From an uncultured delta proteobacterium (GTDB lineage Bacteria > Myxococcota > Myxococcia > Myxococcales > Myxococcaceae): a stretch of 64,000 nt of DNA. Below are positions 1 to 64,000 of this stretch, piece by piece. Location: contig CAVYSY010000011.1 in the NCBI GenBank assembly GCA_963771175.1, positions 64,001-128,000 on the forward strand, given 5' to 3'. A program made the translations under genes and the position numbers. Within the stretch, counting starts at the first letter, position 1. Each line of letters begins with the position of its first letter. The notes under the pieces were generated by a model, which worked only from the letters and a program-made list of their open reading frames with translations, was not told the origin of the DNA and did not search any database.

Positions 1-1
1 C

Positions 2-1078
2 CTACCGTGGATCATCGATGTGCTCGACGGCGTACACGATGTTGTCCGCGAAGGACATGGCGGGGGCCTTCACCCACGTGCCGGTGGCGGCATCGCCGAT
101 GAGCAGGGTGGAGCTGTGGGAGTCGGGCACGTCCGTGTAGCCGCCGAGCTTCTTGAGGACGAGGGTGATGTTCTCTCGGGCCCCGGTGAGGAAGTACCAG
201 CCGGGCCCGACGCCGAACTTCTTCGCGAAACGGGCCATCGTCTCCGGGGTGTCGTTGGCGGGGTCCACGGAGAGCGTAATCATCGTGATGTCCTTGCCCA
301 CGCGGCCGCCGAGCTTCTTCTGGACCTCGGCGAGGTGCTTCGTCATGGGGGAGCACACGCCCTTGCAGGCGGTGAAGGCGAAGTTGATGAGGACCTTCCG
401 GCCACGGATGAGGTCCTCGTAGAAGCGGTGCGTCTTGCCGTGCTGGTCGACGAGCTCGGTGTTGGTGAAGTAGCGGGCGGCGGCGGCGTCCTGGGCGGCG
501 GGGGAGGAGACGTCCAGCTCGGCGGGAGGGGCGGTGGCGGCGCGTACCTCGCGGATGGCCTCGACAATGGAGGAGGCCGAGCCCAGTCCATCCACGCGCA
601 GCCACTTGTCCGCGGTGGCGTTGCCGACGAGGACGAGGGGGCGGTGGGCCTCCTTGTCCGGGGTGTAGCCGCCGAGCGCCACCAGGGCCTGCTTCACCTG
701 GTCCGGCTGGCCGGTGAGGAAGGACCAGCCGGGAGTGGGGTAGAAGGGCTCGGCGAAGCGGGCGAGGCGCTCGGGGGTGTCATTGGCGACGTCCAGGGTG
801 ATGGAGATGAAGCGCACGGGGGTGCCGGGCCCCAGCTCCTTCTGCACGCGCGCCAGGGTGGCGGTCATGGGCGAGCAGATCGTCTTGCACCGGGTGAAGA
901 TGAAGTTGATGGCCACCACCTGGCCGCGGACGAGGTCGGACCACAGGCGGACCTGGCGTCCGTTCTGATCCACCAGGGGGACGTCGGGCACCTGGACGCG
1001 GAGCTCCTCGGCGGACGCGGAGAGCGGCAGGGCGAGGAGGAGCAGCAGGGCGAGGGCTCGTGAGCACGGGTTCATCAT
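2..1078 (-). CDS. Tandem two-domain SCO (Sco1/SenC) copper chaperone, exported
   Basis: Signal peptide, then two thioredoxin-like SCO repeats, each with CxxxC (FTRCKTICSP, FTACKGVCSP), ITLD/LSVDPANDTPE, W.FLTG and a distal His. Start overlaps the upstream gene stop (ATGA). Confidence 0.9.
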   Translation of the reverse strand: MMNPCSRALALLLLLALPLSASAEELRVQVPDVPLVDQNGRQVRLWSDLVRGQVVAINFIFTRCKTICSPMTATLARVQKELGPGTPVRFISITLDVANDTPERLARFAEPFYPTPGWSFLTGQPDQVKQALVALGGYTPDKEAHRPLVLVGNATADKWLRVDGLGSASSIVEAIREVRAATAPPAELDVSSPAAQDAAAARYFTNTELVDQHGKTHRFYEDLIRGRKVLINFAFTACKGVCSPMTKHLAEVQKKLGGRVGKDITMITLSVDPANDTPETMARFAKKFGVGPGWYFLTGARENITLVLKKLGGYTDVPDSHSSTLLIGDAATGTWVKAPAMSFADNIVYAVEHIDDPR

Positions 1079-3067
1079 CGGGTGGCCTCGGAAGGGGAGG
1101 AGGCGGCCAGCGCGGGCTGGACGCCGAGGGTGAAGTGGGGAAGCTCGCCGAGCGCCGCGCCGCGGCCCTCCACGCCCACGAGGAGTTGGTACTGGCCGGG
1201 CTCGGGTGGGGAGACCTCAATCTCGAAGAGCCCGTCCTCCACGAGTCGGGGCGTGGGGCGCTGCAACCAGTGGCCCGAGGGCGGGCGGAACATCAGCACC
1301 TGCACCTCCTCGGGTCGCACCGGGCTCGGGTCCGCCACGTGCGCGGCGGGCGCCAGCTTGAAGCGCAGCGTGACCGGGGTGCCGGCGGTGAGGGGCTTGG
1401 AGGGGTCGAACTCGGGGGTGAGGGTGAGGGGCAGCTTGCGGAAGGCGGAGGCGTCCTCGGGCACTCCCGCGCACGTCCCACTCCAGGCACGCCACGGCGC
1501 GTGGGTTGTCCAGGAGGAAGAACACGTCGTGGAGGCCGTTCTCTCGCACCACCGTCTCGGTGGTGAAGACACCGGGCTCCACCTCGCGCAGCGAGCGATC
1601 CAACACCAGCACGGCCTTGGGCTCGCGGCCATAGTTCAGGTGGGTGCCGCGCGGCGCCATCATGCCCTCGCTATAAAGGAAGAGGGCGCGATCCGCGGTG
1701 CCGGCGACGATGACGCTGTTGCCCTCGGGCATCACCGCGATGGGGGCCGAGCGGCCCAGATCCTTCGCCAGGGAGGGCCGCTTCTGGCCCATGGTCACCT
1801 GGACGATGGAGGGCTTGCCGGCCTTCTCCAGCGAGGCCAGCTCGATGAGCGAGACGCGGGCGTCCTCCGTGTTGCGCACGTAGGCGAAGCCGCTGGTGAA
1901 GACGATGGAATCCGGCGCGGAGAAGCCGGTGAGGGTGTGGGCCACCTGACTGGAGGCGGCGTCGAGCACGTCCACGCGGTTGGCGCGCGGGTAGACGACG
2001 AAGGCCCAGCGGCCGGAGTCGTCGAAGCGCAGCTCGCCGGGAGCGGGGGCCAGGGGGATGCGGCGGGTCACCTCGCGGCGAGCGGCGTCCACCACCAGCG
2101 CCTCGCCGGTACGCTCCTGCACGGCGTAGAGGGCCCGGGCCACCTCGCTGTAGGCGATGGCGCCCACCCCGTTGCCCACCTCCACGCGGCCGAGCTCCTC
2201 GAGCGTGGCCGTGTCCACCGCCACCAGCTCTTCGCCCTCGGTGCTGGAGACCCACGCGGTCCGTCCCCCGTCACCGAAGGCGAAGGCGTGCCTGCCTTCG
2301 CCCAGCTCGAGCGTGCGCAGCACCGCGTACGTGCCGGTGTCGATGATGGAGACGGTGCCGTCTCCCTCGTTGTCCACCCAGACGGTGCGCCCGTCCGGAC
2401 TGACGGCCAGTCGTCCCGGGTCCTTTCCCACGCGCACGTTGCGCACCACCACGAAGCGGCGCAGGTCCACCACCGACACCGTGCCGTGCACGGGGATGGA
2501 GACGAAGAGCGCCTTCATGTCCGGCGGCAGCGCCCAGTCCGCGGGCGCGCCTCCCAGCGACACCAGGTTCTGCAGCTTGGTGCGGTTCAGGGCGATCTGC
2601 GGATCAATCACCGACAACGTGTGGTCGCCGTTGAGGGTGAGGAGGAAATAGGAGTTGAGGTTCGCATCGGCCCGGGCCGACAGCAGGCCGCCCAGGTACG
2701 TCTGGATGCGCTCCTTGCAGGCAGCCTCGTCCGGCGCGGGCTGGCCTTCCGCCCGCCGGGTGAGCCACGCGAGGGGACGGACGCCACGCATCGGCTCGCC
2801 GGTGCGGGGATCCTTCAGTGTGAAGCGCGCGGTCCCCTCCAGCGGAGAGCCGCGGGCGGCATCCGGTGTGCGGGCGCGCAACGACAGGTCGAAGCTCACG
2901 GCCGCCTCCGGACGGGTCACCGTCACGGACGGTTGCGCGGGCAGGGCCACGGGCTCGGGAGGTGGGGCGGAGGGGAGCGGCCGGGGGCCCCTGGCCCACA
3001 ACGCTCCCACGGTGGCGAGGAGCCCCGCGAGCACGACGCCCGAGACGAGGAGGATGCGCTTTCTCAT
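1075..3067 (-). CDS. YncE/cytochrome d1-like (YVTN) beta-propeller protein with C-terminal YtkA/FixH-like domain; one frameshift near 1470
   Basis: N-terminal TM/signal, repeated GTVSVVD/GTVSIID/LAVSPDG blades (ORF 1217-3067). The C-terminus continues in ORF 1075-1632 (GLFEIEVSPPEPGQYQLLVGV). Confidence 0.75.
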
Positions 3068-3092
3068 GAGGAGGATGGATTCCGTAACGGGA

Positions 3093-3130
3093 GAGGGCGG
3101 CGCGGGCGGTGAGGGGCCCGCGCCGCCCTC
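3093..3130. repeat. Perfect 15-bp inverted repeat (intercistronic hairpin)
   Basis: GAGGGCGGCGCGGGC (3093-3107) and GCCCGCGCCGCCCTC (3116-3130), between the oxidase stop and the propeller start; no U-tract. Confidence 0.75.
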
Positions 3131-3142
3131 GAGTTGAAGAGA

Positions 3143-6100
3143 CTACTCCACGCGCAGCACGCCCCAGAGGCCGCCGCCGCTCCACTGGAAGCTGGTCAGG
3201 TCGCGGTAGAGGTAGTCACCCGGGGCCCTGGCGAGGCCGCCTGCCCCGTACTCGGGGACGAAGTTCCAGGACTGCATGACGGACATGCCGCCCTGGGTGG
3301 CGATGACGAACGAGCCGGGGTTGGGGCCCATGCGCTGGGAGTTGGTGCCCGCGGCCCACGGGTTGGCGTACCACTCGGCCCCGTGGAGCGCGAAGGCGTG
3401 CTGGCGCCCGTGGCCCGAGGGCTGGCCCACGCGCACCCGGAGCGCCTCGCCCGCTTTCGCGGTGAACAGGGGCGTGGCCGGCTCCCCGTACATCGTGGAG
3501 CTGAGGATGTCGCCCAGCTCCATGTCGTTGATGTCCTCGGGAGCCGTCTGCGGGGGCACGCCCAGGCGGGCCCAGAGGGGCTCGGTGCGGTAGTTGAACC
3601 CCTTCAGGCCGGTGTCCTGGGAGTCATCCACGCCCTTGATGTTGCGCAGGGCGGTGCCGCTGTTGAGCCCATCCGTGTCCCAGAACCGCGAGTTGTCCGA
3701 GTGCAGTCCGAGGTCATCCTGGAGGAGCAGGACGAGCTCCCGGAACGTCTGCGTCTGCTTGGCCACGTCCGTGTACTGCACGCGGGCCTGCGCCTCGGTG
3801 CCCGGGTCCGTGCTCCAGATGGCGTCGGGCGGCTCGATGATGAGCGCGCCGATGCCGCCGTGCATGCCGTGGTTCACCACGTCCGCCATGTTGCGCAGGT
3901 TGACGATGCCGAACTCCACCGGCGTGGCGATGCCGCGGCGGAGCGGCGACGACCAGACGGAGCTGCGGAAGTCACCCGTGTACCAGCGGTAGACGCGCCT
4001 GCCTCCAGGTGACACCGTCTGCGGAGCGTTGAGGCCCACGTTGGCGCCGTCGTCCGTGTTCACGTCGTAGTGGACGAGCTGCGGGTGCAGCGAGACGTGG
4101 TTGGAGGGCGTCACCTGGTTGACGTTGAAGTACGGGGTGATGGCCGAGTGGTGGGCCCACTGCGGCGTCTTCGAGAGCTTGAGGGGCAGGCGGTTGGTGA
4201 GCACCACCTGGACGCACTCGCCGGCACGGGCCCGGAGGATGAGCGGCTCGGGCTTGCGCGCTCCGCTCTTGATGTCCGCCAGGTGCTCGTCCTTCACGAA
4301 GAGGATGGCATCCGGGTCGTAGATGTCATGCGTGTCGTTGTAGACGAGCCGGCCTCCCGGCAGCCAGTTGGCCGCGTCGATGGCGGACACCCGGTAGTAG
4401 GCGCACCACGCTGCCGCGCGGGCACGAGTCCACGTACGCGGGCTTGATGCCGAACCACCCCAGCTTCTCCGCCTCCTCGACCAGATGTCGGGTCGAGCTG
4501 GCGCATCTGCTCGGGGTACGTCATGGCGTACTCCAGCGTGCGCTGCTCGAGCTGGCTCGCCCTTCTCGTCCACCTCGAACGAGGGCTGGAGCGTCTCCTC
4601 CTTGAGCGGATCCAGCTTCACGAGCACGGACTCCTCCGGCATCTCCAGCAGGGGGAGCGGCTCCCAGGCGCGCAGCTTCTCCTTGTAGGAGAGGGCGGCG
4701 GGGTCCAGCGTGACGAAGTCCGCCGCTTGCAGCGCCAGGTGGCCCAGCGTCTTCAGGTTGGTCTGACGCTTCTTGTACGTGCGCATCAGGCCCCACATGC
4801 CGTTCCACAGGTCGCCGCTGACGGCGCTCTGGTACATGAAGTCGGCCGTCCCGTACGCGCCGCCGATGGGGGGCAGACCGTTGGTCAGGTTGAACTCGAA
4901 GTGCTCGGAGATGCCGATGGCCTGCGCGTTGAAGTAGCCGCTGTGCGGATCGGCCCCCTCGCGCAGCCACTTGTGCCCGTGCATGGTGAAGGAGTGCTGC
5001 TCCTCCTGCGAGCCCTGGATGAGGCGGATCTTCACCTTGTCACCCTCGTAGCCGCGCAGCAGCGGGGTGTACGGGATCTCCGTGAATGTCCGAGCGGAAG
5101 ACGTTGGCCATGTTGCCGCGCGAGCCCGTGCGTTGCTCGTAGTTGGCGCAGCGCGAGGGCCGCTGGCCGATGCGCAGCGGGATCGGGCTCGTTGCGGTAG
5201 TTGACCATCATGGCGCCGGGGTCCGCGGCGCTGATGGCCTCGGGCATGGGCACCGTCCTGAACTCCACCGCCCAGGGGAGCGCGGTCTCCTTGTAGTTGG
5301 GCGGGTTCACCGGCTGGCCACACTCGTCGTAGGCGATGGCGTAGTCACGCGAAGGCGAGCGCGAACTCGCGGAAGCTGTTGGCGGGATCCTGTGGTGAGG
5401 ATGTCCGCCCGCCAGCTCGTGGGGCCGCCGTCGCTCAGTCGAGTGCCGTAGACGACGCCCGTCTGCGGATCCCTCCACTGCGAGCCCTTGGGCTCCACGA
5501 TGAGGCCACCGTAGAAGCCGTGCTGCTGGTGGCTGGAGGGGCCGAAGTGATCGTGCGTGAAGACGGTCTCCACGGGGCGCTGCTTGCCCGAGGCGTCCTC
5601 GAGCGGGTCCGCCCACCAGCGCTGGGTGGTGGTCTGCGCGCCCAGCGCGCCCAGGCGTGAGTGCATCTTCGCCGTCAGTTGCGTTCGCGCCCCACCGGGC
5701 TCCACCGTGCCGTCGGCCACATAGGCGCCGCCCGCGACGTTGATCGGTCGATGCGGTGCATCACGTCCTGGAGGCGAAGGTGCCGTCCTCGTAGTTCCAC
5801 CCGTTGCCCGCGCCGTCCGACGGCCGTCACGTCGAACTTCACCAGGTGGATGTGCTGACCGATGGTGTCCGTGGGCGTGTAGATCTGGAAGTCGTCCGCC
5901 TCCAGGTGACTGGGGATGAGGTTGGTGGGGTAGAAGTTGATGCACTCGCCGGACTCGGCCCGGAAGAAGAAGGGCTCCGGCGGTCGGGCACCGCTCTGGG
6001 TGGCGGCTACGTCGCCGTTGAGCACCATGAGGCGCGCCTGCCGGTCGTGCCAGCCGGCCCGGTTGATGTTCTGCAGGTCGATCTGCAGGTAGGCGGCGCG

Positions 6101-8470
6101 GTAGTCACGCCGGGGGGCGGACTCGGGCAGGGGTCCGCGAAGGGTGCTCCCGGCACCGGCTTGCGACCGTTGACGTAGAAGGACCCCGACGCGCCCGGGC
6201 CGTGTAGCCCGGGTAGGCCGCCACGATGTCGCTCGTGTAGAAGGGCCGTGGTCCGAAGCTGGCGCCGGGGAACTCTCCCGCGTGGAAGGACATGGCGTTC
6301 TTCTCCGTGGGCGTGCCGTCCTGGGGGAGCAGCTTCACGTCCAGCGCGTGGTGCTCCACGGCGAAGCGCTTGCCGGGCTGTCCGTACGTGGAGGGGCCGA
6401 TGGCACTGGTGACGATGTGACGCGGCAGTCCGCCGTCCTCCTCGAGGTCCAACGGAGGCTGGGGCGGACGGTGGCCCGCCTTGCCCGCGACGTAGAAGGG
6501 GAAGCCCGGGAAGGCGGGCCGCAGCACCTTGTTGCCGGCCCCGTCCGTCACGTACGTGTCCGCGTAGGAGGGCATGGGCGGCATGGCCCGGTCCGGAATG
6601 GGGAGCACGGCGGGGTTGGGCGTGCCGCCGGCGATCTCCGCGTCCGGCAGGAGGCGATCCTTCGTGCCGGCCTCGAAGACGTCATGCACGCGCCACAGCG
6701 CCCACATGCCCTGGGCGAAGTGCGGGTAGAGGTGGCAGTGGTGGATGGAGTCGCCCGGGGTGAGGTTGCGGTTGCCGGAGCCTCCGAAGTTGATGTCGTA
6801 GGTGAAGGCCGAGCCCGGGCCGATCGTCTGCGAGTCCAGGTAGTTGGAGTTGTCCTCGCTCGGGGAGAACTTCCACTGGTGGGCGTGGAGGTGGAAGACG
6901 TGCGTCTCGGCTTCGGACCCGCGTGGATGTTGCGGATGCGGACCGGATCCCCCAGGTAGCTGTGGTGCACGTTGGATGGATCATCCGGGTAGAGCGCGCG
7001 CACGGCCTTGCCCGACCAGTCCTTCTCCACGTTGAGGGCGGGGTCTCCATTGGCCCAGGACTCGAGGAAGAACTCCTCGTACATGCAGTCCGCGCAGTCC
7101 TTGGTGGGGCCGATCTTCGCCCGGTTGGCGAGCAGCTCCGCGCCCACGCCGGCCACGCCGTAGTTCACTCCGAAGCCGTCTCGCACTCCGTGGAAGGTGG
7201 GGTTCCACTCCAGCTCGTCGAAGGCTTGAACCGCCTTGATCTGATCATGGTAGATGGCGGTGATCTCCCGGAAGTGACCCTGGTCCTTCGAGGTGAAGGT
7301 GCCCACGCTGGTGCGGGAGTAGCCGGTGATGACGGCCTCCAGGTCCCCGTGCCAGATCTCGTTGCTCTTCGTGTCGAGGATGTTCAGCAGGGGCCGGCCG
7401 TTGGCGTCCCGGGTCTCGTAGTCGATGAGCGGGGTGCCATCCGGATTGTACAGGCGGGTGCCCTGGGCATCCCTCAGGGTGGCGGCCTTCAACACCGAGG
7501 CGGAGACCTTGGAGCGGTACCAGCTCGAGCCCTCGGGCTCCACGTTGACGGCGCCGAAGAGGCCCTGGGCGGTGGAGCCGCCATCGCCCTGGCCACCGAA
7601 GGATGCGCCCATGCTGTACATGAAGAAGGCGCCTTCATGGTCCGCATAGAAGGTGTACGTGTGGCTGTCACCGGGCTTGACGAGCGAGCTGGGGTTCTTG
7701 CCCACGTAGGCGCCGTCATCCGAGATGCTCACGTACTGCAGGCCCTGCACATGCACCGAGGCCCGGCGGGTATAGGGCGAGTCGTCCTTGTGGGTGGAGT
7801 CGAACTCCTTCTCCTGCCCCTCGAAGAACCAGAGCCCTCCCATCGCCTTGCCCTCCAGCATCGAGGCCACCGGGTTCCACGAGGCGGTGAGCAGCCAGGT
7901 GGGCAGCACCTTGCGCAGCACCGAGAACCCCGAGGAGGGATCATTCACCTGATCGACGGTGGGCTGGGACTCGTGCGGGCTGGGGATGTTCGCGCGCGTG
8001 GGTGCCAGCCAGTTGGTGAAGTGGATCTGCAGGCAGTCACCCACGTTGGCGCGCAGTGCGAGCGGGCGCGGGCGCTTGTCCAACCGGAGCCTCGCGTTGC
8101 CCGGACCGGCGGGCTTCGAGGCGTCGATGGGCTCCACGTCCCGCTGCAGGGCGTAGATCATCCCCGTGGGGTTGTACGAGCCGTACCGGTTGTAGGTGTA
8201 CACCTGATCCATCGCCACCACGTTGGCGGTGATGGTGCGCTTGCACTCCACCGCCATGCCGGCCTGGATGGATGGCTCCACCAGGGGCATCTCCTGGGAG
8301 GCCACCTTCTGGGCGCCCTGGGTGCCGCTCTGGGACTGCGTCCGTGCTTCGCCTCCGGGGTTGTTGCCTCCGTTCTGGCAGGCCATCGCCGAGGCGAGCA
8401 CCGCCGTCAGCACCATCCGGGACGGGCCTCCCGATGGTCTCGCTCTCTCCTGTCTTGCTCGTACTGACAC
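3143..8470 (-). CDS. Very large (~1,770 aa) MnxG-type multicopper oxidase lipoprotein, broken by several frameshifts
   Basis: GTG start with GGAG RBS and lipobox-like LASAMAC. Copper motifs across frames: ETHVFHLHAHQW, IHHCHLYPHFAQGMW (type-1 Cu), GQHIHLVKFD, FTHDHFGPSSHQQHGFY, QHSFTMHGHKW, HVSLHPQ, QHAFALHG. Confidence 0.85.
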
Positions 8471-8500
8471 GGTTCCCTCACTCCATGGACTGGATGTCTG

Positions 8501-8545
8501 TCATTCCTGAGAGGATTTTCAGGCTGAGAAACCTCTCAGGAATGA
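8501..8545. promoter_or_regulatory. Inverted repeat / tandem CTGAGA-N4-T(T/C)TCAG palindromes upstream of the multicopper oxidase
   Basis: TCATTCCTGAGAGG (8501-8514) pairs perfectly with CCTCTCAGGAATGA (8532-8545). Internal palindromes at 8507-8522 and 8524-8539. Confidence 0.5.
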
Positions 8546-8729
8546 GTCCTTCTCGAGAACGCACGCCCAGGGCTTTCCCTGAATGAGCCTGCTTTCTGGA
8601 ATCCAATAGGAGGCAGGCGAGTGTAAAAGTAAACTCACTTCGTAACCTCGCGAACTCACGAGGGGAATCCTCGGAGGCGGGGCCGTGTCTGAGAATTCTC
8701 TGAGGATTCGGGGGGCTGGGGACGCGTGG

Positions 8730-9555
8730 CTACGGCCTGGGCCCGGGCAATATCTCCCGCAGGCAGCTTCGAGATGTCCCCGCGCCAACTCCACTGCTTC
8801 GGGTAGCCGAGCGACACCTCCTCGAAGCGCACCCCGTCGCGCCACAGCGTGGCGGGCATGTGCAGGTGGCCGGAGACGACGACCTCGGCCCGGAAGCGCA
8901 GGTGCCAGTCCTCCGTCTTCTTCGTGCCGCACCAGATGGAGAAGCGGGGGATGCGCGGCAGGCGCACGTGCTCGTAGCGCAGCGGGAAGTGGTTGATGAG
9001 GATGGTGGAGCAGTCCGTCGGCAGGGCCTCCAGGCGAGCGAGCGTCTGCTCCACCCGCGCGGCGCACCAGGCGGCCCGGGTCGGGTAGGGGTCCGGATGG
9101 AGCACGGCCTCGTCGGTGCACAGCACGTGCGTCTCCAGGGCCCAGTCGAGGGCGTCCTGCTCGGCGACGTGGTCCGGGCGGAAGGAGTAGTCGTAGAGCA
9201 GGAAGAGGGGCACCAGCACCCGGTGCGGGCCCTCGCCCGGCCAGCGCGGATAGGGGTCCTCCGGGGTGAGCACGCCGTAGGAGCGACACTGGGCGACGAC
9301 CTGCTGGTAGAGGGCCTCGCCGCGCGGGGCGGACTTCTCACGCGTCAGCGTCCACAGCTCGTGGTTGCCGGGTACCCACACCACCTGACGGAAGCGCGTC
9401 GTCAGCGTGCGCCACGCGAAGTCCAGGTCCTCCCGCGTCTCGCCCACGTCCCCCGCCACGATGAGCCAGTCCTCGGGGTGAGGGGCGAGCGACTCGAGCG
9501 CCCGTCGGTTGTGCTCGTAGCGCAGGTGAAGGTCACTGAGGGCGTAGAGCTTCAT
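8730..9555 (-). CDS. Calcineurin-like metallophosphoesterase, PptH (phosphopantetheinyl hydrolase)-like; probable frameshift near 8765
   Basis: SDLH, AGDV, PGNHELW, NHFP and GHLH motifs plus LLYDYSF, WCGT..T.DWH and GVRFEEVSLGYP. The alternative frame ends LREILPGPRP* at 8730. Confidence 0.85.
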
Positions 9556-9681
9556 GGTGGGGTGGGGGCGAGAACCGTCCACACTACTGGACTCCTGGGC
9601 CGCTCCGCCGTTTCTCGGGACCGCGCTTTCCCTCCGAGCGCCGTCAGGGCACCATGGGGGAACATCGGTTCAGTCGTCCGT

Positions 9682-12600
9682 ATGGGGAACGAGTCAGCAC
9701 AGGTGCGTCACGCCCGGAAGCCTGCACCCCAGGCTCCTTCGTCTTCCGCTTCAGCCTCCGAGCCCGCCGACCTCATCGTGCGCTCGGTGCTGCCGGAGGA
9801 CTTGCTGGCGGCGTTGGAGAGCGAGCGCTCCCTGTATCGGTGGGTGATGCTCAAGGGCGCCGAGGACGTGCGGCTGGAGGACGAGTCGATGCTCGGCCTC
9901 ACGCCCCAGCCCGCCGCGGACCCGAGCTGGAGCGGGGGCCAGCTCATCGGCTTCCTCCCGGACGAGCGCCGCTTCGTGGGCGAGGTCGTCCACGTGGACC
10001 CCACCAACGGTCGCGTCTTCATCTCCACGCGCTCGCTGAGCCACATCCCTCCCGAGGTCATCTCCGCCGAGCGCTGGGCCTTCCAGCCCTACGACTTCTC
10101 CGAGGCGCTCCTCGCCGCCTCGCGGGCCTATGACTCGCGCGGGCCCCGCGTCCGCGAGGCCCTGGACCGCGTCCGTGGCGACATCCCCGACGATGGCTCC
10201 GGCCCACCGCCCGACGCCGAGCACCTGTGGGAGAAGCCGTGGAGCCTCCTCTGGGGTCCTCCGGGCACGGGCAAGACGGAGACGGTGGCGCGGCTGCTCG
10301 CGCGGGCCATCCAGCGCAACCCCCAGGAGCGCATCCTCGCGGTGGCCCCCACCAACCGCGCCGCCGACACGCTCGCACTGCGCGTGGCCCGCATGCTGTC
10401 CCAGGCCGGAGCCCTCCACGCGCCGGACACCACGTGCCGCGTCTTCCGTGGGGGCCTGGGCGTGGGCCAGGAGCTGACGAACACCTTCCCCGCCCTCCTC
10501 CACGATGCGGGCTACCAGAAGCAGGCCGCGCGCATCGAGCACATGGAGGAGCGCGTCCGCCGCGAGTTCCTCAACGGCGCGCCCCCCTCGCGGCTGGCCA
10601 CCGTGAAGGCCGAGCTGCGCAAGGTGCGCGATGGCCTCACGGACGAGACGCTCTTCGTCGCCCGGGAAGGGCTTCGCCACCCTGATGGTGCTCACCGTTC
10701 ATCGCGCGCTGCGGCTCGTGTCCGAGCTGGAGGGCGCCGAGCGCTTCGACCGGCTGGTGGTGGACGAGGCGGGCATGGTGTCGCGCGCCGCCGTGGGGCT
10801 GCTGGCGCCGCTCGCGCGCAAGGTGCTGCTGGGGGGAGACCCGAAGCAGATCGGCCCCGTCAGCCAGGCGCTGGAGGGCGCGGAGCGGCCGGTGCAGACG
10901 TGGATGCGCAGCTCGCCGCTGTCTCACCTGGAGGACGCGCGGGCGGCGTCCGAGTCCCGCACGTGCTGTTGCTGCGCACCCAGCACCGCATGCACCCGCG
11001 GATTGGCTCGGTGGTGAGCCACTTCTGCTACGCGGGGTTGCTCGAGGACGGCGAGGGCCCGCGCACCCGGCAGCCGAAGATGGTGGACGTGTACCCGGCC
11101 GCGCGCGCGTGCTGGGTGGTGCTGGACGAGGCCACCCGGGACGCGCGCCGCGTCTGCCACGAGCGGGGCGAGTCCGGCCGTGGCTACCGCAGGCCCTTCT
11201 CCGCGGAGCTGCTGGTGGCACTCGCCGAGCCGGCGCTGAAGGCGGGCCTCAAGGTGCTGGCGGTGACACCGTACCGGGCGCAGGCGGCGTTGCTGCGCGG
11301 GCTCGCCCAGCAGAAGGGGTGGAGCGAGTCGCGCTTCCAGGCCTCCACCATCCACCGGCAGCAGGGCACCGAGTATGACGTCGTCATCGTGGACACCGTG
11401 GCCGCCGGGCGCCCCTTCGCGCCGAGCGAGCTCACCCCCATGCTCAACGTGGCCGCCAGCCGCGCCCGCGAGTACCTCTTCGTCCTCTCCTCGCGCGCCG
11501 AGTCCGAGGCCGCCATCCCCGCGCAACTGCTGGAGCTGCTCACGCCGGTGGCGCCGAGCCTGGAGCCCCGCCTCTCGCTGCAGCCGCTGCTGGTGATGCC
11601 GGGCGTGCGCGCGCGGGGGGCCCGGCGGCCCGAGGGCCTGGGGCAGGAGATCGACTCGCTGCGCGACATGGGGCCGCTCTTCACCCAGGAGCAGGTGGCC
11701 CTCTTCGAGCGCCGCTTCGACGAGGGGCACCACCTGGTGCGCGGCGTGGCCGGCAGCGGGAAGACGTACGTGTTGGCGCACTGGGTGGCGCGCTACCTCG
11801 CCGAGCACCCGGACTCACGCGTGCTGGTGTCCTTCTTCAACAAGGCGCTGACGCCGCTGCTGTCGCGCCTGCTGGTGGCGGCCCTGCGGCAGCGGCTCGG
11901 GAAGCGGGCGCCGCTGATGACACAGCGGGTGACGCTCATGCACATGACGGGGACGGGCTCCTTCGCTCGGGAGAGCTTCGACGCCGTCTTCGTGGACGAG
12001 GCGCAGGACCTGAGCGCCACCGAGCTCGCGCACCTGCATTCGCTGGCCCGGCCGCTCTCGAGCGGGGAGGGCTGGCCGCGGAAGGCCTTCCTGCTCTTCG
12101 CGGACGACTCGCAGAACGTCTACGGACACAGCGCCGTGGATGCCCTGCGCCAGCAACTGCCGGACGGGCTCGACTTCACCGGCCGGGTGCGCGTGCTGCG
12201 CGAGGCCTTCCGCTCCACGCGCCAGGTGTCGGAGCTGGCCTTCAACGTGGTGTTGGACCCGCTCGGGCTGCACCGGCTGCCCAACCCCGGCATGCGCGAG
12301 TTCATGCGGGCCAGCGAGCTGCGCGAGCAGGGGCTGCTGGAGGAGCCGGTGCCGGGAGTGGACGGGCTGTACCGGTTGCAGTGCACCGAGCGCGAGGGCG
12401 TGGTGCCGGTGGTTCGGGTCTTCGACTCGCCGCAGGAGGAGGAGGCGTGGCTGGTGCGCGAGGTGAAGCGGCTGCGCGAGCAGGAGGGGGTGCGGCCCTC
12501 GGACGTGCTGGTGGTGGCGCCCGTGCGTCCGGCGCGGCTGGCCGAGGCGCTGGAGCGCGAGGGCCTCGGGGCGGTGGCCTTCGGGGGCCGCGGCGGTCAG

Positions 12601-12900
12601 GACGTGGCGGGCTTCAGCGTGGGGAGGGTGGACTACGTCCGGGTGACGACGGCCTTCTCGTGCAAGGGGCACGAGAGCCCGGTGGTGTTCTTCTGCGGCG
12701 TGGACGCGCTGGACGACATGGCCTGGATGGAGACGAAGCCGGGGCGCACCGAGCGTGAGTTGGAACGCACGCGCCGTGCGCTCTTCTACGTGGGCGCCAC
12801 GCGGGCCATGGTGCGCCAGTACGTGAGCGGACTCGCGGGGGCCCGCTTCACCCGCGTGGCCGCCGAGTACGCGCGGGCGCTCACCCGGGGGACCCGATAG
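9682..12900 (+). CDS. Fused double superfamily-1 helicase (N-terminal Upf1/Dna2-like, C-terminal UvrD-like); compensating frameshifts at ~10670 and ~10960
   Basis: Module 1: GPPGTGKT, APTNRAAD, VDEAG and GDPKQ (in ORF 10631-11017), QHRM, TPY, TIHRQQG, LNVAASRA. Module 2: TQEQ, GVAGSGKT, VDEAQD, DDSQ, FRST, KGHE, YVGATRA. Confidence 0.8.
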   Translation: MGNESAQVRHARKPAPQAPSSSASASEPADLIVRSVLPEDLLAALESERSLYRWVMLKGAEDVRLEDESMLGLTPQPAADPSWSGGQLIGFLPDERRFVGEVVHVDPTNGRVFISTRSLSHIPPEVISAERWAFQPYDFSEALLAASRAYDSRGPRVREALDRVRGDIPDDGSGPPPDAEHLWEKPWSLLWGPPGTGKTETVARLLARAIQRNPQERILAVAPTNRAADTLALRVARMLSQAGALHAPDTTCRVFRGGLGVGQELTNTFPALLHDAGYQKQAARIEHMEERVRREFLNGAPPSRLATVKAELRKVRDGLTDETLFVAREGLRHPDGAHRSSRAAARVRAGGRRALRPAGGGRGGHGVARRRGAAGAARAQGAAGGRPEADRPRQPGAGGRGAAGADVDAQLAAVSPGGRAGGVRVPHVLLLRTQHRMHPRIGSVVSHFCYAGLLEDGEGPRTRQPKMVDVYPAARACWVVLDEATRDARRVCHERGESGRGYRRPFSAELLVALAEPALKAGLKVLAVTPYRAQAALLRGLAQQKGWSESRFQASTIHRQQGTEYDVVIVDTVAAGRPFAPSELTPMLNVAASRAREYLFVLSSRAESEAAIPAQLLELLTPVAPSLEPRLSLQPLLVMPGVRARGARRPEGLGQEIDSLRDMGPLFTQEQVALFERRFDEGHHLVRGVAGSGKTYVLAHWVARYLAEHPDSRVLVSFFNKALTPLLSRLLVAALRQRLGKRAPLMTQRVTLMHMTGTGSFARESFDAVFVDEAQDLSATELAHLHSLARPLSSGEGWPRKAFLLFADDSQNVYGHSAVDALRQQLPDGLDFTGRVRVLREAFRSTRQVSELAFNVVLDPLGLHRLPNPGMREFMRASELREQGLLEEPVPGVDGLYRLQCTEREGVVPVVRVFDSPQEEEAWLVREVKRLREQEGVRPSDVLVVAPVRPARLAEALEREGLGAVAFGGRGGQDVAGFSVGRVDYVRVTTAFSCKGHESPVVFFCGVDALDDMAWMETKPGRTERELERTRRALFYVGATRAMVRQYVSGLAGARFTRVAAEYARALTRGTR

Positions 12901-13006
12901 TGGAGTGTCCGAGTGGCTTCTCAATGATTTTCAATCCAGGGGTGCCCCGAACAACCAATCAGATCGACTCGGACTTCTTCTCCTCGTCCAAGACAGTCCG
13001 AGAGGA

Positions 13007-13438
13007 CTAATCTTCAGCGGCCTCTATCTCCGCATGGGCGATCTTGAACTTTCGTAGTACCTCCAGCGCCCGGCTGGATACCTCCAATCGAAAGTTCGGC
13101 GTGAGACAAAAATCGGCATCACGGTCCTTGCCGGTAATCTTGAGCCATCGGAACTCCGGCAGGGTACGTCCTGGGTATAGCTCTTGGAACTCTGGCGACG
13201 TGCTCACTTCGACATCGTCCATGCTGAAACCCACCAGTCCTGCTTCTTCGAGTGCCTTCGCGAGGGCGGAAGAGACAAGAAAGCAGGGGAAGACTTCTAG
13301 CAGATCATCGCCCAACCACCCCTCGAAGCGATGATGGAAGTGAGACACCACTGGGGGATGGATGGATGTGTCCATGATTGTATTGTCTCCCAGTTCCCCA
13401 GCGACTTCAGGAGACACCAACCACCGCTCTCTGCTCAT
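13007..13438 (-). CDS. Putative immunity protein (SitI-type) cognate to the upstream toxin
   Basis: 143 aa acidic ORF overlapping the toxin 3' end, visibly lower GC, GWLGDDLLEVFPCFLVS motif. Confidence 0.7.
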   Translation of the reverse strand: MSRERWLVSPEVAGELGDNTIMDTSIHPPVVSHFHHRFEGWLGDDLLEVFPCFLVSSALAKALEEAGLVGFSMDDVEVSTSPEFQELYPGRTLPEFRWLKITGKDRDADFCLTPNFRLEVSSRALEVLRKFKIAHAEIEAAED

Positions 13439-14744
13439 GGTGACCTCTGTTCAATCTAGAGAGGGGCTCGAAAAGCGCACCAAACTGTCTGTCCAGTTGT
13501 TCTGCAAAATCAAGCACCTGCTGCTTCGTTGGCTTGGGATGATTGCGATAGAATTTGTTCCAGGTGCGCCGAATCTTGCCGAGATGGAGATCCGGATTGA
13601 CTGACTTCGGGATTCCGCGAAGGTTTTTCAGCGAGTGAATCTCGGTCTCCGTGAACAACCCCGGGTATTTTTCGAGCACCTGCTGCTCAACGGAATGATG
13701 CACTATGACTCTGCCGCGCAAGACGGGATGCGCCGCGAAGAACGTCTCTCGATAATTCGTTGGCTTGACTGTCGTTTCCGTGCGGCCAGCGTGACCCGGG
13801 TCATCATTCCCGGCCATCATCGCGACGGCAGTGGGCGCCATGGAGATGACGAGGTTGCCGTCTACAACGGCCACCGCGCTCACCTGCCCTACCTCCGATA
13901 GCTTGATGCCCACCTGGGAGGCGCCCAGTGCCGCCGCCTCCGAGAAGCTGGGCAGCATGGACAGCCGCGAGGCCAGCCATGCGGCGCCCTCGGTCATGCC
14001 ATGGCTCACCGCCACCGTCACCGCGAGCACGAAGACGCGCGCGACCCGCGGTCCCACCACGCGCCCGAAGCGTCGGCTCGCCTCCTGCAACTCCTCGAAG
14101 GTGGTGGCCCGGTCGGTGGCTCGCTTCAGCTCCCTGCTCGCCTTCACCACGTCCAGGAAGCTTTCCACTCCCAGGTACACCAGCATCACTGCCGACACGA
14201 GCGCCGCCGCCTTGGTGAAGACCGGCTCGGGGTTCGCCGCCAACGCCACCCAGGTCACCAGACCCGTGGCAATCACCGCGTAGAAGAGCTGGGGGGCCAG
14301 GGTGTCCTCCAACGCGATGGCGATGCTCTCGCGCATGGGGTCGAACGACAGGCCCAGGGCCACTCCCAGCTTGTCCCACTCGCTCAAGCCCGCCACGTCG
14401 TCGAGCAGCGACAGGCAGTTTTCCCTGCGCTGACCCGCCTTGCACACGCCGCCGAAGCTCTTGGGAAGCAGGTGTTCCGAACGCTTACCCGCATCGTTGC
14501 CTGGGTAGGAGGCGCGCACCAGCCAGCCTTGCTGGGAGGGACGGGGGGACAGGGGCGCCTCCAGCACCAGCAGCGTCAGCGCCTCCTCGAGCTCATCCTC
14601 GTCCACCCCCACGGACTCGTTGGAGGTGGGAGGCCTGTACTCCAGTGGCACCCTCTCGCCCGTATCGAGGCGTATGACGCGCGGGGTGGCACACGCGGTG
14701 GACAGGGCCAGGAGCAGGAGCGCAACGGTCAGACGATGTGCCAC
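13407..14744 (-). CDS. SitA5-type polymorphic lipoprotein toxin with C-terminal HH..N..H nuclease-like domain
   Basis: Lipobox LSTAC then ATPRVIRLDTG, hydrophobic middle with NPEPVFTK, and a low-GC C-terminus (VHHSVEQQ...NLRGIP...LHLGKIR). Confidence 0.8.
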   Translation of the reverse strand: MAHRLTVALLLLALSTACATPRVIRLDTGERVPLEYRPPTSNESVGVDEDELEEALTLLVLEAPLSPRPSQQGWLVRASYPGNDAGKRSEHLLPKSFGGVCKAGQRRENCLSLLDDVAGLSEWDKLGVALGLSFDPMRESIAIALEDTLAPQLFYAVIATGLVTWVALAANPEPVFTKAAALVSAVMLVYLGVESFLDVVKASRELKRATDRATTFEELQEASRRFGRVVGPRVARVFVLAVTVAVSHGMTEGAAWLASRLSMLPSFSEAAALGASQVGIKLSEVGQVSAVAVVDGNLVISMAPTAVAMMAGNDDPGHAGRTETTVKPTNYRETFFAAHPVLRGRVIVHHSVEQQVLEKYPGLFTETEIHSLKNLRGIPKSVNPDLHLGKIRRTWNKFYRNHPKPTKQQVLDFAEQLDRQFGALFEPLSRLNRGHHEQRAVVGVS

Positions 14745-15029
14745 GGGACTCCCTCCAAATCGAGGAGGGTTCCAGCCTACGGGAACATCACCCCAGAGAC
14801 GATGACGCTCCGGCGCCCATCCGCACCCATATTTTCAGGGGTGCTTGCGTCCCGGTGTGAAGAGGTATGGCTCCATGGGTCTCAAGGCGTGCGCGGAGAG
14901 GAGGCGAGTCCATGGGAGGGGCGGGGGGAGGGGAGGATGCCCAGCCAGCTCGCGGGGCTGTTGGGGGCAGTGGGCGCCCGGCTGCGCGGTGTATTCTCGG
15001 TCCCTGACCGATTCAAGGAGTGTGCGCGT

Positions 15030-15820
15030 ATGTCCAGGCCGACTATCTACCAAATCCCCGTATGCCCGTTCTGCCAGCGGCTGGAAATCCTGCTGACCCT
15101 CAAGGGCGTGCGCGACGCAGTGGACTTCCACGTGGTCGACATCACGCAGCCACGGCCTGAATGGCTGCTGAAGATGACGCGCGGCACCACGGCGCTGCCG
15201 GTCCTGCGCACGGCCGATGGGCAGATCATCAAGGAAAGCCTCGTCATCATGCAGTACTTTGATGACCTGTTCTCCGCAACCCGCGTGGCGCAGTCCGATC
15301 CCTACCGCCGCGCCGTGGAGAACATGATGACGACCCTGGAGGGGCCTTTTGGCACCCAGGGTTACGTCTTCGTCATGAACCAGGACCCTGGACGCCGCGC
15401 GGCCCTGCGCGACGGCATGCTCGCGCAGTATGCCCGGCTCAACGACTTTCTCGTGGAGCATGCCCCGGACGGCACGTTCCTGTTCGAGTCCTTCGGCTGG
15501 GCCGAGGCGGTGTTCACGCCCCTGTTCATGCGTTTCTGGTTCCTCGAGTACTACGAGGACTTCGAGCTGCCCGACACCGAGCGGTATGCCGGGTGCGGCG
15601 CTGGCGCGAGGCCTGTCTGGCGCACCCGGCGGCGCAGCAGGCCACGAAAGAGGAGATCGTCAAGCTCTACTACGACTACGCCAAGGGGGCGGGCAATGGC
15701 GCGCTGCTGCCCGGACGGCGTCGCTCGTCTTTCGTTTTCGAACCCGACTGGCGCGACCGGCCCTGGCCGCCCAAGGACAAATACGGACACAGCGCCACGG
15801 ACGAGGAACTCGGGCTCTGA
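15030..15820 (+). CDS. Omega-class glutathione S-transferase / glutathione lyase, LigG-like; frameshift near 15590
   Basis: IYQIPVCPFC, TTALP, KESLVI and FGWAEAVFTP. The C-terminus is in ORF 15593-15820 (KLYYDY, DWRDRPWPPKDKYGHSATDEELGL). Confidence 0.85.
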
Positions 15821-16015
15821 GGCGCGTGCTGGCGGGCGTGGACCGGCAGGCAACAATCCCCGGAGGGCCGCCGTGACACGTGCCTCGGACGGGAGGTGGT
15901 GAGCCCGACGTGTGGACTGGCTGACAACACTTCCCGTCGTCCGGTGTTGTTCCGACGGTTACGAGGCCTGGCCGGGTTCTGTCCCGTCCCTCTGGAAAGA
16001 CGGGGAGTTCAGCGA

Positions 16016-16031
16016 TGGCACGGCTGCTGCA
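16016..16031 (+). promoter_or_regulatory. Sigma54 (-24/-12) promoter
   Basis: TGGCACGGCTGCTGCA has GG-N10-GC spacing and lies ~45 bp before the ATG at 16076, which has an AGGAG RBS. Confidence 0.65.
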
Positions 16032-16075
16032 CAAGGCAGGGCTCGTCGCATTCAACTCAACCCAGGAGCCCACCC

Positions 16076-16603
16076 ATGAAGCGGTTCTTCTCTTCCATCT
16101 GCCTGCTGGCCCTCTTCGTCGCCTTCCCCATGCAGAGCCACGCGCAGGACTTCAGCCGCACCGAGGCGGCCAGCCTGGCGCTGCGGGCGGAGACGTCCAA
16201 GGATCTGCTGGAGGGCGCCGCGGCGCTCGGCCTCGATGTCGACACGGAGAACTTCGTCGTCGCCTCGCGTGATGACGGCCTCGTCGTCAACACGGGCGTG
16301 AAGGGGGCCGAGCTCCTCTCCAGCGCCGACCTGGCCAAGGGCGCCACCCTGGGCATGGTCTACCTCTCCGGCTTCGGCATGCAGCCGGGCTTCTACCGGG
16401 TCGACGTGGTGATCCCCGAGGGTTCGCGCGAGGGCACTGCGTACCTGCTGGACGCGACCGGCAAGGTGGCGCGCGTCGCTTCCGCCACGCCCACGAGCGG
16501 GTACTCGGCGAAGGCCAAGTGGACGGGCTCCATCGGCTGGAGCCACGTGACGGTCGACTACCACGGCCCCAAGGTCTCCGTGGAAGTCACCGTGAGCTGG
16601 TAG
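16076..16603 (+). CDS. Secreted hypothetical protein (175 aa)
   Basis: RBS, Sec signal MKRFFSS...SHA-Q, strong GC3 bias, and a hairpin directly after the stop. Confidence 0.8.
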   Translation: MKRFFSSICLLALFVAFPMQSHAQDFSRTEAASLALRAETSKDLLEGAAALGLDVDTENFVVASRDDGLVVNTGVKGAELLSSADLAKGATLGMVYLSGFGMQPGFYRVDVVIPEGSREGTAYLLDATGKVARVASATPTSGYSAKAKWTGSIGWSHVTVDYHGPKVSVEVTVSW

Positions 16604-16613
16604 TAGCCGTCCT

Positions 16614-16642
16614 GGCCCGGGGAGGCGTTGCCTCTCCGGGCC
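16614..16642 (+). terminator. GC-rich hairpin after the secreted protein gene
   Basis: GGCCCGGGGAGGC-GTT-GCCTCTCCGGGCC; no clear U-tract. Confidence 0.5.
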
Positions 16643-16840
16643 CGTAGGGAGTCGCAAGGGGTCAGCGAGGCATCGGCGCAGGCTCTCGCTCGCGAACTCG
16701 GTAGCGGTGCGGGCAGGCTCACTCTCGACGGGGGATGGGGTGAGGTGGCCGAGCCCCTGGGTTGTCACTGCGTCTGGGCCCACTTCCCCAAGACAGGGAG
16801 CACCAACCCAATCAGTGGCAGGCGTACCCGTGCAAAGGGC

Positions 16841-16868
16841 AAAAAAAACCCCGGAGTCTCCGGGGTTT
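16841..16868 (-). terminator. Rho-independent terminator of tRNA-Gly
   Basis: Minus strand AAACCCCGGA-GAC-TCCGGGG followed by T8. Confidence 0.85.
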
Positions 16869-16883
16869 GAAAGCGCTTCATTG

Positions 16884-16958
16884 TGGAGCGGGAAAAGGGA
16901 TTTGAACCCTCGACCCTCGCCTTGGCAAGGCGATGCTCTACCACTGAGCTATTCCCGC
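16884..16958 (-). tRNA. tRNA-Gly (anticodon GCC)
   Basis: Reverse complement GCGGGAATAGCTCAGTGGTAGAGCATCGCCTTGCCAAGGCGAGGGTCGAGGGTTCAAATCCCTTTTCCCGCTCCA, 75 nt with encoded CCA. Confidence 0.98.
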
Positions 16959-16982
16959 GTAGGGCCCTGAAAAACTGCGGCA

Positions 16983-17011
16983 CTCCTACTTCTCGGCTCT
17001 CGGAGGGTCAA
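16983..17011 (-). promoter_or_regulatory. Sigma70-like promoter of tRNA-Gly
   Basis: TTGACC-17 nt-TAGGAG on the minus strand, ~25 nt upstream of the tRNA. Confidence 0.5.
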
Positions 17012-17115
17012 GCGTTTTTCGGCGCGACGCTCGGTGCGGAGAGGGCGGCCTCGCCACCGGGCACAACCGCCCTGACCTAAGACACAGCAGGGGCGCGGCA
17101 ACGTCGTGTTGCACG

Positions 17116-17290
17116 AGACCATGTGTCTGGTCGTCGGTATCCGTACAGCCGTACCTCACCGACGCGGCCGTGCGCAGCGTGCTGAGCGTGGTCGCCGCGC
17201 GGTCCTCTCGCGGCTCCGGCATCGTCATCAGTTATGGAGGAGGCCGGCTTCGACGTCGTCGAATTGAGGCGCTCCGCTGAAGGCCTCACT
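17116..17290 (+). pseudogene. Decayed C-terminal fragment of an LCM/YktD-type SAM methyltransferase
   Basis: Frame from 17116 reads RPCVWSSVSVQPYLTDAAVRSVLSVVAARSSRGSGIVISY, resembling PTxWxWEGVxxYL...GS.(I/V)V..Y. A shifted frame then gives MEEAGFDVV. Confidence 0.5.
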
Positions 17291-17602
17291 CGTCTCGGGA
17301 CAGGTGCCGGGCCAGCGCCGCGCGTCCGGCGGCCCGGTAGAGGTCCTCCCACCCCTTCTCCTCTCCAAGTCCGGGAGGAGAAGGAGCGCGACGAGCACCC
17401 GCTCGGTGATGCCGCCGACGATCGGCATCGCTCCGTGGCGCCCCTCGTCAGGGGCGGCGACCTCCTCCCAGGCCCGTCCATTCGTACGGGCGCGCCCGCC
17501 TGGTTATCTACGCAACAACCAACCAAGCTATAAAGCCGGATTGCACACGGAAAGGGGGACACGACGGTCGGCGTCCCGAGCCCGTGCGGCAAGGGAGGGA
17601 CA

Positions 17603-19557
17603 ATGTTTCGACGTGCAGCAATCCTCATCCTCGTCACCGCGGCCCTGGCTGCCTGTGGTGGAGACCCCACGGACACCGGATCGGATGCGGGCGGCAACGG
17701 GCCCGATGCCGGTGGCAATCAGGACACCCAGGCCCCAACCCTGCTCTCCTCCTCGCCCTCCAACGGCACGACCGGGATGGCGGTGGGAGGCTCCTTCACC
17801 GTCACCTTCTCCGAGCCGATGGATCCCCAGTCGGTCCTGCTGGAGCTGCGCCCCTCGGTGGGCCTCGGCGGAGCGAGCTGGAACGCGGAGGGCACCTCGG
17901 TCAGCTACGCGCCCCTGGTCGAGCTGTCGGCGGGCGTGACCTATTCCGTGACGGTGTCGGGCAAGGACCTGGCCGGCAATGGCCTGACGGGCACCAACTC
18001 CTTCAGCTTCACCGCCGCGGCGACTGACACCACCGCGCCCACCGTCCGCACCACCACGCCCGCGACCGGTGCCACCAACGTGTCGCCCACGGCGGCGTTC
18101 AACATCTCCTTCTCCGAGCCCATGGACACCGGCACCGTGACGGTGGACCTCTCGCCGACGGCGAGCGTCGAGCTCTCATGGGACGCGGAGAGCACCACCC
18201 TCACCGCGCTGGCTCCCGCGGGCCTGGCCTTCGGCACCTCGTACACGGTGACGCTCAACGGCAAGGACGTAGCCGGCAACGCGCTGGGCGGCACGACGAC
18301 GTTCTCCTTCACCACCTCCACCCCGGCGGACGCCACCGCGCCTGAAGTGGCCTCCGGCTCCCCGGCCAACGGCACCACCGGCGTGAGCACCTCCACCAAC
18401 ATCTCCCGTGTCCTTCTCGGAGAGCATGGACCGGCTCTCGGTGGAGAATGCGCTCAGCGTGAGCCCCACGGTCACCTGCTCCTTCGCGTGGAACACCGCC
18501 AGCACGCTCGTCACCTGCATCCCCGCCGCGCCGCTGAGCTTCAGCACCTCGTACACCGTGACGCTCGGTACTGGCGCGAAGGACCTGGCGAACAACGCGC
18601 TGGCCGCCGCCCACAGCTTCTCGTTCACGACCGCCTCGGCGCCGGACACCACCAAGCCCACCGTCACCGGCTCCACCCCGGCCAACGGCAGCAAGGGCAA
18701 CGTCCGCGCCTCCAGCATCACGGTGGTCTTCTCCGAGCCCATGGACAAGGCCTCGGCGCAGACGGCCTTCGCCATCACCAGCCCCACCGGCTACAACGCG
18801 GGCATCTTCACCTGGAACACCGCGGGCACGGGAGATGACCTTCAACCCGGATGCCGACTTCGCCTACGGAACGCTGGTGTCCTGGTCGGTGAGCACCGCG
18901 GCGAAGGACCTGGCGGGCAACACCCTGGCGAGCTCCGTCAGCCACTCGTTCCGGGTGGCCTACCTGGGCCAGAAGTCCCTCTACAGCGTGGCCACGCTGG
19001 ATGGCTCGGTCTACAACGACGGCGCGGTCTACACGACGGATAGCTGGGCGTCGGCCGGCGATGTCTCCAGCGGCAAGTTTCTCCGGGCCTTCTACAGCTT
19101 CAACCTCGGCGAGCTCACGGGGACGGTGGCCCGCATCAACTCCGCCACCCTCTACCTGTACCAGAGCACCTATGCCGGCTCGCCCGACACCGAGCTGGGC
19201 ACGTTCTGGGTGCAGAGCGTCGACTATGGCACCTCGCTCGACAAGAACGACTTCAACCTGCCCGTCCTCCAGACGTTCCAGTGCCGCTTCGTCAGCGGGC
19301 GGATCATCTGCGGCCTGTACGACGAGCAGCTCTCGCTCAACGTGAGCGCCGCCGGTTCGAAGTCGCTGACGGTGACTCGCAAGGTGCTGGATGACTGGAA
19401 CAACCGGTCGACCCGCGGCCTGCGCTCGCAGTTCCGTATGCGCTTCGCCACGGACGTCTCCTACGACAGCGCCGGCGACTACGTGAACATCTACACGCGC
19501 GAGAACGGGACCCAGTCGACCTGGCCGTCCATCTACGTCGAGTACGAGTACGAGTAG
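17603..19557 (+). CDS. Lipoprotein with four Big_5/SbsA-type Ig-like repeats and a C-terminal beta-sandwich domain; frameshifts at ~18408 and ~18835
   Basis: Lipobox ALAAC. Repeated D(T)xAP/KP...P.NG...FSEPMD...Y.VT...KDLAGN.L...FSFTT units across ORFs 17603-18838, 18408-19043 and 18835-19557. Confidence 0.85.
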
Positions 19558-19655
19558 TCCTCGGGACGGCTCGGGCGCCTCCGCTTCGCGGGGGCGCTCC
19601 AGCCTGCGGCTGGCGGCCTCGGTGTGGCATGCTCCCCTCTCGGGAGGTACGAGGC

Positions 19656-20110
19656 TTGAAAGAGGGTCGTGCGAGCCAGACCGCGTTGTTGGTGGCCTTC
19701 ATGCGAGCGGTGGCGGATCTCGGTGTCACCTCCGTGCCCGAGTTCCGCGACCCCACCGCTCGCCACCTGCTGGCTCCTCCCTGGTCGAGCTTCCTCCGCC
19801 TCGCGCAGTGGCGCCCGCCCATGGGGGCTCGCTGGGCGTGTGAGGCCGCCGCCAGCATGATGGACATGGTCGCGCTCCGGACCGTGCTCATCGACTCGTA
19901 TCTCCGCGAGGCGCTCGCGCGCGGCGTGCGCCAGGTCGTCATCCTCGGGGCTGGCCTGGACGGGCGAGCCTACCGGCTCCAGGAGCTCGCGGGCGCCGAC
20001 GTCTTCGAGGTGGACCACCCCGCCACCCAGGCGTTCAAGAGGGCCCGCCTGGGCGCGCTCACGCCGACCGCGAAGAGCCTTCGCTTCGCCACCGCCAACT
20101 TCGAGACGGT
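19656..20110 (+). pseudogene. N-terminal half of an LCM/YktD-type class I SAM methyltransferase (truncated)
   Basis: ASQTALLVAFMRA, FRDPTA, RT..ID, QVVILGAGLDGRAYRL and FEVDHPATQAFK. Similarity ends at ANFET and the frame runs into the next gene. Confidence 0.7.
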
Positions 20111-20171
20111 AGCAACGCAGCACCCCCACCGGGTGAGCGCCACCCGTACGTCCATTCACAGGAGGCAGCAC

Positions 20172-21041
20172 ATGAACAGCCGCATGCTCCGTCTCACCAG
20201 CGCCATCGCCAGCATGTTCCTCGCTGGTCCCGCCCTGGCCGCCGAGACCATCTACGACAGCACCGACCCGGCCATTACCTACACCGGCTCGTGGAACCAC
20301 GAGACCAGCAGCACCTACTACCGCGCCCACGCTGGCACGCTGAGCGAGACCCGGACCGCCAACTCCGCCGCGTCGCTCACCTTCACGGGTGGCTCCACCA
20401 TCTCGCTCGTCTTCACCATGGGCGGCAATCGCTGGAAGTCCAACGTCTACATCGACGGCCAGCTCGTGGAGACGCTCAATACCCGGACCCCGGTGTACAA
20501 CCAGCGCTGGCAGGTGATGAAGACCTGGAGCCTCGATCCCCGGCTCACCTCGCACACCATCGAGGTGGTGGCGCTGGGGGCCGTCGATGGCCAGGACACC
20601 CAAGTCAGCTGGAGCGACGTCGACGCCTTCATCGTCGACACCTCCGCCGCCATTCCTCCCTCTCCGGGTGTCTGGGCGGCCTACCCCTATAACGATCCGG
20701 AGGTGACGTACGCCGGGGCGTGGACCTTCTACCCGGACCCCACCGCCACCGCCGGCGCCCGTGCGCAGTCGCAGGAGAAGATGAACTCGGCCAGCTTCAC
20801 GTTCTACGGCAGCTCCGTGCGGCTGGACTACTTCGCTGGTGGCAACCGGGGCATCGCGGAGATCGCGCTCGACGGCAAGGTGCTGACCGACCTGGACATG
20901 TACGGCCCGGGCGAGTCGCGCTCCAAGCGCTTCGACACGCTCATCGGCTACCACACCCTGACCGTCACCGTGGCGGGCCGGAAGAACGCCCTGTCCACGA
21001 ATGATGTCGTGAGCATCAACGGCTTCCGGGTGCTGCGCTGA
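20172..21041 (+). CDS. Secreted protein with two tandem CBM/galactose-binding-like domains
   Basis: Own GGAGG RBS (20161), signal peptide ending ALA-A, and two repeats (DPAITYTGSW...ASLTFTG / DPEVTYAGAW...ASFTFYG; IDG/LDG; HTI/HTL). Confidence 0.75.
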   Translation: MNSRMLRLTSAIASMFLAGPALAAETIYDSTDPAITYTGSWNHETSSTYYRAHAGTLSETRTANSAASLTFTGGSTISLVFTMGGNRWKSNVYIDGQLVETLNTRTPVYNQRWQVMKTWSLDPRLTSHTIEVVALGAVDGQDTQVSWSDVDAFIVDTSAAIPPSPGVWAAYPYNDPEVTYAGAWTFYPDPTATAGARAQSQEKMNSASFTFYGSSVRLDYFAGGNRGIAEIALDGKVLTDLDMYGPGESRSKRFDTLIGYHTLTVTVAGRKNALSTNDVVSINGFRVLR

Positions 21042-21104
21042 CCCTCGGTTGACACGCCAGCGCCTGCTCAACCAAGGGGAGCAGGCGCTGGTGATCGCCG
21101 GGCG

Positions 21105-22244
21105 TCAACTCTGCGTCGAGAGGATGTCCGGCATGATGCGGTCGAGCTGGAGGCGGATCAGGCTGCACCGCGTCTCCGGCCCTACCAGCACGAAGATGCC
21201 CATGTACCCGAGCGGCTTCACCTCGATGGGGTGGAGCAGCAGCGAGCCTCGTGGCGTCTCCACGATGATGTCCGAGGGCTCCCACCCGCCCGGCTTCAGC
21301 TCCTTCAGGCTCGACGTCAGCAGCTCCCTCGCGCTCCTGGCGAGGATGTCCGGGGCGGGCCCCTGAGCTCCCCTCGTCATCAGGTGAATGCCGGACTCCA
21401 AGGCCACGACGCCTGCCATGAGGCTCGACTCGAGGCACTGGAGCTTGCTCAGCTGCTCGCTCACCCGCTCCACGGCGGCCTTCGCCTGCGAGTCCTCCCT
21501 GGCCGGCACCGCAGCTGACACCGTGGGGGCCGCCGGTGCCGCAGGAGTCGCGGGAGCCGCCGGCGCCGCGGGGACCACGGATGTTATCGGCGCCACGGCG
21601 GGAGGTTTGAGCTGGTTGCGCTGGGCGTCGACGAGCGTCGACAGGGCATCCAGCGCGTTCTTCTCTCCCATCTGCGAGACGAGCCACGGCAACGCCGTGC
21701 GCCCGGCTTTATCCAACTCCGCCGCCGCCCGCAGCGCCTCGGCGATGTCGAAAGTCAGGCTCCCGGCGTACGGACGGTTGGAGGGCACGAACATCGTGAC
21801 GAGGCTCGGCCAGGAGAAGGGCTGTAGCAGCCCTTCCGCCACGTGCTTCAGGAGCACCTTGCGGATGCTCTCCATGTCGAGGAGGCCCCAGCTGACCACG
21901 GTCTCCGCGAAGTTGGCCCCGGTCCGCTTGCACTCGGCCACGACGGCGGAGAGGTCCGTCTCGCTGAGCAGCTTGCTGTCGATGAGCTGCCGGCCCAGCG
22001 TCCGGGGGACGGTGCTCGCCGTCGCCCACACGACGTGTCCCTTGAGGACGTAGATGCGGGCGGTGTGCATCTCGTACTTGGCGACGACTTCTCCCCCGAC
22101 CTCGGAGCGCAGCGCCTCGCGAAGCGTCGTGAGGAGCGAGAGGTGTCCCGAGCGCAGTGCCAGCGCCGCACCCGTGTCATCTCCCTGCTCGTGCGGCTTG
22201 CTGGCGGTGTCTGCCGAGACCGACATGGCTTCATCCTCCTGCAA
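21105..22244 (-). CDS. DUF4388/PatA_N-like domain protein with Pro/Ala linker and C-terminal roadblock-like domain
   Basis: ARIYVLKGHVVWA...LGRQLIDSKLLS...GLLD N-terminal pattern, APAAPATPAAPAAP linker, and C-terminal DIIVETPRGSLLLHP. Confidence 0.6.
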   Translation of the reverse strand: MQEDEAMSVSADTASKPHEQGDDTGAALALRSGHLSLLTTLREALRSEVGGEVVAKYEMHTARIYVLKGHVVWATASTVPRTLGRQLIDSKLLSETDLSAVVAECKRTGANFAETVVSWGLLDMESIRKVLLKHVAEGLLQPFSWPSLVTMFVPSNRPYAGSLTFDIAEALRAAAELDKAGRTALPWLVSQMGEKNALDALSTLVDAQRNQLKPPAVAPITSVVPAAPAAPATPAAPAAPTVSAAVPAREDSQAKAAVERVSEQLSKLQCLESSLMAGVVALESGIHLMTRGAQGPAPDILARSARELLTSSLKELKPGGWEPSDIIVETPRGSLLLHPIEVKPLGYMGIFVLVGPETRCSLIRLQLDRIMPDILSTQS

Positions 22245-22278
22245 CGGCGCTAGCTCCTGGGCCAGGCACGGTGGTCTC

Positions 22279-22644
22279 TCAGGTCAGATCCTTCACGATC
22301 AGTGGCGCGAGGCGCTCCATCGTCATCTTCGCGAGCGCCTGGTTCCCGTCGTTCGAGAGGATGGTGATCATGTGCACGTGGGCGTTGTCGCTGCCGCCCG
22401 TGCAGAGCATCACGACGATGCCCTTCGGCGTGTACAGCACCAGCTCGCGCATCGCCTCCAGGCCGATCTTCAGGCAGACATCGTGTGCCTGCCGGAAGAT
22501 GTCATTGAAGGTCGCGCTCACCAGGCCGAGATCGATGCCGCCCGAGGCATCCCCGACGAGGAGATCGCCCGTGTAGTGCATGACTCCCGCGGCGAGGTAG
22601 CCCCGGATTCCCTTCAGCTCATTGACGTACTTCTGCAGATCCAT
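22279..22644 (-). CDS. Roadblock/LC7 (MglB-like) small protein
   Basis: 121 aa with AGGAG RBS; helix-IRGYLAAGVMHYTGDLL...ELVLYTPKGIVVM...GNQALAK pattern. Confidence 0.65.
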   Translation of the reverse strand: MDLQKYVNELKGIRGYLAAGVMHYTGDLLVGDASGGIDLGLVSATFNDIFRQAHDVCLKIGLEAMRELVLYTPKGIVVMLCTGGSDNAHVHMITILSNDGNQALAKMTMERLAPLIVKDLT

Positions 22645-23043
22645 GCCGCTTCTCCTGGATGGCCTCGAATCGATTCCGCCCTACTGCTCGGACTTCCCCA
22701 CGCACGGGTCGTGGACCCACAGTCGGGAGGTAATCTCTCCAGCGTGTACCCACGTTATGTTGTGGAGTCAACGATTCCAGGGGACCGGGCCGAGAAGGCA
22801 TCAAAGAAATTGACAGGCACCAGCCTCCACACCCGCGCATCGAGCTCCGCTTCACGTTCTCGGAGGTGGGTTTTCGAGCCATTCCGGACAGGACCCGACA
22901 CGTCCTGTGCCCCGGCCAGCCCTGGATGGTCCGACCCGACCTCCCAGGTCGGGCCTTTGCTCAGGGGTTCCACCCCGCGTCGCCATGAGTCCCCACGCGG
23001 CTCCTCATTGACCCGGTACGGAGCAATGGGTTGAATTGGCGGC

Positions 23044-23259
23044 ATGAGCGACACCGAGGACACCCAGCGCTACAAGGTCGTGGTCAACCACGAGGAGCAG
23101 TATTCCATCTGGCTCGCGGAGCGCGAGAACGCCCTCGGCTGGAAGGACGCGGGCAAGGAGGGCACCAAGGCCGAGTGCCTCGACTACATCAAGCAGGTAT
23201 GGACGGACATGCGCCCGCTCAGCCTGCGCAAGAAGATGGAGGAGGCAGGCAAGTCGTGA
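23044..23259 (+). CDS. mbtH: MbtH-like protein
   Basis: [12 protein letters not shown]...GW...[17 protein letters not shown], the diagnostic three-Trp MbtH signature. Confidence 0.95.
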
Positions 23260-23274
23260 GGTGCCGGGCCCGGC

Positions 23275-23646
23275 TCACCTCGGTGGGGCGCTCGTCGCGG
23301 ACATCGCGAAGGCGCGCATCCTCTCGGGAGGGCAGGGCTTCAGCAGCACGGTGACATCGGTCGGGAGGATGTCGCGCGCCGGGCTCTGGGTGGTGTGGAG
23401 AGCACAGCGCAGCTCCGGTGTGCGAGCCCGCAGGGCCGACAGCAACGACAGCCCGTCCATACCCGGCAGGATGTACGCGGCGATGACGACCGAGGGCGGC
23501 TCCTGCTCCGCCAGCTGCAGGGCCTCTTCTCCGCTGGTGGCCAGGCGCTTGGTGCCGGGAAGATCGCGGAACAGTCGTCGCATCGCCGAGAGTTGCAGCG
23601 GATCCTCGTCGACGAAAAGATAGGAGGGCAGGGCGTCCACGGTCAT
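23275..23646 (-). CDS. Single-domain response-regulator receiver (atypical)
   Basis: FVDED, ATSGEEAL, LPGMDG and LLKP; the phosphoacceptor position reads VVIAAY. Confidence 0.8.
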   Translation of the reverse strand: MTVDALPSYLFVDEDPLQLSAMRRLFRDLPGTKRLATSGEEALQLAEQEPPSVVIAAYILPGMDGLSLLSALRARTPELRCALHTTQSPARDILPTDVTVLLKPCPPERMRAFAMSATSAPPR

Positions 23647-23771
23647 CCGGGACCTCCAGGACCAGGCATGTAACGTGACGGGTCCTCGGTCGGACGTACT
23701 ACCCCAGTCGTCCTGGGAAACCAACCTCCCGAGTCATATTGCCACTGCCGAACCACTCGGGTCCCGGGACA

Positions 23772-24143
23772 ATGGCAAAAAAGCTCGCAACCAGGCTGGG
23801 GGAAAGCGCACGCGCAGCCCGCCAGCGCCTCAACCTCACACAGGAAGATGTGGCGGAGCGCATCGGCATCGCCACAGAGGTATACGGGCGGCTGGAGCGC
23901 GGCAACATGCTTCCGAGCGTCCCGACCTTCCGGAAGCTGTGTGCGGTGCTGGCCCTGTCCGCGGACGAGGCCCTGGGGCTGGCCACCGAGAACCCCGCCC
24001 CGTGGACCCCTCCGCCTCCTCCTCCCGAGGCCAGTGAGCCGGCGGAGCTCCGTCGCTTGCTGCGCCGGGCCCGTCTGTTGGATCGCAACTCGCTCCGGGT
24101 GCTCAGCCTCGTCGCGGCGCACCTGGGACAGAAGAACGGTTAG
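23772..24143 (+). CDS. XRE-family helix-turn-helix regulator
   Basis: ARQRLNLTQEDVAERIGIATEVYGRLERGNMLPS. Confidence 0.9.
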   Translation: MAKKLATRLGESARAARQRLNLTQEDVAERIGIATEVYGRLERGNMLPSVPTFRKLCAVLALSADEALGLATENPAPWTPPPPPPEASEPAELRRLLRRARLLDRNSLRVLSLVAAHLGQKNG

Positions 24144-24157
24144 GGAGGGTGTCTGTC

Positions 24158-25342
24158 TCACGGTGAGAGCCTCGCGCGTAGCCTCTTCGCCGATGGGAAT
24201 CCATGGAAGAGCACCACCTGCGGGTGTGCCTCCAGCTCCGCGCGCTCCTGGGTGCCCTTCGCCAGCGCCCGATCCACTCCCAGCAGCAGCCCCGCGTCCG
24301 GTCGTGAGCGCAGCTCCTCCAGCCGCCGCGCCAGCGGGCCCGCGTGCCACGCGTGGAACAGCTCCAGCGCCACCTCTCTCCCCGACTCCCGGTGACGGAA
24401 GGTCAGGTCCGGCACGCACAACCCGGCGGCTCCCATGTGCCGTGGCAGAGGCAGCAGGTCCAGCTCCCAGTCCGCGTCGTCGAAGCCCTGCGCCAGCGTG
24501 GCCACCTCGGGCGGGATGTGGCCCAGCGCCGGGCCGTGCGGTGAGACCAGCGGATCCTTCTCGTCCAGCACCAGTGTCACCCGGCGCCGGGGGCTCTCGA
24601 GCGCCGCCGTGAGGTGCCAGTGCTTCAGCACGGGCACCACCGACAGGAAGGTGGCGAGCTGCAGTCCGTACTTCTTCTGCAGCGCCAGCATGGCCCCCGG
24701 GCCCTCCACCTCGAGCACCCAGTCCTCGCCGTCGCGCCGCACCTCGGCCACCAGCCGGCAGAACTTCAGCCAGCGCAGCACCTTGCGCACCCGCAGCAAT
24801 TCCGGCGCCCGCGCTCGCAGCGTCAGCCTCCGCGCGTCGAACAGCGGCCCCTGCGCCAGCGCGAGGTTGTAGCGATCCAGCAGCTCCGCGGGCGAGAGCG
24901 CTTCCCACTCCAGCAGCTTCCGGTGACCTGGCAGGTCGGCATACAGGGCCTCGCGCAGCTCGGGCAGCGGGCGGGGGAGGGCCTCGGCCAGCCGTGCCTC
25001 GTAGCCCTCCACCGTCGCGTCCGCGGGCAGCGCGCGCAGCACCTTCGCGGCCTCTCGGAAGGTCTCCGCGCGCGCCTCGGCGATGCCCTCCGCGGGCTCC
25101 TCGAAGCGCATCCGGTCCACCAGCAGCTTCACCAGCCCCCGCGCCACCTTGGGCCGCGTGTGCGCGCCGGCCCGCAGGCCCAGCGTCTCCTCCACATCGT
25201 CCCGCGACTGTCCGAGCCCCGCCTCCACCTCGGCGATGAGCTCGCCCGCCAGCGCGAGCAGTCCCGGGTCGTCCCGCTTCACGAAGGAGGGACGCAGCTT
25301 CCCGTCGCGCACCCGGAAGAGGAGCAGCTCGCGCGTCAGCAT
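24158..25342 (-). CDS. DUF790 family (Bax1-like) putative endonuclease
   Basis: MLTRELL start, LYADL, LLDRYNLALAQG, EGP...KYG, and a nuclease-like VPDLTF...LELFHAW. Confidence 0.85.
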   Translation of the reverse strand: MLTRELLLFRVRDGKLRPSFVKRDDPGLLALAGELIAEVEAGLGQSRDDVEETLGLRAGAHTRPKVARGLVKLLVDRMRFEEPAEGIAEARAETFREAAKVLRALPADATVEGYEARLAEALPRPLPELREALYADLPGHRKLLEWEALSPAELLDRYNLALAQGPLFDARRLTLRARAPELLRVRKVLRWLKFCRLVAEVRRDGEDWVLEVEGPGAMLALQKKYGLQLATFLSVVPVLKHWHLTAALESPRRRVTLVLDEKDPLVSPHGPALGHIPPEVATLAQGFDDADWELDLLPLPRHMGAAGLCVPDLTFRHRESGREVALELFHAWHAGPLARRLEELRSRPDAGLLLGVDRALAKGTQERAELEAHPQVVLFHGFPSAKRLRARLSP

Positions 25343-26717
25343 GCCTCGCCTCCTCCTGGTAGGCCCGGTGCTGGCGCCGCCGCTCGCTGATGGAGGCCTC
25401 GGCCGTCTGCGCCGAGCACACCTCGTACAGGAGGGCCCGCTTCCCGGGCCGCTGGCGGAGGATGCGGCCCAGCCGCTGCACGTGCTCGCGCACGCTGCCG
25501 CTGCCGCTGAGCACCACGCCCACCCGCGCGTCCGGCACGTCCACGCCCTCGTTGAGCACTCGCGAGGTGAGCAGCACCGGCAGCTCCCCGCTCGCGAAGG
25601 CGGCCAGCAGCGCCTTGCGCTCGGGCACGGGCGTGTGGTGCGTCAGCGCCGGCAGCAGCAGCCGCCGCGCCAGCGTGTACACCGTCTCGTTGTCGTCGGT
25701 GAAGACGATGGCCCGGTCCTCGCGGTGCTCCAGGAGGATGCGCCACAGCACGTCCACCTTCGCGCTGGAGGTGAGGGCGATGCGCCGCTGCTCCCGGTAG
25801 CCCCGGTACGCCGCGCGCCCTTCCTCCGTGCGCTGGCTCTCCGCGAGGAAGCGCGCCCAGCCCTCCGGCACGTCGAAGCGGATGCCCTTCTGGCGGATGA
25901 AGGCCAGGTAGCGCGCGCGCGCCTCGTCGTGCCGCGCCTGCTCCTCGGGCGTCAGCGGCACTTCTATCCGGCGCACCTCGTACGGGGCCAGGTAGCGCCC
26001 CTGCAGCTCGCGGATGTCCGTGCGGTGCACCAGCGGCCCCAGCAGCTCCTCGCACACGCGCTCGCCGCCGTCCGTGCGCTCCAGCGTGGCGGTGAGGCCC
26101 AGCCGGTAGGGCGCCAGCGAGCCCTCGGCGATGAAGCGGTAGCTGGGCGCCGGCAGGTGGTGGCACTCGTCGCAGATGAGGAAGCCGAAGCGGTTTCCGT
26201 GGAACTCCGTCTGCATCGCCGCCGAGTCGTACGTCGTCACCGTCAGCGGCTGCCGGTCGCTCACCCCTCCGCCCAGCATCCCCACCGGCACGCCCAGGTG
26301 CCGCGACAGCACCCCCTGCCACTGCGCCATCAGGTCCAGCGTGGGCACGACCACCAAGGTGGGACGCTTCACCTGGGCGATGGCCAGCACCGCCAGCAGC
26401 GTCTTGCCCGCGCCCGTGGGCAGCTCCACCAGCCCGCGCCCGCCCGCGCCGCTCCACGCCTCCAGCGCGGCCCGCTGGTGGGGGAAGGGCTCGATGGGGG
26501 TGGCCAGCGCCACCTCCAGCGGCTCGAAGCGCTTCGCCCGGTCCTCGTAGGGCAGGCCCAGCTCGCGCAGCCGCAGCACTACCTCCCGGTAGTGGCGCGC
26601 CGCGGCCCGGTACACCCCGGTGCGCGTGTCCTTCTGGAACAGCGCGCGCAGGGCTCCGTCGTCCGGCAGCGAGGGCGCCACCAGCGTGCCGCAATCGAAG
26701 TGGAGCTCGGTGGCCAT
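25336..26717 (-). CDS. XPB/Rad25-like SF2 (DExH) helicase
   Basis: HQ, LPTGAGKT, DECHH, GLTAT, LNEGVDVP and QRLGRILR. The stop is probably the TGA overlapping the DUF790 ATG, shifted by an indel, so the track ORF reads through. Confidence 0.9.
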
Positions 26718-27024
26718 CGGTTGAGGGACGGGAGTAGCCCGATATTCGTGCCAGCGCCAGAGCATGACTTTTGAGGTGGGTTTTTCGCCGGCTGGCTGGC
26801 TGTTCAGGGAGGAAACTTGCAGGGGCCTTATAGGTGGAAAGAGCGGATTTGCATGTAAAATAATACTTACGCGGTATCTCCGCACGGTCTGGATTCCGTG
26901 TCTCTTCGTGCGGGGGGATGAGTGGGGTGCCCAGGGAGGGCTCGAGCGCCGGCTCGCCGGGCAATGGGAAAGGATGGGGGGCTATCCTCTTCGCGCCCCA
27001 AAGGGCCTACCCTTCCTCATCCCC

Positions 27025-27435
27025 ATGATGCGCCGCATCGTCATCCTCAGTCCGCACCGCCCCTCCCGGGAGCTGCTCTCGCGCCTCCTGACGGAGCCGG
27101 GCCTGTCCGTCGTCGCCATGGCGGATGCCGACGAGGCCCTGGACTCCATCGCCGAGGACGAGCCTGCCCTGGTGGTGGTGGACGCGCGCCGGCCGGACGA
27201 GGACCACCCCTTGCTGTTGGGGTTGCTCAAGCGGCGCTACCCGCGCCAGCCCCTCATCACCCTGGTGCCCGGGCGCTTGCGCGTCTTCGACGGCAACGAG
27301 GAACGGGTGCGGGAGGTGCGTGACGGCTCGACCGAGGGGCTGCACCTGCTGCTCAGCGAGCTGCAGCGGGCCACGAGGGATCTGCTCGCCCAGCACCTGC
27401 TGCGCATGCTGCGCCCGCCCATCGGCGAGGCCTGA
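27025..27435 (+). CDS. Receiver-like (CheY-fold) protein, atypical
   Basis: RIVIL...ADEAL...PALVVVDA...LKRRYP..PLI; lacks the beta1 acidic pair and the conserved Lys. Confidence 0.65.
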   Translation: MMRRIVILSPHRPSRELLSRLLTEPGLSVVAMADADEALDSIAEDEPALVVVDARRPDEDHPLLLGLLKRRYPRQPLITLVPGRLRVFDGNEERVREVRDGSTEGLHLLLSELQRATRDLLAQHLLRMLRPPIGEA

Positions 27436-27571
27436 CGGGCGGACGTTCCGCTGGTCCCTGGAGGCGCGCTGGCGGCACTGCTCGACGGCCGCGCGCCCGG
27501 GTGGGGCCAGAGTCGGGGGGGAGGGGGCCGGAGGGACTCGGGTCGCGAGCGCCCTCCGGCACCACCCGTTC

Positions 27572-28201
27572 TCAGAGGTGCAGCCGGTAGCCCACGCCGG
27601 CGGCCAGGAAGCCGCCGATGTTGACGTCACCCGTGGTCAGGAAGCCCACGCGGGTGAAGTGGTAGTGGACCTCGGCGAAGATGCCGCCGGGGCCCAGCTT
27701 GTACTCGAGGCCGCCGAGGAGCTGGAAGCCCACGGTGCCCTCGGTCTCCGTGTACGTGCTACCGAAGGCCTCGGACCTGGCCCGGTGCAGGTAGAGGCCC
27801 GGGCCGGCGCCCACGTACGGAGTGAGGGTGCCCTCGAAGCGGTAGACGGCCGACAGCAGGATGGCCATCTCGCGCTCGGTGAGCTTGTACGCACCATCCG
27901 CCTGGAGCTGCGGGTCGCTGAGCGTGCCGCTGACGTTCGGCTGGTGGAAGTCGAACTCGGCGACGATGGCCAGGCGGTTGTCCAGCAGCGGGGTGAGGTA
28001 GCCCACCTCGCCCCCGACGAAGAAGGCGCCGCTGAGCGGGGTGGTGGTCTTGAAGAAGCCCAGCTTGGGAGCCAGGAGGATGGTGCCTCCAGACTTCGTG
28101 GCGGAGGTGGACTCGGCGGCGGGCTCCGCCTCCGGCGTGGGGGTGGCGGGCTCGGCGGTCTGGGCGAGCGCGAGGAGGATGAGGAGGGGAAGGGCGTTCA
28201 T
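27572..28201 (-). CDS. Small outer-membrane beta-barrel protein
   Basis: Signal peptide, amphipathic strands, TPYVGAGPGLY, and C-terminal AGVGYRLHL. Confidence 0.8.
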   Translation of the reverse strand: MNALPLLILLALAQTAEPATPTPEAEPAAESTSATKSGGTILLAPKLGFFKTTTPLSGAFFVGGEVGYLTPLLDNRLAIVAEFDFHQPNVSGTLSDPQLQADGAYKLTEREMAILLSAVYRFEGTLTPYVGAGPGLYLHRARSEAFGSTYTETEGTVGFQLLGGLEYKLGPGGIFAEVHYHFTRVGFLTTGDVNIGGFLAAGVGYRLHL

Positions 28202-28221
28202 GGTGGTGTGTTCCCGGGTGC

Positions 28222-31200
28222 CTAGTAGACGAGGCGCTCGACGGTGTCGGTGGGCGTGCCGCCCGCGTCATTGGGGAAGCCGCCCGCGGCGTAGACGAAG
28301 GCGCGGAAGAGGACATTGCCGGAGAGGTAGCGCGGGCCGCCGCTCAGGTAGGACACCGAGGTGGCGTTGAGGGTGCCGTCGAAGCTGGCGCGGCGTCCGT
28401 GCACTTCGCGGGCTCTGTTCCGTCTTGCCGCAGACGAGGTTGGAGCGGAAGGCGAAGCCCGTGCCGCCCGTGGCGCCCGCCTGAAGAGGTAGTTGGCCAC
28501 GACCTCGGTCCAGCCTCCGTGCGTGCTGGCGGTGTTGTAGGTGGCCTCGGTGAAGAGGATGGGTGCGCGGGCTGGGCCACCCCGCGCTCTTCACCTGGGC
28601 CGTCTCGATGATGCCGGTACCCGTGAGCGGAGCGCCGCCCGCGTCGCCTCCCACCACGAGGAGCCAACGTCCTGGCTGTTGTCCGGCGCGGTCGGGGTGA
28701 AGGCAGTGGGGGCGGTGATCGAGTTGGCCACGGCGAGCGAGTGCCGCTGGCGCGCGTGGGAGAGGTTGCCCACGAGCCCGAAGGGGCTCAGGTCCGCGGT
28801 GTTGGCGGCGAAGGTGGCATTCTCGATGGTCGACAGGCGTCGCGCCGGTGCTGGGGCAGCGGGCTGCCCACCGGGGAGCAGAAGCCGCCGGCCACGTACA
28901 CGGTGTCGTCCACGAGCCGGGCGGCGGTGTTGCCGCGCCCCTGGTACAGGGGGCCACGCGGCTGCACCCACTTGCCGAGGGCTCCGGCGAGGCAGCGGCG
29001 CAGTCGCCGGCGGGCGTCTTCGAGCCATTGTCGGTGTACGCTCACCTCGGGCAGCGGCGAGCCCGTGCAGGCCGCGGCGGGCGCCTCGTCGAGCAGCAGC
29101 TCGCTGCCCGAGACCGCGTTGGCGTCCACGGTGCGGTAGACGCGGTAGCTTCGCGCGCACCGGGGATGCAGGTCCAGGCGAGCGTGGTGGAGCCCGCGCC
29201 CGCGGCGTCGATCGTCACCGGGTACTCGTCCGAGGGCAGTGTCTCGCCGCCGGGTTCTTGGGGTCATCGGCGGCGCGGAGGGCCGACACGCGGTAGTAGA
29301 AGGTGCCCGCGGGCAGGCTGCCGCCCGTGCCGGGGTGGGCGGCACGAGCGCGGGGGCGTCCGCCACCTGGAGCACCTGGGCGCGCTCCACGGTGTCCATC
29401 GTCGTGCCATCGGCCCGGATGCCGCCGAGGACGACGAGGTAGGAGGTATCTCCGCGGACGGTGCGCACGACGGCGGTGTGGCCGCGCCGAGGCTCGGCGG
29501 GGGCCGCGCCCACGCCCAGCGGTGAGCGCTCGAGCGTGCGGAAGGTGCAGGTGCTCCCGGTGCAGCGCCGCCGAGCTCACCGAAGAGCGTGACGGGGGCC
29601 ACCTCGACGGAGGCGAGCGCGGTGGTGCCGTTGGTGCCTCCCAGCGCGTACAGGTACGGCTGGCCGAGGTCGTCCGTGGCGACCACGAGGGGGAAGTTGG
29701 CGCGCGGTCCGGTCAGCTTCGTGGTGAGGGGCGCGACCTTGGCCGTGTCGTTCGTCGGGTTGGCGGAGGGGTTGGTGACGATGAGGCCCGAGTAGTTGGC
29801 GTACGCCGGGTTGTCCGTGTTCTGCACGCGCACCACGTAGAGGCCCTCGGAGAGGCTGAAGCCGCCGGTGGCCGCCACCTGGGTGCCGGTGGAGGTGTAC
29901 TCGACGCATTGGCCGCAGCCACGTTGGTGGCACGAGCGCGCGCAGTTCGGTGGCGGTCGGCGTGCCGGTGGCGCGTCAGGTCACACGCGCGGATGTTCTG
30001 GTTGCCGATGAGCTTGATGAGGAGCTGCACCTTGGCGTTGGCGCCGAAGTTGTTGCCCGTCACCACCAGCGGGTTGGCGGAGTCGGGCAGCCCGTTGGTG
30101 GTGATGGCGCACGGCGAGATGGAGGAGATGGCGGGCGCCGGGTTCTCCAACACGGTGAAGCCATTGGCGGCGGGCACCGTACCGGCGGCTCCGCTCGGGT
30201 CCTTCACCCGCAGCTCGTAGGGGCCGCCGGGGACGATGCCGTTGGGGCACTCCGAGGCGGTGAGGGGCAGGGCCGCGTTGCCCGAGCAGGTGGGCACCAC
30301 CGCGGTCACGGTGGTGCCGTTGACGAAGGCCGCGCGCCGCAGGGGGATTTCCACCGACTTCGTGGGGTCCGTCTTCAGCGGCGCGAAGAGGAAGATTTCA
30401 GGCGAGCCGCCGGAGAAGCTCTTCTGGTCACCGGTGGGCGCGTTGAAGAGGGTGATGGCCTGGTTCTGCCGCTGCCAGCCGAAGCGAGGGTCGATGCTGA
30501 GCGTGCCCAGGCGGACGTAGCTGATGACGAGCCCCTGGGGCAGGGTGAAGGCGCAGCCCTCGGGGTTGGTCACCACCACGTCATACGTGCCCGCGGGCGT
30601 GTTGGCGGGGATGTTCGCCGTCACCTGGGTGGTGGACGTCACCACCACGTCGGTGAGCGTCACCTCGGGAAGTCCGGTGCCACGGATGACCACCGTGGGC
30701 GCCTCGCCCGTGCGGAACGCCGTGCCCGTGAGCACCACCGGGGTGGGGGCCGTCTGGGTGAAGCCCTCCGGCGCCGTCACGCTGGTGAGCGTGGGCGGAG
30801 GCACCACGAGCAGCGAGTCGGAGAGCTGGCCGGTGGCGCCGCTCGGGTTCTTCACCTCCACCGAGTAGCTACCGGGCGCCAGCTCCGCGGCGGGCGTGGT
30901 GTCCTTCGTCGGCACGTCCAGGTTGAGCTGGCTGCCGCTCACGAAGAAGACGCGCTCGCGGGGAAGCGTGGCGGTGGAGGGCCCCTTCAGTGTCACCTCG
31001 GGCATGCCCACCTTGGGCGAGTCCGTGAGCACGTCCTGGGGCATGGGGGCGAAACCGCTTCCGGTCAGCTCCACGCGCCAGCCGGTGGCCCCTCCCTGCG
31101 CGTTGCACACGCGGGCGGGTCGGAGTTCGGGCTGACGGGGGTTGGCGGCGGCGGTGGGGGTCGGGGTCGGGCCCTCGGTGGTGCGAGAGCACGCCACGAG

Positions 31201-31233
31201 GGTAAGCAGAGCTGCTGCGACGGGTAGGCGCAA
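28222..31233 (-). CDS. Large lipoprotein with IPT/TIG-like domains and kelch-like repeats (heavily frameshifted)
   Basis: Lipobox LVAC, Ig/IPT motifs (GSYSVEVKNP, GTYDVVVTNP), and kelch motifs in several frames (LYALGG, LVVLGG, VYVAGG, LLVVGG, VYAAGG...DTVER). Confidence 0.7.
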
Positions 31234-31696
31234 AGGGCTTCCTCCTCCTCGCCGATGGACCTCTCATGTCGGGTAGTGGCCACTCGCGGCGCCGTGGCGG
31301 TCATGGGGGAAGGCTGGCGAGGGCCTCGGTTGTCGCGCGAATAGGAAAGGTTTTTCCCTCCTGTCCGAGGTGCCTTCCCTCCATCCACGCCTTCCCGGGT
31401 GTTTTTTCCGGGTGTGGACTCCCTACCTCCTACTCCCTAGGACGATATCGCTCCCAAACCCTTGGAATCATGAGCGCCTTGCCCGGCTCAGGGCTTTGGC
31501 ACGACGCGTGCTGATGCATCAGGGCGCAGGACGGGGCGGTACCGCGGGATGGGGTGGGACGGGGGAGGTGGGCGGTAACGCAGGGCGCCCCGCGGCGGGG
31601 CGACGGGGATGGGGTTGGGGGCGGATGGGTCGCCCGCCGCGGGGTGGTGGGGTGGGTAGGGGCAGTAATGGGGAGCCCGTGCGGAGCCCGGCCGGA

Positions 31697-32683
31697 TCAC
31701 ACCGGCCGGGCGGTCGCATTGCGGGTGGAGAGGAAGGCCAGCATCTGCGCCTCGCCCCAGAAGGAGGGGCTGAAGGCGGTGCCGGCGACGAAGCCCACGT
31801 GGCCGCCCCGCTCGGTGACGACGAGGCTGAGCTGGGGGTTGGCCGCCACGTCCCGAGGGAGGGTGGAGGCGGGGATCATCGGATCATCCTTGGCGCTCAG
31901 CAGCAGGGTGGGGCGGCGGATGGCGTGGAGGCGGGGACCCGAGGAGGCCTCGGCGTAGTAGTGGGTGGCGTCGCGGAAGCCGTGGAGCGGGGCGGTGACG
32001 GCATTGTCGAAGCCGCGGAGGGTGCGCGCGCGCTCCATGGCCTGTCCGTCGAAGGCGCCGGGGAAGCGGCGGAGCTTCTCGCGTGCCTTGCGCTTGAGGG
32101 TGCGCAGGAAGCGCTCGCGGTAGAGGAGCTGGAAGGGGCCGGGCCCATCGAGCGTGTCCGCGCAGGCGCCCAGGTCGTAGGGCGCGCTCATGGCGGCGGC
32201 GGCGTCCACGGGCGAGTTGTCCCCTGTCTCCTCCATCAGCCGCAGCAGCACGTTGGCGCCGAGCGAGAAGCCCACCGCGTAGAGGGGGCCGGTGATGCGC
32301 GCGCGCAGGTGCTTCATCACCGAGAGCGCGTCGCCGATGTCTCCCGAGTGGTAGGAGCGGGCGAGCCGATTGGGCTCACCGCTGCAGGAGCGGAAGTTGA
32401 TGGCGGTGGCGCCCCAGCCGCGCTCGGCGGCGCCGCGGAGGATGGCGGTGATGTAGCCGGAGCGCGAGGAGCCCTCCAGGCCGTGGAGGGACACCACGTG
32501 GGGGGCGCCCGGAGGGCCATCGAAGGAGTCGAGGTCGACGAAGTCTCCGTCGGGCAGCTCCCAGCGCTCGCGCTTCAGGGAGGGGACGTGCGTGGGGCGC
32601 ACGAGCGTGGCGTAGATGGTCTGCGCGTGAGGCGAGGCGAGGCCGTGCGCGGGAGCGAAGGGCTCGGTGGAGAGGAAGGGCAC
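31697..32683 (-). CDS. YheT-family alpha/beta hydrolase
   Basis: HAQTI, DGDFVDLD, HGLEGS, NFRSCSG, GFSLG, DDP and GGHVGF. Confidence 0.92.
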   Translation of the reverse strand: MPFLSTEPFAPAHGLASPHAQTIYATLVRPTHVPSLKRERWELPDGDFVDLDSFDGPPGAPHVVSLHGLEGSSRSGYITAILRGAAERGWGATAINFRSCSGEPNRLARSYHSGDIGDALSVMKHLRARITGPLYAVGFSLGANVLLRLMEETGDNSPVDAAAAMSAPYDLGACADTLDGPGPFQLLYRERFLRTLKRKAREKLRRFPGAFDGQAMERARTLRGFDNAVTAPLHGFRDATHYYAEASSGPRLHAIRRPTLLLSAKDDPMIPASTLPRDVAANPQLSLVVTERGGHVGFVAGTAFSPSFWGEAQMLAFLSTRNATARPV

Positions 32684-32696
32684 GGGCCGGGGGATA

Positions 32697-32987
32697 TCAC
32701 CCGCGGCGGGCCTTTCGCATGGAGGAACAGCCCTGCTGGCGGACGGCGTCGGCCTCGGCCGTCAGTCCGAAGAGGGCGAGGTACTTCCGGACGCGCTCCT
32801 CGAGCGTGGGGGCCTCGATGAGGTGGCAGACGTCATCGGCCTGGTAGTCGCGGCAGACCTGGGGCCGCCGGTCATACACCCCGCACAGGTTGTCGGCGGT
32901 GAGGTGGGGGCAGCGCAGGCCGAGGGGCTTGTCGAGGGCGGCGATGTCGGGCGCCACGCAGCAGGCGCCACAGCGGGTGCATTCCAT
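32697..32987 (-). CDS. YkgJ/CxxCxxCC cysteine-cluster protein
   Basis: CTRCGACC...CPHL...CGVYDRRPQVCRDY. Confidence 0.9.
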   Translation of the reverse strand: MECTRCGACCVAPDIAALDKPLGLRCPHLTADNLCGVYDRRPQVCRDYQADDVCHLIEAPTLEERVRKYLALFGLTAEADAVRQQGCSSMRKARRG

Positions 32988-33006
32988 GGGAGGGAGCCTC
33001 ACCGTC

Positions 33007-34140
33007 TCACGGCGAGCGCGCTATGTCGCTCACGGTGCCGAGGTTGCTCACCTGGAGGGAGGCCGACTGGCCGTTCTTCCAGGAGAGGAACTCGGCCTCC
33101 GTCTTGGGCTCGAGCTCGTGGGTCTGCACGCCGTCGTCCTCGTACTGGATGCGGACGAGGTACTTCTCCTCGCGGCGCAGCCGATCCACCCGGCCCATGG
33201 GGAGCTCGGGCCAGCGTGGGGCACTGTCGTTGCCGGACTGCTGGCGGACATCCACTTCCTTCCAGGCGTAGGTGTCGTAGGTGCAGCTCAGGTCGTAGAC
33301 GGGCTCGGAGCGGTAGCGCGTCTGGGTATGGCAGTCCTCATAGGACTCGTCGCAGTACTTGGGGACGTCCTCGCAGACCTCCTTCATGTAGCCGTTGCCC
33401 AGCTGCTGGCGCGTGCACTTCTCCTCGGTGCCGCACTGCTCCTTGCGTGTCTTCGTCTCGCACACGCGCTCGGTGCCGTCGGCCACCTGACGGGTGCCGC
33501 GCTGGCGGCGGGTGCAGTCGCGGATGTTCTCCACGCCGGGCACCTCGCCCTGGCCATTCACGGGCATGCGCGGCGAGGTGGTGGACAGCTCGTCGCGCCA
33601 GCCCGTCTTGCTCACGCGCTGGAAGGACTCGCGGTGCACGGTGCGAGTCCACTCGGTGGCGACCACCTTCCCGGTGACGTCGTGGGTGCGCGTGCCCCAG
33701 ACGCAGCACATGAAGACGGAGAGGAGGCCCATGCCCAGGTAGAGCCACTTGCGACGGGAGCTCTTCGGCGCGGGAGGCGGCGGCGGGGGAGGCGCGTCGG
33801 AGGGCTCGGGCTCGGCGGCGAGGGCGCGCGAGGTGTCGGAGCGCTCGGCGCGGCAGTGGCGGCAGATGGGCGTGTCGCCGCGGTTGGAGGCGCCGCAGTA
33901 GTCGCAGAACCAGTCCGCGCCCGCGTCGGAGGCGGAGAGGGCCTTCTCATCGGTGACGCCCTCGCGCAGGGACTTGCCGGTGGCGGCGTCGACGTCACCG
34001 AACTCGAACTCGGACTCCTTGCCGGTCTCCTCGCGCGGGTTGTTGCAGGAGGGGCAGTTGCGAAGTCGGGCGGGGATGTCCCGGGTATCGCAGGAGGTGC
34101 AGTTCCAGGAGCCCTCGATGATGCGGGTGCGCTTGGCCAT
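33007..34140 (-). CDS. Membrane protein with two cytoplasmic Zn-ribbons and a Cys-rich external domain
   Basis: WNCTSC/CPSC and WFCDYC/CRHC, poly-Pro, one TM helix, then regularly spaced Cys. Confidence 0.75.
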   Translation of the reverse strand: MAKRTRIIEGSWNCTSCDTRDIPARLRNCPSCNNPREETGKESEFEFGDVDAATGKSLREGVTDEKALSASDAGADWFCDYCGASNRGDTPICRHCRAERSDTSRALAAEPEPSDAPPPPPPPAPKSSRRKWLYLGMGLLSVFMCCVWGTRTHDVTGKVVATEWTRTVHRESFQRVSKTGWRDELSTTSPRMPVNGQGEVPGVENIRDCTRRQRGTRQVADGTERVCETKTRKEQCGTEEKCTRQQLGNGYMKEVCEDVPKYCDESYEDCHTQTRYRSEPVYDLSCTYDTYAWKEVDVRQQSGNDSAPRWPELPMGRVDRLRREEKYLVRIQYEDDGVQTHELEPKTEAEFLSWKNGQSASLQVSNLGTVSDIARSP

Positions 34141-34161
34141 GCGCCCCATCCTAGCGGGTCC

Positions 34162-35115
34162 TCAGACCCAGAGCCCACGCGGCACCGGCGGGAGGGGGGA
34201 CGCGGGCAGGTCCGGGCGGAGGGGCCGCACCATGGGCAAGGAGCCCTGCCGGGCCACGCGGGTGGCGCCCTCCACGAGCGGCAGCAGCGGGGCGAGGCCG
34301 GGCTCCTCCCAGAGCACCACGCGGGAGAGGCCAGAGCGCGAGGCCTCGCGCCGGGCGGCATCGAGGAGCGCGGTGGCCTCCGCGGGCGAGCGGGCATCGA
34401 ACATCAGCACCGTCAGCTCGGCGCTCCGGCCCACGAGTCCCCAGAGGGCGGTGGAGTCGCCCACGGCGGCGCCACACGACGTGGGAAGCGAGCAGCCGAG
34501 GTGCTCGACGTAGATGCGCCCGCGCTCCAGGTGCCAGTCAATCTGCGCTGGCGTGGGCCAGAAGAAGAAGGGGGCGTCGGGGCGGCGCATTCGGGCGAGG
34601 CCCCGGGCCATGTCGGCCTCCCCCAGGAGCACGTCCACGGACTCGCCGGGCTCACCGGGAGCGGGGGAGAGGTGCCAGTCCCAGGCGGGGAGCTCCCGGT
34701 AGCCCGAGCGCGCGTAGATGCGGGGGCCCACGTCGGAGAAGAGGAGGGCGGCGTGCGCACGAGGCTGGCGTTCCAGCTCGGCGGCGAGCAGGTCCATCAA
34801 CCGGGTGGCGTACCCGTGGCCCCGGAGGCGCTCCTCGGTGAAGACGCTGGCGATGGCGAAGCTGTCGCCAGGGAGGAGGGTGCCGTCGGGAGCGCGCAGG
34901 AAGCTGTCGGTGCGGAACGTCTCGCAGGAGGCGAGCACGACGCCATCCCCGGCGCACAGCAGCCAGGTGCGCATGTCCGCGCGGGCCCACGGGTGGGAGC
35001 GCAGGCGCCGCTCCCGGGCGGAGTAGCCCTCGACGGTGAGGAGCGGGCCCCACTCCGCGTAGGTGAGCGCATCGCGCTGGGCCTTCTGTTCGTCGCTGGC
35101 GGGAACGAGGTGCAT
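34162..35115 (-). CDS. GNAT-family N-acetyltransferase
   Basis: IASVFT...RGHGYA acetyl-CoA motif and LFSDVG..IYARSGY. Confidence 0.85.
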   Translation of the reverse strand: MHLVPASDEQKAQRDALTYAEWGPLLTVEGYSARERRLRSHPWARADMRTWLLCAGDGVVLASCETFRTDSFLRAPDGTLLPGDSFAIASVFTEERLRGHGYATRLMDLLAAELERQPRAHAALLFSDVGPRIYARSGYRELPAWDWHLSPAPGEPGESVDVLLGEADMARGLARMRRPDAPFFFWPTPAQIDWHLERGRIYVEHLGCSLPTSCGAAVGDSTALWGLVGRSAELTVLMFDARSPAEATALLDAARREASRSGLSRVVLWEEPGLAPLLPLVEGATRVARQGSLPMVRPLRPDLPASPLPPVPRGLWV

Positions 35116-35127
35116 GGACGTGGCCCC

Positions 35128-35165
35128 AAAAGAAAAGCGGCGCCGGGGGTGAGCCTCGGCGCCGC
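35128..35165 (-). terminator. Rho-independent terminator of the act-cox operon
   Basis: Minus strand GCGGCGCCGAGG...CCCCGGCGCCGC followed by TTTTCTTTT. Confidence 0.8.
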
Positions 35166-35189
35166 GGGAACGTCAGGGATACGCGCTTG

Positions 35190-35615
35190 CTACGGGTGGG
35201 TATCCGGCGCCTTCATCCCGCCGCCGTAGCGGCCGGACTGCTGGATATGCACCGGCCACTCCGTCGGGGTCGAGCCCGACGGCAGACCGGGCCGGAAGCG
35301 GGTGCCGAGGTCGAAGAGCGAGAAGCACAGCAGCAGCACCACGAACAGCAGGGAGGTGCCGAACACCAGCCGGCTGGCACCCTTATGCTCGGACAGGTGC
35401 ATGAAGTAGAGCGCCACCAGACCGCCCTTCACCGAGGCAATCACCAGGGCGAGCGCGAGCCCCCATGTCGGCAGGTGCATGCGACCGGTGAGCACCGTGA
35501 CGACGGTGAGCACCATCAGCACGCCCCAGATCAGGACGTACTTGCCCGGTCCGGAGTGGCGCTCCTCGCGCATCTCCCGCTCTTCCTTGAACGACTCATT
35601 GGCCATCGCGGACAT
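35190..35615 (-). CDS. Cytochrome c oxidase subunit IV
   Basis: Three TM helices and IASVKGGLVALYFMHL. Confidence 0.9.
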   Translation of the reverse strand: MSAMANESFKEEREMREERHSGPGKYVLIWGVLMVLTVVTVLTGRMHLPTWGLALALVIASVKGGLVALYFMHLSEHKGASRLVFGTSLLFVVLLLCFSLFDLGTRFRPGLPSGSTPTEWPVHIQQSGRYGGGMKAPDTHP

Positions 35616-35630
35616 GTGCGGAGGGCTCCC

Positions 35631-36282
35631 TTAGATGAGGTACAGCATGGGGAAGAGGAAGATCCACACCAGGTCCACGAGGTGCCAGTACATGCTGCCC
35701 AGCTCGACCGCGGTGTAGTTGTGGTAGCTGAACTCGTTCCTCATCGCCTTGGTGGTCACCCACGCCAGGATCGCCATCCCGATGATGACGTGGAAGGCGT
35801 GCAGGCCGGTCGAAAGGAAGTAGACGGTGAAGTACAGCGACACGCCGGGGAGCTGGATGCCCTGGTAGGTGTAGTACTGGCCGGGCAGCTGTCCCTCGTG
35901 GAACTTGTGGGCGTACTCGAAGTACTTGATGGCGAGGAAGCCCATGGCCATGAGGATGGTGAGCACGAACATCACCACCACCATCTTGTTCTTCGCCTCC
36001 TTCGCGTAGTGCACCGCCATGGCGGCGGTGAACGAGGAGGTGATGAGCACCAGGGTGTTGATGGTGCCCATCGTCAGGTCCAGGTGACGGCTGGCCGCGG
36101 CGAACGCATCCGGGAAGAGGAAGCGGTAGCTCGCGTAGCAGACGAACAGGCCCGCGAAGAGCAGGATTTCCGTGGCCAGGAACAGCCACATTCCGAGCCG
36201 CGCCGCGTGGTGCTGCACCTCGAGCGAGGCGAAGTGCGCCGCCACCTGCGGCATGGGAGGAGCGCCGGCCGTACCGGCGGAG

Positions 36283-36293
<11 letters not shown>
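35631..36293 (-). CDS. coxC: Cytochrome c oxidase subunit III
   Basis: GMWLFLATEILLF, NTLVLITSSFT, TGLHAFHV and YWHLVDLVWIFLF. Confidence 0.95.
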
Positions 36294-37939
<1,646 letters not shown>

Positions 37940-37956
<17 letters not shown>

Positions 37957-38989
37957 AGACAGGTCCTTGAGAGGAAGCGCCCGTGCGGATGTCCGGGGTG
38001 CGCAAGGTCTTGATGTACTCGACGATGGCCGCCGTCTGGGGCCCCGTCAGCTTGCCCTGGAAGGTGGGCATGACGTTGGGGAAGCCCGCGGCGATGTGGG
38101 CTCCCGGGTCCATCATGGACTGGGTGATGTAGGCCTCGTCCACCCGCAGGCTCAAACCCTCCTGCGTGGTCTGCTGCTTGCCGTAGACACCCATGAAGGT
38201 GGGCCCGATGTGCGGCTCGCCATTGACGGTGTGGCACTTGAAGCAGCCCACCTCGGACGCCACCTTCTGGCCCTGCTCGGCCATTCGGGCGGTGTGGGGC
38301 ACCAGGCTCAGGTCCGCCAGCGCGTCCTGGCGGTTCTGCAGGTTGCCCTTGCGCTGCTCCTTCACCCACGCGTCCCACTCCTCGGGGGCGAGCACGACGA
38401 CCTCGCCCAGCATCTTGGAGTGCGACAGGCCACAGTACTCCGTGCACAGAATCTGGTACGTGCCCGGCTTGGTGGCCTCGAACCAGATCTGGTTGTAGCG
38501 GCCCGGCACCGCGTCAATCTTGATGCGGAAGGCCGGCACGAAGAAGGAGTGGATGACGTCGCGCGAGGTGACGAGCAGGCGCACCGGGCGGTTCGCCGGC
38601 ACGTGCAGCACGTTCACCCCGTTGGGGCCCTCCGGATAGGAGAACTTCCACATCCACTGCTTGCCCATGACGTAGACGTCCATCGCGTCCTTGGGCGGCG
38701 TGACGACGAACACGAAGTCCCGGAAGCCGATGACGAACCACGTCAGGAAGAAGATCAGCGGCAGCGAGACGAAGAGAAACTCCGCCTTCACCGACGGCAC
38801 CACGTATTCGGTAGTCTGAGCGGGCGTGCGCCGACGGTAGCGGAAGAAAAAGAAGACCGCTGCAGTGCCGACGGCGAACGACATGAGCATCGTCACGCCA
38901 ACGACGAAATAGTGCAGATGGTCCACTCGTTCCGCGAAGGTCGACGCGCGCTCCGGGAGGAACAGGATTTTGTTCATCAACTCGTTCAT
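37940..38989 (-). CDS. coxB: Cytochrome c oxidase subunit II with fused cytochrome c (caa3-type)
   Basis: QWMWKFSY, DVIHSF, CuA motif CTEYCGLSHSKM, and C-terminal CFKCH...MP. Confidence 0.95.
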
Positions 38990-39858
38990 GCTGCGGCGCC
39001 TTTCTTCAGCTCACGCCTCCAGTAGTAGGCGAGCATGGTCGCGAGCGCGCAGAACACCATGAGCGCGCCCAGCCGGAGGAATCCAAAGATGTAGAAGCCG
39101 TACCGCCGGGTGGCGGTGTCATACTTGAAGCACGTCAGAACGACACGATCGAAACTCGTGCCCACCCTGCCATTCGCCGCCTCCAGCAGGGCCAGCTTCA
39201 TGTCCTGAGGCCGGAAGGACGTCCCATAGAGGTAGCGCGACATGGCGCCCTCCGGGGTGACGACATGCACCACGGCGGGATGCACGTACTGCCGGGTGCT
39301 CGTATCGTAGGTGTACTTGAAGCCCACCGCGTCCGCGACCTGGCGGATGTTCTCCTCGGTCCCGGTGAGGAAGTGCCAGGGCGCCGTCTCCGGCTGACCC
39401 ATGGACTGGAGGTGACGCCGCCGCCGCTCGAGGCTCTGCGCCGGCGTGTCCTTCGGGTCGATGCTGATGGTGACCGCCTCGTAGTCCTTGCCCAGAGCCA
39501 ACCCCAGCTCGCGCATGGTGCGGATCTGCTCGTTGATGACGAGGTTACAGAGCAGCGGGCAGTTGTAATACACGAGCGTCAGCAGCACCGGCCTGGTCCG
39601 CGGCAGCACGTCGCGCAGGCGCACGGGCTTGCCGAAGGCGTCGGTGAACTGCGCCTCCAGCGGGACCAGCTCCCCGAGGTGCTCCACCACGTCCACGCCG
39701 CGGACCTGCGGCGGGGCGTCGGACTGCGCCTCGATGATGGCTCTGGGCGTCTTGCCCCCGCCCGGGAGGGCCTGGGCTGGCAGCCCGGCGACCAGTGCCA
39801 GGAGCAGCGCGGCCATCCCGGCGCGCGAGGTGAACGGAGAGGAGGGGTGGGTGTACAT
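38986..39858 (-). CDS. SCO family protein of the oxidase operon
   Basis: YYNCPLLC, ISIDPKDT, WHFLTG, YVHP and a C-terminal TM. Confidence 0.92.
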   Translation of the reverse strand: MYTHPSSPFTSRAGMAALLLALVAGLPAQALPGGGKTPRAIIEAQSDAPPQVRGVDVVEHLGELVPLEAQFTDAFGKPVRLRDVLPRTRPVLLTLVYYNCPLLCNLVINEQIRTMRELGLALGKDYEAVTISIDPKDTPAQSLERRRRHLQSMGQPETAPWHFLTGTEENIRQVADAVGFKYTYDTSTRQYVHPAVVHVVTPEGAMSRYLYGTSFRPQDMKLALLEAANGRVGTSFDRVVLTCFKYDTATRRYGFYIFGFLRLGALMVFCALATMLAYYWRRELKKGAAA

Positions 39859-39881
39859 CGCGCTTCTTTTCTACCGCGGAA

Positions 39882-40370
39882 CTACTGCCGCTCGGGGGCC
39901 GGCTGCTGCGGCTCGTTGGTGGGGGGAGGGGGAGGGGCCTGCTCCTGCTGACGGGTGCTCGCCTGGGCGGCGATGACCTCGTCCATGGCGGCGGAGATGG
40001 TGGGCCGGGCCACCACGCCCGGCTCTCCCGCCCAGCCGTTCTGCAGCGCCTGCTCGTGGGAGCGGATCTTCTCCACGGCATGCGTGTCCACCTGGAACAT
40101 CCGCTGGTTCACGATGCCAATCTCATAGGCCGTCTTGTGGTCCTTGTCCGGCGTGATGAGGGCCGGGATGGGGGCGGGCCCCTCCGGCACCAGCTCGTTC
40201 GTCGTGGCGATCTGCAGCCGCCAGGCCCAGACTCCGCCGACGAAGAAGACGGCCAGGGCGATGACGCCCACCTGGACGACCTTCCCGGTGAGGATGTGGT
40301 CCTCTTCCGCGGCCACCCCATGCGCGCCACGGATGACGCGCGACTCGAGCTCCGACTCGGTCTTCTTCAT
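39882..40370 (-). CDS. Single-TM protein, probable ACIII subunit ActG
   Basis: One TM helix, position between actF and sco, and GW...RPTISAAMD resembling the ActG pattern. Confidence 0.6.
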   Translation of the reverse strand: MKKTESELESRVIRGAHGVAAEEDHILTGKVVQVGVIALAVFFVGGVWAWRLQIATTNELVPEGPAPIPALITPDKDHKTAYEIGIVNQRMFQVDTHAVEKIRSHEQALQNGWAGEPGVVARPTISAAMDEVIAAQASTRQQEQAPPPPPTNEPQQPAPERQ

Positions 40371-41578
40371 GGCTGCACGTACCTCAGCGCCTCAGAGATG
40401 TAGGGGTCCTTCACCGGCAGCGTGTAGCGACCGCGCGCCAGGAAGATGGCTCCGGCCACCGACAGCCCGCCCACGCCCACGAAGGCCGTGAGGAGCGTCC
40501 AGTGGAACGAGGGGCCCTGCGGGGAGTACGCCGGCCAGATGAGCCAGTACAGGTCCACCGCGTGCATGGCGAGCAGGTAGACGGCCACCACCGCCAGCAG
40601 GCGCGGCTTGAGCTTCAGGTTGCGCGACAGCAGGGTGAAGAAGGGCACCGCGAAGCCCATGACGAAGAGCGCGATGGACAGCGGCCTCCAGGCGCCCTCG
40701 ATGCGCAGCTTGAACCAGCCGGCCTCCTCCGGGATGTTGGCGATCCAGATGAGGAGGAACTGGGAGAAGGCGATGTAGGCCCAGAAGGACGTGAAGGCCA
40801 GCATGAGCTTACCCAGGTTGTGGTAGTGCGCCGTCGTCACCAAGGTGCCGTACTCGTTCTTGCCCTGCGCGTTGACCGTGGCGACCGTCAGCACGCAGAA
40901 CGCCGCCAGGAAGCTGCCGGCGAAGTAATAGACGCCGAAGATGGTGGACTGCCAGAGCGGCGTGAGCGTCATCAGCCAGTCGAAACCAGCAAAAGTAATG
41001 GTCAGCGCAAGGAACGGCAGCGCCCCGGGGGAGAAGCGACGCTGCTTGACAGTCAGCTCCAGCGCGCCGCTGGTGTCCTGCTCGGTGCTCCATCCGCGCA
41101 GCCGGAACGCCACGAAGCTCCACACCGCGAAGTAGATGGCCTGACGGATGTAGAAGAAAGTCAGGTTGAGGTAGGGGTGCTTGTGGTGCAGGTGGTGCAG
41201 CTCCACCTCGGTGAACTTCACGCCCTCCGTGCCGGGGAACACCCAGGCGGCCGTGTCCACCCACGGGAAGATGTGCTTCGCCCCGAGGACGATGGGCAGC
41301 ACCAGGGGGATGAAGACGACCACGCTGACGCCCATGGTCTCCATGGAGCGGCGGACGACGGTGACCCACTTGGCCTTGGCCGTGTGGAAGATGGCCACCA
41401 TGATGATGGAGGCCACCGAGATACCCACCCAGTAGGTGAAGGCGAGCAGGTAGCTGAACAGCGCCGGCTGGGGAGCGGTGAAGAAGCCCACGAGGGTCAG
41501 CACCAGGCCAATGACGCCCACCGCTCCAGCGAGCGTCATCGTCTTCGCGCCGCCGTTGAAACGATCCACGGCAATCAT
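40367..41578 (-). CDS. actF: Alternative complex III subunit ActF
   Basis: Multi-TM; AKWVTVVRR, FDWLMTL.P.WQSTIFG, HNLGKLM and YIAFSQFLLIWIANIPEE. Confidence 0.88.
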   Translation of the reverse strand: MIAVDRFNGGAKTMTLAGAVGVIGLVLTLVGFFTAPQPALFSYLLAFTYWVGISVASIIMVAIFHTAKAKWVTVVRRSMETMGVSVVVFIPLVLPIVLGAKHIFPWVDTAAWVFPGTEGVKFTEVELHHLHHKHPYLNLTFFYIRQAIYFAVWSFVAFRLRGWSTEQDTSGALELTVKQRRFSPGALPFLALTITFAGFDWLMTLTPLWQSTIFGVYYFAGSFLAAFCVLTVATVNAQGKNEYGTLVTTAHYHNLGKLMLAFTSFWAYIAFSQFLLIWIANIPEEAGWFKLRIEGAWRPLSIALFVMGFAVPFFTLLSRNLKLKPRLLAVVAVYLLAMHAVDLYWLIWPAYSPQGPSFHWTLLTAFVGVGGLSVAGAIFLARGRYTLPVKDPYISEALRYVQP

Positions 41579-42138
41579 CGGTTCTCCTGCGGAACAGGCT
41601 GCTGGCCGGCCACCTGAGAGGTGCGGGCACGCTGCAGCGCACGGACGTAGGCCACCACGGCCCACCGCTCCTGGATGTTGAGCTCGCCGGCGAAGGACGG
41701 CATCACGCCGTAGCCCTCGGTCATGGCGACGAAGAAGTGCCCGTCCGGCTTGTTGGCGATCTGCACCAGCGAGGGAGGCAGGCGCAGGGCCATGTTCTCC
41801 GCCACCACGCTGTTGCCGTCGCCGAGCCGGCCGTGGCACTGCGAGCAGATGATGTTGTACTGCTTCTGGCCTTCCTCGAGCACCTGACGGTTGAGCTCGA
41901 GCGGGATGGCGGTGACGAGCGCGCCGTTGACGCGACCCGTGGTGAGGCCGGGGTTGCCCACCGGGCGCTCACGCGGGACGGTGCCCTCGGGCGGGGTGCG
42001 CATGGCCTTGCCATCCGCCCAGAACTCGCTCGTCTCGTAGTACTCGTATTTGGCCTGTCCCTCCATGCGCTGGAGGAACTCGGACGAAACGTTGCAACCG
42101 ACCAGGGCGAGCCCGGCGGCGGGGATGAGCCACCTCAT
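41575..42138 (-). CDS. actE: ACIII monoheme cytochrome c lipoprotein ActE
   Basis: Lipobox LVGC, MRTPPEGTVPR, CSQCH, MPSF and RWAVVAYVRALQ. Confidence 0.88.
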   Translation of the reverse strand: MRWLIPAAGLALVGCNVSSEFLQRMEGQAKYEYYETSEFWADGKAMRTPPEGTVPRERPVGNPGLTTGRVNGALVTAIPLELNRQVLEEGQKQYNIICSQCHGRLGDGNSVVAENMALRLPPSLVQIANKPDGHFFVAMTEGYGVMPSFAGELNIQERWAVVAYVRALQRARTSQVAGQQPVPQENR

Positions 42139-42689
42139 TCCTTCTCTCCGGTGACGACGGTCACATGGGTCGCGCCCAGTGCCTTGAGCTGGTCCGTGAT
42201 GTCTTCGGCCTTGGCGGTGGTGAGCGCCTTGGGGATGCTCAGCCAGTAGCCGTGCGTGGAGGCGCTGCGGAACTCCTCGCTCTCGAAGACCGGGTGGTAC
42301 GGCTGGGGCAGACGGCTGAGCCCCAGCAGACCGAAGAAGATGCCAAATGCCGTGAGCAGCACCGCGAGCTCGAAGGTGATGGGCACCCAGGCCGGCAGGC
42401 TGAACGTCGGACGACCACCGATGTTGAGCGGGTAGTCGATGGTGTTCATGTACGTCTGGAAGGCCAGCGCGGTGACGATGCCCGTCAGCGCGCCACCGAG
42501 GGCGATGAAGGGCACTCGCGAGGGCGGAAGACCCAGCGCCTCGGACCCGCCGTGCAGCGGGTAGGGCGAATAGGTGTCCATCCCCTCGTAGCCCTTCTCC
42601 CGCATCTGGCGGGTGGCATCCACCAGGGCGTCGGGAGTGGCGAACTCGGCGAGCACCCAGCTCTCCAGAACCTTGATTTCGGCGGACAT
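42135..42689 (-). CDS. actD: ACIII subunit ActD (DUF3341)
   Basis: DTYSPYPLHG, YPLNIGGRP and PITFEL. Confidence 0.9.
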   Translation of the reverse strand: MSAEIKVLESWVLAEFATPDALVDATRQMREKGYEGMDTYSPYPLHGGSEALGLPPSRVPFIALGGALTGIVTALAFQTYMNTIDYPLNIGGRPTFSLPAWVPITFELAVLLTAFGIFFGLLGLSRLPQPYHPVFESEEFRSASTHGYWLSIPKALTTAKAEDITDQLKALGATHVTVVTGEKE

Positions 42690-42692
42690 GGT

Positions 42693-44134
42693 TCAGTGCG
42701 CTCCGTGGGTAAGGGTCCCGGCGGCGGCCGTCTCGGCGCCGTGGCCGGCGTGGTGCGCGGCGTGCTTGAGCTCGAGCTGGAGCTCCTTCACCTCGCTCAC
42801 CGCGACAGCGGGGACGAACTTGAGGAAGAGCAGGAACAGCGTGCCGAACAGGCCCAGCGTGCCCACGTAGATGGACCAGTCCACCCAGGTCGGGCTGTAC
42901 AGGTCCCACGAGGAGGGCAGGAAGTCCTGCGTCAGCGACGTCACGATGATGATGAAGCGCTCGCACCACATGCCGATGTTCACCAGGATGGACGCCACCC
43001 ACATGATGGGGATGCTGGTCCGGCACTTCTTGAACCAGAAGATGTTCGGCGTGATGACGTTGCAGGCGATCATCAGCCAGTAGACCCCGGCGTACGGACC
43101 GCGCGCGCGGTTCACGTAGAAGGTCCAGATTTCGTACTCGCTGCCGGAGTACCAGGCGATGAAGTGCTCCATCAGGTACCCGTAGGACACGATGAGGCCC
43201 GTCGCCAGAATCACCTTGTTCATGTTCTCCAGGTGGCGGTCGGTGATGACGTCCCGGAGCTTGAGGTACTTGCGGGCGGGAACGATGAGCGTGATCACCA
43301 TCGCGAAGCCGCTGAACACGGCGCCGGCCACGAAGTAGGGCGGGAAGATGGTGGCGTGCCAGCCGGGGATGAGCGAGGTGGCGAAGTCGAAGGACACGAT
43401 CGTGTGCACGCTGACCACGAGCGGGGTGGAGATACCCGCCAGCAGCAGGTAGCCGATCTTGTAGTTGTGCCAGTGACGACCGGAGCCGCGCCAGCCGAGG
43501 GCGAAGAGGCCGTAGATGGTGCGCTGCAGCTTGCCCTTGGACGAGTCACGCAGGGCCGCCAGGTCCGGGATGAGACCCACGTACCAGAAGAGGGCGGACA
43601 CGGTGAGGTACGTGGAGATGGCGAACACGTCCCAGACGAGCGGCGAGCGGAACTGCGGCCAGGCGCCCAGGGTGCAGGGGTAGGGGAAGAGCCAGAAGGC
43701 GAACCAGGGACGGCCCGTGTGCAGCAGCGGGAAGAGACCCGCGCAGCACGACGGCGAAGAGCGTCATGGCCTCGGCGAAGCGGTTGATGCTCGTGCGCCA
43801 CTTCTGCTGGAAGAGCAGGAGGATGGCGGAGATGAGCGTACCGGCGTGACCGATACCGACCCACCAGACGAAGTTGATGATGTCGAAGGCCCAGCCGTTG
43901 GGCTGGTTGTTGCCCCACACGCCGATGCCGCTTGGCGAGCGTGTAGGTCACGCCCAGGACCAGCAGGCCGAGGGCGGACAGGGCCAGGCCGAACAGCATG
44001 AACCAGCCCTTACCGGGCTTGGCCCACACGTGGTCGAGCAGGGTCTCGTTGAGCGACTTGTCGTCGTGGTGCGGCGCGACGAGGGGCCGGGGCTCGAGCG
44101 GGTCGAGCGCGACGGCGTTAGCGGTCTCGGCCAT
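42693..44134 (-). CDS. actC: ACIII subunit ActC (NrfD/polysulfide reductase family); two frameshifts
   Basis: [56 protein letters not shown] and NIGMWCERF. Confidence 0.92.
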
Positions 44135-44137
44135 GGC

Positions 44138-47358
<3,221 letters not shown>

Positions 47359-47383
47359 GGGGGCGCCGGGGTGCTTCGGGGCT

Positions 47384-48043
47384 TCAGCGGTGGCACGTGG
47401 TGCAGCTCGTGCGCGAGTGGACGTCGTACTGTGGCCGACGCGAGCGTCTCGGCCGCCTCGGGGTCCTCGGGCGGCTGCCAGGTCATGCAGGTGATGACCT
47501 CGGCCGGACGCAGGTTCGGCTCCGGGTTGCGGTGGCAGTCCAGGCACCACTGCATGGTGAGCGGCGCGGTCTGCTCCACCGCGCGCCATCTGGTCCACGC
47601 GACCGTGGCAGGTGACGCAGCCGACGCCCTTGTTCACGTGGATGGAGTGGTTGAAGTAGACGAAGTCCGGCAGGTTGTGCACGCGGACCCAGGGAATGGG
47701 CTGGTCGGTGAAGAAGGCTTGCCGCACCAGCGTTAGGTACGGGCTCTTGTTCCACACCTGCGCGTGGCAGCTGACATGCACATGGTGGTGGATGGGATGC
47801 CGGCCGACGGGGAGTTCTCCACCGACCAGTGGCAGTAGCGGCAGTCGATCTGCTCGTCACCGGCGTGGTGGCGGTGATCGAACTGGATGGGCTGCTCGAC
47901 GGGGCGGAACTGATCGGTGACGAAGGGGCGAACGCACGTACGCCATCAGGCCGCCGATGGCGATGGCGGGGATCGCGAGAAGGGCCGCGGCAGACAGCCC
48001 GCGACACCGTGTTCGTCCAGCGTGGGAAGAGAGGACCGCTCAT
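47384..48043 (-). CDS. actA: ACIII pentaheme cytochrome c ActA; frameshifted
   Basis: FPRWTN start, five CxxCH (CRYCH, C.SCH, CVTCH, CLDCH, CTTCH), and W.RVHNLPDFVYFNHSIH. Confidence 0.88.
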
Positions 48044-48270
48044 ACCAGGACCAGGGGGTAGTCAGTGGGCTCCGGAGGACGAAACCGGGAGGACGGTTCG
48101 GCCGGACCGGAGACGGCACAGGGAAACTGGAACAAGAAGCTCATACACGGCGTTGCTGAGGCAGCGACGACTCCTGCCCTGGCAGGAGACATGCGGACAC
48201 GCCCGACCCCAACCGACTGAGAGTTGCCGTGGGCGGGGTCCCTCCTCATCCCGTCCCAACGCGGCGCGGG

Positions 48271-48299
48271 ACCATCGAGCATCATTATCCAGGTGTCAA
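48271..48299 (-). promoter_or_regulatory. Candidate sigma70 promoter of the act operon
   Basis: TTGACA-17 nt-GATGGT on the minus strand; the -10 is weak. Confidence 0.35.
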
Positions 48300-48532
48300 C
48301 CTTTCTGTGTCCGCGCGCGGCGAGATACCACGACCCGATGCGTTGTGGCGCGGGTGAAATTGTATCCGGATGATGTTCTCTTCTGGCAGGCGGTAGGGGG
48401 GATGAACCCGGCGGGGCTCAGGCGTCGTCCGGATCGCGCCAGTGCTCGCGGCGGCGCTTGGAGGCACTCACACCTGTTCAAATAGGAGGGCTCTCGTGCC
48501 ATGGGGGGGGGGCCGGGTGGAGACGTGCGAGG

Positions 48533-49345
48533 ATGGGCCCCATGAAGGGAAAGACGGTGGTCATTACTGGGGCCTCCTCGGGAATTGGCGAGGAGCTGGC
48601 GGTGGCGCTCGCGGCACGCGGGGCCCACGTGGTGCTCGCGGCGCGGGGCGAGGAGTTGCTGGCCCGGGTGAAGCAGCGGTGTGAGCAGGCCGGAGGCCGC
48701 GCGCTCGTGGTCCCCACGGACGTGAGCGACCCCGAGGCCTGCCGGAGAATGGTGGAGCGCTCCGTCGCGGAGTTCGGCGGCATCGATGCCCTCGTGAACA
48801 ACGCGGGACTGACGATGCGGGCCTGTTTCGAGGACGTGACGGACCTGTCCATCTTCGAGCGCCTCATGCGGGTGAACTACCTGGGCGCGGTCTACTGCAC
48901 GCACCATGCGCTCCCGTACCTGAAGTCGCGCCGGGGGCTCGTCGTCGCCGTCTCCTCCTTGACGGGGAAGAGTGGTGTGCCGGGCCGCAGCGGCTATGCC
49001 GCGACCAAGCACGCCATGCAGGGGTTCTTCGACTCGCTGCGCATCGAACTGCTGGGCAAGGGCGTGGACGTGCTCGTCGTGTCGCCCGGGTTCGTCGCCA
49101 CCGACATCCGCGCGCGGGCGGTGGGTGCTGACGGCAGCACGGGCCATGAGGGCATCGCCGAGGAGCAGGGCAACCGGATGATGGATGCGCGCACCTGCGC
49201 GAATCTCATCCTCCGGGCCATGGAGCGCCGCGAGCGCGAGGTGGTGATGATGCCCGCGGCGAAGCTGGTGCTGGCCCTCAAGGCCCTCGCACCGAGCGTG
49301 GTCGACCGCATCGCCTCTCGGATGATGAAGCAGGCGCGGCCCTGA
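48533..49345 (+). CDS. Short-chain dehydrogenase/reductase
   Basis: TGASSGIG, VNNAG, SS, YAATK and PGFVAT. Confidence 0.93.
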   Translation: MGPMKGKTVVITGASSGIGEELAVALAARGAHVVLAARGEELLARVKQRCEQAGGRALVVPTDVSDPEACRRMVERSVAEFGGIDALVNNAGLTMRACFEDVTDLSIFERLMRVNYLGAVYCTHHALPYLKSRRGLVVAVSSLTGKSGVPGRSGYAATKHAMQGFFDSLRIELLGKGVDVLVVSPGFVATDIRARAVGADGSTGHEGIAEEQGNRMMDARTCANLILRAMERREREVVMMPAAKLVLALKALAPSVVDRIASRMMKQARP

Positions 49346-49368
49346 GCACCTGACAGCTCCCGCGTCGC

Positions 49369-49881
49369 TCAGGTCGGTGGGGCCCGGTAGGTGACCCGGG
49401 CAATGGTGTACTCGACGGCGCCGCGCGGGCGCTCGACCTGGACGGTCTCGCCGACCTCCCTGCCGAGGAGCGCCCGTGCCAGGGGCGACTCGACACTGAG
49501 GCGACCCTCCTTCACGTCCGCCTCGTCCGGGCCGACGATGCGGTACGTCGTCTCCGCGCCGTCCTCGTCCTCGAGCGTCACCCACGCGCCGAAATAGACG
49601 CGCCCCTCGTCCGGAGCCTCGGGGGACACCACCTTCACTTCGTCCAGGATGGCCGTCAGTTGCTGTACCCGGCGCGCACGCTCGCGGGCCCGCGCCTCGC
49701 CCTCCATTGCCGTGCCGCCCTCCTCTCGGGGGACGGGTGCCAGGAGCGCCGCGAGCTCCTCCTGCAGGGACCGGTAGCCCTCGGACGTGATGTAGCGCTT
49801 CTCGCCAGACGTCGAGCGGGGACGCGGCGGCAGCAGGGTCTCTTCCCCACCGCCATCCTCTTTCGTGAAGGCCTTCGACAC
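49369..49881 (-). CDS. GreA/GreB-family factor (divergent tip)
   Basis: MSKAFTKED, YITSEG, VYFGAWV, YRIVGPDE and SPLARALLG. Confidence 0.88.
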   Translation of the reverse strand: MSKAFTKEDGGGEETLLPPRPRSTSGEKRYITSEGYRSLQEELAALLAPVPREEGGTAMEGEARARERARRVQQLTAILDEVKVVSPEAPDEGRVYFGAWVTLEDEDGAETTYRIVGPDEADVKEGRLSVESPLARALLGREVGETVQVERPRGAVEYTIARVTYRAPPT

Positions 49882-50046
49882 GCTGACATTTTAACAGCCA
49901 AGGCGCCTCCGGGGAGGCAACCCAGGCTGTCAGTTCCTGAGACTCTCTCCCACTCTCCTGGCTGCCCTCCGACCCGGGGATCGTGGAGATGCCGGACGCG
50001 GGAAGGATGCCGACGTTTCCCGGAAACGGACCTGGGAGGTGTGGGC

Positions 50047-50701
50047 ATGGCGAGGAAGACGTTGAACGGCATCCGGGTGGGCGTGTTGGCCGCGGACGGT
50101 TTCGAGCAGGTGGAACTCACCCTTCCCATGAAAGCGCTCCGCAGGCGGGGGGCCCAGGTCGACATCATCTCCCCTGCACGAGGGGAAGATCCGCGGGATG
50201 AACTTGATGTGGCCGGGCAAGAAGGTTCCGGTGGACGAGACGGTGGAGCGGGTGCGGCCCATGTCCTTCGACGCGCTCTTCATCCCCGGCGGTTTCGTCA
50301 ACCCTGACGCCCTCCGCCAGAGCGAGGAGGTGCTCGACTTCGTCCGTGAGTTCGAGCGGCTCGGCCGGCCCATCGCCACGCTCTGCCATGGGCCGTGGGT
50401 GCTCGTGTCCGCGGGGCTGGTGAAGGGGCGCAAGCTGGCCTCGTGGCCCGGCATCAAGGACGACGTCCGCAACGCGGGCGGGCAGTGGATGGACGAGCCC
50501 GGCGTGCGCGATGACCTGTGGTTCACCAGCCGTGGTCCGCATGACATGCGCCACTTCCTCAAGGGTATGGTGGAGCTCTTCGCCGAGCACGCCCCGCGCA
50601 ACCACCCGGTGGAGGCGCGCTCGCGCTGGGGCCGCTGGCTGGTCGCCGCCGTGCTGGGCATGGTGGTCATTCGCCCCCTGCGCACCGCCTTCGCGCGGTA
50701 G
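50047..50701 (+). CDS. PfpI/DJ-1 family protein; frameshift near 50180
   Basis: ADGFEQVEL, FDALFIPGG, LCHGPW and TSRGP.D; C-terminal hydrophobic tail. Confidence 0.88.
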
Positions 50702-50748
50702 CTCTCCAGATTGGCAGGGCACGCCCCGGACGACTACCGTCCGCCCCC

Positions 50749-50907
50749 ATGCTGAAGATGACACGGCGGCGCCTCCTCGCCGCGGGGCTGGGCGGTGGCG
50801 CGCTGCTCCTGGTGGGAAGCGGCCTTCACCAGCGCGAGACGAACATGCTCGCCAAGGTGGACGGTGGGCGCGGGCTGGACATGTTGATTCAGTCCGCCCT
50901 GGGGTGA
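50749..50907 (+). CDS. 52-aa small protein with twin-arginine-like N-terminus
   Basis: MLKMTRRRLLAAGLGGGALLLVGSG...; fills the gap between pfpI and the esterase, and its TGA is 3 nt before the esterase ATG. Confidence 0.5.
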   Translation: MLKMTRRRLLAAGLGGGALLLVGSGLHQRETNMLAKVDGGRGLDMLIQSALG

Positions 50908-50910
50908 GCC

Positions 50911-51960
50911 ATGGACACGAGCACGCTGGAGAAGAGGGTCCTCGCCGAGGGCTCGCCGCTTATCGATGGAGAGGAGGTCACCTTCGTGTGGCGCGGGCGC
51001 AAGCCCGTGTTCGTGACGGGGGACTTCCGGGACTGGTCGGGTGAGCCCGTGCCCCTGCTCGAGGTGGCGCCGGGGTTGTGGACGCACTCCCTGAAGCTGC
51101 CGCGCGACACCTATGTGGAGTACGCGCTCCAGGACGCGAAGGGGGGGCGGGTGAGAGATCCGCTCAACTCGCGCCTCGTCCCCAACGGCTTCGGGGACTT
51201 CAACCACTACTTCCACATGCCCGAGTCTCGGCCCACGCCCCTCGCGTTGCGGCAGCGGGACGTGCCCCGGGGCACCGTCACCCGGCACCTGGTGGAGACG
51301 CAGGAGCTCTGCGTGGGGCGGGAGCGCGCGGTGCACCTCTACGCGCCGCCCACCTCCGAGCCCTGCCCGTTGGTGGTGGTATTCGACGGGCCCGACTACC
51401 AGCGGCGCGCGAAGTTGCCCACCCTGGTGGACAACCTCATCGCCCAGGGTCGCATCCGCCCCCTCGCGCTGGCGATGGTGGCCAACGGCAGCTCCGCGCG
51501 CACCGTCGAGTACTCCTGCAGCGAGGCCACCCTGGCTTTCCTGCTGTACCGGGTGCTGCCGCTCGCCCGCCAGGAGCTGCGCCTCGTGGATGAGAAGCGC
51601 GAGCCCGGCGCTCATGCCGTGCTCGGTGCCTCGCTGGGCGGGTTGATGTCCCTGTACGTGGGGCTGCGCGCGCCCGAGATCTTCGGCAATGTGCTCTCCC
51701 AGTCGGGCGCCTTCAGCCTGTGGAACCACGATTTCGTGGTGTTCGACCTCGCCCGCGCCGCTCCGTCCCGGCCACTCGACGTGTGGATGGACTGCGGCCA
51801 CTTCGAGGCGCTCACCGAGGGCAACCGGCGCATGCTCCCGGTGCTCCAGCAGTCCGGGCACCGGGCCGAGTACCGGGAGTACCACGGCGGCCACAACTAC
51901 TCCGCCTGGCGCGACCACGTGTGGCGCGGCCTGGAGTGGCTCTTCGGTCCCGAGCGCTGA
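50911..51960 (+). CDS. Fes-like alpha/beta esterase with N-terminal E-set/CBM48-like domain
   Basis: VTFVW...GDF..W, DPLN, FDG.DY, GASLGG, SQSG and GGHNY..W. Confidence 0.88.
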   Translation: MDTSTLEKRVLAEGSPLIDGEEVTFVWRGRKPVFVTGDFRDWSGEPVPLLEVAPGLWTHSLKLPRDTYVEYALQDAKGGRVRDPLNSRLVPNGFGDFNHYFHMPESRPTPLALRQRDVPRGTVTRHLVETQELCVGRERAVHLYAPPTSEPCPLVVVFDGPDYQRRAKLPTLVDNLIAQGRIRPLALAMVANGSSARTVEYSCSEATLAFLLYRVLPLARQELRLVDEKREPGAHAVLGASLGGLMSLYVGLRAPEIFGNVLSQSGAFSLWNHDFVVFDLARAAPSRPLDVWMDCGHFEALTEGNRRMLPVLQQSGHRAEYREYHGGHNYSAWRDHVWRGLEWLFGPER

Positions 51961-52108
51961 CTTCGAGGTGCTCGGATGTCAAGCGAGGGAGGAGTCGCTG
52001 CCCTGGGCCGTGGCCCCCTTTTCCGGCCGCGCCGGACGGGGGATAACGGAGGGCATCCCCCGAGGGCCGGAGTCTCGGCCCGCGAGGGGGCCTGCACAGA
52101 GGAACGTG

Positions 52109-53599
52109 ATGAACGCTCAGGAGCGCAAGGCGGCCTACCGCCAGCGCGCGGAGAAGGGCGAGGCGATCCCCGTCTCGGTCGTGCTCCCCGCAGACCTCGA
52201 CACCCCACTGTCCGTCTACCTCAAGCTCGGTGGTGCGCGCGGCTTCGTCCTCGAGTCCTGCCACGGCGGCGAGCGCTTCGGCCGCTACAGCCACGTCGGC
52301 AGCGCGCCCTCCGGCCGGCTCCGGCTCGACCGCAACGGCGCCACCCTCTGGCGCGGCGACCACTCGCGGCGTCTCGAGGGCAAGCCGCTCGACGTGCTGC
52401 GCTCCGTCTGGCGGGAGCACGCCGTCGCCACGCTCCCCGGCGAGCCTCCCTTCGTGGGCGGGCTGGTGGGCTACCTCGGCTACAACTGCATGTCCTGGTT
52501 CGAGCGCCACGTGCCCGACCGGCACGCCCCGGACATCTCCTTCCCCGACTCCGAGTGGCTGCTGTGCGAGGAGTTCGTCACCCACGACTCGCGCACCCAG
52601 ACGCTGCACGCCACCGCCATCGCCCGGCCGTCCCGCCACGGCAGCGTCGCCCAGGCCCTCGCGGACGCCGAGGCCCGTGCCGAGGCGCTCGTCGACCGCC
52701 TGCTGCGGCCGCTGCCCGTGGACGCCTACGTGCCCCATCCGCCCATGCGCGGCGAGGCGGAGGTCTCGGTGCACTGGGACCGCGCCGGCTACGAGGCCGC
52801 CGTGGAGCGCGTGAAGGAGTACATCCGCGCCGGTGACTGCATGCAGGTGGTGCTCGCCCGTCGCTTCGAGGCGCGTGGGGCGCCACCGCCGCTCTCGCTG
52901 TACCGGGCGCTGCGCCGCGTCAACCCCTCGCCGTACCTCTTCCACATCGAGCTGGGCGAGGCGCGCGCGCTGGTGGGCGCCTCGCCGGAGCTGCTGGTGC
53001 AGGTGCGCGACGGGGACGTCGTGGTGCGCCCCATCGCCGGCACCCGGCGCCGCGGCGCCACCGAGGCCGAGGACCTCGCGCTGGAGAAGGAGCTGCTCGC
53101 CGACGAGAAGGAGCGCGCCGAGCACATGATGCTGGTGGACCTCGGCCGCAACGACGTGGGCCGCGTGGCCGCTCCGGGCACGGTGCGCGTCGAGGACCTG
53201 ATGGTCATCGAGCGCTACAGCCACGTGATGCACATCGTCTCGCAGGTGCGCGGCAAGCTCGACGCGAAGTACGACGCGCTCGACGCGCTCGCCTGCACCT
53301 TCCCCGCGGGCACGGTGTCCGGGGCTCCGAAGATCCGCGCGATGCAGATCATCGACGAGCTGGAGCCGACCCGTCGCGGCCCCTACGCGGGCGCGGTGGG
53401 CTACCTGTCCTTCTGCGGCGCGCTGGACCTCGCCATCGCCCTGCGCACCTTCTTCATCGACGGGGACCGCACGATGTGGAAGGCGGGCGCGGGACTCGTG
53501 GCCGACTCGGTGCCCTCGAAGGAGGCGGATGAGACGGAGGCCAAGGCGCGGGCGCTCGCCATGGCCCTGAAGCAGGCGCGTGAGGGAGGTGTGCGGTGA
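52109..53599 (+). CDS. trpE: Anthranilate synthase component I
   Basis: DLDTP, VLES...[35 protein letters not shown] and [11 protein letters not shown]. Confidence 0.9.
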
Positions 53600-54158
53600 T
53601 CCTCGTCATCGACAACTACGACTCGTTCACCTTCAACCTCGTGCAGCTCCTCTACACGCTGGGGGCCGAGGTGAAGGTGGCTCGCAACGATGAGATCGAC
53701 GCCGAGGGCGTGGCGCCTCGGGCGCGTCGCACCTGGTGGTGTCGCCGGGGCCGTGCACGCCGCACGAGGCCGGGGTGAGCATGGCGGCCATCCGCGGCGC
53801 GAAGGTGCCGGTGCTGGGCGTGTGCCTGGGCCACCAGTCCATCGGGGCCGTCTTCGGCGGCAAGGTGGTGCGCGCGCCGGAGCCGGTGCACGGCAAGACG
53901 GCCTCCATCCGCCACGAGGGCCGGAGCATCTTCGAGGGCATGCCCCCGGGCTTCCAGGCGGCGCGCTACCACTCGCTGGTGGTGGAGGCGGCCTCGCTGC
54001 CGGCGGAGCTGGAGGCCACGGCGTGGACGGCGGACGGGCTCATCATGGGGCTGCGGCACCGCGAGCGGCCCGTGGTGGGCGTGCAGTTCCACCCCGAGAG
54101 CGTGCTCACTCCCGAGGGCCCCCGGCTGGTGCGCAACTTCCTCGACGGCCGGCTGTAG
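53596..54158 (+). CDS. trpG: Anthranilate synthase component II (glutamine amidotransferase); frameshift near 53715
   Basis: [27 protein letters not shown] and QFHPES. Confidence 0.9.
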
Positions 54159-54188
54159 TCAGAGGGGCCTCGCAGTGAGGCCCCTGAC
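54158..54188. terminator. Hairpin between convergent trpG and FBP genes
   Basis: GTCAGAGGGGCCTC-GCAGT-GAGGCCCCTGAC. Confidence 0.6.
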
Positions 54189-54193
54189 GCTGT

Positions 54194-54667
54194 TCAATCC
54201 TCCGGGACGGTCTCGATCTTCAGGGCCTCGCGCGCGAAGCGGAGCATGCGCTCCATCAGCGGCTGCATGAGCTCCCGCGGGTGCCGGCCGGACAGGTCCG
54301 CCGCCGTCTCCAGCTTCTCCTTGCAGCGCAGGTCGAGGCAGAGGTTGACGCCCACCCGGCGCTTCGAGTTCACATCCGTGGTGAGCATCCCGATCTCGTT
54401 CGTCGGGCCGTAGCTGTGGCACCAGTCGCACATATGGGACGCCACTCCGCCACCGCCCTGCGAGTCGCGGCGGAAGGCGATGCCCATGGGCCGCTTGCCG
54501 CCCGGCGAGGGCATCACCAGGAACACCCGGGTCCCCGCGGGCTCCACCCAGGTGAAGTAGTCGCGCACGAAGAGCGGGAACTTGATGCCCTCGGGCAGCT
54601 CGACTTTCTCGCGGTCCCTCGGGCGGAACGCGTGCAGGAGGTCTTTCTCCGTCTGTACCAGGAACAT
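54194..54667 (-). CDS. FBP C-terminal (FusB-like treble-clef Zn finger) domain protein
   Basis: DYFTW.EP, MCDWCH and VGVNLCLDLRC. Confidence 0.8.
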   Translation of the reverse strand: MFLVQTEKDLLHAFRPRDREKVELPEGIKFPLFVRDYFTWVEPAGTRVFLVMPSPGGKRPMGIAFRRDSQGGGGVASHMCDWCHSYGPTNEIGMLTTDVNSKRRVGVNLCLDLRCKEKLETAADLSGRHPRELMQPLMERMLRFAREALKIETVPED

Positions 54668-54858
54668 GGTCTTCTCCTCGTGCTGCCCTGTCTCCTGCCA
54701 GGGCGCCTGTGCATCCTCTTCATAAGAGCTCGAGCGGATCGGATGCACGCTCTTGGGGAGTACACGAGCGCTCGCAAGCTCGCCGACTGTGACATGACGT
54801 ATGGGTTATGGTTCGGTTCCACGCACCCGGCCGGGGGTGGGGGTCCGGAGTGTCCTTC

Positions 54859-56212
54859 ATGCTTCCTTTTCGCGGTTTCCCGGCGGAAGTGGTCGCCCTC
54901 CTCGCCGTCCTTCTCGGTTCATCCGCACTGGCTCAACAGTCGGCCTCGCTCGGAGTACGAGCGACCGCCAGATGCGATGGCTATCTCGTCACCTGGGCGG
55001 ATGCGGGGGGCACCAGCTCGTGGGGCGCGCTGCTGAATGCGTATGGCTCCCACCAAGCGAGTCGCTCTCTTCCCCTCCGTCCCAACGTGGCACCGACCGC
55101 CAATGGCAAGGGCTTCCTCGTCGTCTCCGAGAGCTCGTCGGGCCAGGCGAAGGCGCTCGCCGCGTTGCCGATGAGCGGCCTGGATCTGTCAGGGCCCAGC
55201 GAGCCCATCGTGGTCCAGCAGTTCGGCAGCTCCCTCTCCGAGTGGGCGGTCGCTGGTGGTTCGCGGGGAGACCTGTTGCTCTACCAGGGCGCCCTTGGGG
55301 AGGAGCCGCCGAGTCTCTACTTCTCGTGGAGGGCTCTCGACGGGACGGTCTCCACCGCGTCCAGTTTCGCTGGCGATTCCAACATCTTTCGCGCTGGGCC
55401 GGCCGCTGCCTTCAACGGCACCGACTTCCTCGTTGTCTGGGAGGAACGGCCCACCTTCGGCGGCACCTGCCAGGTCAAGGGCTCTCGGGCGGACTCACGG
55501 GGACATGCGATGGGTGCATTTGCCCTGGGCACGTGCGGGGGAACCTCCCGTACGTCGGCCGTGGCCTCTGACGGGAAGGACTTCCTGGTGACGTGGCGAG
55601 GAACGGACGGGCTCTACGCCGCTCGCCTTCTCGCGGACGGGACCGTGATGGAGCCGGGTGCGCAACGGCTGACGTCCGGTATGGCGGGCGCGGCACCGGG
55701 TCGCCCCGTGGTGACGTACGAAGGGCCGCACTACCTGGTGGCCTGGAGGGACGAGGCCGACGGCGTGGTGTACGGGACGCGCGTGGATTCCCAGAGCGGC
55801 ACCGTGGACCCGGTCCCCTTCCGACTGGAGGCCAGCACGGAGGCTCCGGCACTGGCCTCGAATGGAAACGGCCGCGTGCTGCTGGTGTATGTCTCGGACG
55901 GCAAGCCCGTGGCCTGCGTGGGTAGTTCCGAGGATTGGGCCGGTGGTCAGGCGAATTCCAGGCTCTGCTCAACCCTCGGGGCCGTCGCGCCCCCCTGAGA
56001 CAAGCAATGGTAACGGCGTGGGGACCGGGATTTGCGTCTACGGTAGGCCCGGGGATGGCGTGGACGCGGGGACCGGGGATGGCAACGACGGGGGGACCGA
56101 GGACGGCACCGGCTGTGGTTGCTCGGCGGCGGGTGCCTCCGCGGGCTCCACCGTCTTCGCGCTCCTCCTCCTGTCGATGGGTGCTCGCCGACGACCATCA
56201 AGGTCAAAATAG
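54859..56212 (+). CDS. Secreted MYXO-CTERM-anchored protein; frameshift near 55990
   Basis: Signal peptide and repeats (NGKGFLVV, NGTDFLVVW, DGKDFLVTW, EGPHYLVAW). The next frame gives DAGT...GCGCSAAG + TM + RRR. Confidence 0.7.
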
Positions 56213-56271
56213 AGGCATGGGCGCGTGTCGTGGGGCGACGGTGTGGGGCCCCCGGGGGAGGGCCCTGTCCG

Positions 56272-56862
56272 TCAGCCGCGCAGGTGCGTGGTGTCGTTCC
56301 AGAGATGGAGGACGGGCTGGTCCCCGCCGCTGTCGAAGCCGAGCACGCTGATGGAGGCGGTGTTCAGGGCGAAGAGGCGCCCCTCGGTGGGGGGCAGCCC
56401 CAGCCAGCGCGCGGCGAGCACCCGCAGCAGGTGGCCGTGGGCGAAAACGAGCACGTTGCCCTCCACGGAGCGGGCCTCGGCGACGACGCGGTCGGCGCGC
56501 GCGCCCACGTCTCGTGCCGTCTCGCCGCACGGCACGCCGTCCGTCCACAGCGTCCAGTTGGGGCTGGTGGCGCGGATTTCATCCTTCGTCTTGCCCTCGA
56601 AGGTGCCGTAGTCCCACTCCATCAGGTCCGCGCGCAGCTCGGCCACGTCACCGTAGCCGGCCAGGGCGCACGTCTCGCTCGCGCGGCTCAGGGGGCTCGT
56701 CCACACCGCGGCGAAGTCCCAGGCGCTCAGCGGAGTCCGGAGCACCGTGGCCATGCGGCGGCCCTCCTCCAACAACGGGATGTCCGTGCGTCCGGTGTGC
56801 TGGCCGCTGCGGCTCCACGCGGTTTCTCCATGGCGGACGAGGACGAGAGAGCGAGGCTTCAT
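56272..56862 (-). CDS. Histidine phosphatase (PGM/acid phosphatase family)
   Basis: RHGET, SPLSRA, EWDYG and AHGH. Confidence 0.92.
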   Translation of the reverse strand: MKPRSLVLVRHGETAWSRSGQHTGRTDIPLLEEGRRMATVLRTPLSAWDFAAVWTSPLSRASETCALAGYGDVAELRADLMEWDYGTFEGKTKDEIRATSPNWTLWTDGVPCGETARDVGARADRVVAEARSVEGNVLVFAHGHLLRVLAARWLGLPPTEGRLFALNTASISVLGFDSGGDQPVLHLWNDTTHLRG

Positions 56863-57023
56863 GGGGTTCCTCTTGGATCCGCGCACTCTGCCACCGGGGG
56901 AGGGCTCGGCGGAACACCCCCTGCCCGGGGTGCCTTACCTGTGGGCCTGGGTGCTCCTCCGCAACACCCCGTCTTACGGAGTGTTTCATGGCCCCCGCGG
57001 CCCTTGGGCTTCGAGGCGATTCG

Positions 57024-57056
57024 TGCGACACAACTGCGACACAACTGCGACACAAC
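57024..57056. repeat. Three perfect tandem 11-bp direct repeats
   Basis: TGCGACACAAC at 57024, 57035 and 57046, in the divergent intergenic region. Confidence 0.9.
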
Positions 57057-57130
57057 ATGGTGGAGGCTCGGGGTGCCGGACCCGACCCCCTCTCCCTGTG
57101 AGGGTTTTGCCTTTGGATTTCGACAGAGGG

Positions 57131-59575
57131 ATGGAGCGCTTCGCCTGGTTGTCGTACCGGAAGCCGGGTCGTGTGCTCGCATGTGTGCTGGTGGTGACGC
57201 TCCTCGCGGGCCTGCTCGCCTCGCGACTCGTCTTCCACGGTTCCTTCGTGGAGCTGCTGCCCGCGCATACCCAGGAGGTGCGAGAGCTGGAGGCCGTGTC
57301 CCATAAGGCGGGAGGGGACGGCTATCTGGTCCTGCGCGCCCGGGGAGCGAGCCCGGAGACCCTGCGCCGTTTCGCCCAGGAGCTGGCGCCGCGGCTGGAG
57401 GCGCTGGAGGAGGTCCGCTACGTCGAGTTCCGCTACGACACGCGCTTCTTCGAGGACCGCGCCCTGCTGCTGCTCTCCGCGGAGCAACTGCGTGCCCTGC
57501 GCGAGGACCTCGAGGGTGTGGTCCGGGCGGAGAAGCTCGCGGCCAACCCGCTCTACGTGTCCCTGGAGGACACCCCTCCGCCGTCGCTCGAGGAGCTCGC
57601 CCGCCGTCATGCGCCTCGCGCGGTCGTGCGCGAGTACTTGAGCTCGGCGGACGGCAGCGAGCTGTACCTGTTCGTGAAGCCCTCCGGCCTCGCCGGGGAC
57701 CTCGTCTTCGCCCAACGGCTGTTGACGCGGGTGCAGGCCACGAGCACGGAAGTGGCACGGGGCTTCCCGGGCGTGGAGACGGACGCCACGGGCGTGCACG
57801 TGCTCCGGCTCGAGGAGGACCGGCGGATGCGCCAGGACCTCACGCGCGCCTCGATGCTCTCGTGCGCCATCGCGGCGCTCATCGTCGTCCTGTCCTGCCG
57901 GCGCCTCTCCGCGCTCCTCGTGGTGTGCGCCCCCGTGGGCGTGGGGCTGCTCATCACCTTCGCGGTGGCGCAGCAGACCATCGGCTACCTCAACATCATC
58001 ACCGGCTTCCTCGTCGCCATCCTCATCGGCCTGGGCATCGAGTACGGCCTCCACCTGGTGCTGCGCTACTCCGAGGAGCGCCGCCAGCATCCCGCCGAGG
58101 AGGCGCTCCGGGAGACCATCCTGGGCACCTGGAAGGGCGCGCTGACGTCGGCCTGCACCAACGCCGCCGCCTTCTCCGCGCTCACGCTCGCCGAGTTCCA
58201 GGCCTTCGCCCAGTTCGGGTGGATCGCCGCCTCGGGCGTGATGCTCACGGTGCTGGCCACGTATCTGCTCGGCCCCGCGCTCCTCGCCCTGACCGAGCGG
58301 TTGCGGCCGCTGCGCGCGGAGGCCCCGCTGCCGGCCCGGCCCTACCGCGTGGCCCCGCGCCTGCCCCGGGCCGTGCTGGTGGGCATCGTCGTGGGGACCG
58401 GCGTGCTGGTGGCCTACTCCGCCTCGGTGGTGCGCTTTATCGGCTTCGAGCCCGACATGCGCAAGCTGCGCGGGGAGTTCGCCGCCACGAAGCTCGATGA
58501 TCGCATCATCTCCCAGCTCGGCCGGCGCCACGCGCCCACCGTCTTCCTCACCCAGGACGTCTCGGAGGCGGGCCGGCTCGCGGCCTCGTTGCGCGAGCTC
58601 GAGGCGCGCCATGGCGAGGCTCGGACGTTCGCGGAGATCGTCTCGCTGAGCGACTTCCTGCCGCGCACCGGCGGAGACGTCGAGGCGGAGCGGGCCGCGC
58701 TGCGTGCGTTCGTCGACCGGCTGCCCGAGAGCGCTCGGAGCTCGGAGCGGCTGCGCCCCGCGCTGAGCCGCCTGGAGACGATGCTGAATGCCCGTCCCTT
58801 CGGCGTGGAGGAGCTGCCCGCCGAGGTGCGCCGTCGCTTCACCGCGCTGGATGGAGAGGGCAACTTCGTGCTCGCCTTCAAGCGCGAGTCGCTCTCCGAC
58901 ACGGACGCGCTGCACCGCTTCGGCGAGCAGATGGGCGAGCTGCGCGAGCTGGCCCGTACCCAGGGGCTCCAGTTCCAGGTGCTCGACTCGAACCTCATCG
59001 CCTACCGCATCTTCGAGCTGGTGCGGAAGGATGGGCCCTGGCTGCTGCTCGCCGCCGGGCTCGCGGTGTTCGCGATGATGGTGATGAGCCTGCGCAGCTT
59101 CCGCCGGGCGGGGCTGGTGGCCGGGCCGCTGTACCTCGGGCTCGCCTGTCTGCCGGCGGCGATGCACCTCTACGGGCTGAAGCTCAACTTCATCAACGCG
59201 GTGGTGCTGCCCAACCTGCTGGCGATCGCCGTGGACAACGCGGTGCACCTCTACCACCGCTACCGCGAGGAGGGGCCGGGCTCACTGCCCCACGTGGTGC
59301 GCACCACGGGCGTCGCGGCGGTGGTGGCCACGCTGTCCAATGCGGCGGGCTACGGCGCGCTGCTCACGGCGCGCCACCCGGGGCTGCGCTCCATCGGGGA
59401 GATTGCCCTCCTGGGCGTCGCCTGTGCCTTCCTGGGCACGACGGTGCTGTTCCCGGCCATCCTCGCGCTGCTCGAGCGCCCTCAATCCGGCGCGCCGGGT
59501 GAGGACGTGGACGAGGGCCTGTCGTTGCCGCTCCCGGTGGAGACGGACGAGGAGGAGGCCCGGCGCTCCGCGTGA
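57131..59575 (+). CDS. MMPL/RND-family transporter
   Basis: Two TM bundles, each after a large loop; ILIGLGIEYGLH and LLAIAVDNAVH motifs. Confidence 0.88.
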   Translation: MERFAWLSYRKPGRVLACVLVVTLLAGLLASRLVFHGSFVELLPAHTQEVRELEAVSHKAGGDGYLVLRARGASPETLRRFAQELAPRLEALEEVRYVEFRYDTRFFEDRALLLLSAEQLRALREDLEGVVRAEKLAANPLYVSLEDTPPPSLEELARRHAPRAVVREYLSSADGSELYLFVKPSGLAGDLVFAQRLLTRVQATSTEVARGFPGVETDATGVHVLRLEEDRRMRQDLTRASMLSCAIAALIVVLSCRRLSALLVVCAPVGVGLLITFAVAQQTIGYLNIITGFLVAILIGLGIEYGLHLVLRYSEERRQHPAEEALRETILGTWKGALTSACTNAAAFSALTLAEFQAFAQFGWIAASGVMLTVLATYLLGPALLALTERLRPLRAEAPLPARPYRVAPRLPRAVLVGIVVGTGVLVAYSASVVRFIGFEPDMRKLRGEFAATKLDDRIISQLGRRHAPTVFLTQDVSEAGRLAASLRELEARHGEARTFAEIVSLSDFLPRTGGDVEAERAALRAFVDRLPESARSSERLRPALSRLETMLNARPFGVEELPAEVRRRFTALDGEGNFVLAFKRESLSDTDALHRFGEQMGELRELARTQGLQFQVLDSNLIAYRIFELVRKDGPWLLLAAGLAVFAMMVMSLRSFRRAGLVAGPLYLGLACLPAAMHLYGLKLNFINAVVLPNLLAIAVDNAVHLYHRYREEGPGSLPHVVRTTGVAAVVATLSNAAGYGALLTARHPGLRSIGEIALLGVACAFLGTTVLFPAILALLERPQSGAPGEDVDEGLSLPLPVETDEEEARRSA

Positions 59576-59606
59576 CGGCGGAGCGGTGGGGTGTTAGGTG
59601 TCACGC

Positions 59607-60237
59607 ATGAGCGAGCTCGTGACGATCAGGGTGTGGTCGGACTTCGTCTGACCGTGGTGCTACGTCGGCCTCGTGGAGGTCGAGAAGCTGAAGAAGGAGT
59701 ACGACGTCCAGGTGGACTGGCGTCCGTTCTTCCTGCGTCCGGAGACGCCGCCAGAGGGGCTCCCCCTGCCGGCCTACGTGCGCGAGCGGATGAAGGACCC
59801 GAACAACCCGCTCAAGCTGCCGGGCGGCCAGGGCCGGGTTGAAGATGGTGGAGCGCGAGATCATCCCCTCGACGCGCCGCGCCCACGAGGCGGCGGAGTT
59901 CGCGCGGGACGCACGGGCCGCTCGAGCCGTTCCAGGCGGCGCTGCTGCGGCGCTACTGGAGCGAGGGGCAGGACCTCTGGCAGTGGGACACGCTGCGAGG
60001 CGCGGCGCAGGAGGCGGGCCTGGACCCCGACGCGATGCAGCGCGCGGTGGAGCAGGGCCGCTACCGAACAGGTCGTCGAGGACGCCGTCCGCGAGGCGCG
60101 GGAGCTGGGCATCGCAGGCGGTGCCCACCTTCATCCTCGGGGATCGCTACGCCTTCCAGGGCGCCCAGGAGTACGGCGTCTTCCGCCAGGTGATGGAGCG
60201 GCTGGGCGTCAAGCCGCGCGCCGCGCGTCCGGGTTGA
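59607..60237 (+). CDS. DsbA/FrnE-family oxidoreductase with in-frame TGA (UxxC; candidate selenoprotein); later frameshifts
   Basis: WSDFV-TGA-PWCYVG, WRPFFLRP and VPTF...GAQ; hairpin at 59665-59683. Confidence 0.85.
59665..59683 (+). promoter_or_regulatory. Candidate bacterial SECIS hairpin
   Basis: TCGGCCTC-GTG-GAGGTCGA, starting 13 nt after TGA 59649-59651, with G first in the loop. Confidence 0.6.
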
Positions 60238-60327
60238 CCGGGCGGCTGTAGGGGACCCCGTGGTGTGAATTTCCGCCCGCCCGGCAACTCGTTCGGGCGG
60301 CGCGGCGCTGGGGTATCCTGGGAGGCC

Positions 60328-60978
60328 ATGCTCTTCGGAAAGAAAGAGCCGCCCACGCGCTCGGAGCTCATCATCGAGGCCGATCGCGCTCGCTCCAAGG
60401 GCAAGCTCAAGAAGGCGATCGCCGGGTATCGCAAGGCGCTGGAACTGGAGCCGAAGGATCCGGCCGTCCACGTGAAGCTGGCGCCGTTGCTGGCTCGGGT
60501 GAACGAGAGCGAGGCCTCGCTCCAGAGCTTCCGTGCGGCGGCCCAAGGGCACCTGGACAAGGGGTTCACGGACAAGGCGCTGGCCGTCTACACGCAGGCG
60601 GCGGAGACGTTCCCGGCGCAGGTGAGCCTCTGGCAGCAGGTGGCTCAGATGAACATCGCGCGGGGGCGCCGCGCGGACGCGGTGAGGATGTTCCTGCGAG
60701 GTCGGATCCTCCTGAGCGGCAAGAACGAGCGCCGGGAGGCCATCGCCCTGCTGAAGGAAGCGCTCGCGCTGGAACCCACGCTCTTCGATCCGAGGCTGGA
60801 TCTGGCGCTGCTGCTGGCTCGGCAGAATCAGCCGGCCGAGGCGATGGCGTTGCTCGAACCGATGGCGAAGCAACTGAAGGGTCGACAGCTCCGGCAGGTG
60901 CGCTGGACGATGCTGCGTGTCTCTCCCGGCCTGGGCTCGGCGTGGCGGTGGCTGCGCGTCGCGCTGGCGAGAGGCTGA
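60328..60978 (+). CDS. Tetratricopeptide-repeat protein
   Basis: GGAGG RBS; AIAGYRKALELEP and AIALLKEALALEP repeats. Confidence 0.85.
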   Translation: MLFGKKEPPTRSELIIEADRARSKGKLKKAIAGYRKALELEPKDPAVHVKLAPLLARVNESEASLQSFRAAAQGHLDKGFTDKALAVYTQAAETFPAQVSLWQQVAQMNIARGRRADAVRMFLRGRILLSGKNERREAIALLKEALALEPTLFDPRLDLALLLARQNQPAEAMALLEPMAKQLKGRQLRQVRWTMLRVSPGLGSAWRWLRVALARG

Positions 60979-60993
60979 GCGGACTCGGAAGCT

Positions 60994-61024
60994 CCCCTCG
61001 CCCTCTTGACAAGAGGGGAGGGGA
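60994..61024. terminator. Imperfect hairpin between convergent TPR and trpA genes
   Basis: TCCCCTCGCCCTCTTG-AC-AAGAGGGGAGGGGA. Confidence 0.45.
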
Positions 61025-61033
61025 ATCAACGGC

Positions 61034-61830
61034 TCAGCGCTTGAGGCCGCGCTTGATCTCCGCGCACACCTGGCGCGCCGCCGCGGGCCCATCGGCCTGG
61101 GCGGCGCGCACGATGGCGCTGCCCACCACCACGCCGTCCGCGTGGGCGGCCACCACCTGGGCCTGCTCGGCGGTGGAGATGCCGAAGCCCGCGACCACCG
61201 GCACCGGCGAGCGGCGCCGCACCAGCTCCAGCCGCTCGGACAGGTCGGCCGGCAGCTCCGCGCGCATGCCCGTCACGCCCGCCACCGACACGCAGTAGAC
61301 GAAGCCACGCGCGTCCTTCGCGATGGACTCCGCGCGCGCCGGCGGCGTGGTGGGCGCGCACAGGGGGATGAGGTCCACCCCTGCCGCGTCGAAGGCCTCG
61401 CGCAGCTCGCGCTCTCCTCGGGAGGCAGGTCCGGCAGGATGGTGCCCGACACGCCGGCTCCCGCGGCCAGCTTCGCGTAGCGCTCCTCGCCCATCGCCAT
61501 CACCACGTTGACGTACGTCATGATGACCAGCGGCGTCTGGGGGCAGCGCTGGCGCACCGCGGGCACCACCTCGTCGCAGCACGCGCTTCAGCGTGGCGCC
61601 GGCCTTCAGCGCCCGCTCGCTGGCGGCCTGGATGACGGGGCCGTCCGCGATGGGGTCGCTGAACGCGACGCCCACCTCCAGCACGTCCGCGCCGCCCTCC
61701 ACCATGGCGCGAACACGTCCACCGAGCGCGAGAGGTCCGGGGTCTCCCGCCATCGCGTAGCGCCACCAGCGCGCACTCGCCGCGCGGCCTGCGCCCGCGC
61801 GAACGCGGCCGCGAGCTCTCCGCGCGCCAT
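61034..61830 (-). CDS. trpA: Tryptophan synthase alpha chain (frameshifted)
   Basis: [32 protein letters not shown] and DGVVVGSA. Confidence 0.92.
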
Positions 61831-63051
61831 CACTGCACCTCCTGCTCGCCCGAAGGCGGGCGGGCATGCGCCGTGCTCGCGATGGTGGCCACGTCCTTGT
61901 CGCCGCGGCCCGAGCAGTTGATGACCAGGTGCTTGCCCTGGCCCCAGCTCTCGCGCCAGCTCGCCGGCGCGCGCGAAGGCGTGACAGGTCTCCAGCGCGG
62001 GCAGGATGCCCTCGGTGCGGCACACCTGGTAGAAGGCCTCGAGCGCCTCGTCGTCCGTGGCGGTGCGCACCTCCAGCCGCCCCGTCTTCGCCAGGTGCGC
62101 GAGCTCGGGACCCACGCCCGGGTAGTCCAGGCCCGCGCTGATGGAGTGCGCCTCCTGGATCTGCCCGTGCTCGTCCTGCAGCACCAGCGAGCGCGAGCCG
62201 TGCAGCACGCCCCGGCTGCCCAGCGTCAGCGAGGCGCCGTGCTCCGCGTGTGCAGGCCGTGGCCGCCGGCCTCCACGCCCACCAGCCGCACGCCCGCGTC
62301 CTCGATGAAGGGGTGCAGCACGCCGATGGCGTTCGAGCCGCCGCCGATGCACGCGACGATGGCGTCCGGCAGCCTGCCGAAGGCCGCCTGCGACTGCACG
62401 CGCAGCTCGTGGCCGATGACGGACTGGAAGTCGCGCACGATGGTGGGGTAGGGGTGCGGCCCCGCCGCGCTGCCGATGACGTAGTAGGTGTCCTGCGACG
62501 CTGGGCCACCCAGGTGCGCATGGCCTCGTTCATCGCGTCCTTGAGCGTGCGCGAGCCCGACTCCACCGCGTGCACCGTGGCCCCCAGCGCGCTCATGCGG
62601 AAGACGTTGAGCGCCTGGCGCTCCACGTCCAGCCGCGCCCATGTAGACCTCGCACGGGCAGGCCGAACAGGGCGCACGCGGTGGCGGTGGCCACGCCGTG
62701 CTGGCCCGCGCCCGTCTCCGCGATGATGCGCTTCTTGCCCATGCGCATCGCCAGCAGCACCTGGCCGATGGTGTTGTTGATTTTGTGCGCGCCCGTGTGC
62801 GCGAGGTCCTCGCGCTTGAGCCACACCTGCGGCGCCACCCCACAGCTCGGTGAGCCGGCGCGCGGGCGTCAGCGGCGTCTCGCGGCCCGACGAACTCGCG
62901 CAGCACCTGCGCCACCTGGGCCTGGAAGGCCGGGTCCCTACGGGCCTCGGCGTAGGCCTGCTCCAGCTCCTGCAGGGCCGGAACGAGCGTCTCGGGTACG
63001 TAGCGGCCGCCGTAAGGGCCCGAAGCGGCCAGGGGCGGTTTGCGTATTCAT
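61830..63051 (-). CDS. trpB: Tryptophan synthase beta chain (frameshifted)
   Basis: [48 protein letters not shown] and EGILPALE. Confidence 0.93.
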
Positions 63052-63060
63052 GGTCGTCCA

Positions 63061-63699
63061 TCACTCCCAGACGCAAGTGCTTCGCGGCGCGCACGAAGGC
63101 GCGCACCGCGTTCGCATTCTTGAGGCCCGGGGCTGACTCCACCCCGCTCGCCACGTCCACGCCGTAGGGCCGGGTGGCCCGCACGGCGGCTTCCAACGTT
63201 GGCCGGGGTGAGGCCACCGGCCACCAGCACCGGCAGCCCGCGTCGCGCGAGCCGCGCCACCAGCGACCAGTCGAAGCCCACGCCCCCGCCGCCGTAGCCC
63301 GGCGCCGCCCCGTCCAGCAGCAGCGCCGCCACGTCGCCCGCGCCCACGTAGGTGCGCGCCCGCTCCACGTCCCGGGCGCCGCGCACCCGCAGCGCCTTGA
63401 TGACGGGCACGCCGTACCCCGAGCAGGCCTCGGGCGGCTCGTCACCGTGGAGCTGCACCGCGGTCAGCCCGCACTCGCGCACGCGGTCGCGGATGAGGTC
63501 CGGCGACTCGTTGACGAACACGCCCACCACCGCGCCCAGCGGCGGGCGCGTGCGCGCCAGCAGCGCCGCCGTCTCCGGCGTCACACAGCGCGGCGAGCGC
63601 GAGTAGAAGTTGAGCCCCAGCGCGTCCGCGCCCGCGTCCCACGCCAGGCGCGCGTCCTCCACGCGGGTGACGCCGCAGATCTTCGACGCGAGCACTCAC
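63061..63699 (-). CDS. trpF: Phosphoribosylanthranilate isomerase (frameshifted)
   Basis: KICG, VGVFVN, VQLHG, GG.G..FDW, AGGL and GVDVASGVE. Confidence 0.92.
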
Positions 63700-64000
63700 G
63701 GTTCACCCATGGGCGCGAGCAGCCGAGCCAGGGCTCGACCCGGCTCCGCGTCGCGCAGCAGGGACTCGCCCACCAGCACCGCGTCCGCTCCCGAGGCCCG
63801 TGCCGCCACGAAGTCCTCGCGTGTCTTGAGGCCGCTCTCCGCCACCAGCGCCTTCGCCCTGCTGCGCAGCGTGGGGATGACCTGCAGCGCGGTGGAGATG
63901 TCCGTGCGCAGCGTGGCCAGGTTGCGGTTGTTGATGCCCACCAACTCCGCGCCCGCCTTCAGTGCGCGCTCGGCGTGCTCCGCCGTGTGGGCTTCCACCA
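63696..64000 (-). CDS. trpC: Indole-3-glycerol-phosphate synthase, 3' part (cut by window edge)
   Basis: VEAH, GINNRNL, AESG and VLVGESL. Confidence 0.9.
   Translation of the reverse strand, partial: VEAHTAEHAERALKAGAELVGINNRNLATLRTDISTALQVIPTLRSRAKALVAESGLKTREDFVAARASGADAVLVGESLLRDAEPGRALARLLAPMGEP

Follow-up and report, generated by a model that had tools for sequence, protein, structure and literature searches.

In the window, by which we mean the whole 64,000-nucleotide stretch of DNA analyzed here (C11:64001-128000 of a 9.83-Mb assembly in 58 contigs), a DsbA/FrnE-like gene is interrupted near its start by an in-frame TGA that is closely followed by a potential hairpin. The locus raises the question of whether this triplet encodes selenocysteine (Sec) or ends translation, and, with the gene also broken into several frames further downstream, whether an intact protein could be made from it. 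The features that bear on the first part of the question are the following:

59607..60237, plus strand: DsbA/FrnE-like predicted selenoprotein gene, in five frame pieces as assembled (~208 codons in intact orthologues)
59649..59651, plus strand: in-frame TGA, predicted Sec codon U15; the U-P-W-C redox motif occupies 59649-59660
59665..59683, plus strand: SECIS-like hairpin with an 8-bp stem and the loop GUG, beginning 13 nt past the UGA
59652..59699, plus strand: codons 16-31, in which synonymous change is suppressed in the TGA forms; overlaps the hairpin

The gene spans 631 nt, from its start codon ATG at 59607-59609 to a terminal stop codon TGA at 60235-60237. The initial annotation had read ATG 59607 as opening a frame that runs through TGA 59649-59651 into PWCYVGL, and re-reading both the sequence and its translation reproduces this exactly: with the TGA taken as U, the protein begins MSELVTIRVWSDFV-U-PWCYVGLVEVEKLKK..., PWCYVGL standing directly after the U. 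The further claim that the triplet falls on the first cysteine of the CPWC motif of the family is also borne out, since the position aligns with the CPWC of FrnE. The Pfam DSBA profile (PF01323, cut-off 25.6 bits) scores 51 bits on codons 1-71 of the window gene and 127.9 bits on an intact orthologue (L028). Among solved structures the closest is FrnE of Deinococcus radiodurans (5cnw/5cp1, E=5e-29; residues 2-195 of the query aligned to 9-215 of the chain), and the CPWC motif of that structure is aligned to the UPWC of the orthologue. NCBIfam holds no dedicated model for the gene, the top match (NF041057) reaching 50.9 bits where the cut-off is 190. The protein is presumably cytoplasmic, because the predicted sequence has no leader before the active site, and in the orthologues the only cysteine besides the Sec position is C18.

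The gene lies between an MMPL-family transporter gene (56747-59575) and a gene for a TPR protein (60325-60978), and these two neighbors give no hint of a pathway for the DsbA-like protein. Its genomic site varies by species: here it is on C11 between the MMPL and TPR genes, and in the relative G017 it is elsewhere. The G017 region (C2:124500-164300, loci L056/L057) comprises the orthologue and a neighboring 412-aa gene, the rest being syntenic with contig C40 of the present genome (249-288 kb); a comparison of the 40 kb around the G017 orthologue with the window found a match at the gene alone. Synteny downstream of the gene is common to the window and five other relatives.

The codon used at position 15 was then compared across orthologues. 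Forty relatives, 17 of them other genomes of the same genus, were searched with the first 71 residues of the window protein. An orthologue with exactly one TGA is found in 10 of the 17 same-genus genomes, 89-99% identical to the query, and all ten genes, when read out, are intact and 207-208 codons long (82-92% DNA identity to the window gene). They are thus single open frames interrupted by the TGA alone, which the gene in the window, as assembled, is not. In named genomes a scan recovered 80 loci, and the motif could be located in 79 of them (L093 ends at residue 67). The 36 loci from Myxococcaceae have TGA in 20 cases and TGC or TGT at the same codon in 16, so that the TGA/TGC alternation that the initial annotation had suggested looking for in orthologues does exist. 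The TGA loci come from Archangium, Vitiosangium, Pyxidicoccus, one Myxococcus sp. and seven Corallococcus; the Cys-codon loci are mostly from Myxococcus, together with C. terminator, C. praedator, Citreicoccus and metagenome-assembled genomes (MAGs). Outside Myxococcaceae (Chloroflexota, Gamma- and Alphaproteobacteria, Actinomycetes and others), a Cys codon is present in all 43 loci. This count overlaps with that of the same-genus relatives, nine of the 20 TGA records being common to both, and the two should not be treated as independent.

SelA is encoded in all five Cys-form genomes tested as well as in all five Sec-form genomes, and hence Sec and Cys alternate within Sec-using lineages; the idea that the choice between them tracks loss of the Sec trait was ruled out by the same five Cys-form genomes. 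A maximum-likelihood tree of the 36 Myxococcaceae proteins, with position 15 masked and midpoint rooting, implies at least three Sec/Cys changes; it retains one sequence (L094) with a very long branch, probably because this locus is frameshifted. One NCBI protein record (P0001, Archangium violaceum, 208 aa) shows C at position 15, which is either a true Cys or a converted U. Every Archangium locus that was read has TGA, in contrast to the C printed in that record.

The hairpin was described in the initial annotation as a stem of 8 bp, one of them G-U, closed by a GUG loop and starting 13 nt downstream of the stop, and the sequence agrees in every detail. After 13 nt (59652-59664), TCGGCCTC at 59665-59672 forms the 5' arm, GTG at 59673-59675 the loop and GAGGTCGA at 59676-59683 the 3' arm; the stem TCGGCCTC/GAGGTCGA has 8 pairs, one of them G-U, and the 3-nt loop opens with G. 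By itself this structure is not beyond chance and is weak evidence: its fold z-score is -1.10, with 26 of 200 shuffled sequences folding at least equally well, and under the lax criteria set in this analysis a comparable downstream hairpin accompanies 20 of the 1332 TGA triplets of the window (1.5%). A match of the region to the Rfam snoRNA family sR53 on the minus strand (18.3 bits against a gathering threshold of 49, E=0.15) was taken as chance.

The weight of the hairpin comes instead from its being conserved in orthologues and linked there with the TGA. An identical 8-bp stem is present in 20 of 20 TGA forms, with the loop GUG in 13 and GGU in 7. The stem recurs, with the loop GGU, in L038, a more distantly related TGA form (49% identity) of a different genus. 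Of the 16 Cys forms, only three have all 8 pairs, each with the loop GCC, and the others have 5-7. The stem of the TGA forms shows no compensatory covariation; it is invariant, and what it displays is conservation only. Part of it is dictated by the protein sequence, with the Cys forms retaining 5-8 of the 8 pairs. Synonymous variation is curtailed around the hairpin in the TGA forms, where it occurs in 3 of 15 degenerate codons within codons 16-31 versus 125 of 181 elsewhere (Fisher p=2.6e-4); the corresponding counts for the Cys forms are 7 of 15 and 119 of 180 (p=0.16). Both p-values are indicative only, the sequences being related. Taken across genomes, the hairpin is strong sequence-level evidence for the predicted Sec reading.

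The initial annotation had named a genome without Sec machinery, with orthologues lacking the TGA, as an outcome that would tell against recoding; selA, selB, selC and selD are all present and orthologues do have the TGA, so this objection fails. The selA gene (C39:363984-365067, minus strand) is in 6 pieces over three frames, whereas 8 of 10 relatives encode SelA in one piece, and selB (C31:280302-282214, minus strand) is in 3 pieces, one of which contains a TGA; a SelB-wing_3 domain (PF09107) is found in selB at 65.1 bits, above the cut-off. Unlike these two, selD and the tRNA-Sec gene are intact in the assembly. The tRNA-Sec scores 71.4 bits and has the anticodon TCA. The selD gene (L015, G000:C26:42756-43685, minus strand; 380.8 bits) has one in-frame TGA in the context ...HCAG-TGA-AAKI..., and SelD is for that reason itself a predicted selenoprotein. 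Judged by its genes, the genome has a complete Sec-machinery set and the organism is a Sec user.

A consequence of the TGA is visible in the databases. The expectation that ORF callers would truncate the gene proved correct: among the 120 best database relatives, 29 have an N-terminal CxxC, and 91 start downstream of it, past the TGA. In 68 of these 91 shortened entries the start is at xEVEKL or xEIEKL, that is, at codon 23, where the sequence has either the hairpin-loop GTG or an ATG. The gene and its soil relatives are thus routinely annotated as N-terminally shortened "DsbA family" proteins without an active site, and reading the UGA as Sec gives the redox center back to these annotated proteins.

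The remaining part of the question concerns the frame breaks. The annotated span 59607-60237 holds for the TGA, the motif and the hairpin, but four frameshifting insertions in the same gene had been left unflagged. Past about codon 71 the frame passes from 0 to +1, +2, 0 and +1, with conserved protein encoded throughout up to the TGA at 60235-60237. A search of indexed sequencing runs did not turn up the assembly's own reads, the best run matching 0.36 of the sampled words of the stretch. Contigs with at least 85% likeness to the stretch were compared from three DNA runs (X1, X2 and X3) and one soil RNA library (X15), those of X2 being ~96% identical to it. The insertions are the following:

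59818 (within 1-2 nt), plus strand: extra base 1, shifting the frame from 0 to +1; left out at 59819 in X2 and X3
59910 (ambiguous, 59910-59919), plus strand: extra base 2; in the contigs two bases are out and one is in, a net one fewer
60067, plus strand: extra base 3; left out at 60064 or 60066 in X1, X2 and X3
60114, plus strand: extra base 4; left out at 60114 in X2 and X3

The X1 contigs break near 60114, and their loose ends run on without extra base 4. In an alignment with the ten same-genus orthologues, all four extra bases are columns found in the window only (10 of 10). The same contigs bear on the TGA. Over 59400-59818 a contig of X1 (record 1) has 7 differences from the stretch, none of them at the TGA or the hairpin, and over 59619-59817 a contig of X15 (record 9) has a single difference, at 59810, so that the TGA and the hairpin are preserved in both contigs. 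The X2 contigs span the whole stretch, with no difference at the TGA among the rows listed. The X15 contig over 59619-59817, although from an RNA library, does not by itself establish transcription.

Other genes of the assembly are broken in a similar manner. The end of trpC together with trpF, trpB and trpA at 61034-63998 (minus strand) is frame-broken, and in trpF, trpB and trpA (61034-63695), 1-3 kb downstream of the DsbA-like gene, the PRAI, PALP and Trp_syntA profiles each match over 2-3 frames. We consider these broken trp genes a sign of assembly indel errors within the window. An 803-aa "ORF" in the trp region crosses several genes in the wrong frame. On contig C40, the counterparts of a relative's five ORFs of 652, 534, 1003, 746 and 336 aa are split into 5, 4, 3, 2 and 2 frame pieces, respectively. 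Indel counts from blastn alignments (78-94% identity) are too noisy to reveal any insertion bias. Because the four insertions are absent from the orthologues and from X1-X3, because selA, the trp genes and the C40 genes are likewise broken, and because completeness is low (81.66% here versus 96-100% in 15 of the 17 same-genus genomes), they most probably reflect errors in the consensus of an indel-rich assembly, not decay. Other "broken genes" of this indel-ridden assembly should, by the same token, not be taken as biology.

The strongest competing account accepts that the selenoprotein family is real and holds that the copy in this strain is a true pseudogene, maybe one sign of a Sec trait in decay. 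Frameshifts, at four in 631 nt, are denser here than in most regions compared, the adjoining TPR gene at 60325-60978 is intact, and both selA and selB are in several frame pieces, as decay of the trait would have it. Of the 14 codon changes unique to the window, 6 are synonymous and 8 alter the residue, which does not clearly show purifying selection and says little either way. These observations have to be set against an assembly in which trpF, trpB, trpA and the C40 genes are similarly broken, a state that a free-living bacterium would be unlikely to tolerate, and which falls short of its genus in completeness. Conserved protein, moreover, is still encoded by every frame piece of the DsbA-like gene, none of which has an additional stop or a deletion, and selD and the tRNA-Sec gene have stayed intact. 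We regard a pseudogene as unlikely, with a small share of the probability.

Two further accounts deny the TGA its role as a Sec codon. If it were a premature stop or a base-call error, with a hairpin arising by chance in GC-rich coding sequence, then the unremarkable fold score, the base rate of such hairpins per TGA and the error-prone assembly would all be as observed; the same TGA would not, however, be expected in 20 independent genome records from at least four genera and in contigs from four sequencing runs, nor would the hairpin be expected to track it, and indels are the kind of error that this assembly shows. This explanation is accordingly close to negligible. Alternatively, the UGA might be read through as Trp or Cys by a near-cognate tRNA, or translation might restart at the loop GUG, codon 23, and it is indeed this GTG (or an ATG there) that is the called start in most of the 91 shortened entries. 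A product starting at codon 23 would nevertheless be missing the entire UxxC center along with the opening beta strand of the DSBA domain, codons 1-14 upstream of the TGA are conserved as protein, and the Sec machinery is complete, which leaves readthrough or restart very improbable.

The TGA at 59649-59651 is, on the sequence evidence, almost certainly a genuine Sec codon, and the recoded UPWC active site that had been proposed for this gene finds support in the Sec machinery, the codon alternation and the conservation of the hairpin. With high confidence we favor the reading that this is a genuine gene for a DsbA/FrnE-type selenoprotein in which the insertions are assembly errors; since the insertions most probably arose in the consensus, an intact protein of about 208 residues is probably made. 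The gene product would be a small thiol-disulfide oxidoreductase of the DsbA/FrnE type with an N-terminal redox center, U15-P-W-C18. By analogy with fdhF, SelB carrying Sec-tRNA(Sec) would bind the hairpin at 59665-59683 as the ribosome reaches the UGA, and selenocysteine would be put in at 59649-59651 in place of termination. The Sec/Cys pair of the enzyme could then cycle through a selenenylsulfide. We infer Sec insertion and SelB binding, as we do the enzyme substrate.

Among the relatives there is also a second Sec-containing DsbA subfamily, with the motif U-P-F/Y-C (loci L041-L049, in relatives G002, G005, G006, G008, G014, G015, G025, G037 and G040). It resembles the window's type in its DSBA domain (125 bits), in a TGA at the equivalent motif position and in 37-48% identity to the first 71 residues; it differs in having a conserved hairpin of its own, GCAGCCU-GGUC-AGGCUGC, ~26 nt past the UGA. 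In searches with the 71-aa query, the 17 same-genus genomes have the window's type only in ten cases, the second subfamily only in six and neither in one, and the second subfamily was not found in the window's own genome. Because the two subfamilies are mutually exclusive among these 17 genomes and their hairpins are unrelated, they may be functional alternates.

The three Cys forms with the full 8-bp stem and the loop GCC are L081, L082 and L094, from Corallococcus terminator CA054A, C. praedator and a Myxococcaceae MAG, and the tree places them among Sec-form Corallococcus. Their stem has the look of a fossil SECIS, a remnant from before a recent replacement of Sec by Cys. A joint reading of these observations is possible, and we offer it tentatively: Sec/Cys toggling would be live in Myxococcaceae, the two subfamilies would be alternates, and the compact hairpin, whose GUG is miscalled as a start, would be a minimal variant of the bacterial SECIS. 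In any case, the Sec forms and the Cys forms, a few of which keep the hairpin, make up a natural series for the study of Sec/Cys exchange.

How does this gene compare with known systems? Recoding of UGA by SelB and a bacterial SECIS is exemplified by E. coli fdhF. The present gene is like that system in that its UGA is closely followed by a hairpin whose apical loop opens with G and in that the genome encodes a SelB with a winged-helix C-terminus; it differs in its perfect 8-bp stem and 3-nt loop (GUG or GGU), without a bulged U. FrnE, a cytoplasmic disulfide isomerase (COG2761) the C-terminal extension of which bears a further Cys pair, shares the aligned motif (CPWC to UPWC) and a DsbA fold without a signal peptide. 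It differs in having Cys in place of Sec and in its length (260 aa versus ~208 here), and the extension with the extra Cys pair is absent here, the orthologues ending at 206-208 aa.

The closest counterpart is a published selenoprotein family. DsbA-like selenoproteins (COG2761, UxxC) were reported from the Sargasso Sea in 2005 (PMC1088965) and listed in 2006 for Anaeromyxobacter dehalogenans and others (PMC1794560), a 2016 count gives 41 organisms (PMC5029168), and a 2026 review has the entry "DsbA-like protein form 1, PF01323, UxxC" (PMC13188914). The statement in the initial annotation that UxxC DsbA-like selenoproteins occur in Deltaproteobacteria agrees with the 2006 list, which includes A. 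dehalogenans (PMC1794560). A tRNA-Sec is noted in the genome paper of Archangium gephyra (PMC5441343). In a full-text literature search combining Myxococcus, Corallococcus or Archangium with selenoprotein or selenocysteine, the protein was not described, though supplementary tables may list it. Going by the published descriptions, the gene matches DsbA-like form 1 in its PF01323 domain, in a UxxC motif with Sec first, in the loop-G hairpin after the UGA, in its widespread Cys homologues and in a Sec-using Myxococcota host. It differs in its hosts, which are aerobic, Archangium-like Myxococcaceae of soil, and in that the present copy is frameshifted as assembled. The gene is a further member of the known DsbA-like selenoprotein family, with no new mechanism, and it brings aerobic, large-genome myxobacteria among the hosts of that family.
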